Virus record (IMG/VR): IMGVR_UViG_3300005098_000446
Source: a virus
DNA: 25,481 bases
Strand: one strand, 5' to 3'
In this document: positions 1-25,481 of the stretch, in pieces
Position numbering within the stretch: the stretch's first letter is position 1
Layout: the number at the start of each line of letters is the position of its first letter
Translations under genes and position numbers: made by a program
Notes under the pieces: model-generated
Database searches by the model: none
What the model was told of the DNA's origin: nothing
What the model saw: the letters and a program-made list of their open reading frames with translations, nothing else

Positions 1-205
1 GACCTCGCGTGATTGTCCGCCGGCGCCGCGTTTTTATCACGGTCTTCTCTCCTCCACGCCCAGAGACATGATCCAACTATAGCCTGCTGCAACGCTTCTT
101 TGGAGGCTGGCATCTGTGGATACACAGTATCCACGTAGGCGGTGCAACGCCGCCACTGGTACGAGGCATATAGCCACATACCATTACCACTATCATCACC
201 ATTGA

Positions 206-240
206 TTATATATAAAGGTTTCGGCGAAGGGTTCATATTG
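206..240. promoter_or_regulatory. Divergent archaeal promoter region
   Basis: TTATATATAA at 206-215; the minus strand reads CGAAACC-TTTATATATAA (BRE+TATA). Same architecture at 5410-5440. Confidence 0.6.
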
Positions 241-261
241 TGTCGTGATGATGATGGTGGC

Positions 262-1572
262 ATGGCGAAGAAAACCAAAACGGCAACGAAGGCAGTGAAG
301 TTCCAGCTACTACCAATCACAAAGGCGAAGAAAGACCGCCTACAGGTGGTTGCTGACAATTTCCGCGAAATATATGCAGTAGCGGCATACCGGCTCCCAT
401 CGCTGGAGAAGACATCGCAGTACGGATCTCGTAGGGCGCTGAACCGCCTGCGCATCGAACTCCATCCGATCACGATCGTCGCCGCACAGATCGCACAGGA
501 GGCAATCGAATACGCGAGAGCCAACTATGAGACTATGCAGACCCAGAAAAGCAAGATACGAAAGACAATCGAACGCCTCGAATACGAAATCGGACGCATA
601 GACGAGAAGATCGAAAAGCCCGGGAAGCGGGAGCGGGTCAGGAAAAAACTCGCTCGGAAAATACGGCGGAAGCGACGTGGGTTACGTACACCGTATCCTA
701 TCCTGACGCACAACATCATCCGCATCCACAACCAATCATGGTCTTTCGTGCACAAAAACGACAGGATATATGTCGTTTTGCCGGTGGAGAAAATAGGGAC
801 CCGATACCGGAAAATCTGGCTTCCGCTGAAGGAGAGCGAGCACTACCGGCACCTCATCTCCAACACAAACAAGTGGGGGGTAGGACAGCTCGACCTCGAC
901 ACGGACACGTTCATCACATCGATCACGGTCAAGCGAGAGGATGTGCGATACGAACCAGAGACATTCATTGGTATAGATCTAGGACTCAACAACATCGCGA
1001 CACTTGCTGTGGTGCAGGATGGCAAGGTGGTGGAGGTCAGGATGTGGAGCGGGAAGGAAGTGGAACATACCCGGCGGCGGTTCCGAGAGTATCGTCGCAC
1101 GGTGTCGAAGATCGGGCGGGTTGATCTGCTGAACGCCAATAGGGGTCGGGAGCAGCGGTGGATGGCATACACCAATCATGTCATATCAAGACAGATCGCG
1201 GAGATCGTGCTAGCGTACCCTAAACCACTGGTGGTCTTCGAGGAACTGTATAGGTTCGTGGATCGAGTACCATGGAACTTCTACCAGATTCGACAAATGA
1301 TCGAATATAAGGTTGTGCCGGTACGGACATTGGGGATACACCCCGCCCGCACATCAGTGATATGCAACCGGTGCGGGGGTGACGATCCGGATAATCGACA
1401 CGGTGTGCATTTCCACTGCACAAAATGTGGTTACCGTGTCCACGCGGACGTGAACGCTGCGATCAACATCGCCAAGAAAGGGGAGTGGGTGCTGCAACAG
1501 GCAAAGAAAAAGGAGTCAGCGAAAAACTTAAGTACCACCACAACACAATCACACAACGGTGATGTACCATGA
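262..1572 (+). CDS. tnpB: TnpB/Cas12f-like RNA-guided nuclease (~436 aa), no flanking IS ends seen
   Basis: RuvC-I GIDLG, RuvC-II VFEEL, Zn finger CNRC...CTKC, RuvC-III HADVNAAINIA. Start moved to ATG 262 (after TATA 206-215 and GATGGTGG) from the track's 142. Confidence 0.9.
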   Translation: MAKKTKTATKAVKFQLLPITKAKKDRLQVVADNFREIYAVAAYRLPSLEKTSQYGSRRALNRLRIELHPITIVAAQIAQEAIEYARANYETMQTQKSKIRKTIERLEYEIGRIDEKIEKPGKRERVRKKLARKIRRKRRGLRTPYPILTHNIIRIHNQSWSFVHKNDRIYVVLPVEKIGTRYRKIWLPLKESEHYRHLISNTNKWGVGQLDLDTDTFITSITVKREDVRYEPETFIGIDLGLNNIATLAVVQDGKVVEVRMWSGKEVEHTRRRFREYRRTVSKIGRVDLLNANRGREQRWMAYTNHVISRQIAEIVLAYPKPLVVFEELYRFVDRVPWNFYQIRQMIEYKVVPVRTLGIHPARTSVICNRCGGDDPDNRHGVHFHCTKCGYRVHADVNAAINIAKKGEWVLQQAKKKESAKNLSTTTTQSHNGDVP

Positions 1573-1739
1573 AAAAACAGATCAGAGTAAGTAGAACAAC
1601 GAGTTACTACCACGACGTTTTCAACAACATCGTCGAAATAACGCAACAGACGGGCGACTCCTTCAGTGAGGTCGTAAACGAATTGTGCCGCGATGGTATT
1701 GCGGCAAGGAGAGCAGCGCAGGAGGCGAAGAAGCAATGA
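1569..1739 (+). CDS. Ribbon-helix-helix-like protein, 56 aa (not in ORF track)
   Basis: MKKQIRVSRTTSYYHDVFNNIVEITQQTGDSFSEVVNELCRDGIAARRAAQEAKKQ. ATGA overlaps with both neighbours; beta-strand plus two-helix pattern. Confidence 0.65.
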   Translation: MKKQIRVSRTTSYYHDVFNNIVEITQQTGDSFSEVVNELCRDGIAARRAAQEAKKQ

Positions 1740-2629
1740 CCGACACACCTGCGAAGACAGTGGGTAACCATGTGGATGACGAGGTAACCAATGCAGGTAA
1801 CCTTGTGGACGATGAGGTAACCAATGTAGGTAACCTTGTGGATGACGAGGTAACCACTGCAGGTAACCACACGAACAGCAGGGATAGAAAGAAACCAACT
1901 GGCACGAAAGCAACGAAAATCCGGGTAACCGATATCGATCGACTCATGGAGATCGCTGTCGACGGCGAGGAGAGTCCGGCATCTGTCCTGACCAGGGTGC
2001 TGGATGAGTACACCCAAATGCGAGACATGAGAGAGCAGATCGATGATCTCCGTGGCGAACTCGATGCGGTCCGACAGTCAGCAAGTGAGCGTGAGAGTAA
2101 GTTGTTGGCGATCATCGATACACTCAAACGTGAGCAGCAGTCGAAGAGTACAGCGGTCATACCAGGTGGAGAGAAGCTGGACACATCTGTCGTCAGAGAT
2201 ATTGTGCTGGACACCAGAGACATCTGTGGCGATGATGCCGAATGTGGAAAAATCATATCGAAGATGCTGGACATCAGGACACATTTCGCCAGCAAAGCTA
2301 TGGAACAGGAGTATGATGCCGAGCAGAAGCGGCTGGACCGTGAGCAGAAGGAGCGTGACAGGAAGTTCAAGGCAGAGCAGGCAGAGAAGGAACGCCAGCA
2401 CCGAATCGAACTCGCCCTGGCGAAGAAGGGCGGCTTCAAAAAGGAGTTTCTGGAGGACGTGGTTTTCATCGGGGGCGGGTCCCCGAAGCGACCGAAAGAG
2501 GAACTCAAGAAGCAGCAACGTTGGGCGAAGGCGAGGTCTGATGAGGAAGACGGCGGCGAGAACCTCCGCAACACGATGACCGAAGGATACGTTGGCGAGG
2601 GTGAGGAAGACATCGATATGGAGGAGTGA
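1736..2629 (+). CDS. Hypothetical protein with N-terminal 11-aa repeats, RHH-like segment and coiled coil
   Basis: ORF 1685-2629; ATG 1736 overlaps the upstream stop; repeats (A/V)GN(H/L)VDDEVT(N/T). Confidence 0.75.
   Translation: MTDTPAKTVGNHVDDEVTNAGNLVDDEVTNVGNLVDDEVTTAGNHTNSRDRKKPTGTKATKIRVTDIDRLMEIAVDGEESPASVLTRVLDEYTQMRDMREQIDDLRGELDAVRQSASERESKLLAIIDTLKREQQSKSTAVIPGGEKLDTSVVRDIVLDTRDICGDDAECGKIISKMLDIRTHFASKAMEQEYDAEQKRLDREQKERDRKFKAEQAEKERQHRIELALAKKGGFKKEFLEDVVFIGGGSPKRPKEELKKQQRWAKARSDEEDGGENLRNTMTEGYVGEGEEDIDMEE
1763..1868. repeat. 33-bp tandem repeat (~3.2 copies) with seven GGTAACC sites
   Basis: GGTAACC at 1763, 1783, 1796, 1816, 1829, 1849 and 1862 (alternating 20/13 spacing); an eighth at 1924. 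Confidence 0.95.
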
Positions 2630-2630
2630 G

Positions 2631-2804
2631 ATGAAAAAGGTTCATCTGTTTGTGATCAGCTGGACTTGCTGCATGTTGATGGGAGTCGGTACAATCATCT
2701 CACTCAACATGAGCGGAGTATCCATGGGAACGTCAGAAGCGCTGTTAATCGGTGTTAACGTGGGCGTAATTGGGATTGTGCTCGGTTATGTACTGGGGGC
2801 GTAA
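2631..2804 (+). CDS. Small membrane protein (2 hydrophobic segments, 57 aa)
   Basis: MKKVHLFVISWTCCMLMGVG...LLIGVNVGVIGIVLGYVLGA; GGAG upstream. Confidence 0.6.
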   Translation: MKKVHLFVISWTCCMLMGVGTIISLNMSGVSMGTSEALLIGVNVGVIGIVLGYVLGA

Positions 2805-2807
2805 ATA

Positions 2808-3149
2808 ATGGCTCTAAAAGAAATCTTTGGTGATATCCCGATTACCCGGGTCATCGACTTCATGCTGAAACACCCAGAGCACGATTACACCGTGAAAGAG
2901 ATCACCGAATACGCGGACGTGGCGCAAGCGGTCGCAAAACGGGATGTGCAACGTCTCGTCGACCGCGGTATGGTCGTCGAGACCCGGAAGATCGGGGGCG
3001 TGCAGCTCTACACACTGGACAGCACCAACGAAATCACGATCGCCCTGATCGAATTCGACGAGACGATCAAAAACATCATGTCGATCGAAACCAACGGCTG
3101 CTCGGAACCGGAGGAGAAGATCACGACGGAAGGTCTGATCATAGATTGA
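2808..3149 (+). CDS. Winged helix-turn-helix protein
   Basis: YTVKEITEYADVAQAVAKRDVQRLVDRGMVVETRKIGGVQLYTL is a typical archaeal wHTH. Confidence 0.8.
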   Translation: MALKEIFGDIPITRVIDFMLKHPEHDYTVKEITEYADVAQAVAKRDVQRLVDRGMVVETRKIGGVQLYTLDSTNEITIALIEFDETIKNIMSIETNGCSEPEEKITTEGLIID

Positions 3150-3177
3150 GCATGAATACGGAATTGGAGGAAGAGGA

Positions 3178-3498
3178 ATGCCAACTAGAAAAACACGCGA
3201 AGAAGTGTACTATGTGAATACCTGCATTGATTGCGGAAAAGAGTTTGAATGTGCTAAGGATAGCACAGAGGAACGATGTTATTCGTGCAGGACAAAGAAG
3301 AACGAAGAACAGGCAACTGAAAAGATGTCTTACCTGGTTGATGCGAAGGTAACCGCTGTCACTCCATTCATGTTCGGTCATATACCGAGTAACCACATCG
3401 CAGAGATAACCGTCAAAACCACTGATGGGAGGAAACTGGTCATCACGGCGGGTGGTTATAATGACGAGAGATACATGGAATTGGAGGAAGAGGAATGA
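3178..3498 (+). CDS. Zn-finger (CIDC...CYSC) plus C-terminal domain paralogous to 3648-3836
   Basis: Two CxxC pairs; DAKVTAV...EITVKT.DGRKLVITAGG...RYMELEEE shared with the paralogue. Confidence 0.7.
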   Translation: MPTRKTREEVYYVNTCIDCGKEFECAKDSTEERCYSCRTKKNEEQATEKMSYLVDAKVTAVTPFMFGHIPSNHIAEITVKTTDGRKLVITAGGYNDERYMELEEEE

Positions 3499-3629
3499 AT
3501 AAATATACACCAGAATACATTAAGGAGAAGATGGATGATTTTATCGACTTTCGGAGTGCCCTGCGAGATGCAGGGTACACATTTTCGTTCGGAAGCGAAA
3601 TCATGCTGTATGCAGTCTGGAAGCGATGA
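3495..3629 (+). CDS. Hypothetical 44-aa protein (not in ORF track)
   Basis: MNKYTPEYIKEKMDDFIDFRSALRDAGYTFSFGSEIMLYAVWKR; ATGA overlap and GGAGG upstream. Confidence 0.55.
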   Translation: MNKYTPEYIKEKMDDFIDFRSALRDAGYTFSFGSEIMLYAVWKR

Positions 3630-3647
3630 AAGCAACTGGGTGAACAC

Positions 3648-3836
3648 ATGACCGAGTCGTTCCATGCTCTGATCGATGCGAAGGTAACCGCTGTAAAACC
3701 CTACACGAATGATTACGGGGTGAACCTACGTGGAGCGATAGGAGAGATAACCGTCAAAACCAATGACGGGAGGAAACTGGTCATCACGGCGGGCGGCTTC
3801 GATGATGATCGATACATGGAACTGGAGGAAGAATAA
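3648..3836 (+). CDS. Hypothetical protein, paralogue of the C-terminal half of 3178-3498
   Basis: Clear amino-acid and DNA similarity to 3330-3498. Confidence 0.7.
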   Translation: MTESFHALIDAKVTAVKPYTNDYGVNLRGAIGEITVKTNDGRKLVITAGGFDDDRYMELEEE

Positions 3837-3838
3837 CC

Positions 3839-4042
3839 ATGATCCAGAGCGCAGAATACATATTGGATAAAATTGAAGAAGTCTGGCATCACTGGCAAAG
3901 CGATGTCAATTCGTGGAGATCGTATACAGCGATGTCAAAAATCGATGAAATATTGAGTGATGCCGAAAAAGAACTTCTTAAAGACCAAGGATGTGAACTT
4001 GATCGAAATGGAAGCCGAAGAACGCCTGATCGGTCTCAGTGA
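3839..4042 (+). CDS. Hypothetical protein
   Basis: ORF sits in the operon 2 nt after the previous stop. Confidence 0.5.
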   Translation: MIQSAEYILDKIEEVWHHWQSDVNSWRSYTAMSKIDEILSDAEKELLKDQGCELDRNGSRRTPDRSQ

Positions 4043-4328
4043 CCGCCTCCATCATCTGGAACTCCTCGATGAGCTTGATCGGCAGGCGGCGAAGACAGAG
4101 CGAGAGAGCCGCACCGCACGGAAGCGGGAGATCAATGCAGAGCGGAAGACGATCCGGGTCCGGCAGGAAGGAGCATTGTATGTGCTAGCGGAAGATATCA
4201 CTGACCCGATCAAGTGGAACGCTCTCATCCGTGCTGGTCTGCTCTACAGGTTACCGGGTAATGTGTGGGGCGTGCGGGTTATCGCCGCGAGTTCACAGGG
4301 ATACGATGTAGTGGAGATGGCGCCGTGA
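4008..4328 (+). CDS. Hypothetical protein, paralogue of 6896-7246
   Basis: Shared LAE.I.D..KWN.LI..GL.YR....W.VR motif; probable start MEAEER within ORF 3957-4328. Confidence 0.65.
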   Translation: MEAEERLIGLSDRLHHLELLDELDRQAAKTERESRTARKREINAERKTIRVRQEGALYVLAEDITDPIKWNALIRAGLLYRLPGNVWGVRVIAASSQGYDVVEMAP

Positions 4329-4696
4329 CGACAAAACCCGAAATCGTCGATAAGATCATCCGGCTATACCGTGATGAAGGGTTGACTATGGCGGAGATAG
4401 CTGCGGAATGCGGTGTCGCGGAACCCACTGTCCGCAGACACCTCCACAAGAGCGGTGTTGAAATCCGCCACCAACAAACCCCGTGGTCAGAAGAAGAGAA
4501 AAATCGCCTCGTTGATCTGGTCAGCGCTGGTCTCAGTGACAGAGAGATGACTTCGTATTTTCCAAATCGCACCCATTCCTCAATCCGGCAGATGAAGGGA
4601 AGGCTGCGAATATGGAGGAGGGTCCAGCGAAACCGCACTATCCAACCTGATGACCCCACCGGACAGCGGCACGACGACAGTGCCGTGACCCGGTGA
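4325..4696 (+). CDS. HTH plus Myb/SANT-like DNA-binding protein
   Basis: GLTMAEIAAECGVAEPTVRRHL (HTH); PWSEEEK...FPNRTHSSIR (Myb-like). GTG start overlaps the previous stop. Confidence 0.75.
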   Translation: MTTKPEIVDKIIRLYRDEGLTMAEIAAECGVAEPTVRRHLHKSGVEIRHQQTPWSEEEKNRLVDLVSAGLSDREMTSYFPNRTHSSIRQMKGRLRIWRRVQRNRTIQPDDPTGQRHDDSAVTR

Positions 4697-4859
4697 ACCA
4701 TTTTTATCGACCGCCAATTTAGAATCGATATGAGCGACGATCTCACAACCTGTCCATATTGGGATATGTGACAGCGAGAAAAAATCGATTCTACAAAAAC
4801 CGACATGCGGCGGCGTGAAATTTGTGACGCTGCCACATGCTGTCAGCAGCGGGGTCAGG

Positions 4860-4982
4860 TCAGTTGCCGTCCGGTTCTTTTCTCATCCTCAGCAGCATCC
4901 CATAGATTTTCGCTGGGTTGTTCTCGATCTCGGCGATGGCTTCTGACATGGGTATGTCGAGCAGTTCGTCGAATGTATACAT
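4860..4982 (-). CDS. Hypothetical 40-aa protein (not in ORF track)
   Basis: MYTFDELLDIPMSEAIAEIENNPAKIYGMLLRMRKEPDGN; amphipathic and protein-like, AGGA upstream. Confidence 0.45.
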   Translation of the reverse strand: MYTFDELLDIPMSEAIAEIENNPAKIYGMLLRMRKEPDGN

Positions 4983-5012
4983 GTGGTCATCCTGGGGAGT
5001 AACGCCGAGAGA

Positions 5013-5400
5013 AAGTGGTGTGCCCCGCAGTTGCCACTTGTGTTTCGTCGCTGGTGCACCGGCGACAGGTATCGACCAACCTATGTAAGACTACGAGGTC
5101 TCTCGGCATGACATCATCTCTACTACACAGTCTTAAAAAAGTTGTGGTAGAGGGATCGCCTGTCCTCCCGGAGATCCGCGCCGATTCGCTGGGTCTATTG
5201 CGCATAGCTTGCACCCAACTATGCTTTGGGCAGCGCGATCGGCTGTTGCCGGTATCGCACAGGGATTTTCACCCTGGTTTTCCCCTCAGGGCTATGTTTT
5301 TCACCAGCAGAGACACGGGGACGTTTGGCGATCCCTTTTGATGTGGTGGGATTGCAACAGATGAAATCTCATTAGAGACCTCGGTGACGTGAGATGATGT
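5013..5400. ncRNA. Candidate structured non-coding RNA of unknown class
   Basis: At least 8 complementary stems found by eye (e.g. 5151-5160/5327-5336 perfect 10 bp; 5047-5054/5059-5066; 5086-5092/5129-5135). No credible ORF. Confidence 0.55.
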
Positions 5401-5634
5401 GTGTTACCCATATATATTTCTTTCGCCGAAACGTTTATGTACAGCACGTACACACCACACACCACATACCATATAGGAGGTATTGAAACGAACGTATCAA
5501 AGACAATACACATGGATGTCAAAATATGGTCAGAGATCAGCCGGATCGCTGACAAGGACTTCGACGGCGATGTTAACGACGCTGTGGAGCATGTATGTAG
5601 GAATGGGCTTGATGTACTAAGGGATAAAAAATGA
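5401..5634 (+). CDS. RHH-like small protein (true start uncertain, downstream of 5401)
   Basis: SKTIHMDVKIWSEISRIADKDFDGDVNDAVEHVCRNGL; ATGA overlap with the next gene. Confidence 0.5.
   Translation: MLPIYISFAETFMYSTYTPHTTYHIGGIETNVSKTIHMDVKIWSEISRIADKDFDGDVNDAVEHVCRNGLDVLRDKK
5410..5440. promoter_or_regulatory. Divergent BRE-TATA promoter pair
   Basis: Minus strand CGAAAGAAATATATAT; plus strand CCGAAACGTTTATGT. Confidence 0.6.
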
Positions 5635-6311
5635 CGGGAATACCTGACGACCATAAAGAGGCTCTCTGGCAACTGTTTGATGCCGCAAAGCGTTTCAGAG
5701 AACAGATCGAGATATTCAGAGGGGAAGAGGTCGACATAGACTCGATCCTGCGGACTGTGATCTATGATGTAGATGGCGCGAACAATTCCCTGATCAGGGA
5801 GATGACCAGTGTGCTCTGGGAAATAGACGTCGTAAGGCGTGCACGACTGATTCGACAGGGGACTAAACTCGACAAAGCACTGAAGGAGCTCGGTGTCGAA
5901 GCGATGTATAGTATCGTGGATTTAGACGATACACTGAACTCACGGGTCAAATGCGTCATGGTCAGATACCCGGCAGAAGAGATCACACCAAAGGATGTGA
6001 GAAGCAGGGTGGAGACGGCGAAAAAATCAGCTATCGCATTGGACCCGATGGGTATTATATATGCTTCAAACCTGAAACACTGTCTTGAAGAGCAAGGATT
6101 ATATGGCGTTGCACTGCAAGATATGCGCGATAAGAGATTCGACTGGCTTCTCGCAGATGTCATATCGAAGGGCAGGCTGCTCACTCATGTGAGACGTGAA
6201 GAGGGTCTTCCCAGACGAATGCCGAAAGAGAAGAAGACGGATAAAAAGGAGGTTTTCTCATGGAGAAAGTTGAGGAACAGAAGACTGAGGACGGTGCACA
6301 AGGGACGGTAA
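5631..6311 (+). CDS. Hypothetical protein
   Basis: 226-aa ORF with natural composition, in operon context. Confidence 0.7.
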   Translation: MTGIPDDHKEALWQLFDAAKRFREQIEIFRGEEVDIDSILRTVIYDVDGANNSLIREMTSVLWEIDVVRRARLIRQGTKLDKALKELGVEAMYSIVDLDDTLNSRVKCVMVRYPAEEITPKDVRSRVETAKKSAIALDPMGIIYASNLKHCLEEQGLYGVALQDMRDKRFDWLLADVISKGRLLTHVRREEGLPRRMPKEKKTDKKEVFSWRKLRNRRLRTVHKGR

Positions 6312-6754
6312 ATGAACAGACCATGAAGCTGGAGTCGGTCATTGCGAAACTGGAGTCGGTCATCGAAAAACAGGCAGAGAAGATCAAAACCCTCCGGCGA
6401 GAAACCGGTGAACTGACATCGACCATCGAAGTGCTAAAAGCATCACTGAAAGACGCTCACAAGTCTTCTGATACGGAGCTGGACCGTTGCAAAGAAGAGG
6501 TCAAATCACTTAACACCGATATCAATTGTCTCCGCGAGCATATACAAGAGGTATCCATTGCACATAGAATAGAGATGCACGAACGCGACCACATGATCGA
6601 CCGCCTAAAAGAAGACTTGCTCGCGAACAAGATTTGCGAAAACGACGAATTAAACACCGGTAAAAAATGTGGAAAACATGTCACAACGGTGAATATCATT
6701 ATCAACGGGTGTGTAGAAGAGCTGCCCGACTCGGAAACAATCGTGTTACCATGA
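6260..6754 (+). CDS. Coiled-coil hypothetical protein
   Basis: Heptad-rich sequence; start may be downstream of 6260. Confidence 0.65.
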   Translation: MEKVEEQKTEDGAQGTVNEQTMKLESVIAKLESVIEKQAEKIKTLRRETGELTSTIEVLKASLKDAHKSSDTELDRCKEEVKSLNTDINCLREHIQEVSIAHRIEMHERDHMIDRLKEDLLANKICENDELNTGKKCGKHVTTVNIIINGCVEELPDSETIVLP

Positions 6755-6895
6755 GCGAAAAAGCACGTAGAAAGCGAGCGATGCGAATTAGGGGCGATAA
6801 GCGTGTCAAGGCGGAGAAGCCGAAAGGTCTGTCGGGACACTGGGCAAGATGGAGAACGATGGACACTGGTCGTCACGCACGGAGGGAAGCCACAC

Positions 6896-7246
6896 ATGGA
6901 CCAAGAACGCATCAATACGAAGATCAATATGCTGGAGACGAGGATACAGGCACTGGAGACGAGCTGGAGACGAGAGAAGTTCAAAGCAGAGCGGGAGATA
7001 ACGAGACGGTGGGAGAAGAAGGAACGGATCCGAGCGAACCGGCTGACGATTAAGGTATCGACAGAATACGGTGACCGCATGGCAATCCCGCCACGAGAGC
7101 CTGAATACAAACTTGCAGAATTCATCAAGGACGCAGTTAAGTGGAACAGCCTGATCAAGAAGGGTCTCATATACCGGCGTGGTGATGGCTGGTATGTCCG
7201 GAAAACACTCGCTGAAGATGGAGGTTTTCTTGTACTGGAGGTATAA
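6896..7246 (+). CDS. Hypothetical protein, paralogue of 4008-4328
   Basis: Shared C-terminal motif; probable start MDQERI after GGAGG. Confidence 0.65.
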   Translation: MDQERINTKINMLETRIQALETSWRREKFKAEREITRRWEKKERIRANRLTIKVSTEYGDRMAIPPREPEYKLAEFIKDAVKWNSLIKKGLIYRRGDGWYVRKTLAEDGGFLVLEV

Positions 7247-7424
7247 CCACGCTCGCAGAGAACCGATCTCGGATCGACACCGGTTGTGTGATAAACCCGT
7301 TGTACATCATCCACCGCCTTCAGCAGCTTGACGACTACATCCCAAGGTGCGAAGATGCTGAACAGGTGGTCGCATTGAGAAAAGAACAGCGTTTGCTGCA
7401 GAAACATGTGAAGGAGGATCATCT

Positions 7425-7586
7425 GTGAACATCGATAAGATCGCGGAGGAGCTGGGAGAAGCCCTCTGCGAAAACAGTGAGTGCGATTATGCAAGGAGAT
7501 TTCTGGCGAGGGTGAATCTCGAAGATGGTCGCACGGCTCGCCTGGACCTTGTTTTGAGAGTAGAGAAGGATGACCCGTTGGACTGA
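7425..7586 (+). CDS. Hypothetical 53-aa protein (not in ORF track)
   Basis: GTG start after AGGAGG; MNIDKIAEELGEALCENSECDYARRFLARVNLEDGRTARLDLVLRVEKDDPLD. Confidence 0.5.
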   Translation: MNIDKIAEELGEALCENSECDYARRFLARVNLEDGRTARLDLVLRVEKDDPLD

Positions 7587-8355
7587 TGTCAGCCAGCAGA
7601 AATGGATTATCGGTGACTGTATGGAGCTCCTGCCACATATCCCCACCGGGAGTGTCGACCTCGTCATATCAGATTTGCCTTATGCAGTCACGAAAAACCA
7701 CTGGGATTCCCTGATACCACTGGGACCGCTCTGGCGGGAGTACAAACGTATCACGAAGGGGAACGCTGCCATCATTTTGTTTGGGCAAGGATTTTTCACC
7801 TGTGAGTTAATGATGTCGAACCCCGATATGTGGCGTTATCAGCTCATCTGGGAGAAAGACCGTCCGACCGGGTTTCTGAATGCGGCGCACATGCCGTTGA
7901 GGTCGCATGAAGACATCTGTGTGTTCTACAAGAAGACCCCCACATACAACCCCCAGTTCTGGGAGGGTAAGCCGGTGCACGGGATGGGCACGAAGTTCCG
8001 GAAGGGCGGTTCACAGACCAGCAACTATGGAGACTATGATATCGCCAACAACCCCACCGCCGAACGGGCAGGAGATACGAAGAAGTACCCCAGGTCCGTG
8101 CTGCGGTTCCCGAAGCCACATCCTGCAGTGCACCCAACACAAAAACCACTGGGGCTCATCGAGTACCTGATCCTGACTTACTCGAATGAGGGGGACATGG
8201 TACACGATTCATGCATGGGTTCGGGCACCACGATGGAAGCGTGCAAGAACACAAACCGGAATTTCATAGGGTTCGAGATCGACGGTAGATGGGTGAACCG
8301 GTACAGGAAGATCGCCGCACAGCGCAAAATCGGTGATTTCGTCTCGGAGGGCTAA
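7570..8355 (+). CDS. Beta-class amino (N6-A/N4-C) DNA methyltransferase
   Basis: Motif IV variant DLPY near the N-terminus, HPTQKP, motif I DSCMGSGTT, GFEID. Confidence 0.9.
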   Translation: MTRWTDVSQQKWIIGDCMELLPHIPTGSVDLVISDLPYAVTKNHWDSLIPLGPLWREYKRITKGNAAIILFGQGFFTCELMMSNPDMWRYQLIWEKDRPTGFLNAAHMPLRSHEDICVFYKKTPTYNPQFWEGKPVHGMGTKFRKGGSQTSNYGDYDIANNPTAERAGDTKKYPRSVLRFPKPHPAVHPTQKPLGLIEYLILTYSNEGDMVHDSCMGSGTTMEACKNTNRNFIGFEIDGRWVNRYRKIAAQRKIGDFVSEG

Positions 8356-9134
<779 letters not shown>

Positions 9135-9138
<4 letters not shown>

Positions 9139-9548
9139 CCCTCTTCACCTTCCACACCAACTACGACAAACTCATCAACGAAACGAAACTACAATCACTC
9201 AGATATAACGCTGACTACTGGATAAACCGCCTGGCGAAAAACAACAAGCTGGATATCTGGTGGCGCAACCCCCGCAACCAACAGCCCGATTGCAAGAAGC
9301 TCGGGATAGCGAGAGGGACGGCGACCCCACTATATGGTCACGAATTCACAGAGACGACCGCCAGAGACGACGGGTACGATAGCCTGAGCGAACTTTTCGA
9401 GGTGCTCACGGAACTGCATAACATGACACGCGAGGATATCCTTAAGCACAGGTGGGCTAAGGTGCAGTGGTTCTGGGTTGAACGATACTGGCTCACAACT
9501 GCACACACCACAACAACGGTGCAAGCAACCTTTCAGGAGTTAGAATGA
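9135..9548 (+). CDS. ASCH/PUA-like domain protein
   Basis: KLQSLR near the N-terminus and ARDDGYDSLSEL resemble the ASCH KxxTxR and AxxDGF motifs. Confidence 0.55.
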
Positions 9549-10000
9549 GACCGACACTTGACGAATATTTCATGAACATAGCAGATATCGTCGCGACCAG
9601 GTCAACCTGTCTGCGCAGGCAGATCGGTGCTGTGATCGTCCGCGACAAGCGCATCATATCGACAGGTTATAATGGCGCCCCGCGTGGCGCGGCACACTGC
9701 CTCGACATCGGGTGCATCAGAGAACAGGAGAATATCGAATCAGGCACGATGCATGAAATCTGTCGTGCCGTGCACGCCGAGCAGAATGCGGTCATCCAGG
9801 CTGCGCTACATGGGGTGAGCACACAAGGATCGACACTTTACTGCACACACCAGCCATGCGCAATCTGCGCAAAAATCCTCATAAATGCAGGTATCGTTCG
9901 GGTCATATTCCGCCAACCGTACCCGGACAATCGTGCGATGAAATTCTTTGAGGAAGCCGGTGTTGAGGTAGAGGTCGTGGTCAGGAGTAAAAAAAATTAA
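9545..10000 (+). CDS. dCMP deaminase (ComEB/DCTD-like)
   Basis: RSTCLRRQIGAVIV, TGYNG, HAEQNA, PCAIC. Confidence 0.93.
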   Translation: MRPTLDEYFMNIADIVATRSTCLRRQIGAVIVRDKRIISTGYNGAPRGAAHCLDIGCIREQENIESGTMHEICRAVHAEQNAVIQAALHGVSTQGSTLYCTHQPCAICAKILINAGIVRVIFRQPYPDNRAMKFFEEAGVEVEVVVRSKKN

Positions 10001-10093
10001 TTTGTCGTGGCGCTGTGTTGGACGGGGTTTGTTGTACGTAGAGAACAACGTAACATGGGTATACTCCTGACCGATTGTTTGTTTTGGTTCTCA

Positions 10094-10509
10094 TTGTATA
10101 AAAAGGTGTCCCTTATAGATACGCGGTAGAAGAACCCGTTATTCGCAGCGGGGAGGGGTGACCTATTTTCTGTGTCATAGGAGTTTTATTAGGTGATTTG
10201 ACTATGTCAAGCATTCTTTTTACATTATCTGGCATATTAACGCAATTAATGTTGTGATTGTTGCTTCTTTTCCACCTACGCAAAAATTGGTGCATAAAAG
10301 ATCGGCTCGCCGTATGTACGCCACGAAAGTCTATGACCACGTTAGTGTTTTCCAATGAGTCGATGCAATCAAATAATCTATCAGCTGAATGCCTCAATGC
10401 CAAATTCTGTGCTACAGCATCTTTCATCCGTATTGTTTTCGTACCGTCTGGTGTGGGCATGTGTCTCGACCTATTTGTTTCGATTCTTGTTGTATAAACA
10501 GGTGTCCCT
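10094..10509. repeat. Direct repeat pair flanking the STAS-like gene
   Basis: TTGTATAAA(A/C)AGGTGTCCCT at 10094-10113 and 10490-10509 (19/20 identical), with looser similarity for ~20 bp further left. Confidence 0.8.
10113..10460 (-). CDS. STAS-like (DUF4325-type) protein
   Basis: VVIDFRGVHTASRSFMHQF matches the STAS-like pattern; visibly AT-richer than its neighbours. Confidence 0.65.
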   Translation of the reverse strand: MPTPDGTKTIRMKDAVAQNLALRHSADRLFDCIDSLENTNVVIDFRGVHTASRSFMHQFLRRWKRSNNHNINCVNMPDNVKRMLDIVKSPNKTPMTQKIGHPSPLRITGSSTAYL

Positions 10510-10539
10510 ACGCATCAAAAGACTTAACGACATTAAGCA

Positions 10540-10635
10540 ATTTCAATCCCGCAACGGTCTGATTTGAACGGAACACGTCCAAATAGAACAGGATAACTCT
10601 TTCAAATTTCAATCCCGCAACGGTCTGATTTGAAC
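10540..10635 (-). CRISPR. Orphan CRISPR mini-array: 2 identical 30-bp repeats and one 36-bp spacer
   Basis: Minus-strand repeat GTTCAAATCAGACCGTTGCGGGATTGAAAT at 10540-10569 and 10606-10635; spacer 10570-10605; ATTGAAAN 3' end typical of type I-B/III repeats. Confidence 0.9.
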
Positions 10636-10661
10636 CAAGAAACCACATGGTCGCTCGCTGG

Positions 10662-10676
10662 TTATAAAGCTTTTGT
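10662..10676 (-). promoter_or_regulatory. BRE-TATA promoter for the mini-array
   Basis: Minus strand ACAAAAGC-TTTATAA ending ~27 nt before the first repeat. Confidence 0.65.
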
Positions 10677-10743
10677 TTTGTGCAAATCCCTTCGTGGATC
10701 CACGATTGTGCGCCCGGTTTATAAAGACACACGAAACTCTAGA

Positions 10744-10800
10744 GAAAGGTTTATATACAAGTTACATCGATGATGATGATGGTGATATCATTATCACCAT
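10744..10800 (+). promoter_or_regulatory. Promoter plus inverted repeat
   Basis: GAAAGGTTTATATA (10744-10757); ATGGTGATA-N4-TATCACCAT (10779-10800). Confidence 0.65.
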
Positions 10801-10821
10801 ACACAATAGGAAGGATGTGCT

Positions 10822-10977
10822 ATGCCACAAATATACGTCAAAGATGAACTCTACCATCAAATTGTAGGCACCGGGCGTGTTGAGCGCCATGATGTCCTGC
10901 AATTTATCGAAGAGGCTATAGAAGAGAAGCTCCTCGGAGCCAAACACCAAAAGGAACATAACGACCGGAGTGATTGA
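10822..10977 (+). CDS. RHH-like regulator, 51 aa (not in ORF track)
   Basis: MPQIYVKDELYHQIVGTGRVERHDVLQFIEEAIEEKL; paralogue of 18579-18731. Confidence 0.65.
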   Translation: MPQIYVKDELYHQIVGTGRVERHDVLQFIEEAIEEKLLGAKHQKEHNDRSD

Positions 10978-10978
10978 G

Positions 10979-11857
10979 ATGAAGGTTCAGATAGTTGGAT
11001 CGGGGGTTGTCGGACAGGCAACAGGACGAGGGTTGTGCGTCAAAGGTCACGATGTGACATTTGTAGATATAAACGCCGATGTATTGCGACCTCTACATGA
11101 GTCAGGATACAAGGTATCGATGTCTATCGTGAAAGATGTTGATGCAACGCTCATATCAGTACCAACACCAACAGCGAGGGGTCGGCTTGTGACCGACTAC
11201 ATTGAAGCCGCTTCCAAGTCAGTAGGACGTGCTATATCAGGCGGCGATTACCAGGTGGTGGTCATGCGTAGCACGGTCCCGCCCGGGACTGTTGAAGATG
11301 TTGTCATACCTATTTTGGAGGATGCATCAGGGATGACCGTGGGTAGAGACTTTGGAGTGTGTATGAACCCGGAATTCTTGATCGCGAAGACAGCCGATGA
11401 AGATTTCCTCAATGCAAAATCTTTCATCGTTGGAGAATATGATGCCAGGTCTGGCGGTGTTATGGATGAGATGTACAGACCGTGGGATGTACCGGTTATC
11501 CACATGCCGATAAAGGCAGCAGAGCTATTGAAGTACACAAGCAACGTGTTTGGAGCGCTGAAGATCACATACTTCAACATCATCGGCAAGGTTGCGGAAG
11601 GATTGGGATTGGAGGCGAGAACGTTGGTTGAGACGGTGGCTGAACACTCACATGTGTTACAGAACCCGAAGTACGGGATATATCCAGGGCAGCCCTATGG
11701 CGGCATGTGTTTCCCGAAGGACACGCTGGCATTCATTGAGTACCTCCGTTCTAATGGGACGGCAAAGTATTCGACACTGTTTGAAGCGATGCACCAGATA
11801 AACCACAGTATCGCTAAAGATACCAATGTAACGATACCGGAGTATGCGGAGGTATAG
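10979..11857 (+). CDS. UDP-glucose/GDP-mannose 6-dehydrogenase family (short form)
   Basis: GSGVVG Rossmann motif, ISVPTP, STVPPGT, NPEFL, AELLKY, catalytic YGGMCFPKD; ends without the C-terminal domain. Confidence 0.9.
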   Translation: MKVQIVGSGVVGQATGRGLCVKGHDVTFVDINADVLRPLHESGYKVSMSIVKDVDATLISVPTPTARGRLVTDYIEAASKSVGRAISGGDYQVVVMRSTVPPGTVEDVVIPILEDASGMTVGRDFGVCMNPEFLIAKTADEDFLNAKSFIVGEYDARSGGVMDEMYRPWDVPVIHMPIKAAELLKYTSNVFGALKITYFNIIGKVAEGLGLEARTLVETVAEHSHVLQNPKYGIYPGQPYGGMCFPKDTLAFIEYLRSNGTAKYSTLFEAMHQINHSIAKDTNVTIPEYAEV

Positions 11858-11859
11858 GG

Positions 11860-13161
11860 GTGCGCCTGAGGACCAGCAACCTGATCGTGGTTGTCCTTAC
11901 AATCATAGCGGTACTGATCATACCCTCGGTGTACCTGATGACAGGCGGAGGTTTCGTTGTGAAAAACGACATCAACTTCTGGGTCATCGTGGGTATTATC
12001 GGTACGATGAGTTGGACAGCATGGTTGATCAGGCGTGCATACTCCCTAAAGTACAAACCGTTTATTGGAGACCATAGCGAACCTGTTTCGGTGGTTGTAC
12101 CAATATGGCACGAGCATCCAGAAACATTCATCACATCGATTGAAAGCATCACAGTCAACCTGCGCGACGGTGACGAGATCATCTGCGTGTTCGATGCGAC
12201 CGAACACGACTGTTTGGAAGCACTCGATGATAACTACCCAGCGCAGGCATACCCGAATATAAAGAGGATTATCGTCACTGAACCAGGGAAGCGACATGCC
12301 CTCGTCAGGGGCATCAGGGAAGCGCATAACGACATCACGATTCTATGTGATTCGGATGTTGTATGGGCGCCTAATCTGGTAGAGGAGGTGCTGAAACCAT
12401 TCGCAGACCCAGCTGTTGGTGGTGTTGGAACTCGCCAGAAGGTCGCTAATGTCGAAGAAGGTTTGATGCGAAGAATTGCGATGTGGTGGTTGAATGCTAA
12501 ACTGCTCGACTACATGCCAGGGTTATCGAATAAAGGTGTAGCTGTTGTGCTATCGGGCAGGACTGCTGCGTATAGACGAAGTTACATTCTACCATTGCTC
12601 AATGACCTTGAGAACGAGTACCTATTTGGCGTGAAAGCTTTGAGTGGTGATGACGGGCGTCTAACCACGTTGGTGATGAAAGCGGGTTACAAAACAGTGT
12701 ATCAGAGCACAGCGGTGCTAACGAGTTCATTCCCGATCAAGTTCAGAGACTTTGTAAAACAGAGAGTTAGATGGGCTCGAAATAGCAATCGTTGTTATTA
12801 CCGGGCACTATTTGAGGGATGGGTGTTTAAGAAGCACCCAATCCTCCCGCTGACCATCATACATACACAGATCAGCAGTTTTACGATACTGGCACCACTT
12901 ACGGCTACACTTTACTCGGTGGTCATGGGTGAACCTCTTGTGTTCACATCGATCTTCATCTGGATAAACGTTGCACGATACATCCGTGGATACAACCACC
13001 TCAAGGAAAACCCCGGGGATGTGTTTTTGGTGCCGATTGTGACACTGTTTCTGATGGTGCTGTTCCCTGTGATAAAAGCATACTCCCTGGTCACTATGAA
13101 TAAGCAGGTGTGGCTTGGTCGAACCGAGAAACACGATGACTATAATTGGGCGGTGAAATAA
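11860..13161 (+). CDS. Processive membrane GT2 (hyaluronan synthase/NodC/Alg8-like)
   Basis: GKRHAL, DSD, LSGRTAAYR, GDDGRLT, QRVRW (QxxRW); N- and C-terminal TM segments. Confidence 0.9.
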   Translation: MRLRTSNLIVVVLTIIAVLIIPSVYLMTGGGFVVKNDINFWVIVGIIGTMSWTAWLIRRAYSLKYKPFIGDHSEPVSVVVPIWHEHPETFITSIESITVNLRDGDEIICVFDATEHDCLEALDDNYPAQAYPNIKRIIVTEPGKRHALVRGIREAHNDITILCDSDVVWAPNLVEEVLKPFADPAVGGVGTRQKVANVEEGLMRRIAMWWLNAKLLDYMPGLSNKGVAVVLSGRTAAYRRSYILPLLNDLENEYLFGVKALSGDDGRLTTLVMKAGYKTVYQSTAVLTSSFPIKFRDFVKQRVRWARNSNRCYYRALFEGWVFKKHPILPLTIIHTQISSFTILAPLTATLYSVVMGEPLVFTSIFIWINVARYIRGYNHLKENPGDVFLVPIVTLFLMVLFPVIKAYSLVTMNKQVWLGRTEKHDDYNWAVK

Positions 13162-13162
13162 G

Positions 13163-13324
13163 ATGTGCAGAAAAACCGACATTATGCGAGATATTATTCT
13201 CGCAGCAGAAACAATAAAGAGAGAGGCGCTACACGCTGGTCTGTCGAATAACAGGGTTGTCTATGATGAATGTGTGTACATTGTAGACATGGCGCAGACC
13301 CTGATCAATGAGGAGGGGTTATGA
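13163..13324 (+). CDS. Hypothetical 53-aa protein (not in ORF track)
   Basis: MCRKTDIMRDIILAAETIKREALHAGLSNNRVVYDECVYIVDMAQTLINEEGL; fills the gap with an ATGA overlap. Confidence 0.5.
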   Translation: MCRKTDIMRDIILAAETIKREALHAGLSNNRVVYDECVYIVDMAQTLINEEGL

Positions 13325-15222
13325 CCCAGCGAACAGTGACCCGAATCGTCCTCCTGGCGATGGTCATTGGGATGGTCGTGACGCTGATATTCATGGCAAC
13401 CGGACACGCCGAAAGTTACGCGGTGACACCAGAGATCGCTATCGAGAAGGGTACCAAGATCATCGATACGCTGAAGGTTGGGTACCAATCATTTGAAGCG
13501 CAGGTAGGCGACGAAGCCAGACTGGTAACGATGCTGTCGGTGCTGGACACATATATGCGAGACAATCGTGACGCTCCTGTGAATGATATCGATGACGATC
13601 TTGCCGTGTTTGCGATTGACTGTAAGGAGTATCTCGATTCGCTTGAAGAGAAAGGGGTCACGCCTACTGCAATAGATCGGAGAATCGAGTTCTTCTATAA
13701 GGCTGCTGTTGATTACAGGAACCGGAAGGTATCGCCCGTAAACACGATCTATGTAGGCACAGATACCAAGAAGGAGATCGAAGAGTCGAAGAATAAGGAT
13801 TTCGATGTTGTATATGACACAGACAACAACGTCTTGCACTTGTTCCGAAACGGGTCGACCGAGGAGGTTACCCTGAATGATATCTTCTACAAGATTCAAG
13901 ACAACGGGATGACCCTGTTGTACAGGGAATCACCCGATGTATGGATTTTGAAGACCACTATAAGCGTGGAACCTGGTATGCGGTTGGTAATCAAAAACCC
14001 GAAGCCGACCACTTACCTGTGGTTGAAGTTAGCGAATTGTGGCAGCAGTCCGAGCCGGATAATCGTTTATGGCGAGCTGGTGATGGACGCAGTGAGAGTG
14101 TCTTCATGGGACCCGGTTGCCGATACGTTCATGATGGATCCAACATCGCCTAGGGGCGAGATCAAGTTCATCGGTGGAAGTGGAATTGTACAGCACTGCC
14201 GCATAGAACATATAGGATATGCTAGTGCAAGCCGTCAGACGCACGGCATCACAACCATCGATTGCACAGACGTTAAAATATACGACAACACGATAGTCGG
14301 AGGATTCCAGGGAATCAACATCCAGCACAGCAGTGGTGTTATTGTCAGGGGCAATGTGATCGATGAGCCATTCGATACTGGCATACTGTTGGAAAACGGA
14401 TCGGTGAATTGTGACCTGTTATCAAACATCGTTAATGCATCTGGAAGGCATGGAATCATGGTCTTTGACCGGTGTCATGATTGCGATGTATCACTTAACA
14501 CCCTGTCGAACAATGTAGGGCACGGCATAAAGGTGTTTAAATGGTGTCACGATCTGGGAATAGATCAGAACATCGCTAAGGATAACATGAGAAACGCTAT
14601 TGCCGTTTTCGCCTGCGAAAATTTGACAATCAGCGATAACCTTGTGACCAATGGTTCGGGTATTTTCGTGTCTCACAAATCTGATGGCGTCACCATCATT
14701 GAAAACCGACTCGTCAACACAACTACTGCGATCGCGTTGATCGGGACGTCTGATGAACCACAGAAGTTTATAGAGGCAATTGATGTTTCTTACAATGAGT
14801 TCGAGATATACTCGGAGTATAACATCGTTGAAAGCATGTATGGTGACGTGACTCACTGTTTGGTGAAAAATAATGACATCAGGGTGTGTTCGCGTGAAGG
14901 CATAAAACTTTTCCACGCGCACCACAACGATGTCGATCACAACACCATTGTTGGCAGTGAAAAGTATGGGATATTGTTGATCGGATCATGGTACAACAGA
15001 TTCGTGGAAAACGATGTCGGGTCAGCAGGGAAAGCTAAATACGGTGCCATCAGCAACTCTTATGAAAATCACATGGTGAAGCATGGGGTAGAATACACAT
15101 TGACAGACAGGGGTTGCGTTGTTTCTGATGTCGATGCCAACGGAGACGGGTGTGTGAACGCCAATGAACTTGGTCTATTGGTGTCGTATATAATTGAATC
15201 GATCATGAGTTGGTTTATATGA
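13321..15222 (+). CDS. Secreted/anchored right-handed beta-helix protein, AlgG/NosD-like, with C-terminal EF-hand/dockerin-like motif
   Basis: N-terminal hydrophobic segment; GELVMDAVRVSSWD; repeated xGIx...N units; DVDANGDGCVNANEL. Confidence 0.8.
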   Translation: MTQRTVTRIVLLAMVIGMVVTLIFMATGHAESYAVTPEIAIEKGTKIIDTLKVGYQSFEAQVGDEARLVTMLSVLDTYMRDNRDAPVNDIDDDLAVFAIDCKEYLDSLEEKGVTPTAIDRRIEFFYKAAVDYRNRKVSPVNTIYVGTDTKKEIEESKNKDFDVVYDTDNNVLHLFRNGSTEEVTLNDIFYKIQDNGMTLLYRESPDVWILKTTISVEPGMRLVIKNPKPTTYLWLKLANCGSSPSRIIVYGELVMDAVRVSSWDPVADTFMMDPTSPRGEIKFIGGSGIVQHCRIEHIGYASASRQTHGITTIDCTDVKIYDNTIVGGFQGINIQHSSGVIVRGNVIDEPFDTGILLENGSVNCDLLSNIVNASGRHGIMVFDRCHDCDVSLNTLSNNVGHGIKVFKWCHDLGIDQNIAKDNMRNAIAVFACENLTISDNLVTNGSGIFVSHKSDGVTIIENRLVNTTTAIALIGTSDEPQKFIEAIDVSYNEFEIYSEYNIVESMYGDVTHCLVKNNDIRVCSREGIKLFHAHHNDVDHNTIVGSEKYGILLIGSWYNRFVENDVGSAGKAKYGAISNSYENHMVKHGVEYTLTDRGCVVSDVDANGDGCVNANELGLLVSYIIESIMSWFI

Positions 15223-16128
15223 AAACAATATTAAAAACAGTTGCGATTATATTGTTAATCGCATTACCAGTGACTGCACTGGTTGGTATAGGAGATGTGA
15301 ATGGTGATGGACATATCACCATATCAGATGCAATCATGGCTTTACAGATGTCGGCTGGAAGCCGTGAGCCGGATACGTCAACCGCGGACATGGACCGTGA
15401 TGGCAGAGTAACGTCAGTGGATGCGCTTATAATAAACAAGGTAGCCACCACTGCAGTACCGACGCCAACGTTGACACCCACGCCAGACGACGAGACGGAC
15501 CACATAGTATGGAAATCCCCGTTCGATGTACAAGAGTTTGATGGAACCGGTAAAGGTTGTTGCCAATACCCACACAAGCCGGAGTACGATATCGAAGACG
15601 AGTTCACAATCCGGATGTGGTTCAGGCGCGACGTGTTCAACAAAGAACAGTTCTTCATCTCAAACGGGAACTGGAAAAAGAAGCTCGGATGGAGACTTAT
15701 GGTCAAGCAGACGAAGCCTCCGTATCAGTATGAGCAGATACAGTTCGACGTGGGCGATGGCAGGGACCTCAACTACTACAAGACCTTGCAGGGAGGGGAT
15801 CACCGACAGCAAATGGCACTGCATCGTCGTTGTCTTCAACGCAAACAAGATATACGTGGACTCAAAAGGCACACCGACACATGGCGCACTCATCCTCGAT
15901 GGGAAGGCTGATTACTACATGGCACGCAGCAACAAAAAGAAGCCTGCGATCAGTGAGGTGAAGCCGTATGGGAAAGAGATGTACATCGGCAGACACTTCT
16001 GCGATGGGAAGTTCTTCTTCACAGGCGCGATGGCTAACATCGAAATGCTTGATATTGATATAGGCATAGACGGTGGAATCGAGTACTACGAAGATACCAA
16101 AGACCAGTACCCCCCGACAACAGCATAA
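15219..16128 (+). pseudogene. Signal peptide + dockerin + Pro/Thr linker + LamG-like domain, frameshifted near 15794
   Basis: GDVNGDGHITISDA...DMDRDGRVTSVDA; the LamG-like sequence continues as ITDSKWHCIVVVF in the +1 frame (ORF 15526-16128). Confidence 0.75.
15703..15793 (+). repeat. 91-bp perfect repeat, copy 1
   Basis: TCAAGCAGACG...CCTTGCAGGG identical to 18089-18179. Confidence 0.95.
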
Positions 16129-16129
16129 C

Positions 16130-16180
16130 CGACCCTATAAGGGGGTCGTTTTTCTTTTTTTCTGTTTTCTGTTTCTTTTC
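16130..16180 (+). terminator. Hairpin plus T-rich tract
   Basis: CGACCCT-ATAAG-GGGGTCG followed by TTTTTCTTTTTTT. Confidence 0.7.
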
Positions 16181-16190
16181 TCAACGACGA

Positions 16191-16232
16191 CGAAAGGTTT
16201 ATATATAACCTCATCACCATCAATGATGGTGA
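16191..16232 (+). promoter_or_regulatory. Promoter plus perfect palindrome
   Basis: CGAAAGGTTTATATATAA, then TCACCATCA-A-TGATGGTGA (16214-16232). Confidence 0.7.
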
Positions 16233-16298
16233 CACCATGTCCACGCGACACAGGTGTCACAAACAACAACAGAACAACAAATAGGAGGACTGAAACGA

Positions 16299-17501
16299 AT
16301 GAACTCGAAACCTATAGCAATGTTCATACTGATCGTCGCGGTCAGTATGATATTCGTTGGAAGCGCGACAGCAGCGAGGTACTATGTGAATCCTGGAGAT
16401 AGTATCCAGGCAGCAATCAATGGAGCAGATGACGGGGATACCATCATACTGAATGATGGTAACTACACAGAGAATGTGATCGTTAACAAGAGCGTTGCGA
16501 TCATATCAAAAGGTGTCGATGAGTATTACAGTGAAAACGTCGATGAATATACCAGGTACTGGATATTCTGGTGGCGATACGTCTCATCACATAATTATAC
16601 CTATGAGAACGATGGATCGGTCACTGTGTCGGCATTGAACCCACGGCATAGCATATTCACGGTTGAGTCAGATGATGTGACCATCATGAATATCCAGACG
16701 GAAGAGGAGTCATCTGGGGTATATACCACGTACTACAACTACTGGTTGCCACAATGGAACTTTTACCCAAGAAACAAGAATGTTACATATTGGGAGTATT
16801 CGTGTTTTGACAACCCGATGGGTCTCACCGGAGCGTCTAAGAGTGACGCAGCCAGCATTGAAGTTATTGGCGCAGATGGGACACAACTCATCAATCTGGT
16901 CATATACAACAATGATAACGGTATCAAACTCATTGATGCAACAGATGTGACAATCGAAGATGTCCAGATAAGTGATAGCGACAAAGAAGGGATAACCGCA
17001 TCTGGCTGCGATGGTGTATACATACACGACTGCACAATAGTTGATTCCGGAAAGCGTGGCATCGAGATAGATGATTCTGTGGACGTTGATATGGAACATG
17101 TGCTCGTTCTCAACAGTGATAAGAGCGGTATTGATCTATCATCAGTTACCGGTGTAAGCATGTACAATGTGGTTGCAGATGGAGCTGGTAAGAACGCAAT
17201 ATGCCTTGATCAATGCACCGACATGGACATTGAATGCGGTGCTGGACTGAATGGTGGAAGATCCGGTCTGTACATGAACTATTGTGATGATGGTTACGTT
17301 GGTTGCAATGAGTTTGCCGACAACGATAACTACGGCATGAAAATCATGTACACAAACAACGTGGTATTCGACACCAACGATGCTCACGACAACGGCGAGG
17401 ATGTGAAGGAACATGCTGATGGGGCATCAACCAACACATGGATATCAGACCCGGATGGCTGTGAATGCGACGACACCTCTGTACCAAACGAACCAGAATA
17501 G
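16299..17501 (+). CDS. Secreted right-handed beta-helix (NosD/pectin-lyase-like) protein
   Basis: Signal peptide; YVNPGDSIQAAINGADDGDTIILNDGNYTENVIVNKSV; repeated GI.I units; AGGAGG upstream of ATG 16299. Confidence 0.85.
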   Translation: MNSKPIAMFILIVAVSMIFVGSATAARYYVNPGDSIQAAINGADDGDTIILNDGNYTENVIVNKSVAIISKGVDEYYSENVDEYTRYWIFWWRYVSSHNYTYENDGSVTVSALNPRHSIFTVESDDVTIMNIQTEEESSGVYTTYYNYWLPQWNFYPRNKNVTYWEYSCFDNPMGLTGASKSDAASIEVIGADGTQLINLVIYNNDNGIKLIDATDVTIEDVQISDSDKEGITASGCDGVYIHDCTIVDSGKRGIEIDDSVDVDMEHVLVLNSDKSGIDLSSVTGVSMYNVVADGAGKNAICLDQCTDMDIECGAGLNGGRSGLYMNYCDDGYVGCNEFADNDNYGMKIMYTNNVVFDTNDAHDNGEDVKEHADGASTNTWISDPDGCECDDTSVPNEPE

Positions 17502-17512
17502 ATAGACAGCGA

Positions 17513-17540
17513 TGAGCCTTCGGGCTCACTCTCTTTTTTT
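17513..17540 (+). terminator. UUCG hairpin plus T tract
   Basis: TGAGCC-TTCG-GGCTCA...TTTTTTT. Confidence 0.75.
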
Positions 17541-17589
17541 CCGTAACTTTTAATAGATCGACATCACCAACAATACCATTGGTGATAAC

Positions 17590-18491
17590 ATGACTATAAT
17601 TAGCAGAGTTGAAGTTAGGAAAGTGGATGATAACAGCGCGCAGGTAAGGTGCCGGACGAACGATCGCTGTATCGTCGAATGCCTCATCACTGACGATTTA
17701 TCGAAGCCACTCAATGATTGGGGGATTATGAGCGATCCCCGTAAGAGGAGGAGCCACCGATTCAATTGGGAAGACCTCACACCAGGTACAACCTACCACT
17801 ATACACTCAGATGCGATGGTTGTGAAAAAACCGATGTTCAGACTTTCGCAACAACTGGAAGTACACCGGGACCAGTGCCACCAACACCCACGCCAACCGA
17901 CTTCGTGATGGACACACGGTATTTCGATGGCGATGGCGGGCAGTACGGTATCTGGGAGGACGACCCGAAGCTGGACATCACCGGTCCAAAAACATTCCTG
18001 TGTTGGTTCCGTCGCGACGTATTCAACCTCCAGCAGTTCCTGTTATCAAAGGGTCACTGGGGAGACAGGATTGGCTGGAGATATATGATCAAGCAGACGA
18101 AGCCTCCGTATCAGTATGAGCAGATACAGTTCGACGTGGGCGATGGCAGGGACCTCAACTACTACAAGACCTTGCAGGGGACTCAAAAGACCACTTCACG
18201 GCATTTGTGTTCAACCCGGACAAGATATACACGGACTCGAAGGGTGTAGACACGCATGGTTTCTTACAGCTCGATGGAGACCCTGATAAATACTACATGG
18301 CGCGTAGCGGAGATACATTGATCTCGCGCGTGAAACCGTACCGGAGAGAGATGTACGTCGGCAGGCACTTCTGTGAGGGCAAGTTCTATTTCGCGGGAAT
18401 GATTTACTTCGCAAGGATCATTGACGACGATATTGGGAAGGACGGCACAGTCGATTTCTACAATCGGACGAAACATCTGTACAACGTCTGA
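17590..18491 (+). pseudogene. FN3-like domain + Pro/Thr linker + LamG-like domain, frameshifted near 18180
   Basis: HRFNWEDLTPGTTYHYTL (FN3-like); the LamG-like sequence continues as DSKDHFTAFVFNPDKIY in the -1 frame (ORF 18207-18491). Confidence 0.7.
18089..18179 (+). repeat. 91-bp perfect repeat, copy 2
   Basis: Identical to 15703-15793. Confidence 0.95.
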
Positions 18492-18578
18492 AAACTCTGA
18501 TTATGGGGTAAAGTTTAAATGTGTTGCGCATCTAACAGTGATACCATCACTGACACTGACACAGGAGAATGATAACAC

Positions 18579-18731
18579 ATGCCACAGGTATACATCCGAG
18601 AAGGAACGTATCAGAAGATCATAGACTCAGGGGTAATGAAGAGAGAGGACATACGTGATTTTGTGAACGATGCGATCGATGCCGTGATTAAATCGAAGGA
18701 ACAGGGAGATTCGCAACAGGCGTCACAATGA
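18579..18731 (+). CDS. RHH-like regulator, 50 aa (not in ORF track)
   Basis: MPQVYIREGTYQKIIDSGVMKREDIRDFVNDAIDAVIK; paralogue of 10822-10977. Confidence 0.65.
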   Translation: MPQVYIREGTYQKIIDSGVMKREDIRDFVNDAIDAVIKSKEQGDSQQASQ

Positions 18732-18739
18732 GCCCCCAT

Positions 18740-18764
18740 AAAAACAGGTAACCCCCGAAGGGGT
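18740..18764 (-). terminator. Probable minus-strand terminator
   Basis: Minus strand ACCCC-TTCG-GGGGT followed by TACCTGTTTTT. Confidence 0.5.
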
Positions 18765-18885
18765 GATGCCGGAGATTTACACTCTCGTGCCAACCGTCTC
18801 TCGGCATCGTACGTGTGTCCAAAGTGCAGATATCATATACACCACATTCTACATAAACCTACTCTCTCTCACGCGCTGCGTATCT

Positions 18886-19236
18886 TCATATCTGGTGCCG
18901 CTGCCTGTCCTTAAATTCTTGTTGCTTGGCAGCGTTCCAGCCCGATACTGGCTGATAATACCCTGTCACTCGTGAAAGTTGCTCAACGCAGTGGTTGTTG
19001 CAATCCGGGCACATGGGGTTCCCGCATAATGGGCACACCGCTATTGTCGCTACATATTGTTTGTGACACTTCGCCCGATTGTGCCACACCCATAGGTTGA
19101 GGGGACAGTCCGCGGGATCATCAACTGTGATCAATTCGCCATTGTTGAAATGTTTTATCCAGGCGAGATTCCGGTCGATGAACGCTTTCCGCGGAAGCGC
19201 CATCATCTCTTTTATGTCAATCGGTTTATATTTCAT
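18886..19236 (-). CDS. Standalone NrdD C-terminal Zn-ribbon/glycyl-radical domain protein
   Basis: CPLCG...CPDC followed by SRVTGYYQPVSGWNAAKQQEFKDR. Confidence 0.8.
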   Translation of the reverse strand: MKYKPIDIKEMMALPRKAFIDRNLAWIKHFNNGELITVDDPADCPLNLWVWHNRAKCHKQYVATIAVCPLCGNPMCPDCNNHCVEQLSRVTGYYQPVSGWNAAKQQEFKDRQRHQI

Positions 19237-20589
19237 AGTACCTTGCGCAAGGAAACTCCGTTACTTGTAGCGGAGAGGAATTGCGCCTCCATAAAGCTTA
19301 TATGGTTACGTGACGTAGTTCTTATTGGTGAGACCTTGAAAACTGTAGTACTTAACTGTTTGCCGCTAACCAATAAGAAACAGCAGATACGTGATAGATT
19401 CTTTAAAGAATATCTTCGCGTTCTGAATATCACACTTAACTCCTTGCACGATGCTAAATCTTCCAATGATTTGCACCATCTAACATATTTCAACATTCGT
19501 AAAACCTCCTTTTTGCCTTCTGATATTGTTGAAGAAGCCCGGAAAGATGTCTGGGCTAAACGTAAGACTGTTAAGAATAAATTTAAACGATGCTCCATTC
19601 GACTTAACAAAAGATGGTTTAAGTTTTTCACAACGGATCGAGCAACTCCCTGTTTCAAGATCACCTACGCTCCACATAAAACCTTTACTATCCCTATAGC
19701 CATCGACGGCAGTTATGATCGATTTAATCAGTTCCTTAATGCTGGTTGGGTCATCAAGACTATATCCCTTCTTGATGATAAGATTGCAGTTGCCATCGAC
19801 AAAGAGTTTGATGTTCCCGACCCACTCAGCAGGTATGTTATTGGTGTTGATGTCGGTTCGACCACTCTCGCCGCGATAACTGTTTTTGACACCCTCAAAA
19901 ACCGTGTTGTCAAACAGCTTTACTTGGGTAGAGATGTTGCTATTAGACAACACAAATTTGTGGATCGGCGCGCTTTGCTCCAAAGCAAGGCTGACAAAGG
20001 GTCTGATCAAGCGAAGAAGAGTCTCAAACGACTTGCTAACAAACAATTCAACTTTGTCAAGACCCGTAGTGGTCAAATTGCTAAAGAGATTGTAAATCTT
20101 GCGGTTGAATACAATGCATCTGTCGCCATTGAGAAACTTACCATTAGAGGCAGGAAACACCAATTTAACAAGACTGCCAACCGAAAGATAAATACGATTC
20201 CATACGCGCAGTTTAGAGACTTTCTCGTGTCGGACTGTGTTGAGCATGGAGTGTATCTTGATCAGATTGACCCATACCACACCTCGAAGTGGTGTCCTTA
20301 CTGCGGTGCAGTGAACAAAGGACATGCCTCGTCTAACTACGCTTTGTATAAGTGTAAAGGGTGCGGTCGGGTTGTCAACAGCGATAGGAAAGCGTCCCAT
20401 GCTGTTGCTATCAAATCGGCTTTGGTGCGGGAACAAATACAAGGTCTCACCAACCTTTTTTCCCAGTTTACCAAAGCTGGAGTTGCTGTAAACCATCTCT
20501 TCCGTCCAGGTGATAAGGTTTTGAGTTGTGCTGTGCATGATATCAATCCTTTGATGGAAAGCCCCGTGTCTTGACACGGGGTAGTTTAC
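19237..20589 (+). mobile_element. IS200/IS605-family tnpB-only (IS1341-like) element
   Basis: LE hairpin CTCCGTTAC-TT-GTAGCGGAG (19256-19275) preceded by GAAA, with TTCAT at 19232-19236. RE hairpin CCCCGTGTC-TT-GACACGGGG (20562-20581) preceded by AAAG and ending TTAC (20586-20589). AT-richer than flanks; no tnpA. Confidence 0.85.
19336..20574 (+). CDS. tnpB: IS-encoded TnpB nuclease (~412 aa)
   Basis: GVDVG, AIEKL, TSKWCPYC...CKGC, NSDRKAS; TTG start after GGTGA. Confidence 0.9.
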   Translation: MKTVVLNCLPLTNKKQQIRDRFFKEYLRVLNITLNSLHDAKSSNDLHHLTYFNIRKTSFLPSDIVEEARKDVWAKRKTVKNKFKRCSIRLNKRWFKFFTTDRATPCFKITYAPHKTFTIPIAIDGSYDRFNQFLNAGWVIKTISLLDDKIAVAIDKEFDVPDPLSRYVIGVDVGSTTLAAITVFDTLKNRVVKQLYLGRDVAIRQHKFVDRRALLQSKADKGSDQAKKSLKRLANKQFNFVKTRSGQIAKEIVNLAVEYNASVAIEKLTIRGRKHQFNKTANRKINTIPYAQFRDFLVSDCVEHGVYLDQIDPYHTSKWCPYCGAVNKGHASSNYALYKCKGCGRVVNSDRKASHAVAIKSALVREQIQGLTNLFSQFTKAGVAVNHLFRPGDKVLSCAVHDINPLMESPVS

Positions 20590-20614
20590 GATCGTATCTG
20601 AAGTGCTGGTACTG

Positions 20615-21529
20615 TTACCCGGACTTTCTCGGTCTTTCGATCTGGATATATCCCGGATGTTCCAGACGTTGGTGTTTTTTCAGAACGTCTGTCCGTGTCC
20701 TGAACCATAACCGCTTGAATTCTTCAACCAGATTTGCCCCAATTGATGATGGGAACCTCTCATGTAATTTTTCTATCCTATTGAGAGCCTCGCATGGAGA
20801 TTTGGAGATCATTATTGCTTGCGCAATCGCGGTTTCATGAGGTTCCCCCACTTCAGGAGGACGGTACAGGTTTTCTTTATAATAATTCTGCCACAACCTC
20901 CAGATTATCTTCTCCTCAATCATGCTCTCTTCTTCGGTCGTGTTATCCTCCTTATCAATCATCTTCTCCTCCTCCTCAATCATGCTCTCCTCATCCGGAG
21001 GGCGCGATCCCATGTATGACTCGATGAACTCCTTGCTGTATTTCGCCAGCCATGGGTATTCGGATATCACCGCCTCATAGTAACCAATCTTTGGTTTCCT
21101 GCCCATACGTGCTCGGATCACATGATCCGTAATTCTGCGCAGGAAATCGTAATCGAATCCAGCAGCCTCAACAACAGCTCTCTCACTTGGGAAGAGTTTG
21201 GTGCGGTGCTTATACAGAATCACATTTTCTTCTTGAGTGGGGAGCAGCCCCTCTGTTGTGATGATGTGTCTATATGCTTCGATAACATCTTCGCGTGTGA
21301 CCGGGCGATGTTCAAACTCGCTCCATGGCTTCTTCGTCGGCGCAACAAACTCTTCAAGCCCGACGGCTTTAATCACATCCTTCCATGATTTAACACCGAA
21401 TACTCTAACGAATGTGTTTCTACCGGGTCCACCAAGTTTGATGAGATCAGTTGTTCTCGGCGCACGTCCAAGCCGGCGGGTGTAAGTACGGAGGCGATCC
21501 GCTAATTGCTTTCGGGTATACACCGGCAT
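20615..21529 (-). CDS. Protein with two homing-endonuclease-associated helical repeats and an acidic C-terminal part
   Basis: YTRKQL...LGRAP...FVRVFG..SWKDVIKAVGL and TREDVIEA...LPT...LFPSERAVVEAAGF; no HNH catalytic motif seen. Confidence 0.6.
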   Translation of the reverse strand: MPVYTRKQLADRLRTYTRRLGRAPRTTDLIKLGGPGRNTFVRVFGVKSWKDVIKAVGLEEFVAPTKKPWSEFEHRPVTREDVIEAYRHIITTEGLLPTQEENVILYKHRTKLFPSERAVVEAAGFDYDFLRRITDHVIRARMGRKPKIGYYEAVISEYPWLAKYSKEFIESYMGSRPPDEESMIEEEEKMIDKEDNTTEEESMIEEKIIWRLWQNYYKENLYRPPEVGEPHETAIAQAIMISKSPCEALNRIEKLHERFPSSIGANLVEEFKRLWFRTRTDVLKKHQRLEHPGYIQIERPRKSG

Positions 21530-21531
21530 GA

Positions 21532-21585
21532 TTCATCTCACTTGCGTAGTGGGACCCCGTCCGCAAGAGCGGGGAGGGATTGCGC
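21532..21585 (+). mobile_element. Relic IS200/IS605 left end
   Basis: TTCAT-N4-CTTGCG-N8-20-nt hairpin (CCCCGT...GCGGGG)-AGGGATTGCGC aligns with the LE at 19232-19286. Confidence 0.65.
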
Positions 21586-21778
21586 GTGTAGTGCCTGCGA
21601 CGAAACGTGTTATGCCTAACCACTCATCCATCGCTCGTGCTTCTTCTTCCGTGACACGCCGGCGATAGATAATCGGGTGCTTCTTCACATCGTTTGGGAA
21701 GTAGTGCTCTTCAACCGCTTTCATCGAGTGAAAGATTCTTCCGTTGCTCGATTTGTGGTCTGCTTCTGCTTGTGTCAT
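21533..21778 (-). CDS. Hypothetical protein; C-terminus runs through the IS relic
   Basis: GGAGG then MTQAEADHK... Confidence 0.55.
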   Translation of the reverse strand: MTQAEADHKSSNGRIFHSMKAVEEHYFPNDVKKHPIIYRRRVTEEEARAMDEWLGITRFVAGTTRAIPPRSCGRGPTTQVR

Positions 21779-21856
21779 GTTTCTATGCCTCCTGATCAGC
21801 CAGGGGCTCACTCAAGCCTCTTCCTCGACCTGTCGGGAAGGAAGGGGTGGTTGACC

Positions 21857-22252
21857 TTAATCGATCAGACCTTTCGCAAGGCGCTTCGCTGTGGACTCGA
21901 CACACCGCTCGTGTTCAGATGTCCCGGGTTCCGCGCCGAACAGTTTCTCACACATACCTGCCGCAGTGTTTCTACCCCACTCACTTTCAGCGATTGCTGC
22001 GATACGCTCTTCACGGGTGAGTTCCGGATTTGAATGCGCAATCTTAATCACTTCTGGTGGAGCAGAGACGGTCATGCCTTCTATGTTGACCGGTACACCA
22101 GGACCACCGCAATACTCGGCGAGAGTGTCCCACGCCGCTTTCATGGCGAGCCAGCACTTGTTATGGGTCTCTCGTTCTGGGTTGGTGGGCGATGATGACT
22201 CTGTCTCATAGTCTTCAGGGAATGCACTGATTACGTCTTCTATGTCTGCCAT
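21857..22252 (-). CDS. Hypothetical helical Cys-pair protein
   Basis: 131-aa ORF with own promoter-like CGAAGAGGTTAAGT on the minus strand (~22283-22296). Confidence 0.75.
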   Translation of the reverse strand: MADIEDVISAFPEDYETESSSPTNPERETHNKCWLAMKAAWDTLAEYCGGPGVPVNIEGMTVSAPPEVIKIAHSNPELTREERIAAIAESEWGRNTAAGMCEKLFGAEPGTSEHERCVESTAKRLAKGLID

Positions 22253-22411
22253 ATTAATGAATTATTAGTGACGTAGTCCAACTTAACCTCTTCGGTTGGA
22301 AGTCCACCAAAAGGATGCTGTACAAAAAAAGAAAAAGAGATGATCGGAGGGGGTGCATTGTGCACCACCTGGATCACGCGGATGGGGCGAGAGCCTCGTA
22401 GCCTGCCCTTA

Positions 22412-22558
22412 TCAGGCGGGTGCGAGAGCCTCGTATCCTGCCTTCATGTTGGCGACAAGACGGTCGAACGCTGCGTTGCAACCTTCCTCAGGGATACCAA
22501 GGTAACCCTTGCAGACCTTCGCTGAGTATAGCTTCTTCGCACTTGCTTGCGTTGCCAT
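22412..22558 (-). CDS. 48-aa small protein, copy 3 (not in ORF track)
   Basis: MATQASAKKLYSAKVCKGYLGIPEEGCNAAFDRLVANMKAGYEALAPA; AAGGAGG RBS. Confidence 0.85.
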   Translation of the reverse strand: MATQASAKKLYSAKVCKGYLGIPEEGCNAAFDRLVANMKAGYEALAPA

Positions 22559-22582
22559 TCTTTTTATCCTCCTTTTACTGTA

Positions 22583-22729
22583 TTACTCTCTCTTGAGAGC
22601 TTCGTATCCTCGCCTCATATTAGCAAGGCAATCATCGAAGGCTCGCTCACAACCCGATACACCAATACCGAGGTAACTCTTGCAGACCTTTGCCGCGTAG
22701 AGTTTCTTGGCGGTGATTGTTGATGCCAT
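22583..22729 (-). CDS. 48-aa small protein, copy 2 (diverged; not in ORF track)
   Basis: MASTITAKKLYAAKVCKSYLGIGVSGCERAFDDCLANMRRGYEALKRE. Confidence 0.8.
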   Translation of the reverse strand: MASTITAKKLYAAKVCKSYLGIGVSGCERAFDDCLANMRRGYEALKRE

Positions 22730-22776
22730 GTGATCATTCCTGTGGCGTTACGTGGGAGCCTCGTAACCTGCCCTTA

Positions 22777-22920
22777 TCAGGGTGCGAGAGCCTCGTAGCC
22801 TGCCTTCATGTTTTCGACCAGACGATCGAACGCAGCGTTGCAACCTTTCTCAGAGATACCAAGGTAACCCTTGCAGACCTTCGCTGAGTATATCTTCTTC
22901 GCACTTGCTTGTGTTGCCAT
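22777..22920 (-). CDS. 47-aa small protein, copy 1 (not in ORF track)
   Basis: MATQASAKKIYSAKVCKGYLGISEKGCNAAFDRLVENMKAGYEALAP; AAGGAGG RBS, TTTATATA upstream (~22971-22978). Confidence 0.85.
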   Translation of the reverse strand: MATQASAKKIYSAKVCKGYLGISEKGCNAAFDRLVENMKAGYEALAP

Positions 22921-23034
22921 TCTTTTTATCCTCCTTTTGAGTTGTTACGGACTACAATCTGTCTTGGGGGTATATAAAGATGTGTGCGCCTTTGTCTGCT
23001 TTTGTCTGCTTTTGTCCGCCGTCCCGCGCGGCAG

Positions 23035-23316
23035 TTACTCGATCTCTGCACTGATGTCTTCCCACAGATCATGGGTCGTCGTCTTTTCTTCAACAGGGGA
23101 TTCATTCCCTGATTTCTCGAACTTCTCGAAAGCGCGTCTCCACTGCGTTCTAAACTTCTCGAAATCTTCCCCCATTATCCTCCTGGCGAAGGGTTTTCCT
23201 TTCTCGCCCAGAGAGATCATCTTCATCGTCGCTTTTGCGCACTTTGACTTGTCAAGACCATCACATGCACCAAGCTCGATCAGTGCCTCGGTCAACGTGT
23301 TTACACCAATCGACAT
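23035..23316 (-). CDS. Hypothetical protein
   Basis: 93-aa ORF coupled to the upstream stop. Confidence 0.65.
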   Translation of the reverse strand: MSIGVNTLTEALIELGACDGLDKSKCAKATMKMISLGEKGKPFARRIMGEDFEKFRTQWRRAFEKFEKSGNESPVEEKTTTHDLWEDISAEIE

Positions 23317-24272
23317 CAGGCACCCTCCTCTATCACAGCTTTAGATATCTCTTTCATTATATCACCAGCCAAATCTTCGATTCCCAAAATGTTTTCCATC
23401 TTCTTGCGGGCAGCTTCAGCAGCGACGCGTGTCACGTTGCTTGCATGAAGCTTGCTCAGTCTCACTACAACCGCAGAGTAGAACGACATCAGTTTCGTTA
23501 GGTTGCCCTCGTATTTATCAACCATGAGCAGTGTCGCAATGGCAGTGAGTTCAGGCAGCGCCCGACCATCAAATACCCATCCAAAAGTCTCGATTGCTTC
23601 ACCGATAGCGGCTATCCTACCGGTGACGACACCAAGTGCTATTGGATAGAATATTTCAATGTCAATGTCCCACATGTCGGGACCGGGTTTTCGCAATTCT
23701 TCGATCTCGCTTCTCGGTATTTTCTCGGTGATGCCTCTTCGTTCCTCTGCAAGACGTCTTATGCGCTCTTCTTTAACTCCCTTAAGTCTTGCGAGTTCGA
23801 CCCTCGCGTCCCGTCCGATTTTCTCGGTTGCGACCTGCGCTTTCACCACTCCCCATGGCTCTATCATCTCCACATATTTATCATACGCGGCTACGGTTGG
23901 GTTCTCCAGTAGTTCCTTTTTGAGAGATTCGATTTTCTCTATTTCCTCAACCGTGAAATCAGTCGGTTCTTCTTCTTTCTCCGTTTTTTTTGATCCGGAC
24001 TGTTTTTTCAGTTCTTCTTCGACCTTGCGATAAGCCTTGTTATATCGTCTGATGAACCGTGTGCTGTTTTTACCGAGGCGTTCCTTTATCTCTTTTATCG
24101 CCTGATCGAGGTCTTCGTTGTCAACCCTCGCGAGGAGAACCAGTGCGTGGCGGCACTTCTTTTCGTCAGCTGGTTCAAGGTCTTTGCAGATGACTTCCCA
24201 GTGACCCGGTCCGCTTTTCCTTGCGGCGTTCTTCGCCACTTTGACACGCACCTCTGGATCATCTATCATCAT
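23316..24272 (-). CDS. Hypothetical helical protein with hydrophobic C-terminal region
   Basis: 318-aa ORF in operon context. Confidence 0.75.
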   Translation of the reverse strand: MMIDDPEVRVKVAKNAARKSGPGHWEVICKDLEPADEKKCRHALVLLARVDNEDLDQAIKEIKERLGKNSTRFIRRYNKAYRKVEEELKKQSGSKKTEKEEEPTDFTVEEIEKIESLKKELLENPTVAAYDKYVEMIEPWGVVKAQVATEKIGRDARVELARLKGVKEERIRRLAEERRGITEKIPRSEIEELRKPGPDMWDIDIEIFYPIALGVVTGRIAAIGEAIETFGWVFDGRALPELTAIATLLMVDKYEGNLTKLMSFYSAVVVRLSKLHASNVTRVAAEAARKKMENILGIEDLAGDIMKEISKAVIEEGA

Positions 24273-24393
24273 CGATAACAGCCCTCCGCATCCTCCTCGA
24301 CATGACTAACAGCTCGTCTGTGTCGATGCATTTTATCTCATCGATAGTTAGGTCATCCGGTATCTTAACTCTTGGTAGGTTACGTGGATCCAT
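24259..24393 (-). CDS. Hypothetical 44-aa protein (not in ORF track)
   Basis: MDPRNLPRVKIPDDLTIDEIKCIDTDELLVMSRRMRRAVIDDDR; fills the operon gap. Confidence 0.45.
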   Translation of the reverse strand: MDPRNLPRVKIPDDLTIDEIKCIDTDELLVMSRRMRRAVIDDDR

Positions 24394-24601
24394 CTTTATC
24401 ACTCCTGTTGCTCTGATCTTCTCTCAACAATTTTCCCAGTTTCTTCACGTCGACTGCATCCGATCCGAGTGACTTCCACCAGAAATTCAGCACGAACCTG
24501 ACTGCCGCACCATCGGTCGGTAGGTTAAACCCTTCCCTGACCTTATCTATAATTCTTTGCTCTGCATCAGAGAAACGTATCGATTTTTTGTGTCTTCTCA
24601 T
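24380..24601 (-). CDS. RHH-like DNA-binding protein
   Basis: KKSIRFSDAEQRIIDKVREGFNLPTDGAAVRFVL. Confidence 0.65.
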   Translation of the reverse strand: MRRHKKSIRFSDAEQRIIDKVREGFNLPTDGAAVRFVLNFWWKSLGSDAVDVKKLGKLLREDQSNRSDKDGST

Positions 24602-24807
24602 GCTAGAGCCTCTTTCATTCCTTCGATGTTTCTTATGATAGGTCCGACAGCCTTCTCTGGGTGCTCCTGGTATTTCGTGAACTTGCTGAGCAGCTTCCGG
24701 TAGTACTTCATCCCTGCCCTGATTTGCTTTTCTGTTAGACCTTCGTCATACAATAGCTTCATCAAGATGCGTTCGTTTTCCGGAACAGTCAATGTTACCA
24801 GAGTCAT
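24598..24807 (-). CDS. Hypothetical protein
   Basis: ATGA-coupled 69-aa ORF. Confidence 0.6.
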   Translation of the reverse strand: MTLVTLTVPENERILMKLLYDEGLTEKQIRAGMKYYRKLLSKFTKYQEHPEKAVGPIIRNIEGMKEALA

Positions 24808-25481
24808 TCGGCGACTCCCAATTCTGTAAGATACGCCTCATACAGCGCATCTTTGAGGTTATGTTCCTCTAACCAATTCTTCGCTGTCTCGTATCCTTCA
24901 TCGCCGATCTCATTCTCATCAAACATTTTAATGTAGTACATACACTCGAGCTGTTTCTTCGGACTGTCTGGAGCGTACTTGGCGGCAACCTGCTCGGCAA
25001 TCGCCTGGCAACGGCTGCAACTGAATGTTATAGCTCGTTTTCCGAAGTTGAGATATGCTTCCCTGGATTCTTCATGCTCAAGCATCTCTCGATAACGTGC
25101 CGCATAATCGACGTTGTGAGGTATAGATGATGCTGCATTCGGGAGCATCTCGTTGAATTGCTCATCTGTGAAATCGGGGTTCGTGAGCCACATCTCGACG
25201 ATCCGTGAGACGTTATCTCTACAGGGGGCAGACCATTTCTGCTTCCCGGTTCTCGATGAGCACACATCATCCGCAAAAGATTTGGCTATGCCGGAGTCAT
25301 ACGGTGGCTTGGGATAAACGGTTTTGCTCTCACCTTCTTCCTCCTCCTGCTCTCCTTCAATCACATCGAGCACAAGATCGCGTATTGGATCGCTGAGCTC
25401 AACGTCTACCCCCAGCGATTTGAGTGTGTTCTCAGCGGGCTCTTTTAGTATTCCAAGCGGATCAATGATCGGAATTTTCAC
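24804..25481 (-). CDS. Hypothetical protein with Cys pairs (start at the window edge)
   Basis: 225-aa ORF. Confidence 0.65.
   Translation of the reverse strand: MKIPIIDPLGILKEPAENTLKSLGVDVELSDPIRDLVLDVIEGEQEEEEGESKTVYPKPPYDSGIAKSFADDVCSSRTGKQKWSAPCRDNVSRIVEMWLTNPDFTDEQFNEMLPNAASSIPHNVDYAARYREMLEHEESREAYLNFGKRAITFSCSRCQAIAEQVAAKYAPDSPKKQLECMYYIKMFDENEIGDEGYETAKNWLEEHNLKDALYEAYLTELGVAE

What the first reader, a model, noticed from the sequence alone, without database searches (positions are those of the whole stretch)
262..1572. TnpB/Cas12f-like nuclease embedded in an operon with no IS ends or 3' omega-RNA: possible domesticated nuclease guided in trans
Seen: all three RuvC acidic residues and the Zn finger are intact. 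There is a ~50-aa basic coiled-coil insertion in the N-terminal half and a short segment after RuvC-II. Unlike the second tnpB, no subterminal hairpin follows: the last codons are the TATA-like AAAAACTTAAGTA and GGTGA RBS of the next gene, whose ATG overlaps the stop. Established: IS200/IS605 TnpB takes its guide from an omega-RNA overlapping its 3' end and the right end. Inference: this copy has lost that arrangement and may use another RNA in the element (60-200, 5013-5400 or the mini-array), e.g. for inter-virus competition or regulation.
Basis: partly seen in the sequence, partly recalled or inferred. Interest (0 to 1): 0.75.

Follow-up and report, generated by a model that had tools for sequence, protein, structure and literature searches.

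The report
Miniature Cas12f-like nuclease with upstream tracrRNA
The gene is not a stranded transposon nuclease: it is the effector of a very small, rare Cas12f-type CRISPR system on a mobile element of methane-oxidising archaea, its helper-RNA gene lies just upstream and is cut by the window edge, and the spacer array seen in relatives would fall just outside the window.

Summary
ORF 262-1572 encodes a 436-aa TnpB/Cas12f-like protein. Its RuvC triad (D239/E327/D396) and CxxC..CxxC zinc ribbon are intact. It has a roughly 50-aa helical insertion, no 3' structure and no IS ends, and its stop overlaps the next start codon.

The protein belongs to a rare metagenomic family (about 35 clusters). 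In that family, every active-type lineage with readable upstream DNA carries the same module on one strand: a CRISPR array of 36-37-nt repeats (GTTGCA...GCAAC, the Un1Cas12f1 type), then a roughly 250-nt structured RNA, then the gene. The RNA has strong covariation, with 23 of 47 pairs showing double changes. Its loop co-varies with repeat position 4, which marks it as a tracrRNA.

Window 1-197 is the 3' three-quarters of that RNA; the window edge cuts it. Independent assemblies all break 66-171 nt further upstream, about where the array is predicted. The array of this element was therefore not seen.

The closest profiles and folds are Cas12f (V-F1/V-U3), not TnpB. The window's own mini-array (10539-10635) carries host ANME-2c class-1-type repeats and shows no tracr complementarity.

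Verdict: a divergent Cas12f-like type V system on an ANME-2 mobile element, with an unusual array-upstream layout. It is a new variant of a known kind and of moderate interest.

The parts
1..197 (+). 3' three-quarters of a conserved ~250-nt structured RNA (putative tracrRNA). Its 5' quarter and its promoter lie before window position 1.
   Evidence: Covariance model R1 matches window 1-197 to model positions 64-252 at 137 bits, E 7e-38, flagged as cut off at the 5' end. Covariation on 5 lineages: 90.6% of cells paired against 31-44% when partners are slid; 23 of 47 pairs have double changes. There are 18 G-U against 7 A-C cells, which favours the + strand.
106..150 (+). Predicted anti-repeat region of the tracrRNA; the core GGCGGTGCAAC is at 138-148.
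   Evidence: In all four relatives with a repeat, the only tracr site with repeat complementarity beyond shuffles is the homologous alignment columns 201-245 (summed z = -9.1; + orientation only). In L062 the tracr reads TGTAAC where its repeat reads GTTACA; the others read TGCAAC and GTTGCA. The window's own repeat was not seen, so this is inferred by homology.
203..218 (+). TATA-like promoter of the nuclease gene (TTGATTATATATAAAGG), ~45 nt before the ATG.
   Evidence: Read directly from the sequence. A TATA-like box sits at the same place in L061, L062, L064 and L066. It separates the RNA gene from the mRNA. Inferred, not tested.
262..1572 (+). cas12f-like (TnpB-derived) RNA-guided nuclease gene, 436 aa.
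   Evidence: PADLOC Cas12f PDLC01699 at 1.7e-35 and Cas12u3 at 4.3e-35, both full length. The top Foldseek PDB hits are all Cas12f (8dzj at 9.7e-18); the best TnpB hit is 8h1j at 8e-11. The family alignment is A1.
538..687 (+). Basic coiled-coil insertion in the REC/N-terminal half (residues ~93-142).
   Evidence: Present in most family members and absent in P0029-P0034 and P0036. AlphaFold models helices 75-111 and 120-140. CnCas12f1 (8hr5) has a helical segment at the same place, but the match is weak.
976..1449 (+). RuvC catalytic codons: D239 (976-978), E327 (1240-1242), D396 (1447-1449).
   Evidence: D239 and E327 are invariant in A1. D396 lies in HADVN, aligned to NADYN of 8hr5.
1363..1428 (+). 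CxxC...CxxC zinc ribbon (C368, C371, C386, C389).
   Evidence: All four cysteines are invariant in A1. PF07282 matches residues 340-403.
1569..1739 (+). 56-aa ORF translationally coupled to the nuclease gene (ATGA overlap); it looks ribbon-helix-helix-like by eye.
   Evidence: The sequence shows the overlap. There is no Pfam hit. Small RHH-like ORFs overlap the nuclease gene start in L062 and L066, and one ends 4 nt before it in L065. The fold assignment is inference only.

Best explanation
ORF 262-1572 is the effector of a miniature type V (Cas12f-like) CRISPR system carried by a virus or plasmid-like element of ANME-2 (Methanosarcinales) archaea.

The full module, seen in relatives, lies on one strand in this order:
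- an AT-rich leader;
- a short CRISPR array of 36-37-nt repeats (GTTGCA...GCAAC) with 34-37-nt spacers;
- a TATA-like box;
- a ~250-nt structured tracrRNA;
- a second TATA box;
- the nuclease gene.

Proposed mechanism. The tracrRNA pairs through its ...TGCAAC region with the 5' end of the repeat in the crRNA. The protein, probably a dimer as in Cas12f, binds this dual RNA and finds PAM-flanked DNA that matches the spacer. It cuts that DNA with its intact RuvC site. No adaptation genes are present, so the few spacers are probably used against competing mobile elements.

What is shown and what is inferred:
- Shown: the window holds the gene and the 3' ~190 nt of the tracrRNA. The conserved RNA and its covariation, the arrays in relatives, the repeat/tracr co-variation, and the closest sequence profiles and predicted-fold matches being Cas12f are all shown.
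- Inferred: the array of this element would start roughly 110-175 nt before window position 1, where all assemblies break.
- Inferred: transcription of the RNAs, the pairing in vivo, dimerisation, the PAM, DNA cleavage and the biological target.
For: 1. Family and context. About 35 full-length homologues (39-98% identity) occur in metagenomes, and none is named as IS-borne. L061/L063 (62% aa identity) have a 2-repeat array ~430 nt upstream. L064 (45%) has at least 4 repeats. L066 (43%) has a repeat at its contig edge. L062 (44%) has a solo degenerate repeat.

2. Conserved RNA. The non-coding DNA between array and gene is conserved at the nucleotide level between loci whose proteins are only 62% identical. 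RNAalifold predicts 47 pairs, 23 of them with compensatory changes. 90.6% of cells are paired, against 31-44% in slid controls and 0 of 500 shuffles. Model R1 finds the RNA once in each of the seven loci of the active-type lineages (window, L060-L064, L066) and nowhere else.

3. Link between RNA and repeat. The only shared site of repeat complementarity is at homologous columns 201-245, with the repeat in + orientation. L062 shows a compensatory G-C to A-U change between repeat position 4 and a tracr loop base.

4. Repeat type. The repeats are 37 nt, GTTGCA...TGCAAC, like the Un1Cas12f1 repeat printed in bioRxiv 10.1101/2022.10.20.513037.

5. Protein. The best PADLOC models are Cas12f and Cas12u3, full length, at 1e-35. 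The best PDB profile and sequence hits are Cn/As/OsCas12f. The predicted structure (pLDDT 86) matches Cas12f at 1e-17 and TnpB at 8e-11. RuvC-III is of the (N/H)ADxN type.

6. Contig edges. The window and L060 start within 66 nt of each other. Contigs from four other runs stop 106-171 nt before window position 1. Homology to L061 puts the array end ~175 nt upstream.

7. Host. The window's other mini-array has repeats identical to those of ANME-2c/Methanosarcinales MAGs.
Against: - The array of this particular element was not seen. Assembly breaks have other causes, such as strain variation.
- Only five independent RNA sequences support the covariation.
- Repeat-tracr duplex energies are modest taken singly (z = -2.5, -1.4 and -1.0).
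- The ...TGCAAC segment can also fold into a local covarying hairpin, so the pairing model is not unique.
- No spacer matched any DNA I could search.
- The PADLOC Cas12f/Cas12u3 models also score the window's ordinary IS-type TnpB (94 bits against 120 bits), so they discriminate weakly.
- The protein is below the curated cut-offs of NCBIfam Cas12f2 (80 against 450) and guided_TnpB (82 against 100).
- No transcript data were available.
Confidence: 0.72

Rival explanations
1. The module is degenerate in this element. The array has shrunk to a solo repeat or been lost, as in L062. The nuclease then works with a fixed guide, like a re-formed omega-RNA, for example as a regulator or an addiction or exclusion device, and not as a multi-spacer CRISPR system.
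For: L062 shows a single degenerate repeat upstream of an intact tracr and gene. Arrays in this family are tiny, with 1-4 or more repeats. A sister clade has lost the RuvC-III Asp and has no array within 4 kb upstream. Altae-Tran 2023 describes this same path for Cas12f: the array minimises and fuses with the tracr (PMC10691335). The gene is operon-coupled to an RHH-like ORF.
Against: The window protein keeps all catalytic residues. Its closest relative with visible context (L061) has a true repeat-spacer-repeat array. Breaks in five independent assemblies at the predicted array position suggest repeated or variable DNA there.
Confidence: 0.14
2. One reading: a domesticated stand-alone TnpB guided in trans by an RNA made elsewhere in the element, either the structured region 5013-5400 or the host-type mini-array at 10539-10635.
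For: The gene sits in an operon without IS ends. Another follow-up in this scan described a Cas12f-like nuclease using class-1-type repeats (e1-5349772; unchecked here).
Against: A dedicated conserved RNA abuts the gene in every active-type lineage. Model R1 finds no copy elsewhere in the window. The mini-array repeat is identical to ANME-2c CRISPR repeats and pairs with the tracr no better than shuffles. Family repeats are of a different, Cas12f1-like type.
Confidence: 0.06
3. The upstream RNA and the arrays are unrelated to the nuclease. On this view the RNA is a cis-regulatory leader or an independent sRNA, the arrays are served by host Cas proteins, and the nuclease is an ordinary TnpB whose omega-RNA overlaps its 3' end.
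For: Pfam and NCBIfam call it TnpB/OrfB. The nearest relatives outside the family, at 25-34% identity, are multi-copy IS TnpBs of bacteria.
Against: The 3' end has no excess structure (z = +0.31). Nucleotide similarity to L061 ends at 1510, before the stop. The next gene overlaps the stop codon. The array, RNA and gene co-occur in that order in four diverged lineages. The repeat and an RNA loop base co-vary.
Confidence: 0.05

Closest known systems
Type V-F1 CRISPR-Cas12f (former V-U3 and Cas14a): AsCas12f, OsCas12f, CnCas12f1, SpCas12f1, Un1Cas12f1
   Same: It is a miniature effector of about 400-500 aa with a tri-split RuvC and a zinc ribbon. Relatives have no cas1, cas2 or cas4 nearby. A long tracrRNA gene lies between the nuclease gene and the array, the minimal locus of Karvelis 2020 (PMC7229846). 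The repeats are 37 nt, GTTGCA...TGCAAC, as in Un1Cas12f1. These are the best profile, sequence and fold matches. RuvC-III is of the NADxN type.
   Different: Identity to solved Cas12f proteins is only ~16-17%, and the protein falls below curated NCBIfam cut-offs. The array and tracrRNA lie upstream of the gene on the same strand, whereas a census found arrays downstream of cas12 in almost all conserved associations (PMC10691335). It is carried on an ANME-2 archaeal mobile element. It has a variable coiled-coil insertion. In several lineages it is translationally coupled to a small RHH-like ORF.
TnpB-associated CRISPR arrays on unclassified circular elements of Methanoperedens (ANME-2d) (Shi et al., bioRxiv 10.1101/2023.08.02.551345)
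   Same: A TnpB-size, Cas12f-like protein sits next to a CRISPR array on an extrachromosomal element of an anaerobic methanotrophic Methanosarcinales archaeon. Those authors proposed that it is spacer-guided and targets rival elements.
   Different: Those arrays are longer (4 and 8 repeats), vary within the population and lie within two genes of the TnpB. No tracrRNA was described. I could not compare sequences, so homology to this family is untested.
TranC / type V-U transposon-to-CRISPR intermediates (Jin et al., Cell 2025, as summarised in PMC13565253)
   Same: A TnpB-size nuclease whose guide function is split into a tracrRNA and a crRNA from a small array without adaptation genes.
   Different: LaTranC is a much weaker match than Cas12f: profile E 2.9e-4 over the zinc-ribbon region only, and Foldseek rank 40 at 1.4e-7. 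No transposon ends or residual omega-RNA were found at this gene's 3' end.
IS200/IS605 TnpB with a 3' omega-RNA (ISDra2 TnpB)
   Same: The same core fold and catalytic chemistry, and a long structured guide-RNA scaffold.
   Different: There is no IS end, no 3'-overlapping RNA and no partner transposase. The RNA is upstream and separate from the guide. The fold match is weaker (8h1j at 8e-11, 8exa at 5e-7). The window's true IS TnpB (19150-20574) is only 21% identical to this protein over 209 residues.

Membership tests
Type V-F (Cas12f) CRISPR-Cas | Effector homologous to Cas12f (RuvC-I/II/III plus zinc ribbon, 400-700 aa) | tested here: met
   PADLOC Cas12f PDLC01699 at 1.7e-35 covers residues 50-410 of 436. 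The top 10 Foldseek PDB hits are Cas12f. Caveats: identity is ~16-17%, and NCBIfam Cas12f2 scores 80 bits against a cut-off of 450.
Type V-F (Cas12f) CRISPR-Cas | Intact RuvC catalytic triad | tested here: met
   D239, E327 and D396.
Type V-F (Cas12f) CRISPR-Cas | CRISPR array adjacent to the effector gene | tested here: inconclusive
   Met in relatives L061/L063, L064 and L066; L062 has a solo repeat. It is not visible for the window because the sequence starts inside the tracr gene. Assemblies break 66-171 nt upstream.
Type V-F (Cas12f) CRISPR-Cas | tracrRNA encoded between gene and array, with an anti-repeat complementary to the repeat | tested here: met
   A conserved covarying ~250-nt RNA. 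A shared anti-repeat site and a compensatory change with the repeat. This is computational only; no transcript evidence was available.
Type V-F (Cas12f) CRISPR-Cas | crRNA/tracrRNA-guided, PAM-dependent dsDNA cleavage by a dimer | not testable with these tools
   Needs biochemistry.
IS200/IS605 or IS607 TnpB (OMEGA) | Omega-RNA overlapping the 3' end of tnpB and the transposon right end | tested here: not met
   The fold of 1400-1640 gives z = +0.31. The next ORF overlaps the stop codon. Similarity to L061 ends at 1510.
IS200/IS605 or IS607 TnpB (OMEGA) | Defined IS ends, a partner TnpA, or multiple copies | tested here: not met
   No flanking repeats. No transposase domain in 20 scanned ORFs. 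The host genome is not held, so copy number in the host could not be tested.
TldR / nuclease-dead TnpB-Cas12f derivatives | Loss of RuvC catalytic residues | tested here: not met
   The window protein keeps all three residues. Only the sister clade P0010-P0027 lacks the RuvC-III Asp.
TranC (transposon-CRISPR intermediate) | TnpB-clade nuclease able to use both CRISPR-derived and transposon-derived guide RNAs | not testable with these tools
   Only weak similarity to LaTranC. No transposon-derived RNA was found.

The most novel reading that the evidence does not exclude
The family is an unclassified type V subtype (a separate V-U-like group) confined to mobile elements of ANME and other sediment archaea. 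Its layout is inverted and co-directional (array, tracrRNA, cas12), like IscB/Cas9d and unlike other Cas12 loci. It is also caught in several stages of decay: multi-spacer arrays, a solo repeat, and a sister clade that has lost the RuvC-III Asp and the upstream RNA and sits beside an RHH protein. That series would be an archaeal parallel to the Cas12f-to-regulator path known from bacteria.
Probability: 0.3. Interest if true: 0.65.

Novelty: new variant of a known kind. Interest (0 to 1): 0.48.

Why it matters
- **Annotation.** A gene that any pipeline would label "transposase" is reassigned to a working-looking miniature CRISPR effector, together with its previously unrecognised helper RNA.
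- **Ecology.** It shows that mobile elements of the uncultivated methane-oxidising ANME-2 archaea carry their own Cas12f-type weapon beside a second mini-array that borrows host repeats. That points to two separate RNA-guided routes for conflicts between elements.
- **Evolution.** The array-upstream layout is rare among Cas12 loci. Within one small family there is an array form, a solo-repeat form and a nuclease-dead form, which gives a compact natural series for studying how TnpB-derived systems gain and lose CRISPR guidance.
- **Use.** At 360-436 aa the family is at the small end of RNA-guided nucleases.

Tried and rejected
The long contigs that hold P0004, P0014, P0020, P0023, P0025 and P0034 could therefore not be fetched, and synteny rests on the short JGI loci L060-L066.
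- No whole genome is held for the window.
- Megablast of the window against phage records found nothing.
- The viral and genome collections hold only distant (at most 35% identity) TnpB relatives.
- A tracr motif pattern found nothing in viral contigs. It gave 10 hits in genome contigs, none of which encodes a family member, so these are chance hits.
- Protospacer searches: no spacer of L061 or L064, nor the window mini-array spacer, matches any held locus. Two 20-nt spacer seeds gave no hit in viral contigs. No spacer from the host-type arrays in L080/L081 hits the window beyond 12-13-nt chance matches.
- Rfam found no family at gathering thresholds in the window and none in relatives at E<=1, apart from a chance miRNA hit.
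- No tRNA or tmRNA gene was found in the window.
- The look-up of sequencing runs listed no RNA holder, so expression could not be examined.
- Read laying shows how far contigs overhang the window start but does not print their sequence, so the upstream array could not be read.
- Repeats taken in minus orientation showed no shared tracr site.
- I recalled that the Bathyarchaeia virus paper described a Cas12f1; this was checked and is wrong.
- A labelled phylogeny against Cas12f, TnpB and TldR reference sets was not built, because no named reference sequences can be obtained.
Full report
**1. The observation**

ORF 262-1572 on the + strand encodes a 436-aa protein, P0001. It matches the TnpB/Cas12f zinc-ribbon domain PF07282 (9.9e-16) and OrfB_IS605 (1.4e-7). 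It scores 81.7 bits on NCBIfam guided_TnpB, below the cut-off of 100, and 80 bits on Cas12f2.

I aligned 34 family members (A1).
- D239 (RuvC-I), E327 (RuvC-II) and the four zinc-ribbon cysteines C368, C371, C386 and C389 are invariant.
- D396 sits in an HADVN motif that aligns to NADYN of a solved Cas12f.
- A basic helical segment at residues ~93-142 is present in most members and missing in seven. AlphaFold models it as long helices.

The last 170 nt of the gene plus 70 nt downstream fold no better than shuffles, z = +0.31. The stop codon overlaps the ATG of a 56-aa ORF, and that ORF's stop in turn overlaps the next ATG. No repeats flank the gene.

**2. Relatives and their surroundings**

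A word-indexed search found about 35 full-length homologues at 39-98% identity, all from metagenomes and none with an informative name. An exhaustive profile search shows the family is rare. Only six 50%-identity clusters score above 380 bits, among 1.84 billion representatives. Representative genomes and IMG/VR hold only distant IS-type TnpBs at 25-35% identity.

L060 is the same element (98.8% nucleotide identity), and its contig starts only 66 nt before window position 1.

The key result came from L061/L063, whose protein is 62-63% identical. About 250 nt of non-coding DNA upstream of the gene aligns with window 8-261 at least as well as the coding sequence does, with visibly compensatory hairpin changes. 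About 430 nt upstream of the L061 gene lies a repeat-spacer-repeat unit: a 36-nt repeat GTTGCATTGCTTCC...CCGCGA and a 36-nt spacer.

The other loci agree:
- L064 (45% identity) has at least four 37-nt repeats, GTTGCAATAGC...CTGCAAC, with 34-37-nt spacers running to the contig edge.
- L066 (43%) begins with one such repeat.
- L062 (44%) has a single degenerate copy, GTTACAAT...CTGTAAC.

Every active-type lineage whose upstream DNA can be read therefore has at least one repeat of one homologous type. In each it sits on the same strand as the gene and 270-540 nt upstream of it.

**3. The RNA between array and gene**

I aligned the five independent versions (A4) and ran RNAalifold. It gives 47 pairs in 8 helices, including a long-range 9-bp helix, and 23 pairs show changes on both sides.
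- 90.6% of cells are paired, against 31-44% when the 3' partners are slid by 1-3 columns. None of 500 shuffles reaches the observed covariation.
- G-U cells outnumber A-C cells 18 to 7, so the RNA is on the + strand.

A covariance model, R1, finds the RNA once in each of L060-L064 and L066 at 195-249 bits. In the window it matches 1-197 to model positions 64-252 only, at 137 bits, flagged as truncated at the 5' end. It finds nothing elsewhere in the window and nothing in L065.

TATA-like boxes sit just 5' of the RNA in L062, L064 and L066, and again between the RNA and the first ORF in all loci. The RNA therefore looks like its own transcription unit of about 230-250 nt. No Rfam family matches it.

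**4. Is it a tracrRNA?**

I scanned each repeat against its own RNA in windows of homologous alignment columns. One site stands out in all four systems: columns 201-245, with z of -1.6 to -3.1 each and a sum of -9.1. It appears only with the repeat in + orientation. The site ends in ...TTTGCAAC, complementary to the repeat's 5' GTTGCAA.

In L062 the repeat reads GTTACA and the RNA reads TGTAAC. This is a G-C to A-U double change at a base that lies in the loop of the RNA's own local hairpin. The internal fold of the RNA cannot explain that co-variation.

Taken singly, the duplex energies are modest, and the same segment can form a covarying local hairpin. The pairing is therefore well supported but not proven.

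The repeats have the length and termini of the Un1Cas12f1 repeat. In published sgRNA sequences that repeat also pairs with the tracrRNA 3' end through its 5' GUUGCAG.

**5. The protein**

- The best PADLOC models are Cas12f (CAS-V-F) and Cas12u3, both full length, at 1e-35. Relatives P0009 and P0033 reach 1e-48 and 1e-51.
- The best PDB matches to the family profile are CnCas12f1 (8hr5), AsCas12f (7wju, 8dzj, 8j12) and OsCas12f.
- The AlphaFold model (pLDDT 86) hits Cas12f chains at 1e-17 to 1e-15. ISDra2-type TnpB follows at 8e-11, and LaTranC at 1e-7.
- RuvC-III is of the (N/H)ADxN type throughout the family. This is the motif of the derived TnpB clade in the TnpB/Cas12 census (PMC10691335).
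- These models discriminate only moderately. The window's second tnpB, which looks like an ordinary IS copy (19150-20574, 21% identical to P0001), still scores 94 bits on Cas12u3.

**6. Where is the window's array?**

By homology to L061, the last repeat should end about 175 nt before window position 1. The window and L060 start within 66 nt of each other. Logan contigs from four further vent and sediment runs overhang the window start by only 106, 122, 171 and 171 nt. Repeated, spacer-variable DNA is a classic cause of such breaks. The tool does not print the overhanging sequence, however, so the array remains inferred.

**7. Host and setting**

The runs that hold the element are hydrothermal-vent and marine-sediment metagenomes. 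The window's own two-repeat mini-array (10539-10635) has a repeat found exactly in CRISPR arrays of Methanosarcinales MAGs, including an ANME-2c genome.
- This names the likely host.
- It also shows that this mini-array is of host type, ending ...ATTGAAA, the ending I recall as typical of class 1 repeats.
- The repeat pairs with the tracr no better than shuffles, so it is unlikely to feed this nuclease.

The window also encodes two DNA methyltransferases, a dCMP deaminase, a sugar dehydrogenase and GT2 cassette, and beta-helix proteins. That set fits a virus or plasmid-like element.

**8. Comparison with what is known**

The minimal V-F1/V-U3 locus is defined as nuclease gene, tracrRNA region and array, without adaptation genes (Karvelis 2020, PMC7229846). 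The relatives of this gene fit that definition.

The differences are:
- deep divergence, ~16-17% identity to solved Cas12f proteins;
- an archaeal mobile-element host;
- the coiled-coil insertion;
- frequent translational coupling to a small RHH-like ORF;
- the order of parts.

On the last point, the TnpB/Cas12 census reports about 50 independent TnpB-to-Cas12 events and states that the array lies downstream of cas12 in almost all conserved associations (PMC10691335). Here the array and tracr are upstream.

A precedent exists in the sister lineage ANME-2d. Circular Methanoperedens elements carry TnpBs next to CRISPR arrays and were proposed to be spacer-guided (bioRxiv 10.1101/2023.08.02.551345). 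Earlier follow-ups in this scan reported similar TnpB/Cas12f mini-systems on other archaeal and phage elements. I used these only as leads, for example to the TranC literature.

**9. Verdict**

Its interpretation is partly supported: the gene is not an IS TnpB, it has no 3' omega-RNA, and 60-200 is indeed part of its RNA. The system is best read as a divergent Cas12f-type CRISPR module whose array falls off the window edge, not as a lone domesticated TnpB guided from elsewhere.

I rate it a new variant of a known kind, interest about 0.5, with 0.72 confidence in the main reading. The main residual uncertainty is whether this element still has a multi-spacer array or only a solo repeat.

Noticed in passing
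P0010-P0027 (family alignment A1); L065:3700-4921: A sister clade of ~18 protein clusters, 56-58% identical to the window protein, has replaced the RuvC-III Asp (HADVN becomes HTGVN or HASVN) while keeping D239 and E327. Its one locus with context has an RHH-like ORF ending 4 nt before the gene, no array within 4 kb upstream and no tracr-like RNA. It is a possible nuclease-dead, TldR-like offshoot.
   Followed up: partly
window 10539-10635: The 31-nt repeat of the window's cas-less mini-array occurs exactly in CRISPR arrays of Methanosarcinales MAGs, including ANME-2c-GOS (L078-L082). This points to an ANME-2 host and to use of host Cas machinery. None of the 16 host-array spacers extracted from L080/L081 matches the window.
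   Followed up: partly
L062:984-1020: A solo, degenerate copy of the family repeat (GTTACAAT...CTGTAAC) lies upstream of an intact tracr and gene. Both repeat ends and the tracr loop carry the matching G/C to A/T change.
   Followed up: partly
window 1569-1739; L062:1412-1552; L066:421-561: Small ORFs of 46-56 aa that look ribbon-helix-helix-like are translationally coupled to the nuclease gene. They are upstream in L062 and L066 and downstream in the window. They have no Pfam hit and their role is unknown.
   Followed up: no
window 1760-1868: Three tandem 33-nt units (GTAACC-rich) lie inside the ORF that follows the small ORF. The ORF has no family match.
   Followed up: no
window 19150-20574: A second TnpB (474 aa) is only 21% identical to the first over 209 residues and has an SDRKAS RuvC-III motif. 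It looks like an ordinary IS copy, as another first-stage note says.
   Followed up: no
window 4833-4881 vs L060:4898-5635: The near-identical element L060 carries ~740 nt that the window lacks at this point. Around 6282-6894 the two differ much more (86% identity) than elsewhere (97-99.6%).
   Followed up: no
window 20615-21529 (-): A 304-aa ORF with an N-terminal homing-endonuclease-associated repeat (PF18780) lies next to the second tnpB.
   Followed up: no

Follow-up and report, generated by a model that had tools for sequence, protein, structure and literature searches.

The question raised by this locus is whether the gene-free gap of approximately 530 bp between two small, divergently oriented open reading frames (ORFs) houses a functional RNA and, if so, on which strand and in how many pieces. 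A preliminary description had read positions 5013 to 5400 as a single novel structured RNA of about 390 nt, with most wobble pairs favoring the plus strand but the evident promoter facing the minus strand, and bearing two crossing 10-bp pairings that suggested a pseudoknot or a conformational switch.

In the window (the whole 25,481-nt stretch of viral DNA that was analyzed), the gap is bordered on the left by a minus-strand ORF at 4860-4982 and on the right by a plus-strand ORF at 5512-5634, the first of a long rightward operon. An HTH gene (4265-4696) lies about 300 nt to the left of the control region. The window further encodes two TnpB proteins, two DNA methylases, a dCMP deaminase, a sugar-polymer cassette, beta-helix/dockerin proteins, and an NrdD fragment. 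A gene for replication was not found. ARAGORN found no tRNA or tmRNA in the window, and the preliminary description had likewise noted no tRNA signature in the element. For a 226-aa protein encoded next to the element, the structure model is mediocre (pLDDT of 67) and has no fold match, and the protein atlas yielded no hit. A hairpin followed by T5 at 4681-4705 (plus strand), directly past the stop codon of the HTH gene, indicates where the upstream plus-strand operon ends, and the transcript of the small leftward ORF would terminate at T5/T6 runs of the minus strand (4795-4799 and 4779-4784). Two 77-aa ORFs called on the plus strand in public assemblies, 5108-5341 and 5401-5634, are probably spurious; the latter runs in the wrong frame across the promoter region and the real 40-aa ORF at 5512-5634.

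Boxes of the TTTATATA type occur four times in the window versus 0.84 times expected (about fivefold enrichment), which is consistent with archaeal-type promoters in the element that the window represents. Because of this enrichment, the nonacidic proteins, and the relatives from seep and vent sediments described below, we read the window as probably belonging to an uncultivated, archaeal-type mobile element or virus. A halophile host was considered and dropped, given that the window proteins are not acidic overall and that the relatives are cold-seep metagenomic sequences.

Distribution and nucleotide-level conservation

With the neighboring 226-aa protein and the spurious ORF inside the element as search handles, we obtained 14 metagenome contigs with the element. 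They represent three haplotypes, designated a (the window and L001-L005), b (L012-L014, L016, L019, and L021), and c (L006-L008). The relatives come from cold-seep and hydrothermal-sediment metagenomes (the source paper for one of the samples is PMC9357000), and more remote relatives of the neighboring gene (49% identity) lack the element. No DNA match was found in phage records or Escherichia coli genomes, and nothing related was found in IMG/VR (scanned with five DNA anchors and with the neighboring protein, alone and as a profile) or in GTDB genome contigs (DNA anchor and protein profile). A closing-stem pattern run against IMG/VR gave 28 hits, all of them chance matches. Besides chance 18-mers, the anchor scan of metagenomes yielded haplotype b copies only, at the same locus; the spurious ORF as a protein query likewise led to haplotype b contigs only, and a protein search with the 40-aa ORF returned no candidates. 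The distribution of the element is narrow. A MITE or other multicopy repeat (domain 1 with its 9-bp terminal inverted repeats) was rejected, as one copy is present in the window and at every locus fetched; an invertible segment was dropped on account of the same orientation in all 14 contigs, and a reading as an integration site was also rejected.

The haplotypes differ in their surroundings. Haplotype c carries a 310-bp insertion (L006:3483-3792) exactly at 5425|5426, between two back-to-back promoters. A plus-strand ORF in this insertion (from L006:3516) has a subthreshold match to the STAS-like DUF4325 (20.1 bits versus a cutoff of 23), and its expression in the plus direction may depend on the shared A/T box. 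Haplotype c also has an IS200/IS605-type insertion (L006:384-1960; TnpB on the minus strand, Y1 TnpA on the plus strand) immediately upstream of the HTH gene. The window has other genes at this position, and the left neighborhood is therefore mosaic between haplotypes.

Against a divergence of approximately 16% in the flanking genes between haplotypes a and c, none of the 104 positions in 5004-5107 and only about 4 of the 140 positions in 5179-5318 are changed, and 5396-5425 is identical in the two haplotypes. Variation is confined to 5108-5178, approximately 5313-5325, and 5346-5395. In haplotype b, diverged patches of about 21 to 24 nt lie on either side of 5004-5107.

Protein coding does not account for this pattern. 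The plus-strand ORF 5015/5108-5341 is open in all three haplotypes (112 to 143 codons from stop to stop), but its start is missing in haplotype b, and haplotype c is frameshifted twice, affecting about 14 internal codons and the C terminus. Conservation is equal across codon positions, and the changes in the core are three nonsynonymous to one synonymous. The product has no homologues outside the same locus. The called ORF is thus not kept at the protein level, and it is the nucleotide sequence on which selection acts; as judged from the haplotype comparison, the region is functional at that level and conserved far better than the adjoining genes. Conservation above that of the neighbors, the lack of a kept frame, and the pairing-respecting substitutions described below, drawn from only three haplotypes, lend modest support to a structured noncoding RNA, in keeping with the structured RNA first proposed.

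The absence of known RNA signatures was also borne out: the whole window gave no Rfam 15 hit at gathering thresholds, and a permissive search over 4850-5550 reached at best 12 to 16 bits versus thresholds of 45 to 80. The element is thus new as a sequence family and a member of no known one.

Predicted units and their strand

The preliminary description treated the region as one RNA, and folding of 5013-5400 is indeed better than that of shuffled sequences, if only moderately (z scores of −2.41 on the plus strand and −3.00 on the minus strand). Most of the nested stems listed in it exist, namely, 5013-5020/5032-5039, 5047-5054/5059-5066, 5086-5092/5129-5135, 5141-5148/5351-5358, 5151-5160/5327-5336, and 5202-5207/5219-5224, whereas 5261-5266/5281-5286 is just one of several competing pairings among repeated words of the CAGGG/CCCTG type. 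The element nevertheless looks like two units, 5004-5107 and approximately 5135-5390, rather than a single 390-nt RNA. The features are compiled in Table 1.

Table 1. Coordinates of the features in and around the element
Feature	Position	Strand	Basis or remark
Small ORF, 40 aa (48 aa in haplotype b)	4860-4982	−	Gene callers, several contigs
Domain 1, invariant 104-nt module	5004-5107	−	Bounded exactly by the 9-bp stem 5004-5012/5099-5107
Box X	5094-5103		Overlaps the 3′ strand of the domain 1 closing stem
Box Y (5111-5120) with extension	5111-5126		Inside the variable stretch 5108-5178
Conserved T6	5135-5140	−	Invariant inside a variable stretch
RNA1, predicted structured RNA of ~250 nt	5135-5390	−	Folding, SCI, substitution pattern
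Domain 2: closing stem 5151-5160/5327-5336 (10 bp), helix 5176-5182/5312-5318, core 5179-5318	5151-5336	−	
Local hairpin 5375-5382/5363-5370, containing 8 nt of X′	5363-5382	−	Pairing across haplotypes
Box X′	5374-5383		Invariant island with variable flanks
Box Y′ (5391-5400) with spacer 5384-5390 (pairs with 5122-5126)	5384-5400		
P1: BRE-like CGAAAG (5425-5420) and A/T box (5419-5410)	5410-5425	−	Predicted archaeal-type promoter, read from sequence
BRE/TATA-like promoter of the rightward operon	5427-5441	+	Putative, from its motifs
Exact TTTATATA boxes	209-216, 10750-10757, 16198-16205, 22971-22978		Window

For domain 1, the folding statistics point to the plus strand (z scores of −2.96 for the minus strand versus −3.95 for the plus strand), and several stems in 5013-5150 show G·U pairs only on that strand. 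The genomic context points the other way. A gap of 21 nt separates domain 1 from the small minus-strand ORF downstream of it. Core codons 7 to 30 of this ORF differ between haplotypes a and b by six synonymous and two nonsynonymous changes, and the counterpart of this ORF in haplotype b heads a two-gene leftward operon in which a basic 193-aa ORF follows on the same strand. Given the synonymous excess in the ORF 21 nt downstream and its leading position in the haplotype b operon, a minus-strand transcript is expected to traverse domain 1 or to begin at its edge. The 193-aa ORF (L012:46-627 and L019:2893-3474, both minus) is very basic (pI 11) and contains internal repeats; it has no Pfam match, and the window has no copy of it at this locus or elsewhere.

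For 5135-5390, which we call RNA1, the evidence favors the minus strand, contrary to the wobble pairs cited in the preliminary description. The z score is −3.03 on the minus strand versus −1.08 on the plus strand, and the SCI is 0.96 versus 0.885. Read 5′ to 3′ on the minus strand, the predicted RNA would consist of a 5′ hairpin, a 10-bp closing stem, internal helices, a multibranched core (5187-5309), and a terminal U6, and this fold is the same in all three haplotypes, at −89 to −90 kcal/mol. Variable columns are scarcer among paired positions (11 of 128) than among unpaired ones (27 of 126). The plus strand carries T4, T4, T5, and T4 within 5266-5339 and lacks any A4 run in 5135-5390, so that in the minus sense no run of four or more U residues precedes the conserved U6 (5140-5135); the plus-sense genes show the reverse skew of A and T runs.

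The substitutions separate the strands further. The local hairpin that includes part of X′ keeps all eight of its pairs on the minus strand in every haplotype versus six of eight on the plus strand, with two one-sided, wobble-compatible changes in haplotype c. In the domain 2 closing stem, the haplotype c change T5156C gives G·U on the minus strand and C·A on the plus strand. In the helix 5176-5182/5312-5318, the pair 5314/5180 shows compensation (G-C to A-U), and three further changes, U·G to C-G, pair in the minus sense only. Across hairpin, closing stem, and helix, one compensatory and six wobble-type changes thus pair on the minus strand and leave A·C mismatches on the plus strand, and the core changes (5245, 5253, and 5298) all lie in loops or a bulge. 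The minus-sense consensus as a whole has 98.8% of its cells paired and contains four double changes versus 1.3 in shuffles (3 of 500 reach four) and 0 to 3 in slid controls, although covariation from three sequences is thin and can be regarded as suggestive, no more.

The promoter context agrees with this orientation. The P1 box is invariant in all haplotypes and stays attached to the element despite the insertion in haplotype c, and the back-to-back promoter of the rightward operon is kept on the far side of that insertion. On the basis of the usual distance from TATA box to start site, P1 would start an RNA at approximately 5388-5390 on the minus strand. Because of the z scores, the SCI, the changes that pair in the minus sense only, the enrichment of variation in unpaired columns, the A/T-run skew, and the retention of P1, 5135-5390 is most likely transcribed from the minus strand. 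In the minus sense, the conserved T6 precedes the invariant sequence of domain 1 by 32 to 33 nt; it may terminate RNA1 in archaeal fashion, supply a TATA-like box for a start near 5107, or do both.

Geometry and pairing of the crossing boxes

The crossing 10-nt pairs of the preliminary description were confirmed in position, order, and offset. X/X′ and Y/Y′ are perfect 10-nt inverted repeats with 270 nt between the arms of each, and their order (X, Y ... X′, Y′) cannot be nested. None of 2,000 dinucleotide-preserving shuffles of 4700-5800 contained two perfect 10-nt inverted repeats in parallel register, with a mean of 0.69 single 10-nt pairs per shuffle, and the arrangement is therefore nonrandom. 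X is unique in the window, also when one mismatch is tolerated; near-matches to Y are commoner than chance there, which may merely reflect codon usage.

X and X′ are invariant in all haplotypes and hence offer no variation in which covariation could appear. The predicted energy of the X:X′ duplex is −16.8 kcal/mol, that of the competing 9-bp stem of domain 1 is −15.9 kcal/mol, and that of the minus-sense hairpin containing X′ is −9.8 kcal/mol; forcing X:X′ in the minus sense costs 12 to 15 kcal/mol relative to the nested optimum.

Y and Y′ do vary. The helix extends to 5122-5126/5384-5390, and haplotype c shows compensatory double changes at 5116/5395, 5122/5390, 5123/5389, and 5126/5384. Random placement of the same substitutions gives at least four doubles with a P value of 0.0014, before correction for the choice of bulge. 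In haplotype b, however, 5111, 5114, and 5115 are mismatched without compensation, breaking 3 of 10 Y pairs. The proposed 10+10 pseudoknot thus fared unevenly: its Y helix carries four compensatory doubles, but the perfect Y stem is not kept in haplotype b and is therefore partly dispensable. Four of the haplotype c changes are also wobble compatible in a plus-sense hairpin (5383-5391/5400-5408) followed by a T-rich tail.

In the minus sense, both box pairs are equally distant from an A/T box. With a predicted start at about 5388-5390, Y′ would lie in the promoter and thus outside the minus-strand RNA, which leaves the compensations in the Y helix unexplained. On the plus strand, the four boxes share one RNA only if transcription passes four T runs. 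A true pseudoknot is therefore only one candidate, and a switch or an RNA-RNA contact in trans is equally possible.

A candidate RNA switch, its alternatives, and related systems

We hypothesize that 5004-5425 is the leftward, noncoding half of a divergent-promoter control region. The BRE/TATA motif at P1 would start an RNA of about 250 nt on the minus strand that folds into a 5′ hairpin holding X′ and a stem-closed multibranched domain and ends at U6. The downstream 104-nt leader domain (5107 to 5004) would hold X in its closing stem, with the small ORF 21 nt further on, and X′/X pairing would let the upstream RNA open that closing stem. RNA1 might act in trans as a small RNA in its own right or in cis at the 5′ end of a leader made by read-through, and either mode would constitute an RNA switch on the leftward unit; Y/Y′ would be a second contact, used only where transcripts span both boxes. 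In this account, the conservation, the lack of coding, the geometry of the boxes, and the substitutions compatible with structure are observed, whereas the promoters, the ends of the RNA, its strand, and its role in regulation are inferred. For this minus-strand unit, comprising promoter, RNA, leader domain, small ORF, and X′/X switch, we estimate a probability of roughly one-half.

A single plus-strand RNA of about 400 nt, running from approximately 5004 (or approximately 5111) to the T-rich tract past 5400 and forming X:X′ and Y:Y′ together, is a considerably less probable competitor. With the stem 5086-5092/5129-5135, it would form a three-way-junction pseudoknot or an alternating switch. 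It is the sole reading that places all four boxes in one transcript. The Y helix also speaks for it, closing the nested optimum of either strand as its outermost helix and carrying the compensatory doubles. The preference of domain 1 and the 5013-5150 stems for the plus strand also fits, the hairpin with its T-rich tail at 5383-5420 could terminate such a transcript, and TATA-like words lie about 30 nt upstream of both 5004 and 5111. However, the four T runs inside 5266-5339 are likely archaeal stop signals, the plus-strand z score of 5135-5390 is weak, and seven core substitutions break plus-sense pairs. Haplotype b, moreover, breaks 2 of the 7 pairs of the 5086 stem in addition to the three Y pairs and does not keep the upstream TATA-like word. 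Geometry also argues against simultaneous pairing: extension of the Y helix leaves no linker between X′ and Y′, and the 7-nt linker between X and Y presumably cannot span coaxially stacked helices.

Slightly less probable still is a purely DNA-level role, in which the boxes would be protein sites (e.g., for the neighboring HTH protein) equally far downstream of two same-strand A/T boxes, operators of two tandem promoters, or part of an origin, and conservation would reflect DNA recognition. Both sites share a minus-sense layout of A/T box, 9 to 10 nt, Y-type box, 7 nt, and X-type box; the X core is near-palindromic (GAG-N2-CTC); and the element lies between divergent promoters with the HTH gene close by on its left. 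The 10-mers, however, are inverted singly with their order kept, as expected of RNA pairing rather than of a rigid protein complex, and Y is not palindromic. The invariant blocks of 104 and 140 nt far exceed the length of an operator, strand-specific wobble-type substitutions are unexpected in duplex DNA sites, and no iterons or repeats were found.

The two weakest readings can be set aside briefly. The tie to TnpB #1 (142-1572) raised in the preliminary description found no support: a trans guide RNA with domain 1 as scaffold and a guide from 5108 directed against 5384-5400 would suit an invariant block followed by a haplotype-variable stretch complementary to a promoter-side site, but it is very improbable, as the first three bases past the block mismatch the target, pairing needs bulges, neither tnpB 3′ region in the window is similar, the element lies 3.4 kb from TnpB #1 rather than abutting a tnpB 3′ end, haplotype c has a different IS upstream, and haplotype b alters the supposed guide while the target is unchanged. 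Equally implausible is a small protein from 5015/5108-5341, a frame open in the three haplotypes and called as a gene in several contigs, since its start is not kept, it is frameshifted, its conservation is blind to codon position, and the product would be Cys/Arg rich with homologues at the same locus only.

The proposed minus-strand switch can be compared with several known systems. The c4 RNA of phages P1 and P7 and the CI RNA of P4 are antisense/immunity RNAs of temperate phages that use two short boxes complementary to sites in the same operon. By analogy, the element would be a small structured RNA in a control region, upstream of a small ORF, with boxes complementary further along the same unit and in the same order in regulator and target. 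Unlike those RNAs, it has no sequence or Rfam relation to them, its host is probably archaeal, and one box pair may fall outside the predicted transcript. The repY-repZ leaders of IncI-alpha and IncB plasmids control replication through a leader peptide and a long-range pseudoknot. The element would share with them a structured leader, a small ORF followed by a second one (in haplotype b), and long-range complementarity between a hairpin and a downstream site, but its distances are far larger and no replication gene accompanies it. Attenuators and riboswitch-like leaders likewise have a stem-closed conserved domain, then a U tract, and then a coding unit, although the element matches no known riboswitch class and offers no recognizable signature of a ligand pocket; in archaea, a U tract alone may terminate transcription, and the T/A box of the element could be a promoter instead. 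The omega RNA (reRNA) of TnpB shares the succession of an invariant structured block and a variable stretch, but the element is not beside a tnpB 3′ end and its seed positions are mismatched. The control logic thus resembles, by analogy, that of phage immunity RNAs and of plasmid leader/pseudoknot controls.

A broader proposal, which we advance only tentatively and regard as rather unlikely, is that the element is an RNA genetic switch of an archaeal virus or plasmid of methane-seep and vent sediments, in which two adjacent 10-nt boxes of the structured RNA would pair with two boxes where the neighboring unit starts, as a true long-range pseudoknot or in trans, and so balance the leftward and rightward operons. 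If true, it would be the archaeal equivalent of phage immunity RNAs and represent a new family of RNA. To our knowledge, hardly any regulatory RNAs have been described from archaeal viruses and plasmids, and none from uncultivated archaea of seeps and vents. The present candidate is compact and strongly conserved, its pairing boxes are explicit and open to mutation, and a divergent promoter pair lies next to it; in vitro tests would need no culture of the host. Should the pairing of the boxes prove functional, an archaeal mobile element would be shown to use switch logic based on RNA; otherwise, the element would still be a clean case of a new conserved structured noncoding element.

What the first reader, a model, noticed from the sequence alone, without database searches (positions are those of the whole stretch)
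10979..15222. Exopolysaccharide synthesis cassette on an apparent archaeal virus or mobile element
Seen: one operon with a nucleotide-sugar 6-dehydrogenase, a processive QxxRW GT2, a 53-aa ORF and an exported beta-helix protein. Established: this trio mirrors alginate AlgD/Alg8/AlgG, and chlorovirus PBCV-1 encodes hyaluronan synthase plus UDP-glucose dehydrogenase to coat infected cells. Inference: the element makes its host produce a uronic-acid polymer, which could serve superinfection exclusion, aggregation in consortia or virion coating. I am not aware of a characterised archaeal-virus example but cannot check the literature here.
Basis: partly seen in the sequence, partly recalled or inferred. 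Interest (0 to 1): 0.75.

Follow-up and report, generated by a model that had tools for sequence, protein, structure and literature searches.

The report
Hyaluronan-synthase-type sugar-polymer cassette on archaeal element
An uncultivated archaeal mobile element (virus or plasmid) from hydrothermal-vent sediments carries a compact operon that most likely makes and remodels a secreted acidic sugar polymer; related operons sit in the chromosomes of many actinobacteria, so the machinery is of a known kind and only its carrier and some details are new.

Summary
One + strand operon (10822-18491) encodes:
- a small RHH-like ORF;
- a 295-aa sugar 6-dehydrogenase;
- a 433-aa GT2;
- a 53-aa ORF;
- a secreted beta-helix protein (BH1);
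- a dockerin-LamG protein;
- a second secreted beta-helix protein (BH2);
- an FN3-LamG protein.

The GT2 is hyaluronan-synthase-like by sequence and by fold: the top 13 PDB fold hits are all HAS. I could not compare it with Alg8. The dehydrogenase's best solved relative is AlgD, and BH1's is AlgG. Two defining features are missing. The dehydrogenase lacks the whole nucleotide-binding C-terminal domain; this loss is conserved and is shared by a large family of short forms. BH1 lacks the epimerase DPHD motif.

Related modules are chromosomal and widespread. About 70 Actinomycetota loci carry GT2, an AlgG-like protein, a PL31-like lyase and a full-length UGDH. Soil Bathyarchaeia carry the short dehydrogenase next to the GT2.

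The window is a whole 25.5-kb contig. It holds orphan methylases, a dCMP deaminase, a cas-less CRISPR mini-array whose spacers turn over, a polymorphic IS, and mostly ORFs without a family. No capsid, terminase or replication hallmark was found. It is therefore probably a mobile element, but a virus is not shown.

Verdict: a new variant of a known kind, of moderate interest.

The parts
10750..10757 (+). TTTATATA box with a purine-rich BRE-like stretch just upstream, about 65 nt before the first ORF of the operon; candidate archaeal promoter
   Evidence: Read directly from the sequence; not tested.
10822..10977 (+). 51-aa ORF (MPQIYVKDELY...), ribbon-helix-helix-like by eye; overlaps the dehydrogenase start. 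Paralogue of 18579-18731
   Evidence: no Pfam hit.
10970..11857 (+). Short (295 aa) NDP-sugar 6-dehydrogenase: NAD-binding and central domains only, catalytic residues kept, no C-terminal nucleotide-binding domain
   Evidence: Length of 290-296 aa is conserved in relatives down to 45% identity.
11860..13161 (+). Membrane-integrated GT2 synthase of the hyaluronan synthase / NodC / chitin synthase type (DSD, GDDGRLT, QRVRW, WLGR; 2 N-terminal and about 4 C-terminal membrane helices)
13163..13324 (+). 53-aa soluble ORF, tightly packed between the GT2 and BH1; lineage-specific, function unknown
   Evidence: absent at this position in L004; no family.
13321..15222 (+). BH1: signal peptide, four-helix bundle, right-handed beta-helix closest to AlgG, dockerin-like C-terminal segment; the DPHD motif is replaced by LLEN
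15210..16128 (+). Signal peptide + type I dockerin + Laminin_G_3 (ConA-like) protein. Split in the window by 4 extra bases near 15790; intact (304 aa) in sister assemblies
16254..17501 (+). BH2: second secreted beta-helix protein (likely start at Met16). Weak profile match to an alginate epimerase/lyase; no DPHD motif
17590..18491 (+). FN3-like + LamG paralogue without a signal peptide. Split in the window by a 7-base deletion near 18170; intact (302 aa) in L001
18579..18731 (+). 50-aa ORF (MPQVYIREGTY...), paralogue of 10822-10977; together they bracket the cassette

Best explanation
The operon is a minimal, single-membrane, synthase-dependent exopolysaccharide system carried by an archaeal mobile element.

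Proposed mechanism:
1. The cytoplasmic dehydrogenase oxidises C6 of an activated hexose, UDP-glucose or GDP-mannose, to supply a uronic-acid donor.
2. The HAS-type GT2 polymerises the sugar at the inner face of the membrane and threads the chain out through its own channel.
3. Outside the cell, the secreted AlgG-fold proteins BH1 and BH2 and the dockerin/LamG proteins bind, trim or modify the polymer and may tether it to the cell surface.

What is shown: the gene order; the family and fold of each part; the motifs present and absent; conservation of the module across relatives; and the mobile-element-like context.

What is inferred: the chemistry of the polymer; that the truncated dehydrogenase is active; what the beta-helix proteins do; and the benefit to the element (masking of the host surface, aggregation or matrix formation).
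For: GT2:
- Best PDB sequence hits are Chlorella-virus HAS at 1e-11.
- The AF2 model has pLDDT 87. Its top 13 Foldseek hits are all HAS, with TM 0.72-0.75 over the whole length including the membrane part. They rank ahead of PcManGT, BcsA and chitin synthases.
- DSD, GDDxRLT, QxxRW and a W-x-x-R motif are invariant in the clade.

Dehydrogenase:
- TIGR03026 scores above its cut-off.
- T102, N133/E135, K188, N192, C247 and K250/D251 are invariant across 25 short forms.
- It sits directly upstream of the GT2 in every close relative and in four Bathyarchaeia/Thermoproteota MAGs.

Link of the GT2 to a uronate-forming enzyme and to beta-helix proteins:
- About 70 Actinomycetota loci carry GT2, BH1, BH2 and a full-length UGDH.
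- The BH1 profile matches the actinobacterial BH1 profile at 98.7% probability.
- The actinobacterial BH1 profile hits AlgE4/AlgG at 1e-10, and the actinobacterial BH2 profile hits an alginate lyase at 3e-65.
- For window BH1, AlgG takes Foldseek ranks 1-4 at E 4e-13.

Export:
- Signal peptides are present on BH1, BH2 and LamG1.

Mobile-element context:
- The window is a whole contig.
- It holds two orphan DNA methylases, a dCMP deaminase, an NrdD fragment and an HNH protein, and most ORFs have no family.
- The cas-less CRISPR mini-array carries different spacers in a 98% identical copy.
- The IS is present here and absent in L001.
- No GT2 above about 42% identity occurs in 185,579 species genomes.
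- All named TnpB relatives are archaeal.
Against: - The dehydrogenase lacks the domain that binds the nucleotide of the substrate in every characterised family member, so its substrate and activity are open.
- The best solved relatives pull in different directions: AlgD (GDP-mannose) for the dehydrogenase, but UDP-sugar-using HAS for the GT2.
- BH1 and BH2 lack the DPHD motif. BH2 is not demonstrably orthologous to the actinobacterial lyase.
- No polymer, transcript or protein was observed.
- No viral or plasmid hallmark gene was recognised, and the contig shows no terminal overlap.
Confidence: 0.6

Rival explanations
1. The GT2 makes chitin or chito-oligosaccharides (NodC-like), or another neutral polymer. 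The truncated dehydrogenase is inactive or serves another purpose.
For: The best NCBIfam model is NodC at 117 bits. JGI names in the family alternate between hyaluronan synthase and N-acetylglucosaminyltransferase. The dehydrogenase lacks its nucleotide-binding domain.
Against: The NodC score is far below its cut-off of 550. A 6-dehydrogenase is linked to this GT2 family in three distant lineages. All catalytic residues of the short dehydrogenase are invariant. The partner proteins resemble uronate-polymer enzymes.
Confidence: 0.15
2. The GT2 is a non-processive membrane glycosyltransferase, like Pyrobaculum PcManGT. It acts in lipid-linked glycan synthesis for glycosylation of S-layer or virion proteins, with an AglM-like dehydrogenase.
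For: PcManGT is Foldseek rank 14 with TM 0.74 normalised on the target and is a sequence hit at 8e-7. The AglM model scores 162 bits on the dehydrogenase.
Against: HAS hits are stronger by sequence and cover more of the query. The GDDxRLT, QxxRW and C-terminal W-x-x-R motifs and the extra C-terminal helices are shared with HAS. The AglM score is far below its cut-off of 670.
Confidence: 0.1
3. The beta-helix, LamG and FN3 proteins are virion fibre, tailspike or depolymerase proteins of a virus, not parts of the polymer pathway. Only the dehydrogenase and GT2 modify the host surface.
For: Phage tailspikes (HK620, Det7) appear among BH1 fold hits from rank 13. LamG and FN3 domains are common in virion adhesins (own knowledge).
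Against: AlgG/AlgE hits are five orders of magnitude better than the tailspike hits. BH1 has a Sec signal peptide and a dockerin-like tail. GT2-BH1-BH2 synteny is kept in about 70 bacterial chromosomes. The BH1 profiles match at 98.7%.
Confidence: 0.12
4. The contig is a variable island of an uncultivated archaeal chromosome rather than a virus or plasmid.
For: No capsid, terminase, integrase or replication gene was recognised. It is not in IMG/VR or GenBank phages. There is no terminal overlap. The homologous operons elsewhere are chromosomal.
Against: There is no core gene in 25 kb and most ORFs lack a family. The contig holds orphan methylases, a dCMP deaminase, an NrdD fragment and an HNH protein, plus a cas-less mini-array. 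It recurs at 98-99.7% identity in several vent and sediment samples. It is absent from 185,579 species genomes.
Confidence: 0.2

Closest known systems
Chlorovirus PBCV-1 hyaluronan genes: HAS a098r, UDP-glucose dehydrogenase a609l, GFAT a100r (PMC5408694)
   Same: A mobile genetic entity carries a class I HAS-type GT2 together with a uronate-forming dehydrogenase. Chlorella-virus HAS is the best solved sequence relative of the GT2.
   Different: PBCV-1 is a eukaryotic giant virus and its genes are not an operon. Its dehydrogenase is full-length, and it has no AlgG-like or LamG partners. Sequence identity to the window GT2 is only about 17-20%.
Streptococcal has operon, hasA-hasB-hasC (own knowledge)
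   Same: It is a compact synthase plus UDP-glucose dehydrogenase operon for a single-membrane cell. The synthase is of similar size (about 417 aa) and also exports the chain.
   Different: The gene order differs. There is no UDP-glucose pyrophosphorylase here, the dehydrogenase is truncated, and secreted beta-helix and lectin-like proteins are added.
Pseudomonas/Azotobacter alginate system, AlgD-Alg8-Alg44-AlgG-AlgL
   Same: The dehydrogenase's best solved relative is AlgD. BH1's best relatives are AlgG and AlgE. The logic is the same: precursor oxidation, GT2 polymerisation, then extracytoplasmic beta-helix modification.
   Different: The GT2 is HAS/NodC-type. No Alg44/PilZ, AlgK/E/X or AlgL homologue was found. 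The DPHD motif is absent from BH1 and BH2. Orthology to Alg8 could not be tested.
Actinomycetota chromosomal cluster GT2 - AlgG-like - PL31-like lyase - UDP-glucose dehydrogenase (found here; apparently uncharacterised)
   Same: The GT2 family is the same at about 41% identity. BH1 is homologous (hhalign 98.7%). A 6-dehydrogenase is linked, and two beta-helix genes follow the GT2.
   Different: The actinobacterial dehydrogenase is full-length and UDP-glucose-type. The actinobacterial second beta-helix is a clear alginate-lyase relative, whereas the window's BH2 is not. The actinobacterial clusters have no LamG or dockerin genes. They are chromosomal and broadly follow taxonomy.
Soil Bathyarchaeia/Thermoproteota short-dehydrogenase + GT2 pairs (L005-L008)
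   Same: The same short dehydrogenase sits directly upstream of the same GT2 family in archaea.
   Different: Identity is only 35% for the dehydrogenase and 41% for the GT2. No beta-helix partners are present. These pairs lie in chromosomal MAG contigs.

Membership tests
Class I hyaluronan synthase / NodC / chitin synthase clade of GT2 | GT-A fold with a DxD donor-binding motif | tested here: met
   DSD at 164-166 is invariant. Pfam GT2 models hit.
Class I hyaluronan synthase / NodC / chitin synthase clade of GT2 | GDDRxLT-type motif and QxxRW acceptor motif | tested here: met
   GDDGRLT at 263-269 and QRVRW at 301-305 align with GDDRRLT and QQTRW of Chlorella-virus HAS.
Class I hyaluronan synthase / NodC / chitin synthase clade of GT2 | Membrane-integrated architecture with interface helices and C-terminal transmembrane helices forming a channel | tested here: met
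   AF2 model pLDDT 87. The top 13 PDB fold hits are HAS, aligned over 414-470 columns with TM 0.72-0.75. This rests on a prediction only.
Class I hyaluronan synthase / NodC / chitin synthase clade of GT2 | Product is hyaluronan (alternating GlcA and GlcNAc) | not testable with these tools
   Needs biochemistry.
UDP-glucose/GDP-mannose 6-dehydrogenase family | NAD-binding N-domain and central dimerisation domain with the catalytic Cys, Lys, Asn and Asp | tested here: met
   PF03721 and PF00984 hit, and TIGR03026 scores above its cut-off. C247, K188, N192 and D251 are invariant.
UDP-glucose/GDP-mannose 6-dehydrogenase family | C-terminal nucleotide-sugar-binding domain (PF03720) | tested here: not met
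   There is no PF03720 hit. The protein ends right after the central helix and the GT2 starts 3 bases later. The same holds in 25 relatives. In genome G001, PF03720 occurs only in the full-length paralogues.
Mannuronan C5-epimerases (AlgG/AlgE) | Right-handed parallel beta-helix closest to AlgG/AlgE | tested here: met
   The profile's top hits are AlgG at 5e-4 and AlgE4. Foldseek ranks 1-8 are AlgG, AlgE4 and AlgE6.
Mannuronan C5-epimerases (AlgG/AlgE) | Catalytic DPHD motif | tested here: not met
   The column reads G-I-L-L-E-N in the window clade and G-V-V-L-H-R in actinobacterial BH1. Several distant hits keep DPH.
Bacterial alginate secretion system | Alg8 orthologue with the Alg44 PilZ co-polymerase | tested here: inconclusive
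   No PilZ or other Alg-type family appeared in any window ORF scanned. No Alg8 sequence was available for a direct comparison.
Virus (any realm) | Capsid, packaging or other virion hallmark gene | tested here: not met
   None was found by Pfam or PHROGs on about 45 ORFs. There were no matches in GenBank phages or IMG/VR. Divergent archaeal capsid proteins could escape these searches.

The most novel reading that the evidence does not exclude
The contig is part of an archaeal virus that makes its host coat itself in a hyaluronan- or alginate-like acidic polymer. That would be the first such case outside giant algal viruses. Its dehydrogenase would also represent a large, unstudied class of two-domain sugar 6-dehydrogenases that work without the canonical nucleotide-binding domain. 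They might use a different substrate, or a partner protein might hold the nucleotide.
Probability: 0.2. Interest if true: 0.8.

Novelty: new variant of a known kind. Interest (0 to 1): 0.55.

Why it matters
If the cassette is active, a mobile element of vent-sediment archaea can change what its host secretes. That bears on how archaeal aggregates and matrices form in sediments, and on how elements exclude rivals.

Two by-products may matter more:
- A four-part module (HAS-type GT2, AlgG-like protein, lyase-like beta-helix, 6-dehydrogenase) is conserved across many Actinomycetota. I found no description of it in the papers searched.
- A large family of dehydrogenases keeps every catalytic residue but lacks the nucleotide-binding domain. 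That is a clear biochemical question.

Tried and rejected
- The look-up of sequencing runs listed no RNA holder.
- Complex prediction on GT2 + dehydrogenase gave no answer, score 0.00. This is not evidence either way.
- IMG/VR scans with the GT2, with the CRISPR repeat and with the 318-aa ORF found nothing.
- Megablast of the window against GenBank phages found nothing.
- The CRISPR repeat was not found, with up to 3 mismatches, in 401 genomes of the class of the Bathyarchaeota MAG. No handle for Methanosarcinales or ANME genomes could be obtained, so the host stays unassigned.
- The Atlas gave nothing for the 318-aa ORF.
- Literature searches for an archaeal-virus hyaluronan synthase, for the actinobacterial cluster and for short dehydrogenases found no description.
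- Phage dehydrogenase hits in GenBank are few, distant and, where checked, full-length.
- BH2 orthology to the actinobacterial PL31-like lyase was rejected: only a 38-column N-cap match.
- I considered and rejected reading the LamG frameshifts as programmed, because sister assemblies are in frame.


Full report
**What is there.**
The + strand between 10822 and 18491 is one tightly packed gene string:
- A TTTATATA box lies at 10750-10757.
- A 51-aa ORF follows at 10822-10977.
- The dehydrogenase (10970-11857) follows, and the GT2 (11860-13161) starts three bases after the dehydrogenase stop.
- A 53-aa ORF (13163-13324) starts one base after the GT2 stop.
- BH1 (13321-15222) overlaps the end of the 53-aa ORF.
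- Then come a dockerin-LamG gene (15210-16128), BH2 (16254-17501) and an FN3-LamG gene (17590-18491).

The family assignments are far beyond chance.

**Relatives of the cassette.**
- The GT2 has only nine close clusters (69-99% identity), all from metagenomes. Identity then drops to about 45%.
- A metagenome scan gave two near-identical copies of the element from other samples, L001 and L002, at 98-99.7% DNA identity. It also gave two copies at 71% GT2 identity, L003 and L004.
- L004 keeps the order dehydrogenase (293 aa), GT2 (433), BH1 (622), LamG (289), BH2 (384), LamG (306). It has no room for the 53-aa ORF.
- In the close clade, contig lengths show that the dehydrogenase and GT2 always share a contig.

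**The GT2.**
- Sequence search of the PDB puts Chlorella-virus hyaluronan synthase first (1e-11). GDDGRLT aligns with GDDRRLT and QRVRW with QQTRW.
- The NodC model is the best NCBIfam hit, but far below its cut-off.
- An AlphaFold model built on 28 sequences has pLDDT 87 and pTM 0.85.
- Its 13 best PDB fold matches are all hyaluronan synthases (Xenopus HAS1 and Chlorella virus). They align over the whole chain, including the membrane helices, and rank ahead of PcManGT, BcsA and chitin synthases.
- Among predicted viral structures the best matches are GT2s of giant eukaryotic viruses. No archaeal virus appears in the top 50.
- I therefore file the GT2 in the HAS/NodC/chitin-synthase clade. Its product is unknown, and I could not compare it with Alg8.

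**The dehydrogenase.**
- It has the NAD-binding and central domains only.
- Aligned with a full-length actinobacterial enzyme, it stops right after the central helix. It also lacks about 19 residues where full-length enzymes have the FxEPGL loop.
- Every catalytic residue known from UGDH/GMD is invariant in 25 short forms: Thr, Asn/Glu, Lys, Asn, Cys and Lys/Asp. The assignment of these residues rests on my own knowledge.
- Short forms of 290-340 aa make up a large family. The Atlas lists clusters dominated by Actinomycetota, by Bathyarchaeota and by tailed viruses. That last point is a lead only.
- Its best solved relative is Pseudomonas GDP-mannose dehydrogenase AlgD (8e-48), ahead of the UDP-glucose enzymes. 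The archaeal AglM model scores similarly, so the substrate is open.
- In one Bathyarchaeota genome the missing domain is found only in the full-length paralogues, not as a separate gene.

**The beta-helix proteins.**
- BH1 has two close representatives among 1.8 billion. Everything else is a generic beta-helix match.
- The BH1 profile's top PDB hits are all mannuronan C5-epimerases, led by AlgG at 5e-4.
- Its model (pLDDT 83) shows a signal helix, a four-helix bundle, a long beta-helix and a C-terminal helix.
- AlgG takes Foldseek ranks 1-4 (E 4e-13) and AlgE4/AlgE6 take ranks 5-8. These are five orders of magnitude ahead of GH87 glucanases, phage tailspikes and PL6 lyases.
- The DPHD catalytic motif is replaced by LLEN, so an epimerase activity of the known kind is not supported.
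- BH2 gives only a weak match to an alginate epimerase/lyase.
- BH1, BH2 and LamG1 have signal peptides. LamG1 has a type I dockerin, and BH1 ends in a dockerin-like segment.

**A widespread chromosomal counterpart.**
- A scan of 185,579 species genomes found 530 relatives of the GT2, none above about 42% identity.
- In four soil Bathyarchaeota/Thermoproteota MAGs a short dehydrogenase (35% identity) lies directly upstream of the GT2.
- In about 70 Actinomycetota loci the GT2 is followed by a beta-helix protein of 600-650 aa, a second beta-helix protein of about 480 aa, and a full-length dehydrogenase. In Frankia the dehydrogenase lies upstream instead.
- Window BH1 and the actinobacterial first beta-helix are homologous: hhalign 98.7%, 344 columns, including the SWD region before the helix.
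- The actinobacterial first beta-helix profile hits AlgE4/AlgG at 1e-10. The second hits a solved alginate lyase at 3e-65.
- The actinobacterial dehydrogenase is a UDP-glucose enzyme.
- In a GT2 tree the actinobacterial sequences broadly follow families. The archaeal MAG clade and the window clade are separate long branches whose mutual order is unresolved.
- The linkage of GT2, 6-dehydrogenase and AlgG-like protein in three distant lineages is my main argument that the product contains uronic acid. It also argues that the beta-helix proteins belong to the pathway rather than to a virion.

**What carries it.**
- The window is the whole contig and has no terminal overlap.
- Besides the cassette it holds two TnpB genes, two orphan DNA methylases, a dCMP deaminase, a STAS-like gene, an NrdD C-terminal fragment, an HNH-repeat protein and HTH proteins. 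Most other ORFs match no family.
- The IS at 19237-20581 is absent from L001.
- The cas-less CRISPR array has one spacer here and four different spacers in L002.
- At least five vent or marine-sediment metagenome runs hold 70% or more of the sampled words of the stretch.
- All named relatives of the IS nuclease are archaeal. The nearest, at 83%, is from a Methanosarcinales MAG.
- No capsid, terminase, integrase or replication gene was recognised, and nothing similar is in IMG/VR or GenBank phages.
- My reading is a mobile element of an uncultivated archaeon, at about 0.8. Virus and plasmid cannot be told apart. An earlier follow-up on this window reached the same wording.

**Comparison with what is known.**
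- PBCV-1 encodes a class I HAS, a UDP-glucose dehydrogenase and GFAT, and coats infected cells with hyaluronan (PMC5408694).
- A 2026 survey of 3,708 archaeal virus genomes mentions glycosyltransferases only in general terms. It contains none of the words polysaccharide, exopolysaccharide or UDP-glucose (PMC13465236).
- I found no paper describing the actinobacterial cluster. A brown-alga study does note that the closest bacterial relatives of algal C5-epimerases are actinobacterial (10.1101/2024.04.23.590721).
- A soil tailed-phage genome, GX15bay, carries a GT2 30% identical to this one, next to annotated endoglucanase and mannanase genes.

**Verdict.**
The machinery is a recognisable synthase-dependent polysaccharide system. 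Three things are new: the carrier (an archaeal mobile element), the conserved loss of the dehydrogenase's nucleotide-binding domain, and AlgG-fold partners without the epimerase motif. I rate it a new variant of a known kind, with interest 0.55.

Noticed in passing
window 10540-10635; L002 8483-8776: The cas-less CRISPR mini-array has 2 repeats and 1 spacer in the window. In L002, an otherwise 98-99% identical copy from another sample, it has 5 repeats and 4 spacers, and none of the spacers is shared. The array therefore turns over in the element.
   Followed up: partly
window 15790 and 18170; L001 3899-4813 and 6275-7183: Both LamG genes look frameshifted in the window: 4 extra bases (AGGG) in one and 7 missing bases (GGTCACC) in the other, each at the 3' edge of the shared 91-bp core. 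Both genes are in frame in L001 (304 and 302 aa), and the first is also in frame in L002; L002 ends before the second gene. An assembly slip at the repeat, or a strain lesion, is more likely than programmed frameshifting.
   Followed up: yes
window 19237-20581: The TnpB insertion sequence is precisely absent from L001, which joins window 19236 to 20582. The insertion is recent and polymorphic.
   Followed up: partly
window 10822-10977 and 18579-18731: Two paralogous ORFs of about 50 aa (MPQ[IV]Y..., RHH-like by eye) bracket the cassette. They may be local regulators, or a trace of how the cassette was inserted.
   Followed up: no
L009-L084, e.g. L045 5902-11947: About 70 Actinomycetota genomes carry a conserved chromosomal cluster: a HAS-type GT2, an AlgG/AlgE-like beta-helix, a beta-helix with a strong match to alginate lyase 6kfn (3e-65), and a UDP-glucose dehydrogenase. 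Genera include Streptomyces, Frankia, Actinomadura, Arthrobacter and Pseudonocardia. I found no paper describing it.
   Followed up: partly
window 10970-11857 (Atlas look-up): Several Atlas clusters of two-domain short dehydrogenases (282-338 aa, no PF03720) are labelled as mostly from tailed viruses, and others as mostly from Bathyarchaeota. This is a lead only. GenBank phages hold few such genes, and those are distant.
   Followed up: partly
window 15120-15222 (BH1 residues ~600-632): The C-terminus of BH1 resembles half a type I dockerin, with weak PDB hits to CelS and GH9 dockerins. The next gene carries a full dockerin. No cohesin is in the window, so a host scaffold may be the partner.
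   Followed up: no
L085 (MK557849.1 7105-10888): The complete tailed-phage genome GX15bay from mangrove soil has a 453-aa GT2, 30% identical to the window's, followed by annotated endoglucanase and mannanase genes. This may be a bacterial-virus analogue of the synthase-plus-glycanase arrangement.
   Followed up: no
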